A program made the position numbers and the translations under genes. From contig CDROCS010004085.1 of NCBI GenBank assembly GCA_977020255.1, positions 434,001 through 498,000 of the forward strand: a stretch of 64,000 nucleotides of DNA, read 5' to 3'. The stretch comes from Obrimoposthia wandeli. Lineage: Eukaryota. The notes beneath the pieces were generated by a model. That model had not been told where the DNA came from and did not search any database. It saw only the letters and a program-made list of their open reading frames with translations. Below, one piece after another: positions 1 through 64,000 of this stretch (positions are counted from its first letter, which is position 1; every line of letters begins with the position of its first letter).

Positions 1-66
1 TAGCATGGTGATCAGAAAACCAGATATCGCAAGTTTGGATGAAAAGTGTAGGTTATGTAATCGCAT
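1..66 (-). CDS. 5' fragment of a gene running off the left edge (MRLHNLHFSSKLAISGFLITML...), probably a membrane-anchored sensor or chemoreceptor
   Basis: ATG at 66-64 on the minus strand, AGGA SD-like sequence upstream, open to position 1; basic N-terminus followed by a hydrophobic stretch. Confidence 0.5.
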   Translation of the reverse strand, partial: MRLHNLHFSSKLAISGFLITML

Positions 67-188
67 GCGTTTTCCTGTAATCAATATCAAGGATTGAACA
101 CTCTGGATATAAGGTGCTAATGAATTTGGTAAATTAGCGGTGCTTCTTCAAGAAAAGCACCGGTACAGGATCAATTGGGTATAGCGTG

Positions 189-1262
189 TTATTTGAAGTT
201 GAGCTTTAACGCACCTTCATGATAAATATGATTGATTTGGGAATTATCAAACACAGAAACACCGAAGTAATACGTTTTACTCAGATCTGAAAATTGCACA
301 TCTTCTACCACGGAATTTTCACCGGTGGTGACTAATTTACGTTGGAACTCAAGCGTCCATTTACCGTCAGCCCAAACGGCTTTAGATGAGATGTCGCCTC
401 TGGATCCGGTAAACGGGGAAACGACGATGCCAGGCAGTTTATCTCCGGGCTTATAGGTATCGATAAAGGGCGCTTTATCGATGTCTTGAATGGCATAATT
501 GTCATCAAGATTCATTACTAAGCCACCGTATTCAGGTTCGCTCTTATCTTCATTGATATTATTTTGGTATCCGCCGCCTGTTTTTGAGTCGCCTTTTCGG
601 CCCCAGTTACTATTTGCTGCGGGATCTTTAGTCGCATCGACAAACTGGTCATCAAACTGATCTGTGAGCCCAGTACGGACACCTTTCCAGTGCCACATAT
701 CAATGGTTTCACCGTCTTTTCTGGTATATTTACGCCCCGCAGATGTCTGTTCAATACCGGCAACTTTTCCCTCTTCATCTGTTAAATGACAGGCAATGTC
801 ACAGCCTTTTTTTGAAAATCCTTTGGCATTAATGGCCCAGAAGATACTGGCTTTATCTTCGTAATAGGTATTTTCATGACCCGTTTGATCGAGATTCTTT
901 TGTTGCTTCCATGAATCATCATCTTGCTTAACCCACGGAAAACGATCAACGCTTTTTGTTGGATCATCCCATTGTACAAAAAAGTAAATATTCTGATCGT
1001 CATGAAGGGATTTGATGGAATATTGTGTTTTAAGCATGCCTTCATATTGATCGGGTTTATAAGGCATATAGTCTAACACCATGGTTAAAGGCTTTGCTTT
1101 TCCCCACTCTTTTTCGGGCTGACCATCTAACGTAATCGTTTGTGTCGTTTTGTAACTGATCAGCGTGTCATTTTCTGACGCTAAGCTCGGTGGTATAAAC
1201 CCAAGGTATAAAGTAGAACTTGCGATACAAACACTTACTGCACGGCTAACAAAAATATTCAC
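189..1262 (-). CDS. Exported ethylbenzene-dehydrogenase-gamma-like (EB_dh / DOMON-like) heme-binding protein
   Basis: Signal-peptide-like N-terminus; LHDDQNIYFFVQWDD, YYEDKASIFW, DMWHWK and WTLEFQRKL motifs; CDIACH. Likely start is GTG at 1262 after GAGG (ORF track extends to 1304). Confidence 0.75.
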   Translation of the reverse strand: MNIFVSRAVSVCIASSTLYLGFIPPSLASENDTLISYKTTQTITLDGQPEKEWGKAKPLTMVLDYMPYKPDQYEGMLKTQYSIKSLHDDQNIYFFVQWDDPTKSVDRFPWVKQDDDSWKQQKNLDQTGHENTYYEDKASIFWAINAKGFSKKGCDIACHLTDEEGKVAGIEQTSAGRKYTRKDGETIDMWHWKGVRTGLTDQFDDQFVDATKDPAANSNWGRKGDSKTGGGYQNNINEDKSEPEYGGLVMNLDDNYAIQDIDKAPFIDTYKPGDKLPGIVVSPFTGSRGDISSKAVWADGKWTLEFQRKLVTTGENSVVEDVQFSDLSKTYYFGVSVFDNSQINHIYHEGALKLNFK

Positions 1263-1435
1263 AGCAAACACCTCGATTTTTATATTGAACGCGAGAACGA
1301 ACACCTGCGTATTTAGTCACTTCATGCCAAGAGTTACTAAGCGCTAAGTTTGCGTGTTGTCATTAAATATAGTTGCCTTCAACATAAACCCGTAGGTCAA
1401 ACCCAAAATACACGTAAAATAATAAAGGTTAATAT

Positions 1436-1465
1436 AAAAAAGGGTCTCCGCTTTGGAGACCCTTT
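1436..1465 (-). terminator. Intrinsic terminator after catalase
   Basis: AAAGGGTCTCC-gcttt-GGAGACCCTTT hairpin; the A-run gives a U-tract on the minus strand. Confidence 0.8.
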
Positions 1466-1519
1466 GTGCTTTATTGGCTCGCAATAAAGAATTGTTATGT
1501 GAAGATTAGCGAATGATGC

Positions 1520-2965
1520 TTAACCAATCGAAACACCTAAACCTTCAGCCAATGCTTTACCTAATGATTTATCAGCTTGATAGAAGTGATAGATTTGATT
1601 GCGTTTAATTTGCTCACAATCGACGTCGCTTAATGAGGCTATCAAGTTCTTGATGAATCGTTGTTGCTGCTCTGAGTCCATGATGCGATATAGATTGCCC
1701 GGTTGAGTGTAGTAATCTTCATCGTATTCACGGAAATCATAATGCAATGCGGCTTTTTCAAGGGCTAGCGCAGGCTCTTGTTCGTGTGTTGGTACATAAG
1801 CATTGTAATGGTTTGGTGCGTAGTTAGGCTCTTTACCACCATTATCATCGCCACGCATTGAACCGTCGCGGTGTGTTGTGTGTACAGGGCTTTTAGGTTT
1901 ATTAACAGGTAGTTGACCATGGTTAACACCTAAACGGTAGCGCTGCGTATCACCGTAAGAGAATAAGCGACCCTGCAACATACGATCTGGCGAGAAACCG
2001 ATACCAGACACAATATTGGCTGGGGTAAATGCTGCTTGTTCTACCTCTGCAAAATAGTTCTCTGGGTTACGGTTTAGCTCTAATACACCTACATCGATAA
2101 GTGGGAATTCACCATGAGGCCATACTTTTGTTAAGTCGAACGGATGGAAAGAGACTTCTTGTGCTTGTTGCTCTGTCATTATCTGCACTTTTACATCCCA
2201 GCGTGGGAAATTGCCTTCTTCAATATTCATAAAAAGGTCAACTTGTGAAGATTCACGACTTTTACCGACAACAAGTACGGCTTCTTCATCAGTATAATGC
2301 TTGTGACCTTGCTGCGTTTTGAAGTGGAATTTAACCCAAGAACGTTCATTATTACTGTTGATGAAGCTATACGTATGGCTACCGTAGCCGTTTACGTGAC
2401 GGTAATCAGTCGGAATACCACGATCACTGAATAGAATAGTGACCTGATGCAGTGATTCAGGGTGACGCGACCAGAAATCCCATGCTGCCGTTGCACTTCG
2501 TAGGTTGGTGATAGGGTTGCGCTTTTGGGTGTGAATGAAATCAGGGAATTTCAATGGATCGCGGATAAAGAACACTGGAGTATTATTACCGACTAAATCC
2601 CAGTTGCCTTCGTCGGTGTAGAATTTTAGGGCGAAGCCGCGAACGTCACGCTCAGCATCCGCTGCGCCTTTTTCACCCGCTACAGTAGAAAAACGTAGCA
2701 GTACATCAGTTTCTTTACCGACTTCAGAGAATAGATTTGCTTTGGTTAGTGCTGAGATATCGTGAGTGACTGTAAATGTACCGAATGCCGCAGAACCTTT
2801 TGCGTGTACAACACGCTCTGGAATACGCTCACGATCGAAATGCGCCAGCTTTTCAAGTAACCATGTATCTTGAAGTAAAATAGGACCGCTAGGACCTGCC
2901 GTTAAGCTATTATCGTTATCAACAACAGGTGTACCATTTGCATGTGTTAAGGTTGATTTAGTCAT
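1520..2965 (-). CDS. katA: Monofunctional heme catalase (small subunit)
   Basis: [15 protein letters not shown] active-site signature, RLFSYGDT proximal Tyr signature, 481 aa. Confidence 0.95.
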
Positions 2966-3016
2966 GTCACTTACTCCACAATTTTGCTGTGAAATAATAA
3001 TAGGGTTGTTACCGCG

Positions 3017-3062
3017 ATAAGTACAAACGATAGAATTTATCGTTATGATAGGTATTTTCTAT
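3017..3062. promoter_or_regulatory. Candidate OxyR binding site upstream of catalase
   Basis: ATAA-N7-CGAT-N7-ATCG followed by a perfect ATAG-N7-CTAT (3048-3062); resembles the OxyR ATAG-N7-CTAT repeat and sits upstream of a catalase. Confidence 0.6.
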
Positions 3063-3269
3063 CGTTGATGGTGTCGATACATTACGTTTAATATATTGTT
3101 TTTTAATGTTACGTATCTCTCTGTTACAAATGCTTACAAATATCGCATTGCGCGAATTAAGGTGTAATGGCTAACTACGGCCTCATTCTAACAAGAGGCA
3201 CCAAAGACATATGGACGACCCCTCAAGTCGCTCAACCCCTACTTACTCCGTCACTCAGGAGTATGCAAC

Positions 3270-4037
3270 ATGCTAGAACTTTTCCTTCAACCTGAAGCAT
3301 TAATTATCTTTGCAACCCTATTTGCCCTTGAAGTGGTATTGGGTGTTGATAACGTTGTTTTTATTTCTGTACTGTGTGAACGTCTACCTGAACATCAGCG
3401 TAAAATGGCGCGAAACCTTGGTATCGCATTAGCTGTTATTGCGCGTATTGGTCTTGTTTTCTCGATCAGCTGGGTAATGTCATTAACAGAACCATTAGTG
3501 ACTTTGATGAACTACGCCTTCACTGGTCGTGATTTAATCATGATTGCAGGCGGTGGATTTTTATTAGCGAAAAGCTTAAAAGAATTATGGATGTGGTTAA
3601 CACACGATGAACACCATGACGCAAGCACAGTAAGAGCAGGTATTGCACTTGTGTTGCTGCAGATTGTTGCGGTCGATGCTGTATTTTCTATGGACTCCGT
3701 TATTACTGCTGTAGGTATGACAGATGAAGTACCGTTAATGGTTGCTGCTATTCTCGCTTCGGCGTGTGTAATGGTGATGTGTGCAGAGAAAATCAACGAT
3801 TGCGTAATGCGTTACCCTGGGTTTAAAACACTAGCATTATTATTCTTAGTGCTATTGGGTGGCTTGTTGATGGCAGAAGGTTTCGCTATACATGTGAACA
3901 AAGGGTATGTCTATTTTGCGATGGCATTTGGTTTGGTAATGGAAGGTTGCCACATCTTGCTAAAGAGAAAAAACAAACCGTTAATTAAACGTGTTTACCC
4001 AAAGCGTGTCGGTTGGGCAATTAAAGCCGCAAACTAA
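3270..4037 (+). CDS. terC: TerC family integral membrane protein
   Basis: LEVVLGVDNVVFI, DAVFSMDSVITAVG and YVYFAMAF TerC motifs; AGGAG SD. Confidence 0.9.
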   Translation: MLELFLQPEALIIFATLFALEVVLGVDNVVFISVLCERLPEHQRKMARNLGIALAVIARIGLVFSISWVMSLTEPLVTLMNYAFTGRDLIMIAGGGFLLAKSLKELWMWLTHDEHHDASTVRAGIALVLLQIVAVDAVFSMDSVITAVGMTDEVPLMVAAILASACVMVMCAEKINDCVMRYPGFKTLALLFLVLLGGLLMAEGFAIHVNKGYVYFAMAFGLVMEGCHILLKRKNKPLIKRVYPKRVGWAIKAAN

Positions 4038-4084
4038 CCGACTCTTTTTGTGTAAAACTGCTAATAAAGCAGAGCATTGGTTCT

Positions 4085-4117
4085 AACGCCGTTCACTTAG
4101 GTGAACGGCGTTTTTAT
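4085..4117. terminator. Bidirectional terminator between convergent genes
   Basis: AACGCCGTTCAC-ttag-GTGAACGGCGTT followed by a T-run. Confidence 0.85.
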
Positions 4118-4156
4118 TTCTGATATATTTTGGGGAACTTGTCTTGAATATTCAGC

Positions 4157-4972
4157 TTAATCGATCAGTTGATTATTGTGATCAAAAAACGGGTAAGGTC
4201 CTTCGGTGTCAGTAATATAACTTAGATGGCTGACAATACTGTCTTCTTCTAATGTAAATAGTCTGATGGCTGGTGGTTCCATAGAAAATGATGGTGGCGC
4301 TTCTAGGTTAAGATCGAGTGTTACTGAATGGCTATGTGATGGTCCAATCCATACAGGCAGCCCAGCCCATGTAGCACTGATTGGTCGATGAAGGTGCCCA
4401 GCAACAAGTCCTTTGACTTGCGGGTGATGTTGGATAACCGCTTTTAAGGCATCGGCATTTTTAAGGTTTTGAACATCCATATGACTGATGCCAACAGTCA
4501 TGGGGGGGTGGTGTAGAAAGAGTAGCGTGGGGGAGTCTTTATGTTCAGTGAGTTGTTGATCAAGCCACTTTAAAGATTCGTTTTCAAGGAAGCCATAAGG
4601 TTTATTTGTCACAGATGTGTCTAGCCCTATGAGCTGGTAACAGCCTGCTGATTGAATGAAATGACAATAATCAGGATGAGCAAACACCATTTTACCGTTA
4701 AAGGCTTCCCGCAAATTGATTCGACAATCATGATTACCTGGGACTACTGCATATGGCAGTGTTAAACCGGATAGTAACTCGCAAATTAATTTGTATTCGT
4801 CAGGTGTGCCAAAATCGCCTAAATCTCCGGTAATGATGACATGGTCTGGCTTAGGATTTAGGGCGTTTAAATGAGCTATGGCATTCTCTAGCGAAGCAAC
4901 AGTATCGACTTTTTGATAAGCACGTTTTCCTGATGCTTTTATGTGTAGATCGGTTAGCTGAGCGATTAACAT
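4157..4972 (-). CDS. Calcineurin-like metallophosphoesterase (GpdQ/CpdA-like phosphodiesterase)
   Basis: DLH, GDL, GNHD, HHPP and GHLH metal-binding motifs. Confidence 0.88.
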   Translation of the reverse strand: MLIAQLTDLHIKASGKRAYQKVDTVASLENAIAHLNALNPKPDHVIITGDLGDFGTPDEYKLICELLSGLTLPYAVVPGNHDCRINLREAFNGKMVFAHPDYCHFIQSAGCYQLIGLDTSVTNKPYGFLENESLKWLDQQLTEHKDSPTLLFLHHPPMTVGISHMDVQNLKNADALKAVIQHHPQVKGLVAGHLHRPISATWAGLPVWIGPSHSHSVTLDLNLEAPPSFSMEPPAIRLFTLEEDSIVSHLSYITDTEGPYPFFDHNNQLID

Positions 4973-6039
4973 GTTGTCGCCCCTATTTGGATTAATCGTT
5001 CAGGTTGAATGAGTAGGTTAACAGTTTGGCCAATGCTGTAAGTTGCACGCTTGAAGCAGTCAACGGTAATATGCTTATCATTACAGCCGGATAATTCTAA
5101 CCGCACTCGATCACCTAAGAAGGTACATGATTCAATTTGACCTGATAGCGAAGATAATGAGTCTGGCACAATCTCGATATCTTCAGGTCGCACTAAGCAG
5201 GTTATGGATTGATGCTGGAATGAATCGGTATACAGTGCTTTCGGAAGCCTAGTTGAAAGCGATTGATCAATCTCTAATGATTGCCCTTTCACGATACCGG
5301 TTAAACGATTTATTTTACCAATGAAGTCTGCCACGAAGTGGCTTTGGGGATTAAGGTAAATTTCTTCCGCTGTGCCAATTTGTGCAATTTCACCATGGTC
5401 AAGAACGGCGATGCGATCTCCCATCGCCATTGCTTCTTCTTGATCATGAGTGACATACACTGCGGTAATTCCAAGACGTTTAAGTAGTTGGTTTATATCG
5501 GTTCTTAAACGTTGCTTCAAGCGTGCATCTAGCGCAGAAAGAGGCTCGTCGAGCAATAATACATCTGGTTCGATGATGATAGCGCGAGCGAGTGCTACTC
5601 GTTGACGTTGGCCACCAGAGAGTTGTTCAATATTACGCTCGGCATAAGGATGTAAATCGAACATGTTCAGCATTTCTAATACTTTTTTCTCTCGTGTCGC
5701 AGTATCGATCCCTCGGACTTTCAAGCCATATGCAATGTTTTCACTTACATTCATATTGGGGAACAGAGCATACGATTGAAAGACCATACCAACTCGACGC
5801 TTTTCTATGGGTAATGCTGTGACTTCTCGCTCGCCAAAATGAATTGAACCGCCCTCATCGGCAAACTCTAAACCTGCAATTAAGCGCAGAGTTGTCGTTT
5901 TCCCACAACCTGATGGGCCAAGTAGTACCAGTATTTCTCCTTTCTCGATGGTCAAATCAAGAGGTTTAAGACCAACTGTTCCATCTGCGAATGTTTTTTT
6001 AATTTTATTAAGAGAAATAGCTAAGCTTTTATTTTTCAT
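4966..6039 (-). CDS. ABC transporter ATP-binding subunit (PotA/FbpC-like, TOBE C-terminus)
   Basis: GPSGCGKT Walker A, LSGGQRQR signature, LLLDEP Walker B. Confidence 0.93.
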   Translation of the reverse strand: MKNKSLAISLNKIKKTFADGTVGLKPLDLTIEKGEILVLLGPSGCGKTTTLRLIAGLEFADEGGSIHFGEREVTALPIEKRRVGMVFQSYALFPNMNVSENIAYGLKVRGIDTATREKKVLEMLNMFDLHPYAERNIEQLSGGQRQRVALARAIIIEPDVLLLDEPLSALDARLKQRLRTDINQLLKRLGITAVYVTHDQEEAMAMGDRIAVLDHGEIAQIGTAEEIYLNPQSHFVADFIGKINRLTGIVKGQSLEIDQSLSTRLPKALYTDSFQHQSITCLVRPEDIEIVPDSLSSLSGQIESCTFLGDRVRLELSGCNDKHITVDCFKRATYSIGQTVNLLIQPERLIQIGATTC

Positions 6040-6899
6040 TATGATACTACCGCTGTAGAAGTTATATTTTTTGAGTTGTTTTGATCTGTTAAATCTGAGC
6101 TTATAATTGATTTATTGCGCTGTTTTTTAGGGCGATTTAACCACTGCGCCATGATTAACAATGGCAAGATTAATACTAAGAATATCAAGGTATAGGCTGA
6201 GCTGATTTCAAGTCGCATAGACGCATAGGAATCAGCCAAACCCACGGGTAGTGTCTTGGTTAGTGGTGTATGCAGCATCCATGTAAGGTTGAATTCACCA
6301 ATAGATAGGGTAAGCGTCATTAGCATGCCGCTGATTATTCCTGACTTACAGTTTGGAACGATCACAGTGAAGAAACGATGCCAGAACCCTGCGCCTAAAC
6401 TTGCACTTGCTTCTTCTAATACCTTGATATTCATACTATGTAAGACTGCTATCACTGACTTCACCATAAACGGTAAAGTAAAAATGACGTGTCCGACTAG
6501 GATAAATAACCAACTGGTTCGAAAGTGGCTATATTGGCTATACACCGAGATAAGCCCAAGTGAAATAGCAAGCCCCGGAATCGCGATAGGTAGGGTTAGG
6601 CACTCTTCAAAAATAGCGGCTGCACGGCTGCGACTGGTAGCTAAGAAATAGGCACATGGAACGCCAGCGAATAAATTGATCGCGACAGTTGTTAATGCAA
6701 TTAATAACGAAAGCCAAATGGTATCAGAATATAAGAACCAGACCTCTTCAACCCAACGGAGAGTTAATCCACTCTTTAAACCCACAAAGTAATTGTTAGT
6801 CAGCCCTGCTAGTACCGACATAATGACTGGCGCAATCAAAAAGGTACAAATCAGCAAAGTAAAGCTGAGTTGCAAATAAAACCACATATCTCTTTTCAT
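6039..6899 (-). CDS. ABC transporter permease
   Basis: Multiple TM segments, EEASASLGA EAA loop; start refined to ATG 6899 (MKRDMWF); stop overlaps the next start as TAATG. Confidence 0.9.
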   Translation of the reverse strand: MKRDMWFYLQLSFTLLICTFLIAPVIMSVLAGLTNNYFVGLKSGLTLRWVEEVWFLYSDTIWLSLLIALTTVAINLFAGVPCAYFLATSRSRAAAIFEECLTLPIAIPGLAISLGLISVYSQYSHFRTSWLFILVGHVIFTLPFMVKSVIAVLHSMNIKVLEEASASLGAGFWHRFFTVIVPNCKSGIISGMLMTLTLSIGEFNLTWMLHTPLTKTLPVGLADSYASMRLEISSAYTLIFLVLILPLLIMAQWLNRPKKQRNKSIISSDLTDQNNSKNITSTAVVS

Positions 6900-6901
6900 T
6901 A

Positions 6902-7714
6902 TTATGCTCCCATACCGATTGAACCGGACCCATAACGTCTTGCAAATGCAAGGCATCCCCATGTCACAGCACCCAAGATAAGGCTCAAGGCCGCGGCCAT
7001 GGCAAAGTTGGCACTCAGGGTAAATTCGGTGTAAATGGTCATTGGTAAAACGTTGATGTTAGTTGCAAGAGTGAAGGCTGTGCCAAAAGCGCCCATTGAT
7101 GTTGCAAAGCAAATTGAACCTGATGAGATTAGGCCGGGCTTCAACGCGGGGATGGTGACATCGCGAATGATTTGCCAGCGATTGGCACCGAGTGAACGCG
7201 CAGCTTCTACTAAGCTGTGATCCAATTTTTCAGCGGCGGCCATAACAGTTAGAACAACTCGAGGTATTGAGAAATATAGATAGCCTAAAAATAGTCCAGC
7301 AATGGAGTAGGCGAACATCCAGCGCTCACCAGTTAGCGCTAGACTAATTTGTGCAAATAGCCCTTGACGACCTGCCAACATAATGACGAAAAACCCGATA
7401 ACAACGCCGGGGAATGCAAGGGGAAAACTTAACATAGCGATAAGTGTTCGTTTCCCTGAAAATTCATAGCGAGTCAGGAATAAACCGCAAATTGTGGCTA
7501 TTACTAAGCTGGCAGCTGTAACAAAAAAGGAAAGTACTATTGTTGATACTAAGCTTTGTAGGTAAATAGGTTTAGTCAGAATGTACCAGTAGCTTATACC
7601 GCCACCATCAGCGACTGACAGCTTGAACAGTTGTAATACTGGGAGCAGAAAAAAGGCTAACGTGATCACCAGTGCTGGGGTGATGAGTAAAAGATGAGTT
7701 TGATTTATTTTCAT
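6902..7714 (-). CDS. ABC transporter permease
   Basis: TM segments, EAARSLGA EAA loop. Confidence 0.9.
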   Translation of the reverse strand: MKINQTHLLLITPALVITLAFFLLPVLQLFKLSVADGGGISYWYILTKPIYLQSLVSTIVLSFFVTAASLVIATICGLFLTRYEFSGKRTLIAMLSFPLAFPGVVIGFFVIMLAGRQGLFAQISLALTGERWMFAYSIAGLFLGYLYFSIPRVVLTVMAAAEKLDHSLVEAARSLGANRWQIIRDVTIPALKPGLISSGSICFATSMGAFGTAFTLATNINVLPMTIYTEFTLSANFAMAAALSLILGAVTWGCLAFARRYGSGSIGMGA

Positions 7715-7758
7715 AATTACTGGGCAGCATATTCGTACTGCTGCCCCTTCCTATTGAG

Positions 7759-8793
7759 TTAGTTTACTTCACTAATATAACGTTCAGCGAATGCAGATTG
7801 TGCTTTTGCCATTGCAGAAAAATCAATGGAGGTAGCACGTGCATAATCACTTTCAGGTAAGAATTTTGCTTTTGTTTCTTCATCCATTGCTGCAGCAATA
7901 ACAGGGCGAAGATAGGCTTTAGCCCAAACTTTTTGGCCTTTCTCAGATAAGACAAAATCCAATATTTTCTTTGCATTTTCAGGGTTAGAGCTATTTTTTA
8001 CTTGGCTCATCACATAAGGCACCATTAGTGTACCTTCTTGTGGGATTACAAATTCTACATTGGCGTAGTCGTTGTATTTAGCACGATAAGCATTGAAGTC
8101 GTAATCAAGCAATATTGGAATTTCTCCCGAAATTACACGAGCATAAGAGGTTTGCTTTGGCACGATAGGGCGGTTTTTAGATAACTTGTTGAAGTAATCA
8201 ATGGCCGGAGTAGTATTGTCGAGGTTGCCGCCGAGTGCACTGTTGACAGCCATTGCACCAACGTAACCAACAAAAGCACTGGTTGGGTCAAGGTAGCCGA
8301 CCATGCCGCGGTAATCTGGCTTAAGCAAATCATTCCAAGATTTCGGCACAGGTGCTCCGTCTAGGGCATCTTTATTCACAAAGAAACCAAGGGTTCCTGA
8401 GTGAATGGCAAACCATTTACCGTTTGGATCTTTTAGACCATCAGGGATTTTTTCCCAATTGGTAGGTTTATAGCCAGTTACAACATCTAGCTCAGCAGCT
8501 TTAATGCCAAATGACACTCCATAGTAGGCAACATCTGCCACTGGGTTTTTCTTTTCAGCCACTAACTGAGACAGAGTCTGCCCTGAATTCTTATTATCCA
8601 TAGGTATAGATATACCTAATTCTTTCTTGATAAGGCGTAACTGACCGCCCCAATTTGCCCACTCTGGAGGACAGTTATAACAAATAGCATTATTAGCTGC
8701 GTATGCTGGTGTGCTTATTGCGCCGAAGAGAACGCAAGCGGTAAAAGCGAACTTGGTTAGATGGTGTATTATCGACATGTTGTGAACCTTCAT
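7759..8793 (-). CDS. ABC transporter periplasmic substrate-binding protein (AfuA/PotD-like fold)
   Basis: Signal peptide ending AYA; KNSGQTLSQL, DPTSAFVG and YDFNAYR motifs; position in an ABC operon. Confidence 0.85.
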   Translation of the reverse strand: MKVHNMSIIHHLTKFAFTACVLFGAISTPAYAANNAICYNCPPEWANWGGQLRLIKKELGISIPMDNKNSGQTLSQLVAEKKNPVADVAYYGVSFGIKAAELDVVTGYKPTNWEKIPDGLKDPNGKWFAIHSGTLGFFVNKDALDGAPVPKSWNDLLKPDYRGMVGYLDPTSAFVGYVGAMAVNSALGGNLDNTTPAIDYFNKLSKNRPIVPKQTSYARVISGEIPILLDYDFNAYRAKYNDYANVEFVIPQEGTLMVPYVMSQVKNSSNPENAKKILDFVLSEKGQKVWAKAYLRPVIAAAMDEETKAKFLPESDYARATSIDFSAMAKAQSAFAERYISEVN

Positions 8794-8833
8794 ATTTATA
8801 AAATCAATGGTATTTATCGTTATTTAAACTCGA

Positions 8834-9826
8834 TTACAGGCTTTGAACTGTGCCTGTAAGCGCTAGCTTGTAAGGCAGTTTTATTTGATGTGGCAGTAAG
8901 GTGTTATGTTTGTTGTTGAATAGAATATCGACGGCACAAGTACCCATTTGTTGATGCGGAACGCTGACCGAAGCTAATGAGGGCGTCACTATTTGGCCGA
9001 TGTTCATACCATCAAATCCCACAACTGACACATCCTTGGGTACGGATAGATCAAGGTCATGCAGTGCTTTTATCGTCTTCAGTGCTAGTAAGTCATTACT
9101 ACAAAACCAAACGGAGGGGGTAACAAATTTTTTTTGATGGAAGCTTTGATGAGGATTGAATGGTTCAAGCTGGCTTTGGTCTACTTCTAATAGTTGACCA
9201 AGTGGGCACCCGAGGGCATTTAATGCATCATTAAATCCTTCAAAGCGAGCCTGCGCTCGGTCTGAGCTGTTAAATTGTCCTGTTACCATTCCAAATTGGC
9301 GGTGTCCCATTCTGAATAAACTATTCGCGACATCTACACCTGCTTGGTAGTTGTCGATAAAGACACTGGGTTCATTGTTAGATGGCATGCTATGCAGCAG
9401 GCAATATGGAAATTCAAATTCTTCGAGTAATGCGAGTGCGGGATTATTTTTTGCTTGAGATATAGTGAGAATAAGGCCAGATACTCGATGGCGAATAAAG
9501 GTAGAAATGCACTGATATTCAAGGTCTTTATCGTATTGAGTATCAAGAATTAGAGTGGAATAGCCAAAATGACGAGCACGAAGTTGAATGGCTGCAACAA
9601 TATCGGCAAAAACCGGATTATTGAGACTTGGGATCATAATGCCGATTGTTGGATTACATTTTAGCCCACTACGAGGTAAGTGTTTATCGGTTTCGTAGCC
9701 ACTTACTTTGAGTACTGTGGCGATGCGTGCAGCGGTATCAGGGGCAATAGTGCCGCTTTGATTGATATAACGAGAGATTGTTGCTGGTGACACTTTTGCT
9801 AGTGATGCGACGTCTTTGATATTCAT
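8834..9826 (-). CDS. LacI family transcriptional regulator
   Basis: MNIKDVASLAKVSPATISR HTH; SNDLLA and VSVVGFD effector-domain motifs. Confidence 0.93.
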   Translation of the reverse strand: MNIKDVASLAKVSPATISRYINQSGTIAPDTAARIATVLKVSGYETDKHLPRSGLKCNPTIGIMIPSLNNPVFADIVAAIQLRARHFGYSTLILDTQYDKDLEYQCISTFIRHRVSGLILTISQAKNNPALALLEEFEFPYCLLHSMPSNNEPSVFIDNYQAGVDVANSLFRMGHRQFGMVTGQFNSSDRAQARFEGFNDALNALGCPLGQLLEVDQSQLEPFNPHQSFHQKKFVTPSVWFCSNDLLALKTIKALHDLDLSVPKDVSVVGFDGMNIGQIVTPSLASVSVPHQQMGTCAVDILFNNKHNTLLPHQIKLPYKLALTGTVQSL

Positions 9827-9958
9827 AACGAGCCCCCTGATAACTGAATGTATTCAGCTTAGGTGGAGGGTATGATAGTTTTATTACAGGTCTTATCGGT
9901 TTTGTGTGTTTTGTTGTTACTTTTATGGTTTTTAACTGCATGATCGCGACTTTTATTG

Positions 9959-9973
9959 ATGAAACACTTTCAT
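9959..9973. promoter_or_regulatory. Candidate LacI-family operator
   Basis: ATGAAA-cac-TTTCAT palindrome upstream of the lacI-ABC operon, resembling LacI-type TGAAAC..TTTCA sites. Confidence 0.4.
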
Positions 9974-10166
9974 TTCATCTGAATTTTTATGTTTGTGAAT
10001 ATATTGTGACAAATCCATTCATTCTAATTTTTTATCGTTTTATAAATCAGCACGTTGCTTTAACCCTAACAAGTCCTCGCTGAAATGATCATCTTAAGGT
10101 AACGTGTTATGTACAATTTACTATGCCAGTAAGCCGTTTAAACATATTCGCATTAAGGATAGCCTC

Positions 10167-12002
10167 GTGAGTAAGCCAACATTGTTAACGTCTCCAACCC
10201 TTTCGCAAATTAATGTCTTTCCTGTTAAATCTATTGCGGGTCTTAGCCAGTCGCAAGTATGGGTTGAGAAACAAGGGATCAGTTTTGATCGTCGCTTCAT
10301 GGTGGCGAAAAAAGACGGCAGTATGATCACGGCCAGAAAACACCCTGACATGGTAAAAGTGACGGCGACAATACAATCTCACGGTATAACACTGAGCTAT
10401 CCGGGTCGTACGCCGTTGGTATTGAAATATGCTGATTTCTTAATGGAAGACACCAATGCTGAAGTGTGGGGCGACGAATTTAGTGCGTATACCACCACAC
10501 TTAAAGCCGATACTTGGTTTTCTTTACTGTTAGGTCAAGAAGTGCAGTTATTGTATACGGGCGAGCAATCAAATCGTCTTCGCCCGAAGATTAATCAGAA
10601 TGTTAGCTTTGCCGATGGTTTCCCTTTACTGGTAATTAGTGAAGCGTCATTGGAGGCGTTGAATGCTCGCAGTAGTCAGCGAAGCACAATGGATCAGTTC
10701 CGAACCAATCTTGTTGTTTCAGGCACAGAAGCATTTGCAGAAGATAGCTGGAAACGCATTCGTATTGGCGAGGTTGAGTTCTTATCCGTTAAGCCATGTT
10801 CACGTTGTATTTTAACCACAGTGAACCCTAAAACGGCTGAATTTAATGCATTGAAAGAACCGCTAGCCACTATGTCTAAGTTTCGTGCTGATGCATCGGG
10901 TGATGTGTATTTCGGTCAGAATCTGGTTGCATTAAATGAAGGTGAGATTAAAGCGGGTGACATTATTGAAGTGCTAGAAACGAAGCCGAAAGAAGTGTAT
11001 GCCGATAACAGTGAATTGAACTTAACGTTAACCTGCGTTGAACGTGAAGACATTGCACAAGATTTTTGCACATTTTGGTTAGAACCAACAAAAGAACAAA
11101 TATTGCCGACTTATCAACCGGGTCAGCATTTACCGTTGCAACTAGAGATCAATGGTGAGTATATTTCACGCCGCTATACATTGTCATCTAGCCCTTCACG
11201 TCCTGGCCGTTATGCTATTTCAGTGAAACGTGTGAATGATGGACGCGTATCGAACTGGCTGCATGATCATTTAGCCGTGGGCGATACGCTGGTGGCAGAA
11301 AAACCAAATGGCACATTCCATCTCGGTGCGCATACCGACAAATTACTTTTACTTTCAGCGGGCAGCGGCATTACGCCAATGTTATCGATGCTGCGTTATT
11401 TAGCTGATCATAATCAAGTGCATGATGTCGTGTTCTACCATCAGTGCAGTACTCAAAACGATATTCCATGTTTAGATGAGCTTGAATTACTTCAAGAAGC
11501 ACATCCTCATTTAACCGTTCATGTTGTATTAAGTCGTAAAGATAAAGCTTGGAAAGGGTTATCGGGGCGTTTATCTGCTGAGTTATTAAGTCATATTCCT
11601 ACACTCGCTGAACGACAAGTGTTCGTGTGTGGTCCTGATGCGTTTATGAAAGAAGCTAAATCATTACTTCTTGCAAAAGAACTGCCTGAGTCACAGTATC
11701 ACCAAGAAGCATTTGGACCTATTCAGGTAGAAACGGGCGAAGAGAAAAGTGTCACAATCAGTATTGATGGCAATATATTTGAAGGCAACAACCAGCAAAC
11801 AGTACTCGAACAAGCAGAAAATGCAGGCTTGAAGATGGCGAACAGTTGTCGTGCGGGATTATGCGGCGCTTGTAAAGTAACATTAGCAAGCGGTGAGGTT
11901 GAACAACCGGATGTACCTGCATTGTTTTCTGGCGACAAGGTAGAGGGTAAAGTGCTTGCTTGTTGTTGTATTCCCAAAACGGATATTGAACTAATCAGTT
12001 AA
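10167..12002 (+). CDS. ycbX: MOSC-domain molybdoenzyme YcbX fused to a ferredoxin-NADP reductase-like domain and a C-terminal 2Fe-2S ferredoxin (N-hydroxylated base detoxification)
   Basis: FPVKS, DRRFM, FADGFP, FRTNLVV and PCSRC MOSC motifs; RRYTLSS and AGSGITP FNR motifs; CRAGLCGAC...C 2Fe-2S. Start refined to GTG 10167 after AAGGA (ORF track 10104). Confidence 0.88.
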   Translation: MSKPTLLTSPTLSQINVFPVKSIAGLSQSQVWVEKQGISFDRRFMVAKKDGSMITARKHPDMVKVTATIQSHGITLSYPGRTPLVLKYADFLMEDTNAEVWGDEFSAYTTTLKADTWFSLLLGQEVQLLYTGEQSNRLRPKINQNVSFADGFPLLVISEASLEALNARSSQRSTMDQFRTNLVVSGTEAFAEDSWKRIRIGEVEFLSVKPCSRCILTTVNPKTAEFNALKEPLATMSKFRADASGDVYFGQNLVALNEGEIKAGDIIEVLETKPKEVYADNSELNLTLTCVEREDIAQDFCTFWLEPTKEQILPTYQPGQHLPLQLEINGEYISRRYTLSSSPSRPGRYAISVKRVNDGRVSNWLHDHLAVGDTLVAEKPNGTFHLGAHTDKLLLLSAGSGITPMLSMLRYLADHNQVHDVVFYHQCSTQNDIPCLDELELLQEAHPHLTVHVVLSRKDKAWKGLSGRLSAELLSHIPTLAERQVFVCGPDAFMKEAKSLLLAKELPESQYHQEAFGPIQVETGEEKSVTISIDGNIFEGNNQQTVLEQAENAGLKMANSCRAGLCGACKVTLASGEVEQPDVPALFSGDKVEGKVLACCCIPKTDIELIS

Positions 12003-12031
12003 TCCTGTTTACTGTGTAAAACATAAATAAG

Positions 12032-12065
12032 AAAGGCCGATGTTACTTCAGATATCGGTCTTTTT
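12032..12065. terminator. Terminator between convergent genes
   Basis: AAAGGCCGAT...ATCGGTCTTTTT hairpin. Confidence 0.7.
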
Positions 12066-12124
12066 AATTGTATGCTGCTTATTTCCGAGTTAATTATTCT
12101 GCATTAGCATATTGAATTGATGCG

Positions 12125-13084
12125 TTATTTAGACTGTTCACTTCGATGCATCGTTAGATACGTTACGATGGGGCGGTGATCAGACCCCGCTATATTAATG
12201 AGTGCTTCTCGCTCACATATTTCTAATGGGTAATGTGCCCAAAGATGATCAATCGCGATTGTTAAATACTGCCGTACACCCGACCAATTTGGCCAGCTTG
12301 AGACAGGGCTACTTTTAAAGCCACCAAATAGGGTTTGATAGCGCTCGCTAGTCGAAGATAAATTAAAATCTCCAACAATAAGCTGAGCAGGAGAGGCATT
12401 ATCGGTATCAATATAATCTTCAACTAAATGGTTCAATGTCTTCAGTAACACGTTACGTTCTGCCCATAATTGTTCACTACGTGGCGAAGGCGGGTGCGCG
12501 GTATACAGTTCAATCGGATCGTGTGTTGGAGGGTGCCAAATACCATGAATAATTTGGTGACCGGCTTGAGTAGCGATTGTTTTCATATTAAACAGAGGAT
12601 ATTGGCTCAGTACAAGTTGCCCGCTTGGGTAGCCAACTCTTGGTTGTCCGCCAAATTGATATGGATATTGGGTTCTTAGTTTTTCTTTTAGTAGGCTGCC
12701 ATGTTTAGGCGTCGTTTCTTGGAAAACTAATAAGTGCTGAGGGTATTGTTGTAAGTAATAAAAAAGAGGATCAAGGCTTGGATTTTCATAACGCAAATTG
12801 TACTGAAAGACTTTTAATGTCTGAGGGCACTGACTAAGGGATTTCGCATTATCTAACGGGTGTATGTAACCCCAAAGAAATATAAAAGGTAGGCAGAAGG
12901 TAAATTGCAAAGTATTACGCAAAAAGAGCGTGAAAATAAGTGCCAGACAATAAAACAAAAACGGTATTGCAGTAACGGATAATATATTTTCCTGCCACCA
13001 GATATTCGAAAACAGTAACCCGACAACCCAGACCAGCGTTGGTATGGTCAATATAAATATCGATCGTAATGACAGTTTTTGCAT
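12125..13084 (-). CDS. Membrane-anchored endonuclease/exonuclease/phosphatase (EEP) family protein
   Basis: N-terminal TM helices; YNL, FQE, GDFN, IDH and GSDH EEP motifs; start refined to ATG 13084. Confidence 0.85.
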   Translation of the reverse strand: MQKLSLRSIFILTIPTLVWVVGLLFSNIWWQENILSVTAIPFLFYCLALIFTLFLRNTLQFTFCLPFIFLWGYIHPLDNAKSLSQCPQTLKVFQYNLRYENPSLDPLFYYLQQYPQHLLVFQETTPKHGSLLKEKLRTQYPYQFGGQPRVGYPSGQLVLSQYPLFNMKTIATQAGHQIIHGIWHPPTHDPIELYTAHPPSPRSEQLWAERNVLLKTLNHLVEDYIDTDNASPAQLIVGDFNLSSTSERYQTLFGGFKSSPVSSWPNWSGVRQYLTIAIDHLWAHYPLEICEREALINIAGSDHRPIVTYLTMHRSEQSK

Positions 13085-13225
13085 CCAAAAATAACCTAAA
13101 TCTCCATGAGTTGTCAAAAAGTAAAGCAGGAATCACACCACTTTGCATAATGAATAATGGGATTTTCTGAATGAAAAAGGGATTGCCTACATTAATGATC
13201 ACTTACAACGCCATCCCTTTATCAC

Positions 13226-14110
13226 ATTATGACCTTTTAGCATCGTTGGTTGAATGTAGAAAACATTATTCAGCTCGTCGTTTAATGTTGCCGCTTGCCC
13301 ACCGATAAGTACTTGTGCGCCTTCAGCACGGCCAATGTCTAAGTAGCTAAGAATCTTATCGAATTGCTCTTGCGAGGCTTGTTCACCAACTTGTGTGTCG
13401 GTATCTAATGGATTGCCTTGTTGGATAACTGCCGCATGTTCTATCACTTTAGCAATGAATTTGTCATAAACAGATTCATGGATTAACACTCGCGATGGGT
13501 AAGTACAAACTTCACCTTGATTGAAGAAGGCTAACAATATCCCCTCGATACATTTATCAAGGTAGGCATCTTCATGATCAAAGATATCTGCAAAAAAGAT
13601 ATTGGGTGACTTACCCCCTAGTTCGACGGTTGAAGGAATTAAACTTTTGGCGGCACATTTAAGAATATGATGGCCCACATCCGTTGATCCCGTGAAAGTT
13701 AGTTTGGCAACTTTGTTGCTGGTGGCTAACGCTTGGCCTGCTTCGCTGCCGTAGCCATTAACAACGTTAAGTACGCCAGGTGGAAGAAGTTTACCCACTA
13801 TTCCATTAATACTAGAATTGAGGTTGGTGTTTGTTCTGCTGGCTTTAACACAACACAACAGCCTGCTGCCAATTTCCATGCTGCCATTAGCATTGGATAA
13901 TTCCAAGGAATGATCTGACCAACAACGCCGATAGGTTCTGGGAAGTGTTCAGCAATTAAAGGTAGATCAGCTGCCAATGTTTCACGTACGGGCTTGCCGT
14001 TTTCCCATGTTTCAGTAACGGCTAAGTATTCGAGGTTTTATTCAATACGATCGGCAATCTTTAATAATATATTTGATCGTTTTGTGACACTTGTTGCGCG
14101 AATATTATGC
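13226..14110 (-). pseudogene. aldB: Degraded aldehyde dehydrogenase (AldB/ExaC type)
   Basis: Minus strand reads [89 protein letters not shown], then frameshifts near 13801 into LPPGVLNVVNGYG...FTGST...ELGGKSP...NQGEVC, ending at PTMLKGHN. Internal TAA at 14038-14040; both termini missing. Confidence 0.9.
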
Positions 14111-14300
14111 GCAGCTAGTATCAAAAACGCATCAAAGTTTATCGAAAACGGCTGTAACGAAAGATTTTAAAAACACCGTCGATGATGTGCTGCTTGAAAC
14201 CTACCATGCTAACCAAGGTAATATCAGCAAGACATCACGAATGCTCAGTATTAGCCGTAATACCTTGTATCGAAAATTAAAAAAGCTGGGAATAATGTGA
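14091..14300 (+). pseudogene. C-terminal Fis-type HTH remnant of a sigma54-dependent activator (AcoR-like)
   Basis: GNISKTSRMLSISRNTLYRKLKKLG is a Fis-type HTH typical of NtrC-family C-termini; no AAA+ domain upstream; abuts the truncated aldB 5' end. Confidence 0.75.
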
Positions 14301-14307
14301 TTATCTA

Positions 14308-14341
14308 TCGTTAATGAACAGCACCTGCTGTTCATTAACGA
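14308..14341. repeat. Perfect 16-bp inverted repeat (probable terminator of the former activator gene)
   Basis: TCGTTAATGAACAGCA-cc-TGCTGTTCATTAACGA. Confidence 0.85.
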
Positions 14342-14377
14342 AGAAATATTGATAGACCGTCGCAAAGTTGCTGCTTT

Positions 14378-14395
14378 CTTTCATGAACCTTTCAT
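14378..14395 (+). promoter_or_regulatory. Pho box (PhoB site) of the phn operon
   Basis: CTTTCAT-gaac-CTTTCAT, 11-bp periodicity, 6/7 match of each half to CTGTCAT, upstream of phnC. Confidence 0.75.
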
Positions 14396-14401
14396 TACCG
14401 T

Positions 14402-14415
14402 CTTATCTAGACAAG
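14402..14415. promoter_or_regulatory. Candidate PhnF (HutC-subfamily GntR) operator 1
   Basis: CTTATCTAGACAAG near-palindrome just downstream of the Pho box; its reverse complement matches 17395-17408 at 13/14. Confidence 0.7.
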
Positions 14416-14587
14416 TGAACATTAACTCTGACTATTACTCTTGTTTATTTTTTTATATCAACAGTTTGATCAGTATCAACAACCGCCCCCAACGAATATC
14501 TTCGTCACCTGCCTGACATATTTCATCAATAAAACATTCATCTTTGCCCTGCACTGTAGGTCTCGAATCAGACTTGAGGTCAGGGAC

Positions 14588-15400
14588 ATGGACAACATCA
14601 TTGCAATTCGACATGTAAATAAAACGTTCGGTGGAAAGAAAGCGTTAGACGGGATCAATCTGGATATTAATAACCGCGAGATGACTGCGTTATTAGGGCC
14701 ATCAGGTTCGGGGAAATCAACGTTATTGCGTCATCTCAGTGGATTAGTCGTGAGTGATAACAACGCTCAATCCAGTATCAGTGTATTGGGTAAGGTTGTG
14801 CAGGAAAAAGGCAAGCCAAGTAAAGGTGTACGTACTTGTCGGGCTCAGGCTGGTTATATCTTTCAACAATTTAACTTAGTGAATCGTTTAAGTGTGCTGA
14901 CTAATGTGCTGGTTGGTGCGCTGAGCTCTACTGCTAAATGGCGCACATTAACCGGTACGTTTACTTCGGAACAGCGTTTACGAGCACTGAAAGCGCTAGA
15001 GCGTGTAGGTATGGAAGAGTATGCAAAACAGCGTGTATCTACTTTATCTGGCGGTCAGCAGCAACGCGTGGCTATTGCTCGTGCATTAATGCAAGAAGCC
15101 CAAATCATATTTGCAGATGAACCGATTGCATCATTGGATCCGGAGTCGTCTCGTATTGTCATGGAACTGCTTGCCGATATAAATAAGCAAGAAGGTATTC
15201 CCGTGATTGTCACATTACATCAGGTTGATCATGCCTTGAAATACTGTAGTCAAATCGTGGCACTCCGTGATGGCAAGGTATTTTATCAAGGTGCGAGTGA
15301 AGACCTGTCTGAACAAAAGTTGGCAGAGTTGTACGGTGTGAAACCACCACCTGCGCCAACCGTAACACTTCAACCTGAGCTATCTCCGTCTTTTAGTTAA
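14588..15400 (+). CDS. phnC: Phosphonate ABC transporter ATP-binding protein
   Basis: GPSGSGKS, IFQQFNLVNRLSVLTNVL, LSGGQQQRV, ADEPIASLDP; start refined to ATG 14588 (ORF track 14441). Confidence 0.95.
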   Translation: MDNIIAIRHVNKTFGGKKALDGINLDINNREMTALLGPSGSGKSTLLRHLSGLVVSDNNAQSSISVLGKVVQEKGKPSKGVRTCRAQAGYIFQQFNLVNRLSVLTNVLVGALSSTAKWRTLTGTFTSEQRLRALKALERVGMEEYAKQRVSTLSGGQQQRVAIARALMQEAQIIFADEPIASLDPESSRIVMELLADINKQEGIPVIVTLHQVDHALKYCSQIVALRDGKVFYQGASEDLSEQKLAELYGVKPPPAPTVTLQPELSPSFS

Positions 15401-15484
15401 AGTCCTTAGAAGATGATTAGGCATTATTTAATGCGATTTCATACCAATTTAGATTGGTGTAAACACCATGCAGGGAAGGGAAAA

Positions 15485-16495
15485 ATGCTTAGTTCAATCA
15501 AGAAAGCGTTAGCCATACTGGCTGTTTGCTCTACGGCAATGACCACGTCGGCATTGCTCAGCCAGCAAGCCGTCGCGAGTGAGATGAAAACCATTAATTT
15601 CGGCATTATTACTACGGATGCGCAGCAAAATTTACGACAGCGTTGGCAACCAATGTTGGATGATTTAAGTGAGGCTTTGGGCGTACCGGTGAAAGCGTAT
15701 TTTGCCCCTGATTATGCTGGCATTATTCAAGCGATGCGGTTCAAAAAAGTAGATATGGCGTATTACGGTAACAAGTCAGCAATAGAAGCGGTTGATCGTG
15801 CCAATGCCGAAGTGTTTGCACGTTATGTCGGCGATGATGGGCTGGAAGGGTACTACAGCGTATTACTGGCTAACAGCGCGAATGACAAAATCAATAATTT
15901 GCAAGATGTGATCGATCAACGAGCATCACTGAATTTTGGCAATGGTGAACCCAATTCTACGTCGGGTTTTCTAGTACCAAATTATTACGCTTTGGCACAA
16001 AACCACATTTCAGCCCACGACTTTAAACGCACGGTTGTTGCTGGTCATGCTGCAAACGTAATGGCTGTGGCGAATAATCAAGTGGACGTGGCAACCAACC
16101 ATACAATGAACCTAATTCGTATCGAAAAGAGTAACCCTGAACTGTACAAAAAATTGAAAGTGATTTGGCAGTCACAACTGATCCCTTCCGATGTAATGAC
16201 ATGGCGTAAAGATATTTCTGAAGAAACTAAAACGAAAACGCGCGAATTCTTCCTGAGTTATGGCAAAGATGGCAACCCACAAGCGTTGAAGAATCTTAAG
16301 GGACTGTCGTGGTCGGGTTTTGCTGCAACAGATAACAATCAACTGTTACCTATTCGCCAAATGGAAGCATATAAAAACTTGATTGAAACACAAGATAACC
16401 CGCGCTTGGATGAAGAAGAGAAGCAGAAGCGTATCACTAAAATCCAACAGGAATTAAATACCTTGTCTCGTCAGATTGATGCTGCGAAAGGGTAA
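15485..16495 (+). CDS. phnD: Phosphonate ABC transporter substrate-binding protein
   Basis: APDYAGIIQAMRF, YYGNKSA, STSGFLVP, GHAAN; signal peptide from ATG 15485. Confidence 0.93.
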   Translation: MLSSIKKALAILAVCSTAMTTSALLSQQAVASEMKTINFGIITTDAQQNLRQRWQPMLDDLSEALGVPVKAYFAPDYAGIIQAMRFKKVDMAYYGNKSAIEAVDRANAEVFARYVGDDGLEGYYSVLLANSANDKINNLQDVIDQRASLNFGNGEPNSTSGFLVPNYYALAQNHISAHDFKRTVVAGHAANVMAVANNQVDVATNHTMNLIRIEKSNPELYKKLKVIWQSQLIPSDVMTWRKDISEETKTKTREFFLSYGKDGNPQALKNLKGLSWSGFAATDNNQLLPIRQMEAYKNLIETQDNPRLDEEEKQKRITKIQQELNTLSRQIDAAKG

Positions 16496-16557
16496 TTATC
16501 ATTGTTCGGGTTATTCGTCGATTAACCCGTTTGTTTGCCCGTAAATAGGATTTAACC

Positions 16558-17352
16558 ATGTATACGGAAACGCAAAAGCAAAAATTCGTACCAGAATCTA
16601 AATTATCGCTTAAAAAAGCCGTTTTGGCGGTGGTGGTTTTGTCAGTATTGATGTGGTCATGGCGTGGCGCAGAAATGGCACCAATGCTATTTCTTGAACA
16701 CCCTGAAAATATGGTGCAATTACTGAATGATTTCTTTCCACCAGATTTCATTGATTTAGAACTGTATATCAGTGAAATGATCGTCACGATTCAAGTCGGA
16801 ATTTGGGGCACGGTGTTAGCGATTATTCTAGCAGTACCATTCGGTATTTTGAGTGCAGAAAATCTGATGCCGATGTGGGTAACATTTCCAATGCGTCGTT
16901 TAATGGATGGGCTTCGTGCTATTAACGAAATGGTATTTGCGATGCTCTTTGTCGTCGTGGTTGGATTAGGTCCTTTTGCTGGAGTAATGGCGTTGTTTAT
17001 CCATACCACTGGTGTGTTGGCAAAGCTATTTGCAGAAGCGATAGAAGCCATTGAACCGGGTCCGATTGAAGGCATTAAAGCCACAGGGGCAAACCCGCTA
17101 GAAGTGATTTTATATGGGGTAATTCCACAGGTAATGCCGTTGTGGATTTCTTATGCACTATACCGTTTGGAATCCAATATTCGCTCAGCCACAGTGGTAG
17201 GCATGGTTGGGGCTGGTGGTATCGGGGTACTACTTTGGCAGTCTATTTCAGGTTTTCAAATGCAGCAAACCGCCGCCATTATGTGCATTGTGATTTTGAC
17301 GGTCAGTATTATTGATTTTATATCGCAAATCATTCGAAAAAAATTCATTTAA
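16558..17352 (+). CDS. phnE: Phosphonate ABC transporter permease (intact)
   Basis: [45 protein letters not shown]. Confidence 0.95.
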
Positions 17353-17394
17353 ATTTAATGTAACTGCACTACAGAAATAAAAAATTTACGGTTA

Positions 17395-17408
17395 CATGTC
17401 TAGATAAG
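17395..17408. promoter_or_regulatory. Candidate PhnF operator 2 upstream of phnF
   Basis: CATGTCTAGATAAG, 21 bp upstream of the phnF ATG. Confidence 0.7.
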
Positions 17409-17429
17409 TTAAATCGTTAAAGGAATAAC

Positions 17430-18125
17430 ATGCCCGTCTATTTAGATATTGCCACGCAATTAGATAATGACGTTCGTAATAAATACCAAGCTGGTGATTA
17501 TTTGCCGTCGGAATCACAACTGGCACAGCGTTTTAATGTAAATCGACATACGGTGCGACGCGCCATTGATGAATTAGTGACGACGGGCATGGTGCAGCGC
17601 CACCAAGGGAAAGGCAATATGGTGCTTTGCCAGCCCCATGATTACTACTTACATGCAGGGGCTCATTTCACGGGAAACCTATTAGAACAAGGTTCGCTGC
17701 CTAGATGCGAGGTATTACAGGCTCGTGTTATTGTCGCTAATAGCAAAATTGCTGAACGATTAAATAAGCCTGCAGAAAGTAAAGTTATTCATATTCGTAC
17801 GTTTAGAAAAATTGACGGTGTTCCTCGTACTGTTATTGATCATTATTTATCAGATACGGCGTGGTGGCCGGTGTTGAAGTATTTTAAAACTGGTTCATTA
17901 CATAAGTTTATTAATAAAGAATTGAATATTGAATTACAACGTAAAAATACACGGTTGCGTGCACAAATGCCGACTAATGAAGATTGTCGGTTATTACAGA
18001 TGAATTCCAATATTCCTATTTTAAAAATTAAAACCACCAATGTCATTAAAGGAACAAATATTGTGGCGGAATATTCCAGCTCGAATACACGTTCCGATGT
18101 CATTGAATTAGTCATGGAGCATTAA
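17430..18125 (+). CDS. phnF: Phosphonate metabolism GntR/UTRA regulator
   Basis: LPSESQLAQRFNVNRHTVRRA HTH, UTRA-like C-terminus, position in the phn operon. Confidence 0.93.
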   Translation: MPVYLDIATQLDNDVRNKYQAGDYLPSESQLAQRFNVNRHTVRRAIDELVTTGMVQRHQGKGNMVLCQPHDYYLHAGAHFTGNLLEQGSLPRCEVLQARVIVANSKIAERLNKPAESKVIHIRTFRKIDGVPRTVIDHYLSDTAWWPVLKYFKTGSLHKFINKELNIELQRKNTRLRAQMPTNEDCRLLQMNSNIPILKIKTTNVIKGTNIVAEYSSSNTRSDVIELVMEH

Positions 18126-18575
18126 ATGGACGCTTCTCAGCAGAGAAAAGTATGGATGTCGGTATTAGCTCGAGCGGCTTTTTCTGATCTTCAAACACAG
18201 TGGATAACATTGGATTTACCGTTGCCAATATTTCAAGTAATTCGCCCCGCAGAAATTGGTTTAGCCCAAGTTAGAGCGCGTATGGGAGGGGGCGGGCGGC
18301 AGTTCAACATGGGGGATGTCACGTTAACGCGTGCTGTTGTGAAATTAGACAGTGGTGAGATGGGTTATAGCTACTTGCAAGGTCGTAATAAACAGCATGC
18401 TGAATTAGCCGCAATCATTGACGGTTTAATGCAAACCTCTGAATACCAAGAACGCTTAACACGTGAATTGATCACACCATTAGCGGCATTAAAAGCTGAG
18501 CAAGAGCAGTTACGCCAACAGCAAGTGGCGAGCAGCAAAGTTGATTTTTTTACACTGGTTCGTGGTGAAGATTAA
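18126..18575 (+). CDS. phnG: C-P lyase core subunit
   Basis: R..WMSVLA, E.GL..VRARMGG.G..FN.GDVTLTR, KVDFFTLVRGED. Confidence 0.95.
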   Translation: MDASQQRKVWMSVLARAAFSDLQTQWITLDLPLPIFQVIRPAEIGLAQVRARMGGGGRQFNMGDVTLTRAVVKLDSGEMGYSYLQGRNKQHAELAAIIDGLMQTSEYQERLTRELITPLAALKAEQEQLRQQQVASSKVDFFTLVRGED

Positions 18576-18613
18576 GCCTGAATTTCAATGTATTTAAGAA
18601 AGGGACAATATCC

Positions 18614-19258
18614 ATGAGTATGATTTCACCAGCATTTAGTGATGCGGTGCACGATAGCCAAATTTGTTTTCGTCGTTTATTGAAAGCCATGTCAGAGCCT
18701 GGCGAATGCGTTGAACTGGATCGCATCAATACTCGCAGCAATGACCATGAAAAGGGCAGTGGTTTTGGCATCATGATGAGTGCCTGCACCCAAACCTTGT
18801 TGACGCTGGCAGACAACAGCACACCATTGTGGTTATCACCGAGTTTCATTCTAGACAAAGCGGTAATGGAAAATATGACGTTTCATATTGGCGCTCAGAT
18901 TACGCAAACTGCAGGCAGTGCAGTGTTTGCTGCGGTGTCGCATCAAGATAGTGTAACAACACCGTGGCTAACCCTGCCGCTGTGTATCGGTAATGAAGAA
19001 TACCCTGATCGCAGCACGACCGTGATTGTCGAAACCGACAGTTTGTCTTGTGGGGCTGCGGTGACATTGACCGGCCCGGGTATTGAGCAAGCTCGAAATA
19101 TTCACTTAGGCCAGCTTTCTGATGACTTGTTGAACTTGTTATTACAGCGCCAACACTTGCCGAGTTTTCCTCTGGGATTAGATTTTATTTTTGTGAGTGG
19201 CCAACACGTCATTGCCATTCCTCGTTCAACGTTGTTGGAGATCAGCCCATGTATGTAG
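18614..19258 (+). CDS. phnH: C-P lyase core subunit
   Basis: SQICFRRLLKAMSEPG, TLADNSTPLW, G.EEYPDRSTT, LTGPGI, FPLGLD, IPRST. Confidence 0.95.
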   Translation: MSMISPAFSDAVHDSQICFRRLLKAMSEPGECVELDRINTRSNDHEKGSGFGIMMSACTQTLLTLADNSTPLWLSPSFILDKAVMENMTFHIGAQITQTAGSAVFAAVSHQDSVTTPWLTLPLCIGNEEYPDRSTTVIVETDSLSCGAAVTLTGPGIEQARNIHLGQLSDDLLNLLLQRQHLPSFPLGLDFIFVSGQHVIAIPRSTLLEISPCM

Positions 19259-20403
19259 CAGTGAAAGGTGGCGAGAAAGCGATCAGTGCCGCTCACCAAT
19301 TACAAGCCGATAAACGCCGTGGTGATAAAGCATTACCTGCATTGTCTGTGGCACAAATCAGTCAACAGTTGGCTGGATCTGTCGATCGCGTAATGACTGA
19401 AGGAGGCATCTACGATAAAGAGTTAGCCGCCCTTGCGATCAAACAAGCCGCTGGCGATCTGGTAGAAGCGATTTTTTTACTTCGCGCCTACCGTACTACT
19501 TTGCCCCGCTTAGCAACAACACAACCGGTGAACACCTCTGCAATGCGTATTGAACGCCGTATTTCAGCTACCTATAAAGATTTACCGGGCGGCCAAGTTT
19601 TAGGTCCAACGTACGATTACACCCATAGGTTACTGGATTTTTCATTGCTTGCGGAAGGTAATGAAACCACTGCGGATAGTTTTGAAACAGCAGCGAAAGC
19701 TGTTCATGCTCGCATTACAGAACAGGTTGCGAGCAGTGCAATGTTAGCAAAGGAAGCTGAACCAGAAGCATGCCCACAAGTGCTGGGGATCTTAGAAAAA
19801 CTCGACATGATGCTGGTGGAAGAAGATAACCAGCAAGTACCTGAAGATATTACGCTCGAACCTGTTAATTACCCGTGTGATCGATCTGCTCGTTTGCAGC
19901 AATTAGTGCGCGGTGATGAAGGTTTCTTGTTGGCGCTGGGGTATTCCACCCAACGTGGTTATGGGCGAAACCATCCCTTTGCTGGCGAGATTCGCTCAGG
20001 ACAAGTCACACTGTCACTTCTTCCTGAAGAACTAGGCTTTGAAATAGAGATCGGTGACCTTGAACTGACGGAATGCCAGATGATTAATGGTTTTGTCGGC
20101 GATAAAGCGGTGAAGCCTAAACTAACCCGAGGCTACGGCCTTACGTTTGGTTTCAATGAGCGCAAGTCCATGTCGATGGCACTGTTAGATCGTGCTTTAC
20201 AAGCGCCAGAATTCAACGAAGCCGTTGATAGCCCTGCACAAGATGAAGAGTTCGTATTAGCGCATGCCGATAACGTTGAAGCGGCTGGCTTTGTTTCTCA
20301 CTTGAAGCTACCACATTACGTCGATTTCCAAGCCGAATTAGAGCTACTGCGCAAAATGCACAAAGAGCATGACGACATGACTCAAGACAGTGAGGGCAAG
20401 TAA
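19249..20403 (+). CDS. phnI: C-P lyase purine-ribonucleoside-triphosphate phosphonylase subunit
   Basis: MYVAVKGGEKAI, RRISATYKDLPGGQVLGPTYDYTHRLLDF, HLKLPHYVDFQ. Confidence 0.97.
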   Translation: MYVAVKGGEKAISAAHQLQADKRRGDKALPALSVAQISQQLAGSVDRVMTEGGIYDKELAALAIKQAAGDLVEAIFLLRAYRTTLPRLATTQPVNTSAMRIERRISATYKDLPGGQVLGPTYDYTHRLLDFSLLAEGNETTADSFETAAKAVHARITEQVASSAMLAKEAEPEACPQVLGILEKLDMMLVEEDNQQVPEDITLEPVNYPCDRSARLQQLVRGDEGFLLALGYSTQRGYGRNHPFAGEIRSGQVTLSLLPEELGFEIEIGDLELTECQMINGFVGDKAVKPKLTRGYGLTFGFNERKSMSMALLDRALQAPEFNEAVDSPAQDEEFVLAHADNVEAAGFVSHLKLPHYVDFQAELELLRKMHKEHDDMTQDSEGK

Positions 20404-21306
20404 ATGAGCCAAGTAACTAATATATCATCAACTTATCAAAGTGATGATTCAAATACCGATTCCTGCACTGATTACAATACAGGTTACAACTATGGTTATT
20501 TGGATGAGCAAACCAAGCGGATGATTCGCCGTTCATTATTAAAAGCGGTCGCGATTCCAGGATACCAAGTACCGTTCGGTGGCCGTGAAATGCCAATGCC
20601 GTACGGTTGGGGAACGGGTGGGGTCCAACTGACCGCTGCCATTCTGGGTCAAGCAGATACCTTAAAAGTGATCGACCAAGGCGCGGATGACACTACTAAT
20701 GCCGTCTCTATCCGTGAGTTCTTCAAAAAGGTAGCAGATGCCCGTACTACTGAGCGCACGGTAGAGGCGACAGTCATTCAAACCCGTCACCGTATTCCAG
20801 AAGTATTACTGAAAAAAGATCAGATCCTCGTTTATCAAGTTCCGATCCCAGAGCCATTACGCTTTATCGAGCCTCGTGAAACAGAAACTCGGAAAATGCA
20901 TGCCTTGCAAGAGTACGGCATTATGCATGTGAAATTGTATGAAGACATTGCGCGCTTTGGTCATATCGCAACCGCATATGCTTACCCCGTACGTGTGAAT
21001 GATCGTTACATTATGGATCCTTCTCCTATTCCAAAATTCGATAACCCTAAAATGGATAACATGCCTGCGCTGCAATTGTTTGGTGCTGGGCGTGAAAAAC
21101 GTATTTATGCGATTCCACCGTTTACTAAGGTACGCAGCTTAGATTTTGAAGATCACCCTTTTGAAATTCAGCAGTGGGATGACCCCTGTAGCATTTGTGG
21201 TGCAACGAATACCTTTTTGGATGAAGTAGTCACCGATGATGAAGGCAATCGTATGTTTGTGTGTTCAGACACGGACTACTGTGGTTCGCAAGGGGAAAGC
21301 GCATGA
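20404..21306 (+). CDS. phnJ: Radical SAM C-P lyase catalytic subunit
   Basis: REMPMPYGWGTGG and C-x2-C-x21-C cluster motif (CSIC...CSDTDYC). Confidence 0.97.
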   Translation: MSQVTNISSTYQSDDSNTDSCTDYNTGYNYGYLDEQTKRMIRRSLLKAVAIPGYQVPFGGREMPMPYGWGTGGVQLTAAILGQADTLKVIDQGADDTTNAVSIREFFKKVADARTTERTVEATVIQTRHRIPEVLLKKDQILVYQVPIPEPLRFIEPRETETRKMHALQEYGIMHVKLYEDIARFGHIATAYAYPVRVNDRYIMDPSPIPKFDNPKMDNMPALQLFGAGREKRIYAIPPFTKVRSLDFEDHPFEIQQWDDPCSICGATNTFLDEVVTDDEGNRMFVCSDTDYCGSQGESA

Positions 21307-22136
21307 TTACGCCAACGCAACAAGCACAAATAGCCACTACTTCAGATGATGAACAGCCACTGTTGTCGGTGAAAAACCTCACTAAATTGTATGCGCCAGG
21401 TAAAGGTTTTTCGCAAGTGTCCTTTGATTTATACCCAGGTGAAGTCTTGGGCATTGTTGGAGAATCAGGTTCGGGCAAGAGTACTTTACTACAAGCTATT
21501 TCAGGACGCTTACAGCCTGATGGCGGTGAAGTGTTGTACTTGCGCGGAAATACCAATACCCAATGCCAACAGGTAGAAGAATTGTATGCAATGGCGGAAA
21601 GTCAGCGCCGCCATTTACTGCGTACTGAGTGGGGGGTGGTACACCAACACCCAATGGACGGTTTACGTGGTCGTGTTTCAGCCGGAGGGAATATTGGTGA
21701 GCGTTTAATGGCAGTTGGGCAACGTAATTACAGTGAAATCCGCGAACAATCTGTCACATGGTTAGCCGATGTTGAAATTCCAGTCGAACGGATTGACGAC
21801 ATGCCGACGACGTTTTCTGGCGGTATGCAGCAGCGATTGCAGATCGCCCGTAATTTAGTTACGCATCCGAAGCTAATCTTTATGGATGAGCCGACGGGGG
21901 GCTTGGATGTTTCAGTGCAGGCAAAGCTACTGGATTTATTACGTCAGCTAGTAACCGAGCTGGATTTGGCAGTGATTATCGTGACTCACGATCTGGCTGT
22001 TGCGCGTTTGTTGGCGCACCGCTTGATGGTGATGAAACACAGTGAAGTGGTTGAAACTGGGCTGACCGATCAAGTGTTGGATGATCCACAGCATCCGTAT
22101 ACCCAGCTACTTGTATCGTCAGTGTTGCAGAACTAA
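21303..22136 (+). CDS. phnK: C-P lyase ABC-type ATPase
   Basis: GESGSGKS, RTEWGVVHQHP, FSGGMQQRLQIAR; ATGA overlap with the phnJ stop gives start 21303. Confidence 0.95.
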   Translation: MITPTQQAQIATTSDDEQPLLSVKNLTKLYAPGKGFSQVSFDLYPGEVLGIVGESGSGKSTLLQAISGRLQPDGGEVLYLRGNTNTQCQQVEELYAMAESQRRHLLRTEWGVVHQHPMDGLRGRVSAGGNIGERLMAVGQRNYSEIREQSVTWLADVEIPVERIDDMPTTFSGGMQQRLQIARNLVTHPKLIFMDEPTGGLDVSVQAKLLDLLRQLVTELDLAVIIVTHDLAVARLLAHRLMVMKHSEVVETGLTDQVLDDPQHPYTQLLVSSVLQN

Positions 22137-22148
22137 TAAGGATATCTC

Positions 22149-22868
22149 ATGACTTCAATGGTTAACGTTTCAAATGTCAGTAAAACCTTTGTTTTGCATA
22201 ATCAAAATGGCATGTCACTCCCTGTATTAACTCAGGCCAATTTAACTGTCTCGCAAGGTGAATGTGTGGTGTTACATGGCCACTCTGGTTCTGGTAAGTC
22301 GACCTTGTTACGTGCGTTATACAGTAATTATTTGGTTGACCAAGGCTGCATCGAGATATTGCACCATGGTCATTGGGTTGATTTAGCACAAGCCACACCG
22401 CGTGAAGTGTTGAATGTGCGTCGTGACACCATTGGTTGGGTGAGTCAATTTCTACGTGTTATCCCCCGTATTAGTGCATTAGAAGTGGTGATGCAGCCAA
22501 TGATTGAACTCGGCGGATGTCGTAAGGCTGCAGAAGTAAAAGCGACATCATTGCTGGCACGTTTGAATGTACCTGAACATCTTTGGCACCTTGCACCTGC
22601 AACGTTTTCGGGCGGTGAACAGCAACGCGTCAATATTGCGCGAGGCTTTATTGTCGATTATCCCGTGTTATTGCTTGATGAACCAACAGCGTCGTTAGAC
22701 ACCGAAAACAGTACGGTAGTGGTCAGTTTGATCAATGAAGCCAAACAACGTGGTGCTGCAATCGTCGGTATTTTTCATGATGAAGATGTACGAGAGAAAG
22801 TGGCTGATCGTTTGTATGCCATGCAACCAGTGAATACGGCAACGGAACTGCAATCTCAATGCGCTTAA
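22149..22868 (+). CDS. phnL: C-P lyase ABC-type ATPase
   Basis: [44 protein letters not shown]. Confidence 0.95.
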
Positions 22869-22951
22869 TTTAATTGCCTTGAACTTGAAGCTTAATCAAG
22901 GCAGGCAAAGCGTTATGAATAAGCCAATGGTGTGAAATAAAGGATGACAGA

Positions 22952-24088
22952 ATGATCATTACCAACGTGAACTTGGTACTTGAAGACCAAACAGTAAAAG
23001 GCTCGATTGAAATTGAAGGCGGTATTATTCGCACCCTATCAGATACTGTTAGCCAGTTACCCCAAGCGATAGACGGGGAAGATGGTTGGTTAATGCCAGG
23101 GTTGATTGAGCTGCATACCGATAATTTAGAGAAGTATTTTACACCACGGCCGAAGGTAGATTGGCCACCGTTTTCTGCCATGAGCGCACACGACGCGCAA
23201 TTAGTCTCATCTGGCATTACCACGGTATTAGATGCCGTCGCGTTGGGTGATTACCGTGAAGGCGGTAAACGGCACGATAATCTCGATAAACTGATAGAGA
23301 CAGTGATAGAAAGCCAGCGCCGAGGCGTTAACCGTGCTGATCACTTTTTGCATTTACGTTGCGAAGTGCCGCATGAAACCACGGTCGAGATGTTTAAGCG
23401 TTATGCACATTTGCCTGAGGTGCATTTAGTCTCTTTGATGGATCATGCGCCAGGTCAGCGTCAATTTGTGAATGTGGAAAAATATCGCGACTATTATCAA
23501 GGTAAGTACAAGTTTAACGACCAACAAATGGCAACGTTTGAAGTTGAACAGCGTGAACGATCGCAAGTATGGTCGGCACCTAACCGTGAAGCTATTTGCC
23601 AATACTGTCGCGAACATAATATTCCGATGGCTAGCCATGATGATGCCACCGTCGCACACGTTGAAGAATCCAAAGCACTAGAAATGGTGATTGCGGAATT
23701 CCCAACTACAGTTGCAGCGGCACAAGCGTCACATGCTTTAGGGCTGAAGGTGATGATGGGAGCGCCTAACGTGGTACGAGGTGGATCTCATTCAGGTAAT
23801 GTCGCTGCCCATGAACTGGCACAGCTAGGAGTGTTAGATATTCTTTCATCTGATTATTACCCTAGTAGTTTATTAGATGCCATCTTCCGTATTGCACACG
23901 ACGATCGTAATGGGTATTCCTTGGCGACGGCGACCCAATTAGCGACCATAAATCCGGCACAGGCTCTGCAATTGGATGATCGCGGTGTTATCGCTGAAGG
24001 AAAGCGTGCCGATTTATTGTTGGCTCATCAGCGTCACGACCATACGTATGCAACGCGTGTTTGGCGTGAAGGGAAAGCTGTATTCTAA
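22952..24088 (+). CDS. phnM: alpha-D-ribose 1-methylphosphonate 5-triphosphate diphosphatase
   Basis: PGLIELHTDNLE, SLMDHAPGQRQF, MGAPNVVRGGSHSGN, LSSDYYP. Confidence 0.96.
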   Translation: MIITNVNLVLEDQTVKGSIEIEGGIIRTLSDTVSQLPQAIDGEDGWLMPGLIELHTDNLEKYFTPRPKVDWPPFSAMSAHDAQLVSSGITTVLDAVALGDYREGGKRHDNLDKLIETVIESQRRGVNRADHFLHLRCEVPHETTVEMFKRYAHLPEVHLVSLMDHAPGQRQFVNVEKYRDYYQGKYKFNDQQMATFEVEQRERSQVWSAPNREAICQYCREHNIPMASHDDATVAHVEESKALEMVIAEFPTTVAAAQASHALGLKVMMGAPNVVRGGSHSGNVAAHELAQLGVLDILSSDYYPSSLLDAIFRIAHDDRNGYSLATATQLATINPAQALQLDDRGVIAEGKRADLLLAHQRHDHTYATRVWREGKAVF

Positions 24089-24107
24089 TTAAATGAAGGA
24101 TCAATCT

Positions 24108-24713
24108 ATGGCTCGAATTTTTTATGTCATTGGTGCCTCAGGTGCAGGAAAAGACAGTGTAATTGATGCCGTGCGTCAGGCTTGGCCTTCCAATATATTG
24201 GTTGCCCATCGTTACATCACCCGCGCAGCATGTGCGGGTGGTGAAAACCATATTGCGTTAACTGAAGCAGAATTTGTTTATCGTCGGCACCATGATTTGT
24301 TCGCGATGCATTGGCAAGCTAATGGGCTGCATTATGGGGTGGGGTTAGAAGTCGATTTATGGTTAGCCAACGGCTGTGATGTCATGGTGAATGGATCCCG
24401 CGAGTTCTTACCCCAAGCGTTTGCACAGTATGGAAATTTATTAGTACCTGTTGTTATTGATGTTGCTTTGAGTGTGCTTGAGCAACGGTTACGCATTCGT
24501 GGTCGTGAAACAGAAGCCGAAATTCAGCAACGGCTTATTCGTGCGCGAGATTTTCAACACTGCGCGTTACCAGGTGGTAATGTTTATGCTGATATGGCTG
24601 AAAATAGCGAACTGTGGCGGTTGGATAACAGCGGAACCATCGCGCAAACATTAGCGCAATTTAACCGTTACTACGGTGTAGAACTTGAGCCTGAATCGGT
24701 ATGTTATCGATGA
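24108..24713 (+). CDS. phnN: Ribose 1,5-bisphosphate phosphokinase
   Basis: GASGAGKDS, RYITR, GENH, W.ANGLHYG, NGSR; start refined to ATG 24108 after AAGGA. Confidence 0.93.
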   Translation: MARIFYVIGASGAGKDSVIDAVRQAWPSNILVAHRYITRAACAGGENHIALTEAEFVYRRHHDLFAMHWQANGLHYGVGLEVDLWLANGCDVMVNGSREFLPQAFAQYGNLLVPVVIDVALSVLEQRLRIRGRETEAEIQQRLIRARDFQHCALPGGNVYADMAENSELWRLDNSGTIAQTLAQFNRYYGVELEPESVCYR

Positions 24714-25477
24714 AACTGACCTTACTGGGAACGGGTAATGCCGGTATGTTGCCCGTTTACGGTTGTACATGCCAAGCCTGCGATCGTGCCCAGCATACCT
24801 CGTTGTATCGACGTAAAAAAACGTCAGCGGTGATTGAACATCAAGGTAAGCAATTATTACTGGATGCTAACGCAGATGATCTTCTCTCTCGTTTTCCTGC
24901 GGGCAGTATCGATAGAATATTACTGACCCATTATCACATGGATCATGTGCATAGTTTATTTGATCTACGCTGGGGGGAAGGTACACCTATTTACGTTGAC
25001 GGGCCGGATGATCCCCAAGGCTGTGATGATTTGTTCAAACATTCTGGATTATTGGCTTTTCAGCCTCCACTAACAGCCTTTAAAGCGTTTAGTTGGCAAG
25101 ATATTACCATTACGCCATTGCCGATGAACCACTCCAAAGTGTGCTTTGGTTATTGCTTTGAATGGCAAGGACGACGTATTGCGTACTTAACCGATACGTT
25201 GGGATTACGAGAAGATGTAACTGCGTGGTTAGCTGCAAACCCCATTGAAGTGATGCTGATTGATTGTAGTTTTCCGCCATCGTCATCTCGAGAAGGTCGC
25301 CCACCAATGAATCATAATGACACCGATATGGTGCGTATTATTCAAAAGGAGTGCCAACCCAAAAAAATGGGATTGATTCATGTTGATCATGATTTGGAAT
25401 CATGGGCAATGGATAACCCTAATTACTTTACTGCGTGCCGCTTTTTGGCCTTTGATGAACAGGAATTCGAATTATGA
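24710..25477 (+). CDS. phnP: Phosphoribosyl 1,2-cyclic phosphate phosphodiesterase (metallo-beta-lactamase fold)
   Basis: LLGTG, P.YGC.C.AC, THYHMDHVHSL, HSK, YLTDT; ATGA overlap with phnN. Confidence 0.95.
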   Translation: MKLTLLGTGNAGMLPVYGCTCQACDRAQHTSLYRRKKTSAVIEHQGKQLLLDANADDLLSRFPAGSIDRILLTHYHMDHVHSLFDLRWGEGTPIYVDGPDDPQGCDDLFKHSGLLAFQPPLTAFKAFSWQDITITPLPMNHSKVCFGYCFEWQGRRIAYLTDTLGLREDVTAWLAANPIEVMLIDCSFPPSSSREGRPPMNHNDTDMVRIIQKECQPKKMGLIHVDHDLESWAMDNPNYFTACRFLAFDEQEFEL

Positions 25478-25587
25478 GCCAACCTGCGGCACAGATACTG
25501 AGTGCGGCCCTTCTGTTGCACCTATCGCTTTCTACTCATGCCGATGCGGTGATGGAAAAATCTGCTACCACACTGATTTATAGGTAA
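25474..25587 (+). CDS. Putative 37-aa small ORF coupled to phnP (MSQPAAQILSAALLLHLSLSTHADAVMEKSATTLIYR)
   Basis: ATGA overlap with the phnP stop, AGGA at 25461-25464, hydrophobic core; not in the ORF track. Confidence 0.35.
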   Translation: MSQPAAQILSAALLLHLSLSTHADAVMEKSATTLIYR

Positions 25588-25624
25588 TTACCTAGAAAAT
25601 GTTCACCTTATAATATAGAACGAT

Positions 25625-25660
25625 AAAGCTGGGGGATGATGCGAACCCCCAGCTTTTATA
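25625..25660. terminator. Bidirectional terminator ending the phn operon and the MCP gene
   Basis: AAAGCTGGGGG...CCCCCAGCTTTT. Confidence 0.85.
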
Positions 25661-25673
25661 TTCTGCTGAGTTA

Positions 25674-27302
25674 TTAGCCCAAGGTGAATTGACCCACTTG
25701 CTGGTTGAGCTGTACCGATTCAGTGTTCAGGCTTGTCGTGGTTTGCGCTAATTGTTGTACGGCAAGTTTATTATCACTGGTCATCTGATCGATTCGAGCA
25801 ATTTCAGCTTTAATATCAGTACTGTCGTGGGCTTGTTTAGCTGCAATGCTTTCTAATTGTTCAAGTTGTTCTAAAGATAGTTGGGCTCCACCGCTTAATT
25901 CGCTAAGGGGCTTAACCATTTCGGTAACCATTAGTACACCGCGTTCCATTTCAGATCGCCCTTCAATAATACTGATTACCGCCATATTGGTTTCATGGTC
26001 AATCTTATCGATCACACTATTGATTTCAACGGTTGCCATACCTGTGCGAGTCGCAAGGTTACGTACTTCATCAGCAACGACTGAAAACCCTCGACCACTC
26101 TCACCAGCTCGTGCTGCTTCAATAGCGGCATTTAATGCGAGTAAATTCGTTTGTTCTGATATTTCACGAACAGTGGTAACCAATTTTCGTACTGATGCAG
26201 CACTTTCTTGAAGTTTTTCTACAGATTGAGCCGATTGGCTGATTGCGGCTGTGATTTTTTCAAATTCGGCAGTGACTTGATAGATACGTTCTTGCCCTTC
26301 GAGCGCTAAGGTTCGTCCCTGCTCGGCCTGGCGTTTTGCTTCTCCTGCTGTTGCCGCGACTTGAATGCTTTCTTCAGAAAACGTAGTGATTGTTTCACCA
26401 ATACGTATAACAGCAAACTCTTGGGTATCTGAACTTGATTGAATTTGTGTAACAGGGTGTTGGATGCTAGCGGATACCGCATTCACTTTTTCTGATGAAG
26501 CATGAATTGCACTAATAAGCTTATCGAGGTTTTGCGTTGTTGCTGACAATGCCTGTGTGATCTCACTGATCTCGTCACGACCCGTTGGAAGCTGATGTGA
26601 ACGCAAATCACCCTTGGCTAAACATTTTACCGCTTCAACGACAGCGTCGATGGGCTTAATAATACTGTGGCTGACTACTGTCGCTAACACAATGCCAAGG
26701 ATTAATGCCGTGCTGGCAAGCCAGATAATCCATTGCTGTGCTTGTTGACTCGCTTGTTCAATAATCGTTTGCTCATTCGTCGTCATTTTTTGTTGCTGCT
26801 TAGTGAGCGTATTAATGGCGTCGAGAAAAGAATTGAGTGCAGGCTGAGTATTGATGGTGAAATCGTTAAAAGCCTTGTCAGGTTCGATTTCGACTAGCTC
26901 AACGGTGCCTAGAAAAGCGTTTTGATAAATAGATTGCTGACGCTTAAGTGCTTGGAAGCTGTCATCAAGTAAGGTGCTTTTAACACTAGAAAATTGCTTA
27001 ATGATGTTATCTAGTTTTTCATTATGTTCATCCATTGAGCGATAAAGTTGAGTACGTTTTTCCCAATCATCTGTCGAAAGTATTTGTAACAGTTGAAGCG
27101 CCCCCGCTTGCGCTTCAATGTTCATTTCAGATGCTAAAGCTGAACGAAAAACATCTTGTTCTACGAATTGTTTTGATGCTTGTGAAGAGATTTGCATTCG
27201 TTCAATCGATACCCAAGAAATAGCGAACAGAAATACTAATATGAGTAAAAAGCTAAACCCTAACCGTTGACCGATCCTTAAATTGGAGAGTAAAAACATC
27301 AA
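25674..27302 (-). CDS. Methyl-accepting chemotaxis protein (periplasmic four-helix-bundle-type sensor, HAMP)
   Basis: Two TM segments, [39 protein letters not shown] signalling core. Confidence 0.95.
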
Positions 27303-27714
27303 TGTATTTCCATTTTATTATGTTAATTATCTATAGGTTATCATGACACAAATGCTTGGTGGTTGTAACGAACTTGTTGTTATTGTTGGTGCGGCTGGTG
27401 ACGGTGAACTGCTGTTGTGTTAAATCTTCTGATGAAGTAATGATTACGCTTTCCACGTTTACGATCTTGATTAGATTAAATGTGCAAAAGGAATATGTCT
27501 GATGTATTGAATAATACTCATTCATAATTTGCATGATTTTTATGGGTTACATTCATCGAAGTAGTGACAAGTAATCAATATAATGATTTAAACAGTTGTT
27601 TAGTTTGCACTAAAGTAAAATATTGCTACAAAACCAGAGAATATATTGTGATCTTCTGTGAAATTATATGCAGTAGAGTCTGCTTTTTTAGGCATTTAAT
27701 GTAGAGTGGTTATG

Positions 27715-27730
27715 AGTGATGAAGATCACA
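27715..27730. promoter_or_regulatory. Candidate CRP site upstream of the gbpA leader
   Basis: AGTGA-N6-TCACA, 9/10 match to TGTGA-N6-TCACA. Confidence 0.45.
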
Positions 27731-27739
27731 TTTAAACCA

Positions 27740-27827
27740 GATAACCACATTGTTGGCAAACTATCCTAAAGGGTAGGACGCAAAGCTTCCGGTCTGTCGA
27801 CGTCAGTCTATGATAGCGGGGTTACCG
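27740..27827 (+). ncRNA. Cyclic-di-GMP-I (GEMM) riboswitch
   Basis: GGCAAAC...GGACGCAAAGCTTCCGGTCT...GATAGCGGGGTTACC matches the class I c-di-GMP aptamer; located in the gbpA leader like Vc1 of V. cholerae. Confidence 0.92.
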
Positions 27828-27906
27828 TCTTTTAAAGACGTAAAATTGCATCAAACATGCCGATTCTATGGTTGTTTTTTTCTATAAAACAACGGAATCA
27901 GTGATA

Positions 27907-29367
27907 ATGATTATTACAAAAAAAACACTTATACCTGTTACCTTGGCGCTGTTTAGCTCAGGGGTAATGGCGCACGGTTATGTTAGTTCTGTCGAAGGCG
28001 GTGTTGCTGAAAGTCGAGCTGCACTCTGTAAATTCCCAGCAAATGGGACTGGCGAGAAAAATACAAACTGTGGCTCTGTACAATGGGAACCACAGAGTGT
28101 TGAAGGCCCTGATGGTTTCCCTGAAACAGGCCCTCCAGATGGTAAAATTGCGAGTGCAGGTTTGTCTCAATTTTCTCCACTTGATGAGCAAACGGTTGAT
28201 CGCTGGGTTAAACGTCCAATGCAAGCAGGTATGCAAAATTTTGAATGGACTTTTACTGCTAACCATACCACTCGCAATTGGCGTTATTACATCACCAAGC
28301 AAGATTGGAATCCTAATAATTCACTAACACGTAGTGCATTTGATCTGACCCCTTTTTGCCAGATTAGTGGTGATATGGCAAAGCCTCCAATGCGTGTGCA
28401 TCACAGTTGTAATGTACCTGAACGCAAAGATTATCAGGTGATATTAGCTGTATGGGAAGTCGGTGATACAGCTGCAAGTTTTTACAATGTTATTGATGTT
28501 ATGTTCGATGGAGATTTACCGGCTGTGCCTGACTGGGCTGTTGGTGGACAGATTTATCCAAGCATGGATCTTAAATCTGGCGATAGTGTTTACACTCGCG
28601 TATTTGATGCGTCAGGGGAAAACAGTGCGCTTTCGACTGAATTGACGATTGAAACTGAGCAACAAGGACAAGCGAATAATTGGTCATACAGCTTGGCTCA
28701 GCAAATCAATAATACTTACGATGATATCCGTGCAGGTAAAGCTGATGGAGAAGGTAATTTTGCGCCAATTTATGGATCAAATCCTATTTACCTAAAAGAA
28801 GGTAGTGGGCTAGAACGTGTAGAAATTGGCTACAACATTATCACTCCAGAACCTGATTATGATCTTGATATCAGTGGATTAGAGAATGAATACCTGATTG
28901 GGGATGAGCCCGTTAGTCTTGATCTAAACCTTACCGCCCAAGGCGATCAATTTGTTGAACTAACCGTTTATAACCACAACAAAGAAGCACTGGCGAATAA
29001 GCAGGTTACGTTGAATGATGGTGACTCTCAATCTGTGTCAATGGGGCTGTCGAAATCTGAACCTGGTCATCACATGCTAGTAACGCGAATTAAAGACAGC
29101 AGTGAAGGTAACTTGATCGATCAGATCACGAATGACTTCCATTTAACTGAGGGTGGCGATCCACCTGAAGGGGATTACGACTACATCTTCCCTGAAGGGT
29201 TAAAAAGCTATACAGCGGGTAGTAAAGTATTAGCAACTGATGGACGTATCTACGAATGTAAGCTTTTCCCATATTCAGGATACTGTATTCAGTGGTCGCC
29301 TAGTGCGACTCAGTTTGAACCGGGTGTAGGTTCAGATTGGAGTACAGCTTGGATTAAACTGAACTAA
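27907..29367 (+). CDS. gbpA: N-acetylglucosamine-binding protein A (AA10 lytic polysaccharide monooxygenase, C-terminal chitin-binding module)
   Basis: Signal peptide then mature His1 (HGYV), [30 protein letters not shown]; C-terminal YECK.FPYSGYC.QW module; start refined to 27907. Confidence 0.95.
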
Positions 29368-29375
29368 ATCCTTTC

Positions 29376-29402
29376 ACCAGCCTCGTCATGGGGCTGGTTT
29401 TT
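29376..29402 (+). terminator. Terminator after gbpA
   Basis: ACCAGCCTC...GGGGCTGGT followed by a T-run. Confidence 0.8.
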
Positions 29403-29430
29403 CTGCTTGTCTAGATTCTAAATATGTTCA

Positions 29431-29994
29431 ATGTCTAAACTCAAGGCTAATAGTATTATGAGAACCCATTATGATCTTTTGACCCGAGTACTGCACTGGA
29501 TTATGGCTGCGGTCATTATATATGCAACATGTGCTGGCTATATCATGCATCTCGTCGTCGATTCTTCCCCCCGTACTTTTAACTTCTTGTCTGTACTAAA
29601 TATGTCTCTTGCAACAGTGGGAGCGGCTATTTTCATTGTTCGTTTTATTTGGAGCTTCCTACGTCCGACAGTCCACAGCATTAAACAGAGTGATTCATTG
29701 CAGAATAAGATGGCGCACTTAGCCCACTCTCTCCTGTATTTTATGATGTTTAGTGTATTTACGAGTGGTTTTCTGATGCTAAAAACTGGGTATGATTTGT
29801 TTTGGTTAATCCCTGTCAATAATGTGATTAGTAATCCAGAGATCAATGCTTTTTTCTTTATGGTGCACAGATTCAGTTGTGTAATGTTGGCACTATTTGT
29901 CGTTGTGCATGCATCAGCAGCGTTACATCATCACTATAAGCGAAAGAATAACGTACTTCATAGTATGGTAGGGCCCGCGATAAAGGTGAGGTAG
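29431..29994 (+). CDS. Cytochrome b561 family di-heme membrane protein
   Basis: TRVLHW, AHLAHSLLY, MVHR, HASAALHHH heme-ligand pattern, four TM segments. Confidence 0.88.
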   Translation: MSKLKANSIMRTHYDLLTRVLHWIMAAVIIYATCAGYIMHLVVDSSPRTFNFLSVLNMSLATVGAAIFIVRFIWSFLRPTVHSIKQSDSLQNKMAHLAHSLLYFMMFSVFTSGFLMLKTGYDLFWLIPVNNVISNPEINAFFFMVHRFSCVMLALFVVVHASAALHHHYKRKNNVLHSMVGPAIKVR

Positions 29995-30116
29995 CTTGGG
30001 TATACCACTATTACTGGTTGGTAAAAGTAATTTGTATTTTTTGATGATTATCATTCATGTGGAAATAAATATACTGTGTCCTCTTCTTCAACAGCAGCAC
30101 GAAAACGAGGCAAAAG

Positions 30117-30439
30117 ATGGGTTGGGTATTTTTATTATTAGGTGTGCTCGCAGAAGCAACATCGCATGTAGCATTGAAAGCAACTAACGGTTTTACTAAC
30201 CCCCTGCCTAGCGCCATCGTAATTCTTGGTCATCTGACTGCATTTTTGTTTTAGGTCAAGCAATGAAGAACCTGCCAGTCGGTGTTGTTCATGCGTCTTG
30301 GGCAGGGCTTGCCATTATCTTGGTTACGCTGATGTCGAATATTATTTATAAACAGCATCTAGATGCCAAGGTATGGCTGGGGATGGTCGTGATTGGTATT
30401 GCCATTATTAACCTCTCTTCAGTTCCTCATACGCATTAA
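30117..30439 (+). pseudogene. SMR (EmrE/QacE-type) small multidrug transporter with a -1 frameshift
   Basis: Frame 1 MGWVFLLLGVLAEATSHVALKATNGFTNPLPSAIVILGHLTAFLF* and shifted frame LGQAMKNLPVGVVHASWAGLAIILVTLMSNIIYKQHLDAKVWLGMVVIGIAIINLSSVPHTH*; 323 nt, one base short at the T5-G-T4 tract (30243-30252); GAGG SD. Confidence 0.85.
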
Positions 30440-30460
30440 GTTTTATCTTAGGGGGAAATT

Positions 30461-30706
30461 ATGAATCAACAACGGGCAGAAAATCTCTATTTTTATCTCA
30501 GGCAGCAGCACGCACCGCAAAAAGAGATTAATGCGGTGCTTAAACTGTTAAAGCAAAACTACAGCATCGATTTGGCACAATTAGAAAAACGGTACCGTAA
30601 AACGTTAGGTTATTCGCCCAACCGATTTGATATTAATACTTATGGTACTGCCGGTTCACGTACTATGAATCAAACACGGCAGATGCAAAAAAATGAAATG
30701 CACTAG
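30461..30706 (+). CDS. Hypothetical basic 81-aa protein
   Basis: GGGGA SD then ATG; no recognised motif. Confidence 0.55.
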   Translation: MNQQRAENLYFYLRQQHAPQKEINAVLKLLKQNYSIDLAQLEKRYRKTLGYSPNRFDINTYGTAGSRTMNQTRQMQKNEMH

Positions 30707-30724
30707 AGACGAAATCAAACGTGC

Positions 30725-31093
30725 TTAGCCACCCTTAGCTATCTTTATTAGCGTTTCGATAAAGGTTTTGACGGCTTTAGTATGTTCAAACTCGAATGCA
30801 ATACCATAGTGAATTTCAGTTCGGCCAGTATTCACTCGTGTTGGGAAGCGTGTCATATCGGCATTGTGATAATACGAATATTTAGCCGATACTCCATCTA
30901 AACCTGATAATTCATTAGCGAAAACTTCAAATGCAGGACGAATAATAAGTTGTGGGTTGTTATTATCGGTACAGAGATAAAATGGCTCTTTTAGACTAGG
31001 CAACATGTATTCAGTTATTTTCTTGACCTTGAAGTTTGTACGGCACTCCAACGTTCTTAATGCTTCTTCCATGTCGTTATGTGCAATAGCCAT
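30725..31093 (-). CDS. Hypothetical protein (YYHNADMTRFP...IHYGIAF motif)
   Basis: GAGG SD, 122 aa; no confident family. Confidence 0.7.
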   Translation of the reverse strand: MAIAHNDMEEALRTLECRTNFKVKKITEYMLPSLKEPFYLCTDNNNPQLIIRPAFEVFANELSGLDGVSAKYSYYHNADMTRFPTRVNTGRTEIHYGIAFEFEHTKAVKTFIETLIKIAKGG

Positions 31094-31339
31094 AGTGTAT
31101 TCCTCGTGCTGAAATAGCGTTTACGTTACATATTTTATATAGGGTTCTAGATTGCACGAATCTTGGTTTTAAAACCAGAGCCTTAGTCTGAATAAATCCT
31201 TTAATTCCTCATTAATTTGTCACTTGCCCCCAAGCCACTTCAAGGTGCAAGGTTTAGAGATTAATCGAATCCAATTCTGGTCATGTTTCAACATTTCAGT
31301 GTATGGTTAGGTATCTGCAAATAAAATGAAAATGGATAA

Positions 31340-32005
31340 ATGACAATTCTTAATTGCGTGGAAATAGAACCGCAAGTAACAGCGACCGCTGCTGTTATTT
31401 GGCTTCATGGTTTAGGATCAAATGGTCATGATTTTGAATCAATTTTACCTGAATTAAAACTTCCACAAGATGCACCTGTGCGGTTTATTTTTCCGCACTC
31501 ACCATCGATTGCCGTTACGATCAACGGTGGTATGGTGATGCCGGCTTGGTATGACATTTTAGAAATGGGTGCTGGGCGTAAGCTAAACGTTCAACAGTTG
31601 TTAGATTCGGCTAATCAAGTGGTTGCGTTAATTGAGCGCGAACGTGTCCGTGGTGTTGCCAGCGATCGTATTGTTATTGCAGGATTCTCTCAAGGTGGAG
31701 CTGTTGCTTACCAAGCTGCATTGAGTTATCCAGACAAGTTGGCAGGCTTATTAGCTTTATCGACGTATTTCCCTACTTCAGATTCCATCGAATTTAGTGA
31801 TGCCAATCGTGAGTTACCGATTGAGGTTATGCACGGTAGCCATGATCCTGTGGTATTGCCGTCAATGGGTAAAGAGGCTTTAGCTGCATTGAAATCCGCG
31901 AATTTTAATCCCAACTGGCGCACTTATCCAATGGAGCACAACGTGTGTCTAGAGCAGATACAAGATATAGCGGCATGGTTTAAGCGCACGTTAAATCTGG
32001 GGTGA
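31340..32005 (+). CDS. Alpha/beta-hydrolase carboxylesterase / acyl-protein-thioesterase-like
   Basis: WLHGLG, MPAWYDI, GFSQGG nucleophile elbow, HG.HD and MEH triad. Confidence 0.9.
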   Translation: MTILNCVEIEPQVTATAAVIWLHGLGSNGHDFESILPELKLPQDAPVRFIFPHSPSIAVTINGGMVMPAWYDILEMGAGRKLNVQQLLDSANQVVALIERERVRGVASDRIVIAGFSQGGAVAYQAALSYPDKLAGLLALSTYFPTSDSIEFSDANRELPIEVMHGSHDPVVLPSMGKEALAALKSANFNPNWRTYPMEHNVCLEQIQDIAAWFKRTLNLG

Positions 32006-32009
32006 ATAG

Positions 32010-32042
32010 AAAAAGAAGGAGCATCATGCTCCTTCTTTTATT
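32010..32042. terminator. Bidirectional terminator
   Basis: AAAAGAAGGAGCAT-c-ATGCTCCTTCTTTT. Confidence 0.85.
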
Positions 32043-32077
32043 TCGTAATCTATGAAACGTTCACGCTTACTTTTTGC

Positions 32078-33448
32078 TTATTCACAAGGCGGAGCAAGGT
32101 GGATAACCGCTAGCCCACCCAATGATGTTTCACGGTATTTTCTGTTCATGTCTTTACCTGTTTGATACATGGTATCGATCACTTTATCGAGAGAAATACG
32201 TGATTTACTGTTTCGCTTTAATGCCATACGTGAGGCATTAATCGCCTTCATCGCGCCCATTGCATTTCGTTCTATACAGGGAATTTGTACAAGTCCACCA
32301 ATGGGATCGCACGTCATACCTAAAGAGTGTTCCATGGCAATTTCAGCGGCCATACAAATTTGTTCATTACTTCCGCCTCGTATTGCCGTTAGACCCGCAG
32401 CAGCCATTGACGATGAAACGCCAACTTCACCTTGGCAGCCTACTTCAGCACCTGAAATGGAGGCATTCATTTTATATAACATGCCAATGGCTGCTGATAC
32501 CGCTAAGAAATCTTTTATTTGCTCTGTTTCTAAGGGGTTAATGAATTTGTTGTAGTACATCAATACGGCAGGAATAACGCCAGCTGCGCCGTTAGTTGGT
32601 GACGTAACCACTTGTCCGCCAGCGGCATTTTCTTCACTCACCGAAAAGGCGAATAAGTTCACCCAATCTAAAATCGTCATAGGATCGTTATCAATATGCT
32701 GATTAGATTCTAATTGCTTTAAAAGAGCGGGTGCCCGGCGAGTTACATGTAATCCGCCTTCTAAGATTCCTTCCTTATGGAAGCCTCTTTCCATACAGTC
32801 AGACATGATATGCCAAATTTTATTGGCTCTTTCGTCAAATTCGTCTTGGCTTCTAAAGGTTAATTCGTTGTCTTGCACTAAGCGACCAATGCTTAATCCG
32901 TCACGTTCAGCCATAAGTAGAATATCGTCAGCAGATTTGAAAGGGTAGGCAACGGTAGTTTCAGCAGTCGTCCCTTTATTTTGCATTTCTGCTGCTGTTG
33001 CAATGAATCCACCGCCTATCGAGTAATAGGTTTCGCTATCTAACTCATTCCCTTCTTTATCGATTGCAGTGATCATCATGCCATTTTCGTGCAAAGGAAG
33101 ATTGGTGGTATGAAATACAATGTCTTCCTCAACAGTGAATGGGACTGTTTTCTGGCTTGCTAAAGGTAACGTATTACTTTTATGTGCGTTAAGCATTGTT
33201 AGGTTGGCAACTTCAATATCGATAGTGTCGGGTTTATTACCCATTAGACCAAGAAACACGGCACGATCGGTATGGTGTCCTTTTCCCGTTAACGATAAAG
33301 AACCGTATAAATCAACCCGTACTGTATGAACTGTCTCTAGCTTAGGAAGAATTTTTTGGCAGAACTCAAATCCTGCGATCATAGGACCATTAGTGTGGGA
33401 GCTGGATGGACCAACACCAATTTTATAAATATCAAAAACAGACAACAT
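32078..33448 (-). CDS. sdaA: Fe-S L-serine ammonia-lyase (L-serine dehydratase)
   Basis: [48 protein letters not shown]. Confidence 0.95.
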
Positions 33449-33875
33449 AATGGTTTTCCCTATTTTTTATGTCGATATAGAGCCAGTAACACAGCTATAT
33501 TCATGTACCAATAATACTAAGTATGTGCGTAATATTTTTATTATGCTTATTATCATAACGGAGCAAACAGAGAGGGGTAAGTATAGAGTTATGTTAATGT
33601 GATGTTATGGTACGTTATTTTTAGTATTCTCTAGCAGACACTAGGTTATCACGTTGATACTTGAGTATTTTAGATAATTATTGGGGTTTTCTGTCAATCT
33701 AAGGCGTAATACTAGTATGCACTACATTGCTTATTTTCCTATTTTATGCTTATGAGAAATAAAGCTTCTTATCATTTATCTTGAGAATATTCTCATTTTT
33801 GATTCAAGATTTTCTGTCAACTGTCGCTAAGCTTAGGTACTTAGGATTTAACCACACAGATATGAAGGCCTTTAA

Positions 33876-34085
33876 ATGGACAGATATTACGCCCGATTTT
33901 CATCTAACCACCCTTGGTTACACATGGTATTTATAACACTTGTAGCGGCTATTTTTAGTATCAGTTGCTATCAGTTATTGGTTAATGAAGAATTAATGTT
34001 TTCCGTCGGTTTAGTGGTACCTGTCATGATTCTCCCGCTTTTTGCAATGGCTGCAGATTATAAACGAAAGTATATGCACGATTGA
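33876..34085 (+). CDS. Small two-TM membrane protein
   Basis: AAGG SD, two hydrophobic segments, followed by a terminator hairpin (about 34108-34140). Confidence 0.65.
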   Translation: MDRYYARFSSNHPWLHMVFITLVAAIFSISCYQLLVNEELMFSVGLVVPVMILPLFAMAADYKRKYMHD

Positions 34086-34170
34086 ATGTTCAGTATGTGA
34101 TGATGTAAAAAGGAAGCAGTACGCTAACTACTTCCTTTTTATGTTTGTTGAATGAAGGGCTCGTAGAGTT

Positions 34171-35121
34171 TTAGGCGATACTCTCTGTTTGGAAACGGCT
34201 TAATTCGGCAAATGTTGGTGCTCCATCAGAGCCTGAACGACTTACCACTATAGCAGCCACCATATTACCCAGTTCAACAGCATCATTAAGTACCCATCCA
34301 GCAGATATTCCAGCAATAACGCCTGCGCAATGGCTATCACCCGCAGCAATCGTATCAGAGACCTTAACCTTGAAAGCCGGAATAGACTTTGGTATGCATC
34401 CCGGTTGGCAAATTTTAGCCCCTTCGCTGTCAAAGCGACAAATTAGGCTAACTTGATGCTTATTGGCAAAGGTGACCGCATTATAGATATTGCTAGTCGT
34501 CTGCTGGTTTAGCAGCGCCAGTTCATCGCGATTCACGGTTAAAATTGGTTTCTTGGCTAGCAGTTTACTAATGAACTCTGGTTTGATATCCCTAAGGCGG
34601 GGCCCGAAGTCAACAAATAAGGTTTTATCATCAGATAGATCCAGTAACCATTGGCGCAACGGTTCACTTTGTTCGCTGACTAGTTCGTAGCCTGACACAT
34701 AGACGATGGCATTATCAGGTGTGGGAATTTGTGCCAGCAGTGATTTATTCCAGTGCTGTTCACAGCCATCCACGGTAATGAAGGTGCGTTCCTTACTGGC
34801 TTCAACTAGCGCAATACACCAACCATTGTCATGTGTTGGGTGGCGCAGCAATGGGAGAAGGTTATCGTTTAGCATTGCTGTTTCTACGGTTTTCCCCCAG
34901 CTGCCATTACCCACTGGAATGGCATTGATCGGTAAGTTATCCATCCGACTTAAAGCCCTGGCAACATTGAAAGCGCAGCCGCCAATATGTCTGCCAAGCT
35001 CTTCTGCTATCACATCACCACCACTGTGTGGCAACTGATCCAATTTGAGCATCACATCACCAAAGGCGGCACCGATAACAATAATTGGGCGTTGATTTGT
35101 GAGGGTCTGAAGGTCGATCAT
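34171..35121 (-). CDS. yegV: PfkB/ribokinase family sugar kinase (YegV-like)
   Basis: GGCAFNVA, ERTFITVDGCE, DTIAAGDSHCAG. Confidence 0.85.
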   Translation of the reverse strand: MIDLQTLTNQRPIIVIGAAFGDVMLKLDQLPHSGGDVIAEELGRHIGGCAFNVARALSRMDNLPINAIPVGNGSWGKTVETAMLNDNLLPLLRHPTHDNGWCIALVEASKERTFITVDGCEQHWNKSLLAQIPTPDNAIVYVSGYELVSEQSEPLRQWLLDLSDDKTLFVDFGPRLRDIKPEFISKLLAKKPILTVNRDELALLNQQTTSNIYNAVTFANKHQVSLICRFDSEGAKICQPGCIPKSIPAFKVKVSDTIAAGDSHCAGVIAGISAGWVLNDAVELGNMVAAIVVSRSGSDGAPTFAELSRFQTESIA

Positions 35122-35123
35122 GG

Positions 35124-36536
35124 TTAGTCCTTAACGCGCGTTATCTTTAGGGTGATGCGGTACAGCACCATGCTAACGATAAATGAAACAAAGAGCCCCA
35201 AACTAGAATCAGCAAAAATACCGACAGCAAACGGACCATCTATAAAGCCGGTATTAGTCACCATCAAGCCTGAAATAGAACCTGCTATCCAGCAAAGTAA
35301 TGTCGGTTTGATTGTGCCTGTTTCTCCATATAATTCTTCTTCGCTGTATCCTGCTTGTTGATGCTTAGTGTAGAAATCAGTAATGAATATCGCCGCCCAA
35401 GCAGCAAGGAAAACACCACAGAAAACTAAGAATGAGATAAAGGGACCAAGGAAATCACCCGATACAAACAGAACATATAGCGCGATACCTAATACAAGCA
35501 CAGCATCAAGCGCGATTGCTGTACGCTGCTTAAGCTTGATACCCATACTTAGCAAATTAAGGCTAGCTGAATACAAACTCAGTACTGCAATTGTCACAAT
35601 TCCCGCTGTTGCTGCGGCTAGGTAAGGAATAGCCATCCAAGAAGGAAGTAAGCGTCCAATCGCTGAAATTGGATTTTCATTAGATGCTAAATCAGGAATT
35701 TGTGCGGTTAATAAAATACCTGTAAACATCAACAAGATAAGGGGGAGTCCAGCCCCACCGACAACCGAGGTAAAAATATCTTTTTTACTTGAAGAAGGGC
35801 TTTGATCACGGCTGTAGTCAGCCCCTGCAATTGCCCAGCTTATCCCTGTGCCCGCGGCAATGATAGAAACTGCAGGTAAGAAACCTGTGATCCAACTTCC
35901 TGATGGTAGTGCCATGATCACAGCCCAATCTGCGGTGGCCATTAGGTAAAGAACGACAAAGAGCGTCATTGCACCAAAGGTACGAGTGATCCACTTTTGC
36001 ATGAATAGTACGGTATTTTGACCGAGCATACTCACAACAACGGTTAGCCCACCAAATAGCACCAAAGATAGTGCAGTGATAAAGGCGGTTTCTTCAAAAC
36101 CGAGTGCTGCAAATAAAGCGACAAGGGTAAGTGTGCCAGTGATGATATTCACCGCCTCCCACCCCATTAAGTTGATCCAACAAAAAGCGGTGGGTGCGAT
36201 ATTCCCTTTTTTACCGAAGCTAGAGCGCGATAAGGTGAGGGTAGTCGTACGACCAATCTTGCCTGCAATACTTGAAATACCGACTAAGGAAAATGAGGCG
36301 ACACCAACAATAGCAGCTAATACGGATTGGAAAAAAGAGAGGCCAAACGACACAATTATCGCGCCGTAAACGACACCCAGTACGCCAATGTTAGCGGCGC
36401 ACCATACAAAAAATAACTCAGCTGGCTTTTTGGTTTGTTGGCTAGGTGGAACAAGGTCAATACCTAGATCGTCAATACTGGTTTCGGTGTCTTTTATCTG
36501 GTTGTAGCTCCCTGATGCGGTGTCTTTACTGTTCAT
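35124..36536 (-). CDS. NCS1 purine-cytosine permease family transporter
   Basis: FFVWCAAN, SRSSFG..G, GWEAVN, DYSR motifs; about 12 TM segments. Confidence 0.85.
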   Translation of the reverse strand: MNSKDTASGSYNQIKDTETSIDDLGIDLVPPSQQTKKPAELFFVWCAANIGVLGVVYGAIIVSFGLSFFQSVLAAIVGVASFSLVGISSIAGKIGRTTTLTLSRSSFGKKGNIAPTAFCWINLMGWEAVNIITGTLTLVALFAALGFEETAFITALSLVLFGGLTVVVSMLGQNTVLFMQKWITRTFGAMTLFVVLYLMATADWAVIMALPSGSWITGFLPAVSIIAAGTGISWAIAGADYSRDQSPSSSKKDIFTSVVGGAGLPLILLMFTGILLTAQIPDLASNENPISAIGRLLPSWMAIPYLAAATAGIVTIAVLSLYSASLNLLSMGIKLKQRTAIALDAVLVLGIALYVLFVSGDFLGPFISFLVFCGVFLAAWAAIFITDFYTKHQQAGYSEEELYGETGTIKPTLLCWIAGSISGLMVTNTGFIDGPFAVGIFADSSLGLFVSFIVSMVLYRITLKITRVKD

Positions 36537-36549
36537 TGCGCTATCCTTC

Positions 36550-37581
36550 CTAGTTGGTATGGGCTGTACGGTATGTCGCTAATGCTTGGGCGTATGGGGT
36601 AAAGTCGATGTTGTTTGCAGTATTTATTAGCTGGATATGTTTGTTTTCAAAGGCGTCTATACCATGAATAGCACCACAAATAGCCGTTGCCATAGCACCG
36701 ATTGTATCGGTATCACCGCCTAAATTAGCTGCAAGTTCAGCGCATTTCATCGGGTTAGTTTCAGCAAGATCAACTAAGGCAATAGCCGTTGGAACGGATT
36801 CTATAATGTCCATTCCTGAACCCACAAGCTCATAGAGATCGGTAAGGGCTGTCATTTTATTGTGCTGGTTTTCCACTACATACAGAGCGTAGTGGATTCG
36901 CCGACCTAAAAGTGGACTGAATGTGGACTCGTTTTGGCGTTGAATGTTATTGGCTAACGGTATGATTTCATCTTTGATTTTTTGCCAGCTAATACCTTCA
37001 ATTGCTCGGCTGATTGCCCATGCAATAACACTGGCGCCAGCAATGGCAATATCAGATTTATGAGTCGGAAGGCACGATAGTCGTACTCCTTCTGCGAAGT
37101 TTTCTTTATTGTTCGTAGCCAGTAAACAGCCAACAGGTGCAATGCGCATTGCTGAACCGTTTGTGACGCCATTGGCTTCAATTTTCTCAAAGGGGATGCC
37201 TTGCGTTATTGCATTCAGCGCCGATTTTGAGGTAGGGCCGAGGATGTTTTTCTCGAATGCATTAATACGGTGTGCCCAGTCAATAATATGCTTGGCGACT
37301 AATGTAGGCTCGACTCGGCCGTCAGCTTCGATAATTGCATCCATCAAGGCGACACATTGGCTTGTATCATCTGTAAATTCCCCCGCCTTGAATTCGTTAG
37401 CGGCAATATTTTCCTCCGGACCTGGTAAGAAATCATCAATCCAGCCGAAATAGCTGATGACTTTGCTTTTCGTCCATAGCTCAGAAGGCATGCCCATAGC
37501 ATCACCGATGGCTTGTCCATACAGGCTGCCTAAGATTTTCTTTTCCAGCAGACCTTGGTGAAGGTTGTCTGTGGGGGTCAT
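36550..37581 (-). CDS. yegU: ADP-ribosylglycohydrolase family protein (YegU-like)
   Basis: GQAIGDAMGMP, FTDDT, TNGSAMR, GGDTDTIGAMA. Confidence 0.9.
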   Translation of the reverse strand: MTPTDNLHQGLLEKKILGSLYGQAIGDAMGMPSELWTKSKVISYFGWIDDFLPGPEENIAANEFKAGEFTDDTSQCVALMDAIIEADGRVEPTLVAKHIIDWAHRINAFEKNILGPTSKSALNAITQGIPFEKIEANGVTNGSAMRIAPVGCLLATNNKENFAEGVRLSCLPTHKSDIAIAGASVIAWAISRAIEGISWQKIKDEIIPLANNIQRQNESTFSPLLGRRIHYALYVVENQHNKMTALTDLYELVGSGMDIIESVPTAIALVDLAETNPMKCAELAANLGGDTDTIGAMATAICGAIHGIDAFENKHIQLINTANNIDFTPYAQALATYRTAHTN

Positions 37582-37620
37582 GAGTCTTTCTCCAGATTAT
37601 AAATCGTTATCTGGCATTAT

Positions 37621-37642
37621 ATTAAGTCCAGATTAAGTCCAG
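37621..37642. repeat. Perfect 11-bp tandem repeat ATTAAGTCCAG x2; candidate operator of the divergent GntR
   Basis: Read directly in the yegU/yegW intergenic region. Confidence 0.65.
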
Positions 37643-37706
37643 TTATACTCATTTATAATACCAGTGTGATTTAGCGCCCACTATTTGTTATTATTGGCTA
37701 GATTCT

Positions 37707-38486
37707 TTGAAATATCTCACAACATATATGGCGGTAAGGGTGGAACAGCAATTAATAGCTTTGGTGAATGAAAGGTTGGATCCTCAATCATCTACCCCGT
37801 TGTACCTGCAACTTAAGCAGGGAGTAGAAATAGCGATATCTGAAAAGTTGTTGGTTCATGGCAGTGTATTGCCTTCCGAACGGAAGTTGGCTGTCGGGCT
37901 AGGTGTGTCGCGAGTAACGGTGGTAAAGGCACTGGCTGAATTGCTAGATCAAGGTTTAGTGGTGAAAAAACATGGTAAGGGCACGATGGTTAATTTGCCT
38001 ATTCACTATAATTTATCAGGTGGTGGTTTTTCGTCTCAATTGCAATTACAAGGGGTGGCAGCAAACCGTTGGTTAGTGCGTGAGTTAATAGTTTGTAGCC
38101 CTGAATTAAGTACTCCACTTGAACTGAAAACTGATGACACGATTGCAAAAATTAAACGTGTTCGTCTTGCTGATAACGTACCTGTGTCGATAGAGACGAT
38201 GTTTATCCCTGAACGTTATCTTCCTCGTCCTGAACTACTTGAAGGGTCATTGTATTCTTATTGGCGAAGCCGAGATATTGAACCGCATACCCAAGAATAT
38301 TCCCTAAGTATTTATGAGCCGACAGAGGAAGAAGCGAAGATGTTAGAAATCTTCCATGGTTTACCTTTGATGAAGATCACTCTGAGAAGCTTTGATAGGT
38401 TAGGTAATGTATTGGAATACGGCTCAGCAATTTGTCGCAGTGATTTTTATAATTTTGAGTTTAAGGTGCAGGTCGGCGCAAAATAG
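37707..38486 (+). CDS. yegW: GntR/UTRA regulator (YegW-like), divergent from the cluster
   Basis: PLYLQL, LPSERKLA..LGVSRVTV HTH, UTRA domain; true start may be 37728 or 37740. Confidence 0.85.
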   Translation: MKYLTTYMAVRVEQQLIALVNERLDPQSSTPLYLQLKQGVEIAISEKLLVHGSVLPSERKLAVGLGVSRVTVVKALAELLDQGLVVKKHGKGTMVNLPIHYNLSGGGFSSQLQLQGVAANRWLVRELIVCSPELSTPLELKTDDTIAKIKRVRLADNVPVSIETMFIPERYLPRPELLEGSLYSYWRSRDIEPHTQEYSLSIYEPTEEEAKMLEIFHGLPLMKITLRSFDRLGNVLEYGSAICRSDFYNFEFKVQVGAK

Positions 38487-38517
38487 CGGTACTGTAGACT
38501 TGGAATACTAAAATATA

Positions 38518-38552
38518 AAAAGCCAGTCAGAAATAAACGGACTGGCTTTTTT
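38518..38552. terminator. Bidirectional terminator
   Basis: AAAAGCCAGTC...GACTGGCTTTTTT. Confidence 0.8.
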
Positions 38553-38572
38553 CATGGCTCCAGCTGCTGAAC

Positions 38573-39946
38573 TTAACCTTGCTTTGCCAGAGCAATTTGT
38601 TCTTTAATGATTACCAAACCTGTTTTGAGTTGGCTACGACTCGAAGGGCCCGTTAGCGATATACGTATTGCCGCGGGTACAGGATAACGACCCACTGCAA
38701 ACATTTCTGCTTCGCGAACATGAATCCCTTTATTACGTAGTAGTTTACTAAAGCTATAGCCGGTTAATGGTTCTGGTAAGGGGATCCAACAGTTGAATCC
38801 GGGAATAACCGCATTATTTTGTGATGGAAAATACTGATTGAAAAGTCGATGGCGTGCGCTTAGCTCAAGTGCGATTTCTTTATCAACGGCTTCCATGGCC
38901 CCATTGGTTAGCCAGCGACAAACGAGGTCGATCATCAATGGGCTGATGTGCATGCAATTGGCGCGTAATGTTCGTTGTAAGGTATCTTTTAGTGTTAGCG
39001 GCATAATGAGATAACCGACCCGTAACCCTCCTGCAAAATATTTCGAGAAACTTCCGACATAAATAGTGATATCGGGGGCTATTGCAACTAACGGTGTTTT
39101 ACGATGGCTGGGCGGGCAATACAGCACGTCATCTTCAATGATTAAAACGTTATACCGACGACAAATTTCGATGATTTTTAGGCGACGACTATCGTTAATT
39201 TGTGTTCCCGTTGGGTTCTGAATTGCAGGGGTTAAATAGAGTAGCCGTGGTTTGTGGCGTTTGCAGTGCAGTTCTAAATCTTCGGGAATAATACCGTCAT
39301 CATCCAGTTGTACAGGCACTAATTTACGCTCTGCCTGCTGACAAGCATTGATGAATTCTGCATAGCATAAACCTTCAACAAGAATAGTTTCTTTAGGGCG
39401 AGAAAGTGACTGTAAAATAATGGCTAAGCTATGTTGACCACCATATGTCCAAATTAGGCGGCGATTATCGATATCAACGTTTAAGCGATTGCTTAGCCAC
39501 TGCTGTAAGGTTTTATTATGCCCGTGTAACCCTTCGGCACTGTAATAATCGAGCACGGCTTTTTGTGCCGTAGGCTCATGAGATAAGTCTTGCAGAATTG
39601 TCGATAGGTGCTGTTGTTGGCTTAGTAACAGTGGACGACAAATGGCGAGGTCAATACCTTCTTGAGACGTTACAGGATGATAAAAAGTTTGTTGCTCTGA
39701 TTGCCTATCTTTTACATATGTACCGCTACCCACTTTTGGCTCAATCAATCCTCTTAGTTCTAATTCCTGATAGGCACGGGTAACCGTACCGACTGTTACT
39801 CCAAGGCGATATGACAATATACGCTGCGGTGGCAATTTCGAGTTTACTACCAATTCATTGCTTTCAATGGCTTCCGTTAACGCATCAGCCAATGCCATAA
39901 ATTTCGGACCTGTACGATTAGAGATATCAGGAATGAACATTGTCAC
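38573..39946 (-). CDS. MocR/GabR-type regulator (GntR HTH plus PLP aminotransferase domain)
   Basis: KLPPQR.L...LGVTVGTVTRAY, QNPTG, IIEDD, SFSKYFAGGLRVG. Confidence 0.92.
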   Translation of the reverse strand: MTMFIPDISNRTGPKFMALADALTEAIESNELVVNSKLPPQRILSYRLGVTVGTVTRAYQELELRGLIEPKVGSGTYVKDRQSEQQTFYHPVTSQEGIDLAICRPLLLSQQQHLSTILQDLSHEPTAQKAVLDYYSAEGLHGHNKTLQQWLSNRLNVDIDNRRLIWTYGGQHSLAIILQSLSRPKETILVEGLCYAEFINACQQAERKLVPVQLDDDGIIPEDLELHCKRHKPRLLYLTPAIQNPTGTQINDSRRLKIIEICRRYNVLIIEDDVLYCPPSHRKTPLVAIAPDITIYVGSFSKYFAGGLRVGYLIMPLTLKDTLQRTLRANCMHISPLMIDLVCRWLTNGAMEAVDKEIALELSARHRLFNQYFPSQNNAVIPGFNCWIPLPEPLTGYSFSKLLRNKGIHVREAEMFAVGRYPVPAAIRISLTGPSSRSQLKTGLVIIKEQIALAKQG

Positions 39947-40089
39947 CTTCGGTAGGGGTACATTTAAATACTGAATATAGGATAGATAAGGCTTAATAAG
40001 AAAGAAACAGAAGAATTGTTATGGTGACGCATGAACAATAGGTGAATCGCACAATCTTTCGTTACGCTCGTTATATTAAATAGCGAAGT

Positions 40090-40713
40090 ATGAAGGAACG
40101 AAATATGAATACGGTATGGGATTTATTGCCAGCAATGAGTGTGTTTGCCTTTGTAACGGCGATGACTCCGGGGCCCAATAATTTTTTATTGGCAAGCTCT
40201 GGTGCCCAATTTGGTATACGTCAGTCGGTGCGTCATTTGGTTGGGATCCGTATTGGTGTGATTGGTCTGGTACTGTTATGTGCTGGTGGGGTCGCATTTG
40301 CTCTTAAACAGCACCCAGAACTATACCGTGTTTTACAATTTTTAGGGCTGGGTTACATGCTCTGGCTGGTGGTGAAATTGATGTGTTTTAATGCGATAAG
40401 TCACGGTGGAAGTGCGGGAAAGCCGTTATCAATGAAACAGGCAATGCTATTCCAGTTGGGTAATGTAAAAGCATGGATGGGCTCATTAGCACTAGTAACC
40501 AGTTACAGTTTACCAAGCAATTATTGGTTATCTGTATTCAATATCGTGGTGGTGTTCACTGTCTTTGGGCTGTTTGCGAACACCTGCTGGGCGGGAGTCG
40601 GGCGTTGGATCAATCAATACTTAAATACCTCTTTGAAGCAGCGTGCTTTTAATGTCAGCTTAGGCTGTATGACTTTATTGTCATTACTGCCTGCGATCAC
40701 CGAAATGATTTAG
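40090..40713 (+). CDS. LysE/RhtB family translocator
   Basis: MTPGPNNFLL..SG..FG motif, hydrophobic, divergent from the MocR gene. Confidence 0.9.
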   Translation: MKERNMNTVWDLLPAMSVFAFVTAMTPGPNNFLLASSGAQFGIRQSVRHLVGIRIGVIGLVLLCAGGVAFALKQHPELYRVLQFLGLGYMLWLVVKLMCFNAISHGGSAGKPLSMKQAMLFQLGNVKAWMGSLALVTSYSLPSNYWLSVFNIVVVFTVFGLFANTCWAGVGRWINQYLNTSLKQRAFNVSLGCMTLLSLLPAITEMI

Positions 40714-40878
40714 TTATTGGCTGGAAGCGTTGCCTTCAATGCTGAACAAGTAGTCAGTATCAACATAAATATAAAGTTAACCGATTTTGGAAGGCTATGG
40801 ACTGTCTGAAACCAGCCAAGGTAGCGGGAAAAGAAAAGGGAAGTCAGCGATGACTTCCCTTTAAGGTTTCAAACAGTA

Positions 40879-41724
40879 TTACATGCCAATTGTCATGTGT
40901 AGACCATAGAACACGCCACGGCTTACCAACTCTGATGAGAACACCAAAACAAAGCTAAGTAACATCACAGGTACACCAGGACGGCTAACCATCAAACGTG
41001 GCACAAACCAGACGCCAAGGGCTGCTAGTAGTAGACCCACACGCAAGATTTGTAGCTGCATCATGTCTGGAATTAGATCCGACGCCGATGCGATGGCAGT
41101 GTTAATGTCGCCCAGTGAAATCATTTGGCTGACAGTCGCAATCACACTGACGGCGACCGCAATCGCCCCAAACAACGGCAACGCATTATCCAAGGCTGCC
41201 ATTTTATGATCAGAAGCGGTAAGCAGCATGTGACCAAAAATCAGACCAGAAATAATGGTGGTTAAGATAAATGCCATTGGTGTGTAGACAGTGTCCCACG
41301 TTGGCACTGTGTCGATCAGGTACACTTTGATCATCGAGTACATGAAGCTCACACCAATGATCATAGCAATCACTAACAAAGCTTTACGTAACGACTCTGC
41401 GCCTTTATCTAGCACTTCCAGTAGCCAATAGAAACCACCTGCGGCAAAGAATAAGCTACCAGTGAAGATTTCATTAGACAGCCACGAACTGCCCACTTGG
41501 TTCAAGGCATTCATCGCGCGTAATGGGCTGCCAAGGTGCACGGTAGATGCCATGAAACCTAAACCCATTAATACCCAAATGAAAAACATGTTTTTGTGTA
41601 AGCGGTCACTTTCACCGATACACAATTTGCCTGCCAAGATTACGCAGCCAAGCAGTAGGAATGCACCCACTGCGGTTTGTGCTAATACCGTGAATAGAAT
41701 CAACGGCCATTCATGCCAAGCCAT
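40879..41724 (-). CDS. dmsC: DMSO reductase membrane anchor
   Basis: HEWPLILFTVLAQ, S..HLGSPLRA.N, SWLSNEI, RGVFYGLHMT; start refined to ATG 41724; terminator at about 40835-40863. Confidence 0.93.
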   Translation of the reverse strand: MAWHEWPLILFTVLAQTAVGAFLLLGCVILAGKLCIGESDRLHKNMFFIWVLMGLGFMASTVHLGSPLRAMNALNQVGSSWLSNEIFTGSLFFAAGGFYWLLEVLDKGAESLRKALLVIAMIIGVSFMYSMIKVYLIDTVPTWDTVYTPMAFILTTIISGLIFGHMLLTASDHKMAALDNALPLFGAIAVAVSVIATVSQMISLGDINTAIASASDLIPDMMQLQILRVGLLLAALGVWFVPRLMVSRPGVPVMLLSFVLVFSSELVSRGVFYGLHMTIGM

Positions 41725-41725
41725 G

Positions 41726-42340
41726 TTATACCTCCTTCGGATTTGCCAAGTGACCGGTTTGATCATCCGTCGGACGCGCATTTCGGTTCAGCTTAATGAC
41801 AATGTTTGGTTTTGTTGTTAGTGATGACGGTAAAGGAGCAACATCTGCATTTGTACCGTATTTTTCACGCAATTCCGCAATCGGACCAAACTCTAGTGCA
41901 CGCAGTGGACAAGAACCAACACAGATTGGCTCTAGCCCTTGAGCAACACGTTCGTAACAGCCGTCACACTTGGTCATGTGACCTTTTTCTTCGTTGTACT
42001 GCGGTGCGCCGTAAGGGCAGGCCATTTCACAGTACTTACAGCCGATGCAAACATCTTCATCGACAATCACGAAGCCGTCTTCACGTTTGTGCATAGCGCC
42101 ACTAGGGCATACTTTGGTACAAGCAGGTTCGTCACAATGGTTACAAGCGATTGAAAGGTAGTACGAGTACACATCCTGACGGAAGGTATCTCCTTCTTTA
42201 ATCCAGTTGCCGCCTGCGTATTCATAGATGCGACGATAGTTCACGCCGATGTCTAAGTCTTTGTTATCTTTACAAGATAGCTGACAGGTTTTGCAGCCAG
42301 TGCATTTGCTTGAATCGATATAAAAGCCGTATTGTTTCAT
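41726..42340 (-). CDS. dmsB: DMSO reductase iron-sulfur subunit
   Basis: QYGFYIDSSKCTGCKTCQLSC and three further 4Fe-4S Cys groups. Confidence 0.96.
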   Translation of the reverse strand: MKQYGFYIDSSKCTGCKTCQLSCKDNKDLDIGVNYRRIYEYAGGNWIKEGDTFRQDVYSYYLSIACNHCDEPACTKVCPSGAMHKREDGFVIVDEDVCIGCKYCEMACPYGAPQYNEEKGHMTKCDGCYERVAQGLEPICVGSCPLRALEFGPIAELREKYGTNADVAPLPSSLTTKPNIVIKLNRNARPTDDQTGHLANPKEV

Positions 42341-42350
42341 GATTTAACCC

Positions 42351-44795
42351 TTATGCCTTCTTCACAAGTTGCACGTCGACTAAGTTTGTATGCTGTGGGT
42401 TGCCTTTTGCTAACGGGCTAGGGCGCTGAGTGGTTAGTACGTTAATACAGCCACTGTGATCGATACGTTGTCCATCAGGGGCGTACCAAGCACCTTCACC
42501 TAACGCTACAACACCTGGCATCATTCGAGGTGTGACTTTTGCGTTGATGTGCACTTCACCACGGTCGTTGAAAATACGAATTAGATCGCCATTTTTTATC
42601 CCACGCGTTTGGGCATCTAACGGGTTTAACCACATTTCTTGTTTAGCGGCATCTTTTAAGATATCAACGTTACCGTACGTCGAGTGAGTACGTGCTTTAT
42701 AATGGAAACCCGTTAATTGAAGCGGGTAGTTACCTTGTTTAGAGGCTTCCCATCCTTCGAAATTAGGTGTGTAAACCGGTAATGGATGGATTGTTTCATC
42801 TGCATCCAATTCCCATGTTTGACCTATGCTAGCCAAGCGTTCTGAATAAATTTCAATTTTACCAGAAGGTGTTCTTAGCGGATTTGTTTCAGGGTTTTCA
42901 CGGAAATCTTTATAAGCGACAAAATGCTCTTTCACAAAGCGCTTATAAATACCTTGCTCACGCATGGCTTCGAACGTTGGAAGTAATGGATCTTGTGCGC
43001 GGGTTAGTTGGTATAGGTGACGTAACCAACCTTCTTGATCGCGACCTTCAGTAAAGGCTTCTTCAACCCCTAATTTCTGTGCCAGACCAGTACAAATATC
43101 GTAAATACTCTTTGCTTCAAATTGCGGTTTAATCGCTTGTGATGCAAAGATGAAATACGGCATGTTGCCAGCTGATGCATCCATACAGAAATCGGATTGC
43201 TCAGAGGTGGTTAAATCAGGTAGTACGATATCGGCATATTTAGCAGATGACGTCATGTGGTTATCTATTACCACAATCATTTCACAGGCTTTTTCATCTT
43301 GAAGAATGTCATGGGTACGGTTGATATCAGCATGCTGATTAATCAAACAGTTACCTGCGTAATTCCAGATGAACTTAATAGGCACATCAAGTTTTTCTTT
43401 ACCGCGAATACCATCGGCCGTTGCTGTCATTTCAGGACCGCGGAAAATAGCATCAGTCCACAAGAACATTGGAATAGATGCTTCAATAGGGTTCTTTAAT
43501 GTAGGGAAGCGAACAAAAGGAATGCTAGAGCTGCTTTCGCGTGCCCCTGTACCACCACCGTTAAGGCCAACATTTCCTGTTAATAAAGCTAGCATTGCAA
43601 TCGCACGGGATGCGATTTCGCCATTAGCGGTACGTTGTAGTCCCCAGCCTTGAATAATGGCACAAGGTTTAGTTGAGCCAATTTCGCGCGCTGCTTTGAT
43701 AATTATGTCAGCAGGAATTCCCGTAATTGATGAAGCCCACTCAGGGGTTTTCTCTACTTCATCATTACCTAGCCCTAAAATATAAGACTTATAATCGCTG
43801 TTTGCAGGGGCAGATGCTGGTAATGTTTTTTCATCATAACCGACACAATATTTATCAAGGAAAGCTTGATCAACCAAGTCATCTTTGATCATCACATGTG
43901 CCATTGCCGCAATAAAGGCAGTATCTGTACCTGGGCGAATAGGAATCCACTGATCTTCACGTCCACCTGCTGTATCGGTATAGCGAGGATCGATCACGAT
44001 CATGCGTGCATTAGATTTCGCTTTGCCTTCCATGAAGTGATGAATAACACCACCGCCAGACATACGCGTTTCTGCAGGATTATTACCAAACTGTACAATT
44101 AGCTTGGTATTTTCTAAATCAGAAGGGGAGTTATTTGCCGCAAAGCCCCCGTAAGTGTAGTTCAGACCTACTGCAATTTGTGCCGTTGAGTAATCACCAT
44201 AATGGTTTAAATAGCCACCGTTTAGGTTCATTAAGCGAGCAATCAAACTACCACCCGGAGGCCATGATTTAGTTACTGTACCGCCTAGAGTACCAGTGCC
44301 GTAATTTAAGTAAATTGCTTCATTGCCGTAGTCTTTACGAATAGTGGTAATAGAAGCTGCGATCTCATTGAAAGCTTCATCCCAACTAATGCGTTTGAAT
44401 TTACCTTCACCACGCTTGCCAACGCGTTTCATTGGATATTTTAAGCGATCAGGATTATATACGCGGCGGCGCATTGAACGACCCCGTAAGCAGGCACGTA
44501 CTTGATGATGACCATATTCGTCATTGCCTGTGTTATCGGTTTCAACCCATGTGATTTCGCCATCAGATACATGCATACGTAATGGACAGCGGCTGCCACA
44601 GTTTACGGTACAAGAACTCCATACAACTTTATCTTCAGTTGGCGTTGCAGGCGTAGCGGCAACAGCGGAGGATGATTTAAAAGGTAGCGCCATACTGCTG
44701 GCAACTGCTGCCAAACTGCCTAATATCGAACTCGATTTAACGAAATTTCGGCGAGACAGTTTAGGTGTCGGTAGCTCTTTCAATTTTATTTTCAT
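42351..44795 (-). CDS. dmsA: DMSO/N-oxide reductase molybdopterin catalytic subunit (DmsA/YnfE family)
   Basis: Tat signal SRRNFVK, CTVNCGSRC FS0 motif, RACLRGRS, DYSTAQ Ser ligand. Confidence 0.93.
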   Translation of the reverse strand: MKIKLKELPTPKLSRRNFVKSSSILGSLAAVASSMALPFKSSSAVAATPATPTEDKVVWSSCTVNCGSRCPLRMHVSDGEITWVETDNTGNDEYGHHQVRACLRGRSMRRRVYNPDRLKYPMKRVGKRGEGKFKRISWDEAFNEIAASITTIRKDYGNEAIYLNYGTGTLGGTVTKSWPPGGSLIARLMNLNGGYLNHYGDYSTAQIAVGLNYTYGGFAANNSPSDLENTKLIVQFGNNPAETRMSGGGVIHHFMEGKAKSNARMIVIDPRYTDTAGGREDQWIPIRPGTDTAFIAAMAHVMIKDDLVDQAFLDKYCVGYDEKTLPASAPANSDYKSYILGLGNDEVEKTPEWASSITGIPADIIIKAAREIGSTKPCAIIQGWGLQRTANGEIASRAIAMLALLTGNVGLNGGGTGARESSSSIPFVRFPTLKNPIEASIPMFLWTDAIFRGPEMTATADGIRGKEKLDVPIKFIWNYAGNCLINQHADINRTHDILQDEKACEMIVVIDNHMTSSAKYADIVLPDLTTSEQSDFCMDASAGNMPYFIFASQAIKPQFEAKSIYDICTGLAQKLGVEEAFTEGRDQEGWLRHLYQLTRAQDPLLPTFEAMREQGIYKRFVKEHFVAYKDFRENPETNPLRTPSGKIEIYSERLASIGQTWELDADETIHPLPVYTPNFEGWEASKQGNYPLQLTGFHYKARTHSTYGNVDILKDAAKQEMWLNPLDAQTRGIKNGDLIRIFNDRGEVHINAKVTPRMMPGVVALGEGAWYAPDGQRIDHSGCINVLTTQRPSPLAKGNPQHTNLVDVQLVKKA

Positions 44796-44872
44796 AGCAC
44801 GACATTCTCTGTGTTATTGCTGACACAATTGTTTTTTATATGATTAATAAATCACGATTATGATTTAAGCTC

Positions 44873-44888
44873 TACTCTTTAAGTGGTA
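44873..44888. promoter_or_regulatory. Candidate NarP/NarL 7-2-7 site upstream of dmsA
   Basis: TACTCTT-ta-AGTGGTA, embedded in the larger palindrome AAGCTCTAC...GTAGAGCTT. Confidence 0.55.
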
Positions 44889-44990
44889 GAGCTTTATTAG
44901 CCATACTTTCTTTTTTGTTGTCTATTTACTATGTCTTGCATCAATAAAAACAAGAGAGGGAAACACGCTATATTTAAAATTGTATGATAT

Positions 44991-45082
44991 TTGACTAGGA
45001 TCACTATTAATAAGTATTTTCGATGCCTTAGGGGGATTTACGTAGTAAAAATCATTCTTATTCAGTTATTAATGATCTTCAA
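44991..45082. promoter_or_regulatory. Two candidate FNR sites in the dmsA/dmsD divergent region
   Basis: TTGAC-tagg-ATCAC (44991-45004) and TTAAT-gatc-TTCAA (45069-45082), each 8/10 to TTGAT-N4-ATCAA. Confidence 0.4.
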
Positions 45083-45158
45083 GATTGCGTTAAAACAATT
45101 TTCTTCTAATGTTCTTGGGGTAGACTCAAAATGTATCTAGTCCAAATAATGAGGAATC

Positions 45159-45743
45159 ATGGAAAACATCGCGATTGTTGCAAAGCTATTGGGCAGCTTC
45201 TTTTATTTCCCATTAACACATGAGAATAATATTCAATATTTAAACGCTATTAAAAATAGTGATGACGTAAATGATACGGTTTTTTCTGCATTTGTTTCTG
45301 CTATTGAGAATACAAATGAAGAAGCGTTATGTGTTGATTTCCAATTACTATTCGAAGGGTGCGAAATAATGCCAGCGCCACCATGGGGATCGGTTTATTT
45401 AGATCATGAACAAGTGATCTTTGGTGATTCTACGTTACGTTTACGACAGTTTTTAGCTAGTCATAATATGTTGTTAGATACAGGAATGCGTGAGCCGGAA
45501 GATCAATTCGGATTAACCTTGCTAGCCTTAGCAAACATTATTGATCAATGTGACGATGTAACGGTAGTAACAGCCTTGTTAGCCGATCACCTTTTACCAT
45601 GGGCATATCATTACCTCGCATTGGTACAAAAGCATGGTCAGACAGAGGTGTATAAAGTATTGGCTGAACTAGCACAAGAGTGGTTAGCTGCGGTTCAGAA
45701 AGAACTGAGTGTGACACCTCAAACGTATAAATTATATTTCTGA
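45159..45743 (+). CDS. dmsD: Tat proofreading chaperone (TorD/DmsD family)
   Basis: APPWGSVYLD, EPEDQFG, HLLPW. Confidence 0.93.
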   Translation: MENIAIVAKLLGSFFYFPLTHENNIQYLNAIKNSDDVNDTVFSAFVSAIENTNEEALCVDFQLLFEGCEIMPAPPWGSVYLDHEQVIFGDSTLRLRQFLASHNMLLDTGMREPEDQFGLTLLALANIIDQCDDVTVVTALLADHLLPWAYHYLALVQKHGQTEVYKVLAELAQEWLAAVQKELSVTPQTYKLYF

Positions 45744-46300
45744 TGGCCGAGCGTAACGAAAAATATTATCGGGCGTGTCTAGAGCATTACTCCGTAAGCC
45801 GACGAGGCTTATTAAGGGGATTCTTCTCTGGTGCAAATAAAGCTATTCAGCCACCAGATGATATATCGGTAAAACGCTCTGTGCCTCGCCCTCCTGGCGC
45901 TGTAGAAGAAGGTATTTTTTTACAGTTATGCCAATCATGCAATCATTGTGAAACGGCATGTGTGCAGCAAGTGATTGAAATGGTTGAAGGGCGGCCTCAG
46001 CTTAATCTTGATTACAATCACTGCACGCAATGTGGTGAATGCCAAAAAGCCTGTTTATCTGGTGCATTATCATCGACAAACAATGATATTGGTCTGCGTC
46101 CATTATTCTCGAAAGGATGTAATAATCGATTGTCTGGTGAATGCCTAATCTGTACCGATGCTTGCCCGACACAGGCGATCTCTGTTGCCTCTCGTCAGTT
46201 ACCTATTATAGATACAGATTTGTGTTCTGGGTGCGGCCAGTGTCGTTCAGCATGTTTTATTGGTGCTGTTCAACTTGAATGGCCAACAGCTCGCAATTAG
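45743..46300 (+). CDS. napF: NapF-like 4Fe-4S ferredoxin
   Basis: SRRGLLRG, RPPGA, four C-x2-C-x2-C-x3-C groups; start overlaps the dmsD stop. Confidence 0.75.
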   Translation: MAERNEKYYRACLEHYSVSRRGLLRGFFSGANKAIQPPDDISVKRSVPRPPGAVEEGIFLQLCQSCNHCETACVQQVIEMVEGRPQLNLDYNHCTQCGECQKACLSGALSSTNNDIGLRPLFSKGCNNRLSGECLICTDACPTQAISVASRQLPIIDTDLCSGCGQCRSACFIGAVQLEWPTARN

Positions 46301-46449
46301 GCGAGCTGTATATTTCACCTATATCTTTTTATGCAACAAAGATTGGCTTCCTCAGCACTATTTATTCCTCTAAATCAATATTGTATAAATGACGAACTAC
46401 ACTTTATTGATGAACTTAGCGGTAATACTTTTGTTTTTTAGGAGGTAAG

Positions 46450-46827
46450 ATGAGCGCTCTACACGGATTAACCATTGAAATTGATCGTGATCGTAATAAC
46501 TTCTTCATGGAAATAAAGGCAATCGGTACGCTAACGCATGCTGATTACGAAAAAATCACCCCAATCATTGATGATGCGTTAGAAGGTGTAACGGTACCGA
46601 TTGTGAATGTCTATATCGATGGTACTGAGTTCGATGGATGGCAGCTACAAGCCGCGTGGGACGATCTAAAACTAGGGCTAAAGCACGGCAAAAAGTTCGA
46701 TAAAGTGGCTTTATACGGTAACCAGCATTGGCAAGAAGTGATGTCAAAAATTGGCAGTTGGTTTGTATCTGGTGAAGTTAAATATTTTGACGATCCACTT
46801 GAAGCGTTAGCATGGCTAAGAGACTAG
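46450..46827 (+). CDS. STAS/SEC14 (SpoIIAA-like) domain protein
   Basis: GTLTHADY, WDDLKLGLKH, KVALYG, EVKYF...EALAWL; GGAGG SD. Confidence 0.85.
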   Translation: MSALHGLTIEIDRDRNNFFMEIKAIGTLTHADYEKITPIIDDALEGVTVPIVNVYIDGTEFDGWQLQAAWDDLKLGLKHGKKFDKVALYGNQHWQEVMSKIGSWFVSGEVKYFDDPLEALAWLRD

Positions 46828-46996
46828 ATTTCCTGAAAGGATGACGAACAGTGAATAGGGTTATTTAAAGTGTCCAATATTATTGTTTTCATTAAATTTA
46901 ATTACATTTAATCACTGTATGAATGATTGTTTTACGATAAAATCAAATGACGTTCGATATGTAACTGCTTGAATCGATATAACACAGGCTTAAAGA

Positions 46997-47767
46997 ATGA
47001 AAATAACTACGATCGCATCCGTCATCACTACCGCTTTAATTCCCGTCATGTTTTCTTCAACGTGTATGGCATATACATCGAATGATGTTGAATCGGTAAA
47101 TAGTGTTGACGTTGCAAGTACAACGGAAGTACAGAGTGATACACCAACGAAAGCAACAACAGTCAATACAGGTGAGATTGATGCTGTAACAATGCCTCGT
47201 TTTGATGATTCACCACGTTATTTTGTCGGCATTATGGCAGGTTCTAGTAAGCTAAATGGAACCGATATTGCCACATTAGGCAGCGATTCCCAAGAGGCTT
47301 CAAACCCCGATGCAAGTGGTTTTGGTGGTTTCGCTATCGGTCGATACAGCGAAAATGGTGGCAGTCGTATATATTACAGTTACGAGCAGCATTCGGCAGA
47401 CACACAATTTAGCTCTGCCTTATCTTACTCGACAAAAACGAGCCTGCATTTACTGAATGCTGATCGTATTTTTCGTGCCGATAAAAGCGTAAACCCTTTT
47501 ATCGGATTACATTTTGGTTATGGGAAGGTGAAGTCTGATTCTGAACTTTCTAGTGGTTATAGCGATTCTGGGCTTATCTTTGGTTTACAGGCTGGTATTG
47601 CTTGGCGTGCCAGTGAACAATTTACCATTGAGCTAGGGCTTCGTCATACAGTTTTGCCTGATAACCCTAAAGAATGGTCTGCGACCAGTGGTGGTAACAC
47701 CTATAAGTTTCAGTCCACGCAAAGTACATTGTCTTCAGGGTATTTGGGGGCCAATTACCGTTTCTAA
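46997..47767 (+). CDS. Outer-membrane beta-barrel (OmpA/porin-like membrane domain) protein
   Basis: Signal peptide, amphipathic strands, C-terminal GANYRF. Confidence 0.75.
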   Translation: MKITTIASVITTALIPVMFSSTCMAYTSNDVESVNSVDVASTTEVQSDTPTKATTVNTGEIDAVTMPRFDDSPRYFVGIMAGSSKLNGTDIATLGSDSQEASNPDASGFGGFAIGRYSENGGSRIYYSYEQHSADTQFSSALSYSTKTSLHLLNADRIFRADKSVNPFIGLHFGYGKVKSDSELSSGYSDSGLIFGLQAGIAWRASEQFTIELGLRHTVLPDNPKEWSATSGGNTYKFQSTQSTLSSGYLGANYRF

Positions 47768-47914
47768 TCGTATATTGGGTATATCCACTTTGCTTAGGTA
47801 ACACGCATTTAGCCTTAATAAGTGCGTGTTCATAACACCGCTGTTTACTCAGCCTTTCAGCCGCGTATAATGCCCACCTCATAAACGACAATCATTATCA
47901 ATAAGGACTTCATT

Positions 47915-48790
47915 TTGAAGCTATTTGTCAGAGATCTTACGGTTATTGACGCCTCATACTTGTGTGACGAGCGCGGAATGGTCGGTGAAAGTTGGATTCT
48001 TGATGTGGTGATGTCGGGCGAATTGAATGAAATGAGTATGCTGCTTGATTTCAGTCGCGTTAAAAAGCAAATTAAGTTCATGGTTGACGAGCATGTCGAT
48101 CATCGTTTGATTGTGCCAAGCAACAATACTGCGATTCGAACAGCGACCACGAAAGCAGGTTATGCGACGGTAGATTTACTACGTGGTGATAAAAGTATTC
48201 ACCTGCATAGCCCTGAAGAAGCGTACTGCTTTATTGATGCAGAAAAAGTAACGATTGAATCTGTGACGGCATACTTGCATAACGTACTTAAAGGTAATTT
48301 GCCTGATAACGTTAAAGGGTTAGATCTAACTTTGCGTCATGAAAAAATTGATGGCCCCTTTTATCATTACAGCCATGGTTTAAAAAAGCACGACGGCAAC
48401 TGCCAACGCATTGCTCATGGTCATCGCTCTCCCGTTGAGCTGTTTGTTGATGGTGTTCGCCATACTGAACTAGAACAGCAATGGGCAAATCGCTGGGAAG
48501 ATATTTATTTAGGCACGAAAGAAGACATGATTTCTGTGACTGAATTAAACCTTAGCGAGCATGCGACATCTGTTACCGATGATGGTTATTTCGGTTTTCG
48601 TTATACTGCGCCGCAAGGTGAGTTCGAGCTGGCGATAGCGAAATCAGAAACTGAAATTATTGATACCGATACCACTGTCGAGTTATTAGCATCGTATATT
48701 GCTAATGAAGTGAAGCAATCACTGAATGATGAATCACTTGAAGTCGTTGCTTACGAAGGTGTCGGCAAAGGCGCTATGGCTTCAGCTTAA
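47915..48790 (+). CDS. queD: Tandem-domain 6-carboxytetrahydropterin synthase (QueD/PTPS-like)
   Basis: Second half has YSHGL...CQRIAHGHRS (PTPS Cys/HGH motif) and TTVE; first half has a degenerate LDFS.VKK motif; TTG start. Confidence 0.7.
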   Translation: MKLFVRDLTVIDASYLCDERGMVGESWILDVVMSGELNEMSMLLDFSRVKKQIKFMVDEHVDHRLIVPSNNTAIRTATTKAGYATVDLLRGDKSIHLHSPEEAYCFIDAEKVTIESVTAYLHNVLKGNLPDNVKGLDLTLRHEKIDGPFYHYSHGLKKHDGNCQRIAHGHRSPVELFVDGVRHTELEQQWANRWEDIYLGTKEDMISVTELNLSEHATSVTDDGYFGFRYTAPQGEFELAIAKSETEIIDTDTTVELLASYIANEVKQSLNDESLEVVAYEGVGKGAMASA

Positions 48791-48820
48791 TCGACTTTTG
48801 CTTAATTAGCCTCTGCGAAT

Positions 48821-48870
48821 AAAAGCCCATTATCATCTGTTTTTACAGCTATGATAATGGGCTTTTTTAT
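48821..48870. terminator. Bidirectional terminator
   Basis: AAAAGCCCATTATCAT...ATGATAATGGGCTTTTTT. Confidence 0.85.
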
Positions 48871-48941
48871 TACCTGTTGATTATGTTCTTATAAATCCAT
48901 AGTTTTAATCGAACTGAATGTATTTTTTAGATGTTATCGCG

Positions 48942-50327
48942 TCAGTGGCTCCTTCGGAAAATAAAGGATTGCTGGAATACATTGTGTTTTGTCTGCGTGA
49001 GCAATTGACTATTGTGTAGCATCAGAATCGATTGAATAATCCTAGTGCCTAAGCCTAATGATCCCGAAGGGGCATTTTGATCGATACGATTACTGATGTT
49101 GATCTCAACCTGATTATGCCGTTTGTTTTTACTCGGCTGAGTAACCGTTAATTCGATGGCTGAGTGACTGGGAGCATGGCGGATCGCATTTTCCAACAAA
49201 TTAGAAAATAGCCGTGATAATAGCTGCCTATCACCTGTTATTGGTGCAATGTCTGCAATATTTAAATTAAGTGAAAGATGTTTTTTTTGAGCATCAATAG
49301 CAATGCTTTCTGTTGTCTCGTAGATAATATCGGCCAGTTTTATCGATTCAAAGTGAGGGGCAGGTTCTGGTTTTTTATCTCTTGCAAGCTGTAGTTGATG
49401 ATGTAACTGAGATGCCAGTTTTTGAGCATTACGATGGGCGGTATCAATCAAAGGGTTTGGCTTTTCAGCTTGAAGTTGCCACGTTTCTAAATAACCTAAT
49501 ACGCTTGATAACGGGGTTTTTAAATCATGGCTAAGTTGCATTAGCATTTCATGGCGAAATGTTTCTTGTTGCTGTAATTGAAGAAATTGCTGCTGAATAT
49601 ATTGCGCCATTTGATAAAACTGTGCCGTAATAGGTTGTAATTCAGGTACTTGTTGTACGAAATCAGGCTGTAAACGGAAGTTATCTTTGGCTTGTAAACG
49701 TAAACGACGGGTGACTGTTTCCATCGGCGTTAGCAGTGAACGTTTCACCATAAAGTAAGTGACCATGCTAAATCCTACGAGTAGAACCAGCGAAGCAATA
49801 AGCACCATTAGTATTGGGCCGTAACTTTCTTGGGCTGTTAGCAAGCTGTGTTTTTCACTGCCGATGACCACATATAAATAACCAATAACTGAACCAAATT
49901 GACTAATCGAGGCAACTGAAAATACCTTTTGTTGTTCGGGTAAGCGAGGGTCGTCGCCTAGAATAGGAAACGGCTTTTCAGCCAGAAATTGTTTGATAGG
50001 AAGAAGGTTTATTTTCCCCATTTGTACTTTGCCTTCTGGGGCGGCATGGCTGCGAATATTACCTTGTTGATCAAGAAAATAAATTTCGAAATCAGGACCT
50101 AATAACATCAGAGTATGAAATATGGATTTTAATGCATCAGGGTTGTAATTCGTGCCTTCCATTAACGGATTATCATCTCGCATGTGGGCAGCTAATTCAT
50201 GATGTAAACCTTGCAGGGTTCGCTGTTCTGTTGTTGCTTGTTGTTGGAAAAACAATGAGCCAATTAATAACGCAGAAAGTGAAAACCATACGCACGTTAG
50301 CAGCAATAAACGTAATTTGAAGTTCAT
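48942..50327 (-). CDS. Sensor histidine kinase with a degenerate ATP-binding domain
   Basis: Two TM segments with a periplasmic domain, SHDLKTPL H-box, NLLENAIRH N-box, SLGLG G2 box; no DxGxG or F box. Confidence 0.88.
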   Translation of the reverse strand: MNFKLRLLLLTCVWFSLSALLIGSLFFQQQATTEQRTLQGLHHELAAHMRDDNPLMEGTNYNPDALKSIFHTLMLLGPDFEIYFLDQQGNIRSHAAPEGKVQMGKINLLPIKQFLAEKPFPILGDDPRLPEQQKVFSVASISQFGSVIGYLYVVIGSEKHSLLTAQESYGPILMVLIASLVLLVGFSMVTYFMVKRSLLTPMETVTRRLRLQAKDNFRLQPDFVQQVPELQPITAQFYQMAQYIQQQFLQLQQQETFRHEMLMQLSHDLKTPLSSVLGYLETWQLQAEKPNPLIDTAHRNAQKLASQLHHQLQLARDKKPEPAPHFESIKLADIIYETTESIAIDAQKKHLSLNLNIADIAPITGDRQLLSRLFSNLLENAIRHAPSHSAIELTVTQPSKNKRHNQVEINISNRIDQNAPSGSLGLGTRIIQSILMLHNSQLLTQTKHNVFQQSFIFRRSH

Positions 50328-50361
50328 GGTGATCCTTCCTTTATTCTGTCATATTGCACAA

Positions 50362-51195
50362 TTAAATCGCCTGAAATTTATAGCCAACCCCCCAAATAGT
50401 GTGGATGTACTTGTGTTCAGAGTGACTGGTTTCCAATTTTGTTCTTAGTCGGTTAATGGTGCTACAAACCGTATGGTGATAGCCCGAAAAGTCGGTATGC
50501 CAAACATGTGTAAGCAGTTCATCTTTGCTATAAACCCGCCCAGGTCTTTTTGCTAAAAAGTGCAGCAAGGTGAATTCTGTGGCTGTTAGATTTACAGGCT
50601 GTTGGTTTACTTCAACTTGGTGAGACTGCGGTTTAATGGCCAGCCCATCAAAACGTAAAATAGGTTCTTGGTTATCGGGTGCGTTATTTAGATCTATGTT
50701 TTGTATACTATCTGAATGATTAGGTTGTGCTTGTTGATCTGAATTCGATGATTTGTTGTGGCTCTCTCTACGTAAAATTGCTCTTATTCTTGCCTGAAAC
50801 TCGAGAACGCTAAAAGGTTTGGTTAAGTAATCATCTGCGCCAGATTCTAAGCCCTCGACTTTATCTTTTTCACTGTCTCTGGCGGTTAGCATCAGTACAG
50901 GTGTCCAATTTTCATGTTGGCGCAGTGTGTGGCAAAGTGTTAAGCCGTCACCATCATCGAGCCCTCTATCTAAGATCATCAGCGAAAATTGATTCTCTTT
51001 AATCAACATATTCGCTTCATTAATGGTGGTTGCACGAACAACTTGATGATTTTGAAGTGTTAAATGCATGCCGATAAGCTCTGCCAGATCGTTATCATCT
51101 TCAACGATTAATATGTTGGAGGGGGCAATTACTTGGTTTGTTTTTGTTATCTCTGCCGCTGTTGTATTTAACATGATCTTTCCCCAGTTATTCAC
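50362..51195 (-). CDS. OmpR/PhoB family response regulator
   Basis: ILIVEDD, ILDRGL, MLTAR, TKPF receiver; winged-helix LTATEF...IHTIWGVGYKF; long polar linker. Confidence 0.93.
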   Translation of the reverse strand: MNNWGKIMLNTTAAEITKTNQVIAPSNILIVEDDNDLAELIGMHLTLQNHQVVRATTINEANMLIKENQFSLMILDRGLDDGDGLTLCHTLRQHENWTPVLMLTARDSEKDKVEGLESGADDYLTKPFSVLEFQARIRAILRRESHNKSSNSDQQAQPNHSDSIQNIDLNNAPDNQEPILRFDGLAIKPQSHQVEVNQQPVNLTATEFTLLHFLAKRPGRVYSKDELLTHVWHTDFSGYHHTVCSTINRLRTKLETSHSEHKYIHTIWGVGYKFQAI

Positions 51196-51228
51196 ACAAC
51201 ATATTGCTCTCGTTGTGCTTTAAGGTGG

Positions 51229-51261
51229 CAGTTACACCATTTTTATCTTCTGGTGTAACTG
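51229..51261. repeat. 11-bp inverted repeat between the spondin genes and the response regulator
   Basis: CAGTTACACCA-N11-TGGTGTAACTG; no U-tract on the minus strand. Confidence 0.75.
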
Positions 51262-51330
51262 ACCGGATAGGAAAAGAATTCTTTCATTGAATAGTAAAAT
51301 TGTCCGATTGGAAAATGCGTTATGCGACAA

Positions 51331-52047
51331 CTATTCTGTACGAGTAATGCTTAACCGTGCGCCAGGATTTAAGAATCGATGGGTTGCGTTTAATACCGAT
51401 GTGGCTAGCCCATCATCAAGGCTAATGATACCTGCATGGAATGAAACCCGGTTAGTATCGTCACGCGCACTATTAAAACCTTCACCACCGGCTGCTGGTC
51501 CGGGTATGCTTGCCGCAGATTCAGTGTTGTTTTCTGTACCTGAATCCCAAACTGCCATGTTCATGTTCAAACTTGTCCCTACAGCTAGCGATGTGAGATC
51601 TAATTGAGTTTTCCCCACAAAACCATCATTGGTATTCACCAACATGCTGGCGACAGATACCAAACTGGCTTGAGTTGAATCTATTGTAAAAGTAATGGTG
51701 TCGCTGTTGCCGGGTAATACAACCCCCGTGCCAGAGAAGCTATAACCGACATTGGTGTTTGTTCCCTTTTCAGCAAGTACCGATGAGTTGTCACCACTTT
51801 CAGCCAATAGTTCTAAACCATCACTTGCTGCTTCACCCACTGAAAATAGGCGATATTGGTCGTTATGTGCTAATACTGCTAGCGGAGAAAGCGGTTGATT
51901 GGGTGTAAGGTTTTTGACGGTAACTGTGTAGCTGCGGGTTGTTTGAGTTGCATCACCATTATCGCCGCCGATGATAATATTATCATCGGCGGGGCAACCT
52001 ACTAACACGCTTACACTGGCTGCAATTGCTATCAGACGGAATTTCAT
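51331..52047 (-). CDS. Spondin_N domain lipoprotein
   Basis: Lipobox VLVG-C; V.NLT..QPLSP...AH, LAESGD, MLVNTNDGFVG, WDSGTENN spondin motifs; GGAGG SD. Confidence 0.85.
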   Translation of the reverse strand: MKFRLIAIAASVSVLVGCPADDNIIIGGDNGDATQTTRSYTVTVKNLTPNQPLSPLAVLAHNDQYRLFSVGEAASDGLELLAESGDNSSVLAEKGTNTNVGYSFSGTGVVLPGNSDTITFTIDSTQASLVSVASMLVNTNDGFVGKTQLDLTSLAVGTSLNMNMAVWDSGTENNTESAASIPGPAAGGEGFNSARDDTNRVSFHAGIISLDDGLATSVLNATHRFLNPGARLSITRTE

Positions 52048-52057
52048 ATCAGCCTCC

Positions 52058-52765
52058 TTATTTAACCGTTACGGTCATTATCGCTACTGGATTTAACCAA
52101 CGGTATGCGCTGCTGTTAATGTCGCTCACACCCCCTGTTGGGTTTGTATCACCAAGATTGCCGGGGTGAATATGTACTTTGTCATTTGTGACTGTGGCTT
52201 CGACACCTGTGCCGCCAGTACCAAACGTAATAAAAGGGGGATTAGGCATACTTGCTGCTAATTCGTCGTTCGCTTCTGTACCAGCATCGTAGCCATTTAA
52301 GTAAACTTTGTAGGTGCCAGGTGTCGATGGAATAACCCAGCTATCAAGCCCGACAAAACCATCGTTAGTGGGTAATAACATGGCTGTCACCGATAGTCGG
52401 TCGAGGTCACCAGTACTTATTGACGTTGTAGCCGCTACACCGGGATTTAGTATGCCACTGGCTGGGTTCTCTATAACGACAGCGCCTGCATTACTGGCTA
52501 AAGAGGATAAACCTGAAATATCACCGCCTTCCGCCATTGCTTCTAGTTCTGCCGATGCGCTAGTACCTGATTCAAATAAATGAACATCAGCACTGTGTGC
52601 AGCAACAAGCAGTGGCGTAAAGTAAATTCCTTTTGTTGCGTTGGTTACTGAAATATCAAGTTCTGCCGCCTGTAAGCCCACAGAACATAAAATAGAGGTA
52701 CTGATTAAAGAGGCTTTTATTATAGAGGGTAAATGCATTGTTGTTTTCATCATCGCGTCCATCAT
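52058..52765 (-). CDS. Secreted Spondin_N domain protein
   Basis: Signal peptide ending LQA; V.NAT..IYFTP...AH, MAEGGD, MLLPTNDGFVG, YDAGTEAND. Confidence 0.85.
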   Translation of the reverse strand: MMDAMMKTTMHLPSIIKASLISTSILCSVGLQAAELDISVTNATKGIYFTPLLVAAHSADVHLFESGTSASAELEAMAEGGDISGLSSLASNAGAVVIENPASGILNPGVAATTSISTGDLDRLSVTAMLLPTNDGFVGLDSWVIPSTPGTYKVYLNGYDAGTEANDELAASMPNPPFITFGTGGTGVEATVTNDKVHIHPGNLGDTNPTGGVSDINSSAYRWLNPVAIMTVTVK

Positions 52766-52777
52766 GTTGTTGGTGAT

Positions 52778-52842
52778 ATTTAAAGCATGACGGATAAATC
52801 TGGCAATCTTCTCGCGAAATTCTCACAAATTCATCACAATTG
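52778..52842 (-). promoter_or_regulatory. Predicted spondin-operon promoter with three 11-bp-period direct repeats upstream of the -35
   Basis: Minus strand: TTGCCA (-35, 52806-52801), 17 bp, TTAAAT (-10, 52783-52778). Plus-strand repeats TCTCGCGAAAT / TCTCACAAATT / CATCACAATTG at 52810-52842. Confidence 0.55.
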
Positions 52843-52918
52843 TTTTTTATTAGAAATCAGCAATATGTAGATTGTTACTGCTATTATTGTTACTTCACCG
52901 CATTGCGTAGAAGATTGA

Positions 52919-53821
52919 ATGAAAACGATTAAAGCTCACTGTATGGTAATACTCGCGACTATCTTGATTGCGGGCTCTTTTCTTGCCTCGAATAATCTAA
53001 CCGGAACGGTTAATCCAATATCGTTGACGTTACTCCGATTCGTCATTGCGACTTTGTGCTTAGCACCTGTTGTATTATTTACGCCAAGATTTCGTAAGCA
53101 AATAATACGTGTATTACCACGCTGTATGGCGATCAGTTTCTTCTATTCTGGTTACTTTATTTGCCTGTTCGAGGCGTTAAAGACAACCACAGTATTAAAT
53201 ACAGGCACGCTCTATACACTAACGCCTTTTATTACCGCCGTGCTGTGTATTTTCTTGTTCAAGATGAAAGTAGGCTTGGTGCAGTTTTTTGCTTACGTTT
53301 TAGGGGCAATTGGCACGTTATGGGTGGTATTTAATGGCAGCCTTAATTCATTGTTATCGTTATCTTTAAATCAAGGTGATTTGATATTTATGCTGGGTGT
53401 CTGTTCAATGTGCGGTTATACCATTGTAATGAAGCTGCTTTATCGAAAAGATAACGTCATTGTTCTTACATTTTGTACGCTTTTGGGGGGAGCATTGTGG
53501 ATGACGATTGCCACAGTGACGCTGGGCATTCCATTACAGTGGGATTTACTACAAGGTAATGCTTTGTTAAGCATGGTGTATTTGGCAATTGGCGCTACAT
53601 TACTGACATCCTATTTATATCAAAAAGCATCCATCGCATTAAATCCAAGCAGTGTTACCGCTTATATCTATATGAGTCCTGCCTGTGTGGCACTTCTAGC
53701 GTTCTTGATACACGGTGAATCTATTTCAACAGTCATTCTATTTGGTATTGCTTTATCAGCCATTGCCACTCTCTTTTTACAGATAATGAATGTAAGAAAT
53801 AGCCACAAATCGGCGCATTAA
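52919..53821 (+). CDS. DMT/EamA family transporter
   Basis: Ten TM segments, LTLLRF.IA, ALKTTTVLNT, SVTAYIYMSP. Confidence 0.9.
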   Translation: MKTIKAHCMVILATILIAGSFLASNNLTGTVNPISLTLLRFVIATLCLAPVVLFTPRFRKQIIRVLPRCMAISFFYSGYFICLFEALKTTTVLNTGTLYTLTPFITAVLCIFLFKMKVGLVQFFAYVLGAIGTLWVVFNGSLNSLLSLSLNQGDLIFMLGVCSMCGYTIVMKLLYRKDNVIVLTFCTLLGGALWMTIATVTLGIPLQWDLLQGNALLSMVYLAIGATLLTSYLYQKASIALNPSSVTAYIYMSPACVALLAFLIHGESISTVILFGIALSAIATLFLQIMNVRNSHKSAH

Positions 53822-53999
53822 GCGTGACTAATGCTGCGATTATTCGCGTTATAAACTGCATATAATCCCAAAAATTAATGTTAGGATGTTTAGCAAGTGA
53901 GGCGCTAGCTCTCAACTTGCGCTTCATTACCCAATAAAAATTGAGCGCTCATAGAGAGTGCCTATCTATTTGATAAAATAAGAATACAAAGAGGTTTTC

Positions 54000-54656
54000 A
54001 TGTCAAAGCTCCGTAATATTCGTATCGATATCGTCTCTGATGTTGTATGTCCGTGGTGTATTATTGGTTTCAGACGTCTTGAAGAAGCTCTGGGTGCATT
54101 TGAAGGAAAAATAAACGTAGAGCTGTATTGGCAACCTTTCCAAATTAATCCTGACATGCCAAGTGAAGGAGAGAATTTAGGCGAGCATCTAGCCAAGAAA
54201 TACGGGCTGACGTCAAAGCAAAGCCAAGCGAACCGTGAAAACTTGATTCAAATTGGGGAGTCTTTAGGTTTTACATTTAACTTTACACCTGAATTTAAAA
54301 TCTATAATACATTTAAAGCGCATCAACTATTACACTGGGCTGCAAAGCAGGGTAGGCAGCATGCATTAAAGTTAGCCCTATTTGATGCCTATTTTACCGA
54401 GCAGAAAGATCCGAGTGATATTGACTTACTGGTAACGGCTGCAATGCAGGTCGGATTAGATGGTGAAGAAGCGCGTGCAGTGTTAACCGATGAACGTTTT
54501 GCCGATGATGTGAAAATGAATCAACAAACTTGGACAAATAGTGGTATTCAATCAGTGCCTTCGATTGTTTTGGATCAGAAATACCTGATTTCTGGAGCGC
54601 AAGATCCTGAAACATTTATTCAGTCGATTCAACAAGTGCTTGATGACGCACGCTAG
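54000..54656 (+). CDS. DsbA family oxidoreductase (FrnE-like)
   Basis: SDVVCPWC.IG, PFQINP, YNTFKAH, SVPS, GAQ. Confidence 0.9.
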   Translation: MSKLRNIRIDIVSDVVCPWCIIGFRRLEEALGAFEGKINVELYWQPFQINPDMPSEGENLGEHLAKKYGLTSKQSQANRENLIQIGESLGFTFNFTPEFKIYNTFKAHQLLHWAAKQGRQHALKLALFDAYFTEQKDPSDIDLLVTAAMQVGLDGEEARAVLTDERFADDVKMNQQTWTNSGIQSVPSIVLDQKYLISGAQDPETFIQSIQQVLDDAR

Positions 54657-54669
54657 GCTCTTTTGGTAT

Positions 54670-54695
54670 AAAAAAGGCCGTTAAAGCGGCCTTTA
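54670..54695. terminator. Bidirectional terminator
   Basis: AAAAAAGGCCG-ttaaag-CGGCCTTT. Confidence 0.8.
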
Positions 54696-54727
54696 ATTTG
54701 CATTGCATTTATAGAGAATGGCTTCTT

Positions 54728-55156
54728 TTAGTATCCGTTCGGATTATCAATTATATAGACCCATCCACCGTTTTGGTACTGCATAACTTCCAGCGCAGTA
54801 CCACTAATCTCACTATTAGCGACTTTCCAATCAGAACGGATTAAAGCAATGTTGCCATTAATATAAATAGACTTTGATAGTGTCAGCATTTCGCTGTCAA
54901 AACTTAAGTATGGCTTGAGTGCTTTAGCTATTTCATCATGCCCTGTAGCAGTATTGCCCTCTACATCAAGAACGTATTTAGCATTTTTAGCAAATAACGT
55001 TTTTAATCCTCCAAGGTTTTTGGCTTGAAAGTATTGAGCGAAAAGAGAATGAAGCTCATCAGGTGATTGTGGTTTTGAATAATTAATAGTTTCATTGGCA
55101 TTAGCGTTAAAAATAAAAATGGATATTGAAATTAGTAGTATCTTAATAGTGTTCAC
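54728..55156 (-). CDS. Exported NTF2/SnoaL-like (DUF4440/YybH-type) protein
   Basis: Signal peptide ending ANA; P.ELH..F..YF, G..ALIRSDW, EV...Q.G.W.Y.IDNPNG. Confidence 0.75.
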   Translation of the reverse strand: MNTIKILLISISIFIFNANANETINYSKPQSPDELHSLFAQYFQAKNLGGLKTLFAKNAKYVLDVEGNTATGHDEIAKALKPYLSFDSEMLTLSKSIYINGNIALIRSDWKVANSEISGTALEVMQYQNGGWVYIIDNPNGY

Positions 55157-55218
55157 GTTTCATTCCTTAACTGTATTAAGCGATGAAGTTACGATACTGA
55201 AATTACAGCCTTGTTACT

Positions 55219-55242
55219 ATTAGTTACCAGAAGGTAACTAAT
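55219..55242. promoter_or_regulatory. Perfect palindrome, candidate HxlR-family operator
   Basis: ATTAGTTACC-agaa-GGTAACTAAT between the divergent genes. Confidence 0.65.
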
Positions 55243-55315
55243 TACCTTTTAGTTAGTAGGGCGTTTTTAACAAGTAAATGATACTTTAGAAAACTAAAAT
55301 GTAGAGGAGAGTAAA

Positions 55316-55663
55316 ATGCGACATGTCACTGCACCTGAAGGGTACTGCAATGTTGATAAATATTTATCGTTGATATCGACGAAATGGACTGCACATATTG
55401 TCTTTTTACTTAATCAGAATGAGGTGATGAGGTTTGGACAAATACAAAAAGAATTAGCATTAGTATCCAGTAAAGTTCTCAGCTCAAGGTTGAAATTATT
55501 GGAAGCAGAACAATTTATCTGGAGAGAGCAGCAAGAAACGGTTCCAATAACGGTCAATTATGGTTTAACCTCGAAAGGAACAGAGTTAGCGGTGATCGTT
55601 AATCAGATAATTTCTAAGTCTGATTCTTGGAACAAAAGTACTCATAATGGTAACAGTATTTAA
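55316..55663 (+). CDS. HxlR/MarR-type winged-helix regulator
   Basis: C.V...L.LI..KW, MRFGQI.K.L..VS.KVLS.RLK.LE, VP..V.Y.LT.KG. Confidence 0.9.
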   Translation: MRHVTAPEGYCNVDKYLSLISTKWTAHIVFLLNQNEVMRFGQIQKELALVSSKVLSSRLKLLEAEQFIWREQQETVPITVNYGLTSKGTELAVIVNQIISKSDSWNKSTHNGNSI

Positions 55664-56138
55664 TCAACGATCTCTGTAATAGTATTATTTTTACTGTAGT
55701 CCTTATGAGATTCCTAATCTAATGAAAATATAGTTATAGGATTGTTAAATAAAATGTGGCAATGCGTGAGGTTAAATTTCAAATAGATTCAGTTTTATTT
55801 TTTAATTAAATGCGAGTGTTAAATTTTCAATATTACATTGAGAAATTGATCTACATAATGTATTTTAATATTCTTTTATTTTCAGTTGCTTACGTATTTT
55901 ATTTCACTTTTTATGTGTATTTATTCTACCTTACGTTCGCTAGTGAAATCACACTATTTATTTAATTTCCGCTGTAGACTACGCCCGTATTAAATTGATT
56001 TATTTTTCTCTCCATGAATAACCCCAAATGACGGTGCTTGTTGGTAAGTTCTTTATCGTTAACAGTCTGAGCGCTATTCATTTTATGCGTGGTTTATTTA
56101 TGGAGGAATTCTTCGTAGGACTGTATTTAAGGGATTGT

Positions 56139-57527
56139 ATGTTATCTATTATTATAGCGTTGATCGTGACAGCTTTTGTCGCGACATTTGTTTTAAAAGG
56201 GTATAAAGCTCAAGCCATTTTGATGGCTGGTGGTATTGTGTTAATGGTCGCAGCCATGTTGATAGGGCAGGACCTACCTTTGCCTGAAAGTGCTTCGACA
56301 GGATCGCAATGGCTCGATGTTTTCCAATTTATTAAAAACACTTTTTCAAGCCAAAGTGCAGGCCTTGGTTTAAAGATCATGGCTATCGCTGGTTTCGCAT
56401 TCTATATGCATGAAATCGGGGCATCAGAAGCATTAGTTCGCGTATTAACCCGCCCATTGGCCCGCATTAAACACATGCCGTATTTATTTATGGCCATGTG
56501 TTTTGTGATTGGTGAATTTCTGTCGATTTTTATTACCAGCGCCTCCGGTTTGGGTGTGCTGTTAATGGTAACGTTATACCCGTTAATGCGCAGCGTGGGT
56601 TTAAGTCGTTTATCGGCATGTGCGCCGATTGCAACGGCTGTGGCGGTAGAAATGGGCCCAGGGCAAGGTAATGTGAATTTTGCTGCTGAAATTATTGGCA
56701 TCGACGTTGTTGATTACGTCGTGCAATATCAAATGGTGGTAGCGACAGCGGCGTTACTTGTGATTGCTGTGCTGCATATTGTGGTGCAGAAGTATTTTGA
56801 TGTACAAAGTGGCCATATTGCCAGCGAGCATCGTCACTTGAATGAGCAATTAGAAACGCACGAGAAGCAATATGAGGGAAATGCACCAGCACCAACGATT
56901 TATGCCATTTTACCCGTCATACCCTTGGTGTTAATTTTTACGTTCAGCAAGTTGATGATCAGTAGCATTAAAATGGACGTGACAACAGCAATGCTGGTAT
57001 CGATTGTACTGACACTTGGTTTTGAGTTTGTTCGTCGTGATAATGCTAAAGCGGTTGTCGATTCCATCCAAATCTTCTTTGATGGTATGGGACGTCAGTT
57101 TGCGAATGTCGTGACATTTATCGTCGCAGGTCAAACCTTTGCACAAGGTTTGAAAACCATCGGTGCGATTGATGTGATCGTGAATGCGGCTGAATCAGCA
57201 GGTTTTGGTCCGATACTGATGACTATCGTGATGGTGGCAATCATCATGGTATCTGCAATTTTAATGGGTTCGGGTAACGCTGCATTCTTCTCGTTTGCCA
57301 ATTTAGTGCCAGAAATTGCAGGAAAGATGGGTATTGCCCCCGTAATGATGTTGCTACCGATGCAGTTTGTTGCAGGTATGAGCCGTAATATTTCACCGAT
57401 TGCCCCTAACATGGTGGCGATTGCAGGGGTGGCAGATGTGTCACCGTTTGAATTGGCGAAACGGACAACTGTTCCTATGCTTGGTGGTATTTTGATTTCG
57501 GTGTTCGTGAGCATAACTAGCTTCTAA
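56139..57527 (+). CDS. dcuC: DcuC family C4-dicarboxylate transporter
   Basis: GLGLKIM.IAGFA.YM..IGAS, LLMVTLYP, FFDGMG.QF, MGSGNAAFFSF; start refined to ATG 56139. Confidence 0.9.
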   Translation: MLSIIIALIVTAFVATFVLKGYKAQAILMAGGIVLMVAAMLIGQDLPLPESASTGSQWLDVFQFIKNTFSSQSAGLGLKIMAIAGFAFYMHEIGASEALVRVLTRPLARIKHMPYLFMAMCFVIGEFLSIFITSASGLGVLLMVTLYPLMRSVGLSRLSACAPIATAVAVEMGPGQGNVNFAAEIIGIDVVDYVVQYQMVVATAALLVIAVLHIVVQKYFDVQSGHIASEHRHLNEQLETHEKQYEGNAPAPTIYAILPVIPLVLIFTFSKLMISSIKMDVTTAMLVSIVLTLGFEFVRRDNAKAVVDSIQIFFDGMGRQFANVVTFIVAGQTFAQGLKTIGAIDVIVNAAESAGFGPILMTIVMVAIIMVSAILMGSGNAAFFSFANLVPEIAGKMGIAPVMMLLPMQFVAGMSRNISPIAPNMVAIAGVADVSPFELAKRTTVPMLGGILISVFVSITSF

Positions 57528-57596
57528 TATGGCTATTTTGTAAGTAGTACATTTAATCTGTCACCACTTTGTTGCCATTCTGCAATTTTCAGATAC

Positions 57597-57625
57597 AAAA
57601 AAGGCCACTCAAAAGTGGCCTTTAA
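57597..57625. terminator. Terminator after guaC
   Basis: AAAAAGGCCACT-caaa-AGTGGCCTTT. Confidence 0.8.
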
Positions 57626-57644
57626 TTACTCGATATTTCCGAGT

Positions 57645-58688
57645 TTATTCTTTACCGTACATGTTGTTTTCTTGCTCTTGTACACGGATAAATGTTGCGC
57701 GCTTTGTTAGCTCTTTAAGTTGCGCCGCACCAACGTATGTACAGGTTGAGCGGATGCCACCCATAATATCTTGGATAGTATTTTCAACAGGGCCGCGGAA
57801 AGGCAATAGCACGGTTTTACCTTCAGCTGCACGGTATTTAGCCACGCCGCCTGAGTGCTTGTCCATTGCGCTTTGAGATGACATTCCGTAGAACTTCATG
57901 AACATCTCGCCATCTTTCTCAATGACTTCACCGTTGCTCTCTTCGTGACCGGCAAGCATACCGCCAAGCATGACGAAATCAGCACCGCCGCCGAATGCTT
58001 TAGATACGTCACCCGCACAAGAACAACCGCCATCACCAATGATACGACCGCCTAGACCGTGTGCTGCGTCAGCACATTCGATGATTGCAGAAAGCTGAGG
58101 GTAACCAACACCTGTTTTAACACGTGTAGTACAAACAGAACCTGGGCCAATACCCACTTTAACAATGTCTGCACCAGCAAGGATGAGCTCTTCAACCATA
58201 TCGCCAGTTACAACATTACCCGCACTGATTACTTTAGTCGGGAACTCAGCACGTACTTTTTGTACGTACTCTACAAGGTGCTCTGAGTAACCGTTTGCAA
58301 TATCAACACAGATAAAGATTAGATCGTCAGTTAACGCCATAATGTCTTTCGTTTTTTGAAAGTCAGCTTCAGACGTACCCGTTGAAACCATTGCGTTATT
58401 AAGTACAGCAGCATCGTTGTTTTTAACGAACCCAGCCCAATCTTCTACCGTGTAGTGTTTGTGAATTGCAGTCATCACATTATGCTTAGAAAGTGATGCC
58501 GCCATTTCAAAACTACCCACTGAATCCATATTAGCAGCAATGATTGGTACGCCAGACCATTGACGACCACTATGTTTGAATGTAAAATCGCGGGTTAATT
58601 CAACTTGAGAACGGCTTTTTAACGTTGAACGTTTTGGACGAAACAGTACATCTTTAAAACCCAATTTCAAGTCTTGTTCGATACGCAT
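57645..58688 (-). CDS. guaC: GMP reductase
   Basis: [44 protein letters not shown]; 347 aa. Confidence 0.98.
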
Positions 58689-58768
58689 GGTAATTCCTTT
58701 ATCTTATCGAATAGCGCTCTGCGAAGCGTTTACTGGCAGGTAATCGTTTTCGTCTTATGAGCAGGCAC

Positions 58769-58835
58769 AAAAAAACCGGAGCGTTGGCAGACGCTCCGGT
58801 TTTCAGTATTATAGAGCCAGAAACTTTTTTAACAA
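58769..58835 (-). promoter_or_regulatory. guaC promoter followed immediately by an intrinsic terminator hairpin (leader attenuator)
   Basis: Minus strand: TTGTTA, 16 bp, TATAAT (58813-58808), then GAAAA-CCGGAGCGT-ctgcca-ACGCTCCGG-TTTTTTT, ending about 80 nt before the ATG. Confidence 0.7.
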
Positions 58836-59015
58836 GTCTAATAATACGATTTTTTTTGTGATATCCTCCATAAGATTACATCTGCAAAAACTCAATATTT
58901 CTTCTGTTTTTATCATTTTTTCCTGATCTTTTAATCAATCTCTTTCATTTTGCTCAAATCCTTGCATAATTCTTAATTCCTTCGTGTTTGTCGGCTATAT
59001 TTCATACAGAAGGAA

Positions 59016-59384
59016 GTGGGTTGTAAACATTGCACAGTGGATAGGTTAGTTACTTTGAATAAAAGAAAAATAAAAAAAATATTCCCGCTCGACTTTTTTG
59101 GGGAAGATGGCTGCTGGCGTTTTATTATACGGGCAGAAAACCCTGATGAAATTATTGATGCAATGTATTGGCGTGCATATATTTCGTGTCATCGAAAAGA
59201 TTTTGATTTGATGCATTTAGCAACAGATAAGTTTAATTATAAGTATAACTACTCATCATCTGATTCTTCAGAGCTGCATTATGGTTTAGGTGCCGCACCA
59301 TTAAGGGTGAATATGATGGGCCCTATAGTCCCCATTTCTACGATTCTTAATAAATGGTCTAACATAGCCAGTGTTGTTGCTTAA
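59016..59384 (+). CDS. Hypothetical protein (start uncertain, possibly TTG 59055)
   Basis: Open 122-aa frame followed by a strong terminator (about 59411-59447); no recognised motif. Confidence 0.6.
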   Translation: MGCKHCTVDRLVTLNKRKIKKIFPLDFFGEDGCWRFIIRAENPDEIIDAMYWRAYISCHRKDFDLMHLATDKFNYKYNYSSSDSSELHYGLGAAPLRVNMMGPIVPISTILNKWSNIASVVA

Positions 59385-59570
59385 TTAAGGTGATTAATAA
59401 CCATTTAAGTAAAAAACGGGATACCTTAATGTGGTATCCCGTTTTTTTATGCATGAAGAAATAGCGACGATTGAAGATATACCAAGGTAGCTTGGGTATA
59501 CTGCTTTACAGTACACTTAGGGTTACCGTTATGTAACACCCATAGGAAACGGTCTAAGGAAGGATCAACA

Positions 59571-60068
59571 ATGCAATTTAAACAAAAAATATCGACGCTG
59601 GGGTTATTGCTTCCTTTTATGTTGATTTCATCGTCAGTAATGGCTTCATCATCGCAGTTTAATTTTGATGGTAAATGGCAATGTGAGCCTACTGAAGTAA
59701 CGGACCCCAATGAAGAAAGTTGGGTGATGTATGACTTTCGTGATAATGGAACGGTGATGTCTGAAGAGTGGGTACGTTATCAATCAGAGAAAAAAACACA
59801 GTTAGAATTTAAATTATTTATTGATTATCGTTTTGAGTTAAAAGGGAATGATTACGTGTTAAGGCCCTTAGCATTAACGCGTGAAATCATCTCTGACCCA
59901 CACAATATTGACCCTTTTAATTACGATCAACGCCGTGATCTTACCGGTTATCGAATTTTCTTTAAGCCAACATTGAAAAGCGATGAAAAAGCGCAATTTG
60001 ATATGTGGTATCACATTACCCCAGAAGATCACTTTTCGATGCAGTGTGAAAAACAAAATCGAGCATAA
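59571..60068 (+). CDS. Hypothetical exported protein
   Basis: AAGGA SD, signal peptide ending VMA, DGKWQC...C pair, beta-rich pattern. Confidence 0.75.
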   Translation: MQFKQKISTLGLLLPFMLISSSVMASSSQFNFDGKWQCEPTEVTDPNEESWVMYDFRDNGTVMSEEWVRYQSEKKTQLEFKLFIDYRFELKGNDYVLRPLALTREIISDPHNIDPFNYDQRRDLTGYRIFFKPTLKSDEKAQFDMWYHITPEDHFSMQCEKQNRA

Positions 60069-60087
60069 GTATGCTTATTATATGTTA

Positions 60088-61101
60088 TTAATAACGGCTA
60101 CGTTCGAGTAATTTTTGTTGGTATTCATAGGGGGTTACTCCTCTATATTTTTGAAAAGCTTTACTAAAACTCTGTGTGTTAGTATATCCGAGTTCTTTAG
60201 CAATATCGGCTATTTTCATGCCTTCCATCATATATTTAATCGCTAAATTACACAGAACGTAGCTCGTAATAACAGTAAAATTCCAACCATATTCATGTAA
60301 ACGGCGTTGAAGTTGTTGACGTGATAATCCAATAAGTTTAGCCACAAAGTCAACATTTGGGCGACCATAATATCGAGCGTAATTGACCAGTTCAAATATT
60401 ACTTTTGCGGTGTCTTGTGGTTGAGGCATGTTTAGTAAATCATCAAGTTGTAAGTTAGACATCATGATTGGGCGTGTAACCGAAAATTCCTTTTTATTGC
60501 CAGTAACTAAAATAGCCATATCGATCCACACCTTGGTTTCGGGGGCATTCCATTGAATGTTACAACCAAAGAAAGCTTCAGCTTTACCTTTTCCGCAAGG
60601 TGGGCCACTTATCTCTACTGAAATTGGGCAGTATTTTTCTCCCATATAATATCTTAGCGCGTGCATATACATAATAGCGACACGCAAGCTGTCTTGTAAG
60701 CGAGCACGTCCTTTAGCTTTACTGCTGTTGTAGCACCACTTAATCATTTTTCCTGATTGCTCACCGTGGAATGTCGTACCCGATTGTAAGCATGATGTTC
60801 CATAGTTAATACGACGAAAGGCGAGAGAGAGATCAGGGCAAGATAAAAACCACTCTCCAATATACCCCATATTAGAAAACGTCAATTCTGAAGCAATATC
60901 TATCATATAGGCTGGATTGTTTGTTTTATGTTCGATATTTTCTAACCATATCATTACTTCAGAAAGAGGAATTAATGACATTGGCTCATCAATAATACGT
61001 TTTGGTATGCCTAAATCATTTGAAGTAAGTCCCAATTTTTTTTCAATACCAGCAATGAGAGGCAGTAAAAAAGCCGTTCTGATAAATGGAATATCAATCA
61101 T
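60088..61101 (-). CDS. AraC family regulator (N-terminal ligand-binding domain)
   Basis: C-terminal SRQQLQRRL and IA.ELGY....SFSKAF.KY.G.TP double HTH. Confidence 0.9.
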   Translation of the reverse strand: MIDIPFIRTAFLLPLIAGIEKKLGLTSNDLGIPKRIIDEPMSLIPLSEVMIWLENIEHKTNNPAYMIDIASELTFSNMGYIGEWFLSCPDLSLAFRRINYGTSCLQSGTTFHGEQSGKMIKWCYNSSKAKGRARLQDSLRVAIMYMHALRYYMGEKYCPISVEISGPPCGKGKAEAFFGCNIQWNAPETKVWIDMAILVTGNKKEFSVTRPIMMSNLQLDDLLNMPQPQDTAKVIFELVNYARYYGRPNVDFVAKLIGLSRQQLQRRLHEYGWNFTVITSYVLCNLAIKYMMEGMKIADIAKELGYTNTQSFSKAFQKYRGVTPYEYQQKLLERSRY

Positions 61102-61285
61102 ATTTTATCTCGTTGAAATGACACTAAACTGTTTCTGAATATTACATTTCGGATAGAACAAATCAACAATTTGATTTTATTGATTTATTCTATCCGTAAT
61201 TGGTGTTTTTTACGTGATATCAATAACAATACTCGAAAATAAAAATACGAAATAATAATTTCTCTCATGAAATTGGAGATTGTAA

Positions 61286-61678
61286 ATGAGCCTCTTTAGT
61301 ATGCCATTCGTTGATACTGGCGTAGATACAGCTTTGCATGTCGTTGCCGCGATTGTTCTGATTGGCACTATTGCTGCCGTTGGTATCGGTTTTTGGAAGA
61401 TACACGAATTACCTATTCATAAAGCATCAAGCAAAGAACATCATCAAATAGGACTGATTACCGCCCTTACATGGATTGGCTTTATATGGCATTGGGTGTG
61501 GGTAGTTGCTGTAATTATCGCCTTTGTAGATGGCGAACAAGCATTGCGTCGAATTCGTGATATTTGGAAAGAAGACACTGATTCTAAGTATGTCCCACCT
61601 TCTGAATATAAAAAAGAACATGAAGCAACAACGTCTTCATCTGTAACCACAACACTAAAGGATACTGAGCATGCTTGA
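61286..61678 (+). CDS. Small membrane protein (DUF3302/YibI-like)
   Basis: Hydrophobic helices flanking WKIHELPIHKA..K.HHQ; stop overlaps the next gene. Confidence 0.7.
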   Translation: MSLFSMPFVDTGVDTALHVVAAIVLIGTIAAVGIGFWKIHELPIHKASSKEHHQIGLITALTWIGFIWHWVWVVAVIIAFVDGEQALRRIRDIWKEDTDSKYVPPSEYKKEHEATTSSSVTTTLKDTEHA

Positions 61679-62894
61679 AGGTTTAGCTGTTTGGGCTTTG
61701 TTTATTTATCTACTTCGCTTAGTGGGTATGCCGTGGAATAAGTATTCTAAAAGTTTTGCCTATTTAGGAGGAACAGGCTGGTTGATGTTTGTATGGGTTG
61801 GGCTTATCACATTTGCCCCGATGGATCTGTCTGGTGGCTCACTGGTGCAATCACCCCATATTCAACTTCGCCCAGGTTCGACGAAAATTAAGGGGCATGT
61901 GAAAGCTATTTACGTAAGCCCTAATGAAAAGGTGAATAAAGGTCAATTGATCTATGAAATTGATGATGAACCTTACGTCATTGCGAAGAATAAAGCTGAG
62001 ACATTACTTAATTCAGCAAGGGTTTCATTAAGTATTTCTAAAGAAGATGTTCGTATTTTTGAATCGTCATATCAAGCGTCATTGAAAGATATTGAAATTT
62101 CCGAGAACGAAATTAATGCAGCTGAAGAAGATTTAAGATGGAAACAGACAACATATAATCGTTATATTGAGCAAAATAAAGTTGTTAATCATACAATTAC
62201 TGAAAGTATGCTCGATGAACAAAGTACAGCGGTAGAAGTGGCGAAAGCCAAGAAAATCACATTGGTATCTCAGTTAGATAAATCAATATTATCAGCAAGC
62301 AAAGCTAAATTAGATTTTGAAAAATCACAGCTGAATGTAAATAGTCATGAGGTTGATGTTGTAACCGAACAAGAAAATGTCGCGCAAGCACAGTGGAATT
62401 TAGATAACACCAAAGTACATGCTCCCGCTGATGGTTATTTGACGAATTTTATTATGCGTGAAGGGCAATATGTCGGTGTTATGCCACGTATTCAGATGTA
62501 CACCGAAGAAAAATACGTATTAATGCGAGTTAACCACCAGGCAATTCGTAATGTAAAATCAGGGCAGATGGCTGAATTTACTTCTGCGGTTTATCCCGGA
62601 AAAGTATTTAATGCGGAAGTGGAAGGTATTATTGAAGCCACGGGTGAATCGCAGGGTAGCTTATTAGCTCGAGACGATAATGTTCGACAAGTAACAGGTG
62701 CTAATGTTGCGAATAAACACCACTTTGTTCGATTAAAACTTAATGAAACAGATGGTTACGATATTCCAGTAGGTTCTGTAGGTTTAGCATGGATAAGTGC
62801 AGAGAAGCCATTTGGCTTTCTTGGATTCTTAGATGTTATTCGAGGAATCATTATTCGAATGAAATCGCAAATCTTCTACATTTGGTCAATGTAA
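61671..62894 (+). CDS. HlyD family membrane fusion protein (YibH-like)
   Basis: N-terminal TM, V.KGQLIYEIDDEPY lipoyl half, coiled coil, A.WNLDNTKV.APADGY.TN second half. Confidence 0.88.
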   Translation: MLEGLAVWALFIYLLRLVGMPWNKYSKSFAYLGGTGWLMFVWVGLITFAPMDLSGGSLVQSPHIQLRPGSTKIKGHVKAIYVSPNEKVNKGQLIYEIDDEPYVIAKNKAETLLNSARVSLSISKEDVRIFESSYQASLKDIEISENEINAAEEDLRWKQTTYNRYIEQNKVVNHTITESMLDEQSTAVEVAKAKKITLVSQLDKSILSASKAKLDFEKSQLNVNSHEVDVVTEQENVAQAQWNLDNTKVHAPADGYLTNFIMREGQYVGVMPRIQMYTEEKYVLMRVNHQAIRNVKSGQMAEFTSAVYPGKVFNAEVEGIIEATGESQGSLLARDDNVRQVTGANVANKHHFVRLKLNETDGYDIPVGSVGLAWISAEKPFGFLGFLDVIRGIIIRMKSQIFYIWSM

Positions 62895-63067
62895 ATCGAC
62901 TGATAAAAAACGCACAAACATCTTCGGTATGCTATTCAAAAGTAAACCGTAGTGAGAAATTTAGGCGCTGAAACCGCTAACCATTTTTGCAGTACAAATG
63001 CTGACTGTAATTCGCTGTAACTCTTTGAGGCTTAAGGGTTACAGCTTTTTTTTATCTGAAATTCACG

Positions 63068-64000
63068 TTAATCTTGCCGTAGATTTTTAACCATAGAAAT
63101 CGGGGTAGGGTAATATTTAACCACCCAATAAGTTGAAATTACAAATGTACTCAACGTTGCAGCTTGTATAAACATCATGCCTTCTTGTGAAACGACTTCT
63201 GCGGTCATGGCGGAATAAGCCAATAATAATGAAAACTCGCTAGCTTGGCTCAATCGAGCGCTTAGTTCTTTATTCATGCTGGGCTTTTCTTTTGCTATAT
63301 GTAAGGCGAAGCGAAATCCCCACGCTTTAATTAAGATCAATATGCCGCCAAATATGCATCCCCATAACGTGTAGATATTCGCTGTGGTTAGGTTCATTCG
63401 TGCACCAATAGAAAAGAAAAACAGAATCAGAAAAAACTCACGTAGAGGCTTTAAGTGAATAGAAATAGCCTGAGACACACGGCTGACAGCAATAGATAAC
63501 CCTGCAATGAATGCACCGCTTTCATAAGATAATCCAACTTGATGCCCCGTTTCAGCCCACAGTAAACACCACGCTAGTGTAGTCACAAAACTGTATTCTT
63601 GAATAACATCAAACCGGCTTAATAACGGTAGAACAACATACCTCACGCCTAAATAAGCGCAAATACACATCAGGCTAAATTTCAGTAAGAGCATGCCAAA
63701 CGCGAGTATCATGCCGTCATTGCTATCGACGTTGAGAAATAAAATAACCGTGATGGCGAGAATATCTTGTACCAGTAAGATACTAGTCATGATTTCACCC
63801 ATCCGCTTATGATGCAGTGTTGTGGTCGGAATTAATTTTAATCCAATAACGGTACTGGAAAACATGAGGGCAGCAGCAGCAACGAGTGCATCATGCAGGG
63901 CGAGTTGAATGGCTAAACCAAACCCCAATGTGCATAAAAAGAAAAAGCTGCACGTACCTAATGTCACCATGGCACTTTGTTTAAATAGGCGAAGTAACTT
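63068..64000 (-). CDS. Cation:proton antiporter (CPA2/Kef-type), 5' end beyond the window
   Basis: FSSTVIGLKL, SILLVQDI, GAFIAGL, FFLILFFFSIG, LSQASEFS. Confidence 0.85.
   Translation of the reverse strand, partial: KLLRLFKQSAMVTLGTCSFFFLCTLGFGLAIQLALHDALVAAAALMFSSTVIGLKLIPTTTLHHKRMGEIMTSILLVQDILAITVILFLNVDSNDGMILAFGMLLLKFSLMCICAYLGVRYVVLPLLSRFDVIQEYSFVTTLAWCLLWAETGHQVGLSYESGAFIAGLSIAVSRVSQAISIHLKPLREFFLILFFFSIGARMNLTTANIYTLWGCIFGGILILIKAWGFRFALHIAKEKPSMNKELSARLSQASEFSLLLAYSAMTAEVVSQEGMMFIQAATLSTFVISTYWVVKYYPTPISMVKNLRQD

What the first reader, a model, noticed from the sequence alone, without database searches (positions are those of the whole stretch)
48942..52842. Bacterial spondin cassette: two paralogous Spondin_N proteins plus their own two-component system in one apparent operon
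Seen in sequence: four co-oriented minus-strand genes encoding a secreted spondin, a lipoprotein spondin, an OmpR-type regulator and a periplasmic-sensing kinase. Both spondins share the N-x-T...P...AH, E-x-GD, NDGFVG and D-x-GTE blocks. Established: Spondin_N is known from animal F-spondin/mindin, an extracellular Ca2+-binding and pattern-recognition domain; I know of no assigned function for bacterial versions. Inference: a soluble and a membrane-tethered spondin act as a periplasmic ligand-sensing or buffering module (Ca2+/metal, glycan or envelope cue) that feeds or is induced by the cognate kinase, like accessory proteins of other TCSs. This is my best candidate for an undescribed system here.
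Basis: partly seen in the sequence, partly recalled or inferred. Interest (0 to 1): 0.75.

Follow-up and report, generated by a model that had tools for sequence, protein, structure and literature searches.

The report
Bacterial spondin pair with dedicated regulator
A four-gene cassette found in many marine bacteria encodes two calcium-site-bearing relatives of the animal spondin domain plus their own two-component regulator; it is real and strongly conserved, but its function has not been studied.

Summary
Window 48942-52839 (minus strand) carries spoA (secreted Spondin_N protein), spoB (lipoprotein paralogue), a PhoB-like response regulator and a membrane histidine kinase.

- **Conservation.** In 80 loci from as many species, the spondin pair is present in 80/80. 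An orthologous regulator follows in about 67 and a kinase in about 57. No other neighbour is conserved.
- **Fold.** The predicted fold matches mindin and F-spondin, and the three Ca2+-ligand positions are invariant.
- **Operator (new here).** Phased 11-bp TGTGA repeats, followed by a fixed -10-like hexamer, lie upstream of spoA in most loci. This fits a pho-box-like site, which would make the spondins a direct regulated output.
- **Hairpin (new here).** A stable hairpin usually separates spoB from the regulator gene.
- **Degraded phosphorelay (new here).** All Vibrionaceae kinases, including this one, lack the G1 and F boxes of the ATP-binding domain. Alteromonas relatives have no kinase and a regulator that has lost phospho-acceptor pocket residues, yet keep the spondins and the operator.

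The spondins are therefore more likely effectors, perhaps with feedback on the kinase, than pure upstream co-sensors. The ligand and the inducing signal are unknown. I found no functional study, only one passing mention from 2018. I class it as a new variant of a known kind, of moderate to high interest.

The parts
52784..52839 (-). Promoter-operator of the cassette. It has four helically phased 11-bp repeats with cores TGTGA 52838-52834, TGTGA 52827-52823, CGCGA 52816-52812 and TGCCA 52805-52801, then a -10-like CATGCT at 52789-52784.
   Evidence: There is an exact TGTGA-N6-TGTGA match at 52823-52838. The same element, with at most 1 mismatch, lies upstream of spoA in 59/81 loci, against 0.5% of control stretches. 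Of 133 such sites in 931 kb of loci, 86 fall in the 290 nt upstream of spoA on the coding strand. The third and fourth repeats and a fixed CATnCT at +49..+54 are seen in the position matrices.
52058..52765 (-). spoA: secreted (signal peptidase I type) stand-alone Spondin_N / FS-domain protein, 235 aa as called. The probable start is at 52753 or 52750.
   Evidence: Pfam PF06468 scores 33.2 bits and NF038123 scores 199.5 bits. None of 80 orthologues has a lipobox, apart from one doubtful case. SpoA forms a clade separate from SpoB with support 1.0.
51331..52047 (-). spoB: lipoprotein paralogue (lipobox LVGC, Cys18, Pro at +2), 238 aa. The Ca2+-ligand positions are D141, D168 and E172.
   Evidence: Pfam scores 51.5 bits and NF038123 scores 182.7 bits. 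The AF2 model has pLDDT 84, with the core above 90. Foldseek finds mindin FS 3d34 at E 2.5e-12 and F-spondin FS 3q13 at E 1.5e-11. A [GA]-C at the end of the signal peptide is present in 80/80 orthologues. The ligand positions were aligned against PMC3117680.
51227..51264 (-). Intercistronic RNA hairpin between spoB and the regulator gene (GGUCAGUUACACC ... GGUGUAACUGCC). No U-tract follows it.
   Evidence: The gap folds with a z-score of -3.31 against dinucleotide shuffles. The equivalent gaps in 67 loci have a median z of -3.4, and 76% are below -2, using mononucleotide shuffles. The simple scan called no intrinsic terminator there.
50362..51174 (-). OmpR/PhoB-family response regulator, 270 aa from the ATG at 51174. 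The acidic pocket, acceptor Asp, Thr and Lys are intact. It has a Q/N-rich extended linker.
   Evidence: Response_reg scores 87.9 bits and Trans_reg_C scores 90.1 bits. The best NCBIfam hit is PhoB TIGR02154 at 209 bits, below its 296 cut-off. Searches give the alignments.
48942..50327 (-). Membrane sensor histidine-kinase homologue. It has two TM helices, a periplasmic alpha/beta (PDC-like) domain at about aa 28-168 (49824-50246), and a HisKA domain with an intact H box (SHDLKTPL). Its ATP-binding domain lacks the G1 and F boxes, with the deletion near 49086-49091.
   Evidence: HisKA scores 37.8 bits. HATPase_c matches only profile positions 1-44 and scores 26.2 bits, below the 26.4 cut-off. 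One search gives the AF2 secondary structure. One search shows the alignment. G1 (D.G.G) is absent in 20/20 Vibrionaceae and present in 37/37 other orthologues. Pfam scores for orthologues are 68-102 bits outside Vibrionaceae and 0-26 bits inside.

Best explanation
This is a self-contained, probably autoregulated envelope-signalling cassette.

**Shown**
- Two anciently duplicated periplasmic FS-domain (spondin) proteins, one soluble and one lipid-anchored, are almost always encoded immediately upstream of a PhoB-like response regulator. Usually a membrane histidine kinase with a periplasmic domain follows.
- An array of 11-bp phased TGTGA repeats, followed at a fixed distance by a -10-like hexamer, precedes spoA.
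- A stable hairpin usually separates spoB from the regulator gene.
- The Ca2+-ligand positions of animal F-spondin are invariant in both paralogues.

**Inferred**
- The cassette's own regulator binds the repeats, which take the place of a -35 element as pho boxes do, and activates spoA-spoB.
- Read-through past the hairpin gives lower expression of the regulator and kinase genes, which would create positive autoregulation.
- The two spondins work as a Ca2+-loaded heteromeric pair. It is probably tethered to the outer membrane, because the +2 residue is Pro, Gly or Ser in most orthologues.
- The pair is the main output of the system. It would bind an envelope ligand such as an anionic lipid, LPS or a glycan head group, as C2-type domains do. 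It may also feed back on the kinase's periplasmic domain, as CpxP, ZraP or QseG do.
- In this genome, as in all Vibrionaceae, the kinase has lost the G1 and F boxes but keeps the H box with its H-D-x-x-T phosphatase motif. It therefore more likely sets regulator phosphorylation as a signal-controlled phosphatase or scaffold than as an autokinase.

The inducing signal is unknown. A divalent-cation or envelope cue is only a guess.
For: - **Linkage.** The pair is in 80/80 loci. The regulator cluster is in 72/80 and the kinase cluster in 59/80. The orthologous regulator is directly downstream in about 67 loci, and several absences are contig ends. No other conserved neighbour was found, and the flanks differ between genera.
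- **Ancient paralogy.** SpoA and SpoB split with support 1.0 on a branch of 1.65 substitutions per site. SpoB always ends its signal peptide in [GA]-C, and SpoA does not.
- **Fold and Ca2+ site.** See, and the invariant D141, D168 and E172.
- **Operator.** It has at most 1 mismatch in 59/81 loci against 0.5% of controls. Sites are roughly 150-fold enriched at the spoA promoter. There are four repeats and a fixed -10-like hexamer.
- **Operator tracks the regulator.** 66/69 loci with an adjacent regulator have the motif at 2 mismatches or fewer, against 5/12 without (tallied by hand).
- **Recognition helix.** GYEHTVNSHINRLR is conserved across cassette regulators. Its Vibrionaceae variant HHTVCST goes with G instead of T at operator position 6.
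- **Extra copy.** The third spondin gene in L034 has its own repeat site.
- **Hairpin.**
- **Spondins as output rather than only input.** Alteromonas and Aestuariibacter keep the pair, the operator and all invariant spondin residues, but have no kinase and a regulator that has lost phospho-acceptor pocket residues.
- **Kinase degeneration.**
Against: - No expression, binding or phenotype data exist for any member. Everything beyond the anatomy is inference.
- The operator is one base away from the ArcA-type TGTTA-N6-TGTTA repeat (recalled from memory), so another OmpR-family regulator could be the binder.
- The helix-operator co-variation is a single clade event.
- The hairpin z-scores across loci used mononucleotide shuffles, and a hairpin could equally be a stabiliser or a protein site.
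- Heterodimer formation, outer-membrane location and the ligand class were not testable here.
- The Vibrionaceae kinase keeps an acidic residue ([IV][DE]) nine residues before G2, so some ATP binding cannot be excluded.
- The only expression datum I found is weak. The V. parahaemolyticus regulator VPA1516 rose 2.8-fold with 55 mM MgCl2, as one of 868 induced genes.
Confidence: 0.55

Rival explanations
1. Co-sensor model. The spondin pair is the ligand-binding front end. Its occupancy by Ca2+, a metal, a glycan or an envelope cue is passed to the kinase's periplasmic domain, as LuxP does for LuxQ, TorT for TorS or QseG for QseE. The true output genes would lie elsewhere.
For: - Co-location with a kinase that has a periplasmic domain of no known family is tight and ancient.
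- One partner is a lipoprotein, as in the QseG, NlpE and RcsF precedents.
- The conserved metal site could confer ligand dependence.
Against: - The spondin genes themselves carry the conserved operator.
- Lineages without a kinase keep the pair and all its invariant residues.
- In the Vibrionaceae, the kinase lacks G1 and F.
- The kinase's own PDC-like domain has conserved polar residues (Y83, D126, R128, K134, S137, Y152), which could bind a ligand without help.
- This model is not exclusive of feedback within the best explanation.
Confidence: 0.25
2. Regulated adhesin or exoprotein model. The spondins are exported beyond the periplasm (surface-exposed lipoprotein plus secreted partner) and bind host, particle or matrix glycans, by analogy with animal spondins as matrix and pattern-recognition proteins. 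The two-component system only times their expression.
For: - The animal FS domains are extracellular binding modules.
- All 80 loci come from marine bacteria, many of them particle- or host-associated.
- The operator evidence fits any regulated output.
Against: - There is no secretion-system gene, sortase, repeat or anchor domain in or near the cassette.
- The proteins are small single domains.
- Free-living sulfur oxidisers and hydrocarbon degraders carry the cassette too.
- Localisation was not testable here.
Confidence: 0.1
3. The repeats are bound by a different global OmpR-family regulator, for example an ArcA-like redox regulator. The adjacent two-component system would then control something else, and the link between the spondins and the system would be positional only.
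For: - The repeat core TGTGA with 11-bp phasing differs by one base from the ArcA direct repeat (from memory).
- Some Shewanella loci have TGTTA in the first repeat.
Against: - G at core position 4 is 91% conserved.
- Motif presence tracks presence of the adjacent regulator.
- Clade-specific changes in the recognition helix and the operator coincide.
- Gene order is conserved across orders with unrelated flanks.
Confidence: 0.07

Closest known systems
FS (F-spondin) domain of animal mindin and F-spondin (Pfam PF06468; PDB 3D34, 3Q13)
   Same: The beta-sandwich (C2-variant) fold is the same by Foldseek (E 2.5e-12 and 1.5e-11) and by profile search. The His of the AH block, the AE-x-G block, and the two signature motifs are shared: PSPDW in animals corresponds to TNDGF in bacteria, and DAGTD corresponds to DxGTE. 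These motifs supply the Ca2+ ligands D325, D354 and D358 in F-spondin.
   Different: Identity is only 15-21%. The bacterial proteins are stand-alone domains of about 200 residues with a signal peptide or lipobox, and have no reeler or thrombospondin repeats. They have extra invariant residues after the Ca2+ motif (N174, E176), a conserved Gly/Pro-rich loop and H204. They always come as a paralogue pair and are tied to a two-component system.
PhoB-PhoR and pho-box promoters
   Same: The regulator's best family hit is PhoB. The operator is built from 11-bp phased direct repeats placed where a -35 element would be, upstream of a -10-like hexamer.
   Different: The scores are far below the PhoB and PhoR equivalog cut-offs (209 against 296, and 80 against 334). 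The repeat core is TGTGA, not TGTCA. No phosphate genes are nearby. The kinase has a large periplasmic domain.
Two-component systems whose main target is a periplasmic accessory protein that feeds back on the kinase (CpxP with CpxAR, ZraP with ZraSR, Spy with BaeSR)
   Same: A small periplasmic non-enzymatic protein is encoded next to the system and, by inference here, is directly activated by it. ZraP is also a metal-binding protein.
   Different: CpxP, ZraP and Spy are alpha-helical, not beta-sandwich. They are single genes, usually divergently transcribed, and are not lipoproteins. Feedback is untested here. This comparison rests on established knowledge, not on a tool result.
QseE-QseG-QseF (also NlpE with CpxA, RcsF with the Rcs system): a lipoprotein as a signalling partner of an inner-membrane kinase
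   Same: A lipoprotein gene lies in the same operon as the kinase and regulator.
   Different: The folds are unrelated. Here there is a soluble paralogue as well. The lipoprotein persists in lineages that lack the kinase.
Histidine-kinase homologues without autokinase activity (RetS, DivL, RcsD)
   Same: The DHp domain is retained while the catalytic domain is degenerate. RetS and DivL were among the Foldseek hits of the model, alongside many ordinary kinases.
   Different: Here the phospho-accepting His and the H-D-x-x-T motif are intact, and only the G1 to F segment is deleted. The loss is confined to one family, the Vibrionaceae, and orthologues elsewhere are canonical.
Gene neighbourhood of the L-amino-acid oxidase of Pseudoalteromonas luteoviolacea (PMC6316408)
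   Same: The same four genes are present: two Spondin_N proteins, an OmpR-family regulator and a histidine kinase.
   Different: That paper only listed them as neighbours of the oxidase and indolepyruvate decarboxylase genes. Those two genes are not part of the conserved core.

Membership tests
Spondin_N / FS domain (Pfam PF06468; NCBIfam NF038123) | Profile HMM score above the curated cut-off | tested here: met
   SpoA scores 33.2 bits and SpoB 51.5 bits against a cut-off of 24. For NF038123 they score 199.5 and 182.7 bits against a cut-off of 40.
Spondin_N / FS domain (Pfam PF06468; NCBIfam NF038123) | FS-type beta-sandwich fold | tested here: met
   The AF2 model of SpoB has pLDDT 84. The only significant PDB matches are mindin and F-spondin FS domains, with probability 1.00 and TM 0.57-0.65.
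Spondin_N / FS domain (Pfam PF06468; NCBIfam NF038123) | Ca2+ site formed by the Asp of PSPDW and the first and last acidic residues of DAGTD | tested here: met
   The residues are present and invariant (D141, D168, E172) in 72 sequences. Actual Ca2+ binding cannot be tested with these tools.
F-spondin / mindin proteins (animal architecture) | FS domain joined to reeler and/or thrombospondin type 1 repeats | tested here: not met
   No other Pfam domain is found in either protein. The whole mature protein is the FS domain.
Bacterial lipoprotein (SpoB) | Lipobox with an invariant Cys at the end of the signal peptide | tested here: met
   The window has LVGC. A [GA]-C is present in 80/80 orthologues. 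The +2 residue is P, G or S in 56/72 and D in 9/72.
OmpR/PhoB-family response regulator | REC domain with acidic pocket, acceptor Asp, Thr and Lys, plus a winged-helix Trans_reg_C domain | tested here: met
   The domains score 87.9 and 90.1 bits. The residues are seen in the alignment.
PhoB (TIGR02154 equivalog) and PhoR (TIGR02966) | Score above the equivalog cut-off | tested here: not met
   The regulator scores 209.4 bits against 296.2. The kinase scores 79.9 bits against 334.2.
Classic HisKA-type sensor histidine kinase | HisKA domain with the phospho-accepting His | tested here: met
   HisKA scores 37.8 bits, and SHDLKTPL is conserved.
Classic HisKA-type sensor histidine kinase | Complete HATPase_c domain with N, G1, F and G2 boxes | tested here: not met
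   The domain scores 26.2 bits, below the 26.4 cut-off, and only profile positions 1-44 are matched. G1 (D.G.G) and F are deleted in 20/20 Vibrionaceae orthologues. Orthologues elsewhere score 68-102 bits.
CpxP/ZraP/Spy-type periplasmic accessory proteins | Alpha-helical CpxP-like fold | tested here: not met
   The model is a beta-sandwich.
CpxP/ZraP/Spy-type periplasmic accessory proteins | Gene directly activated by the cognate regulator, with the protein modulating the kinase | tested here: inconclusive
   A conserved operator upstream of spoA supports direct control. Which regulator binds it, and whether there is feedback on the kinase, cannot be tested with these tools.

The most novel reading that the evidence does not exclude
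The spondin pair is a Ca2+-dependent heterodimer that binds envelope lipid or glycan. It would be both the sole direct output and the feedback sensor of its own signalling system. That would define a new envelope-surveillance response that is widespread in marine bacteria and is built on the same domain that animals use in extracellular matrix and innate recognition. In Vibrionaceae it would run on a kinase-dead, phosphatase-only sensor.
Probability: 0.2. Interest if true: 0.78.

Novelty: new variant of a known kind. Interest (0 to 1): 0.6.

Why it matters
- **Scale.** At least 592 stretches in species-representative genomes encode relatives, and every one of the 80 loci examined carries the paralogue pair. 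V. parahaemolyticus, V. harveyi, the V. splendidus group, Shewanella, Colwellia, Alteromonas and sulfur-oxidising symbionts are among them. This is therefore a large piece of unexplored marine envelope biology.
- **A testable entry point.** The work gives a defined operator, a predicted regulon core and named genes in a tractable model (VPA1515-1518).
- **Domain evolution.** The Ca2+ site is conserved from bacteria to animals, which bears on where the FS domain of spondins came from.
- **Natural experiment.** The same cassette exists with a canonical kinase, with a kinase lacking its ATP lid, and with no kinase and a regulator that has lost acceptor-pocket residues. This series shows how a two-component system can lose its phosphorelay while keeping its output.

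Tried and rejected
- **Literature.** I searched for 'spondin' with bacterial, two-component, Vibrio and periplasmic, and for 'Spondin_N', 'spondin domain-containing protein' and locus tags VPA1508-1518. There is no functional study. The hits were animal spondins, R-spondin reagents, or a reeler-domain modelling template in archaeal cytochromes. My first guess at the V. parahaemolyticus tags (VPA1508-1511) was wrong: those are fimbrial genes and scrC. I corrected it to VPA1515-1518 from scrABC and sodC.
- **Kinase sensor domain.** It has no Pfam family (best is dCache_1, E 0.13) and no PDB sequence relative. Foldseek on the full-length kinase model was dominated by catalytic cores and said nothing about the sensor.
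- **Terminator scan.** It found nothing between spoB and the regulator gene. The hairpin there has no U-tract.
- **Second exact repeat site.** It lies at 9994-10009, upstream of a MOSC-flavodoxin-reductase-ferredoxin fusion gene. One extra site is within reach of chance, so I did not count it as regulon evidence.
- **Neighbours.** sodC in V. parahaemolyticus, PhoX in the V. splendidus group, EamA here, MgtE in Alteromonas, and L-amino-acid oxidase in P. luteoviolacea are lineage-specific and not core.
- **Tree.** I used FastTree instead.
- **Not run.**
  - The large representative protein search.
  - Mapping invariant residues on the model, because coordinates are not exposed.

Full report
**1. 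What is in the window**

The region 48942-52839 holds four minus-strand ORFs.

- **SpoA**, 52058-52765, 235 aa. It has a cleavable signal peptide ending LQA|AE. Orthologues begin at the position of the fifth or sixth residue, so the real start is probably the ATG at 52753 or 52750.
- **SpoB**, 51331-52047, 238 aa. It starts 10 nt after the spoA stop, behind an AGGAGG Shine-Dalgarno. Its signal peptide ends in the lipobox LVGC.
- **Response regulator.** After a 156-nt gap comes an OmpR/PhoB-type regulator. The ORF runs 50362-51195, and the likely start is the ATG at 51174.
- **Histidine-kinase homologue**, 48942-50327, 461 aa. It follows the regulator after 34 nt.

Both small proteins pass Pfam Spond_N (33.2 and 51.5 bits against a cut-off of 24). 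They match NCBIfam NF038123, 'spondin domain-containing protein', over its whole length (199.5 and 182.7 bits against a cut-off of 40). The neighbouring genes have no evident connection. They encode an EamA transporter, a DsbA-like protein, an HxlR regulator, a DcuC carrier, a PTPS-like protein and an outer-membrane beta-barrel.

**2. The organism and the spread of the cassette**

The closest SpoB relatives are from Photobacterium indicum (92%) and P. profundum (90%).

A scan of one genome per species found at least 592 stretches encoding a relative. The best 80 loci were fetched. They cover:
- Vibrionaceae: Photobacterium, Vibrio, Enterovibrio, Thaumasiovibrio and Veronia;
- Shewanella, Colwellia, Thalassotalea, Alteromonas, Pseudoalteromonas, Microbulbifer and Kangiella;
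- Oleispira, Bermanella, Oleiphilus and a Hahellaceae genome;
- Chromatiales, Thiotrichaceae, Thiodiazotropha and Woeseia;
- one alphaproteobacterium (Parvularculaceae) and one Sulfurimonadaceae genome.

All 80 have a SpoA-type gene immediately followed by a SpoB-type gene. A regulator cluster is present in 72 loci and a kinase cluster in 59. The orthologous regulator lies directly downstream in about 67. Several loci without a kinase simply end at a contig edge.

Clustering all other ORFs found no further conserved neighbour. The only recurrent clusters inside the cassette are antisense shadow ORFs. An EamA gene recurs in 14 loci, mostly Vibrionaceae. Flanks differ between V. parahaemolyticus and a V. 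splendidus-group genome, which share only the four genes.

**3. The two spondins**

SpoA and SpoB share about 30% identity. They separate into two clean clades (FastTree support 1.0, branch 1.65 substitutions per site). The duplication is therefore older than the spread across these orders, and both copies have been kept everywhere.

The division of labour is constant.
- Every SpoB ends its signal peptide in [GA]-C.
- SpoA does not.
- The residue after the SpoB Cys is Pro, Gly or Ser in 56 of 72 cases and Asp in 9. By the E. coli sorting rule (established knowledge, not tested in these organisms) this predicts an outer-membrane anchor for most.

An AlphaFold2 model of SpoB built on 72 sequences is confident in the core (mean pLDDT 84, most blocks above 90). 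One floppy, Gly/Pro-rich but conserved loop spans residues 177-200.

Foldseek against the PDB gives only three significant hits, all FS domains. They are the two chains of mindin 3D34 (E 2.5e-12 and 7.4e-12) and F-spondin 3Q13 (E 1.5e-11). A profile search of PDB sequences agrees.

In F-spondin the bound Ca2+ is held by D325 of the PSPDW motif and by D354 and D358 of DAGTD (PMC3117680). These positions align with D141 (TNDGF), D168 and E172 (DSGTE) of SpoB, which are invariant in all 72 bacterial sequences.

The bacterial family has further invariant or near-invariant residues of its own: N46, P55, N140, N174, E176, P182, G190, H204, H223, R224, N227 and P228. H61 and E83 are shared with the animal proteins. 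I could not place these on the model because coordinates are not exposed.

**4. A conserved operator upstream of spoA (new)**

The window has TTGTGATGAAT-TTGTGAGAATT 58 nt upstream of the called start. This is two TGTGA cores 11 bp apart.

- *Frequency.* The same arrangement occurs on the coding strand upstream of spoA with no mismatch in 29 loci and at most one mismatch in 59 of 81. The same is true of only 0.5% of random 280-nt stretches from the same loci, 0.6% of shuffles, and 1 of 81 on the opposite strand.
- *Enrichment.* Across 931 kb of fetched loci, 86 of 133 sites lie in the 290 nt before spoA, which is about 1.2% of the searched sequence.
- *Architecture.* Position matrices show a third and a fourth repeat in phase. 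A CATnCT hexamer sits at a fixed +49 to +54 from the first core. In the window the repeats span 52839-52796 and the hexamer is CATGCT at 52789-52784.
- *Interpretation.* Phased direct repeats abutting a -10 and occupying the place of a -35 element is the layout of pho-box promoters activated by PhoB (established knowledge). PhoB is also the regulator's nearest named family.

Three observations tie the element to the cassette's own regulator.
- It is present, with at most 2 mismatches, in 66 of 69 loci with an adjacent orthologous regulator, and in 5 of 12 without one (tallied by hand).
- The recognition-helix region GYEHTVNSHINRLR is conserved in all cassette regulators.
- In Vibrionaceae that region reads HHTVCST, and operator position 6 is G in 19/23 and 22/23 repeats. 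Elsewhere it is T in 30/48 and 35/48.

The last point is one evolutionary event, so it is suggestive only. One caveat comes from memory: the ArcA direct repeat TGTTA-N6-TGTTA differs by a single base. A few Shewanella loci have TGTTA in the first repeat.

**5. The gap between spoB and the regulator gene**

The window gap folds into a strong hairpin at 51227-51264. The whole gap has a z-score of -3.31 against dinucleotide shuffles. Equivalent gaps in 67 loci have a median z of -3.4, and 76% fall below -2, using cruder mononucleotide shuffles. No U-tract follows, and the terminator scan found nothing.

I read this as an attenuating or stabilising element. It would let the spondins be made in excess over the regulator and kinase. 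That is inference.

**6. The kinase is not a standard kinase in this family (new)**

The AF2 model (pLDDT 79) shows two membrane helices flanking a periplasmic alpha/beta domain at about residues 42-155. A long signalling helix, DHp and a catalytic domain follow. The strand and helix order of the periplasmic domain resembles PDC sensors. That domain matches no Pfam family and no PDB sequence. It has conserved motifs, including LGDDPR and K-x-FS.

- The H box SHDLKTPL and the N box are intact.
- Between the N box and G2, all 20 Vibrionaceae orthologues, including the window's, lack about 25 residues. The missing segment carries the G1 box (DxGxG) and the F box in all 37 orthologues from other families.
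- Pfam scores reflect this. HATPase_c scores 68-102 bits outside Vibrionaceae. Inside it scores 0-26.2 bits, below the 26.4 cut-off.
- The remnant is well conserved within Vibrionaceae, so it is under selection.
- G1 supplies the adenine-binding Asp in this fold (established knowledge). I therefore infer poor or no autophosphorylation, with phosphatase or scaffold function retained. A conserved [IV][DE] nine residues before G2 leaves room for doubt.
- The regulator keeps its acidic pocket, acceptor Asp, Thr and Lys.

**7. Natural variants that bear on the mechanism**

- *Alteromonas and Aestuariibacter* (L053, L058, L060, L062). The pair and an exact operator are followed by a regulator whose receiver domain has lost the acidic pocket, Thr and Lys, and in two cases the acceptor Asp. 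No kinase follows. The next genes encode a prolyl oligopeptidase and MgtE.
- *Enterovibrio norvegicus.* The pair follows an ECF sigma factor gene and an unknown 231-aa gene.
- *Enterovibrio qingdaonensis.* The pair follows a PAS kinase and an Hpt-REC-GGDEF protein. Both Enterovibrio loci have GCGAGA-type direct repeats instead.
- *L052.* The orthologous two-component genes lie upstream of the pair.
- *L034.* A third spondin gene is present with its own repeat site.

The spondins and their invariant residues therefore persist without the kinase. This argues that they do something in their own right and are not only a ligand-binding front end for the kinase.

**8. What is known**

NCBI has a family model but no function. 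[quoted passage not shown]

In V. parahaemolyticus the cassette lies beside sodC and scrABC. scrA, scrB and scrC are VPA1513, VPA1512 and VPA1511 (PMC10269520), and the Cu,Zn superoxide dismutase is VPA1514 (PMC12352638). The cassette is therefore VPA1515 (kinase) to VPA1518 (SpoA). This assignment is my deduction from gene order.
- VPA1515 appears in a census of two-component systems with no assigned role (PMC10469919).
- VPA1516 rose 2.84-fold in broth with 55 mM MgCl2, as one of 868 induced genes (PMC10990858).
- No searchable paper mentions VPA1517 or VPA1518.

**9. Verdict**

The linkage is among the tightest one can show by comparative genomics. The best-supported reading is an autoregulated cassette whose direct output is the Ca2+-site-bearing spondin pair. 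Feedback on the sensor is possible but untested. In the window's own family the 'kinase' has very probably ceased to be one. The ligand of the spondins and the inducing signal remain unknown, and my suggestion of an anionic envelope ligand and a divalent-cation or envelope cue is a low-confidence inference from the C2-like fold and the metal site.

I rate it a new variant of a known kind: a two-component system with co-encoded periplasmic partner proteins, here of the spondin fold. Interest is 0.6.

Noticed in passing
window 9994-10009 (+): This is the only other exact TGTGA-N6-TGTGA site in the 64-kb window. It is intergenic, about 100 nt upstream of a gene (10104-12002) for a MOSC_N-MOSC-FAD-NAD-2Fe2S fusion protein, and downstream of a divergent LacI-type regulator gene. 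It could be a second target of the cassette regulator or a chance match.
   Followed up: partly
window 50362-51174 (-), regulator residues about 138-180: The regulator has a Q/N/S-rich insertion in the linker between the receiver and DNA-binding domains. It is 270 aa, against 243-252 aa in Vibrio orthologues. Other Photobacterium copies are also long, at 256-263 aa.
   Followed up: no
L053, L058, L060, L062 (Alteromonas, Aestuariibacter), about 6700-7500: The spondin pair is followed by an orphan OmpR-type regulator. It has lost the acidic pocket, Thr and Lys, and in L053 and L062 also the acceptor Asp. No kinase is present. An MgtE gene lies close by and cytochrome bc1-sspAB genes lie upstream.
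   Followed up: partly
L027 3865-5105 (Enterovibrio norvegicus); L031 720-5212 (E. qingdaonensis): The two-component genes are replaced next to the spondin pair by other signalling genes. In L027 these are an ECF sigma factor plus an unknown 231-aa protein. In L031 they are a PAS histidine kinase plus an Hpt-REC-GGDEF protein. The upstream repeats read GCGAGA instead of TGTGA.
   Followed up: partly
L040, L046, L051 (Shewanella), kinase C-termini: The Shewanella kinases keep G1 (DTGxGM) but have replaced the F-box segment. This is a second, independent alteration of the ATP lid in this kinase family.
   Followed up: no
L001 9042-12696 (V. parahaemolyticus): The cassette sits next to the Cu,Zn superoxide dismutase gene (VPA1514) and the scrABC swarming and c-di-GMP operon. 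This allowed the cassette to be assigned to VPA1515-1518. In a V. splendidus-group genome (L003) the neighbour is instead a PhoX phosphatase.
   Followed up: yes
L034 4301-5032: A third spondin gene of SpoA type lies upstream of the usual pair in a gammaproteobacterial MAG. It has its own TGTGA repeat site about 100 nt upstream.
   Followed up: no
window 45159-46300 (+) and 42351-44795 (-): A TorD/NarJ-type chaperone gene and a multi-4Fe-4S ferredoxin gene lie beside a large 814-aa ORF on the other strand. This is probably an anaerobic oxidoreductase cluster. It is unrelated to the finding and I did not examine it further.
   Followed up: no
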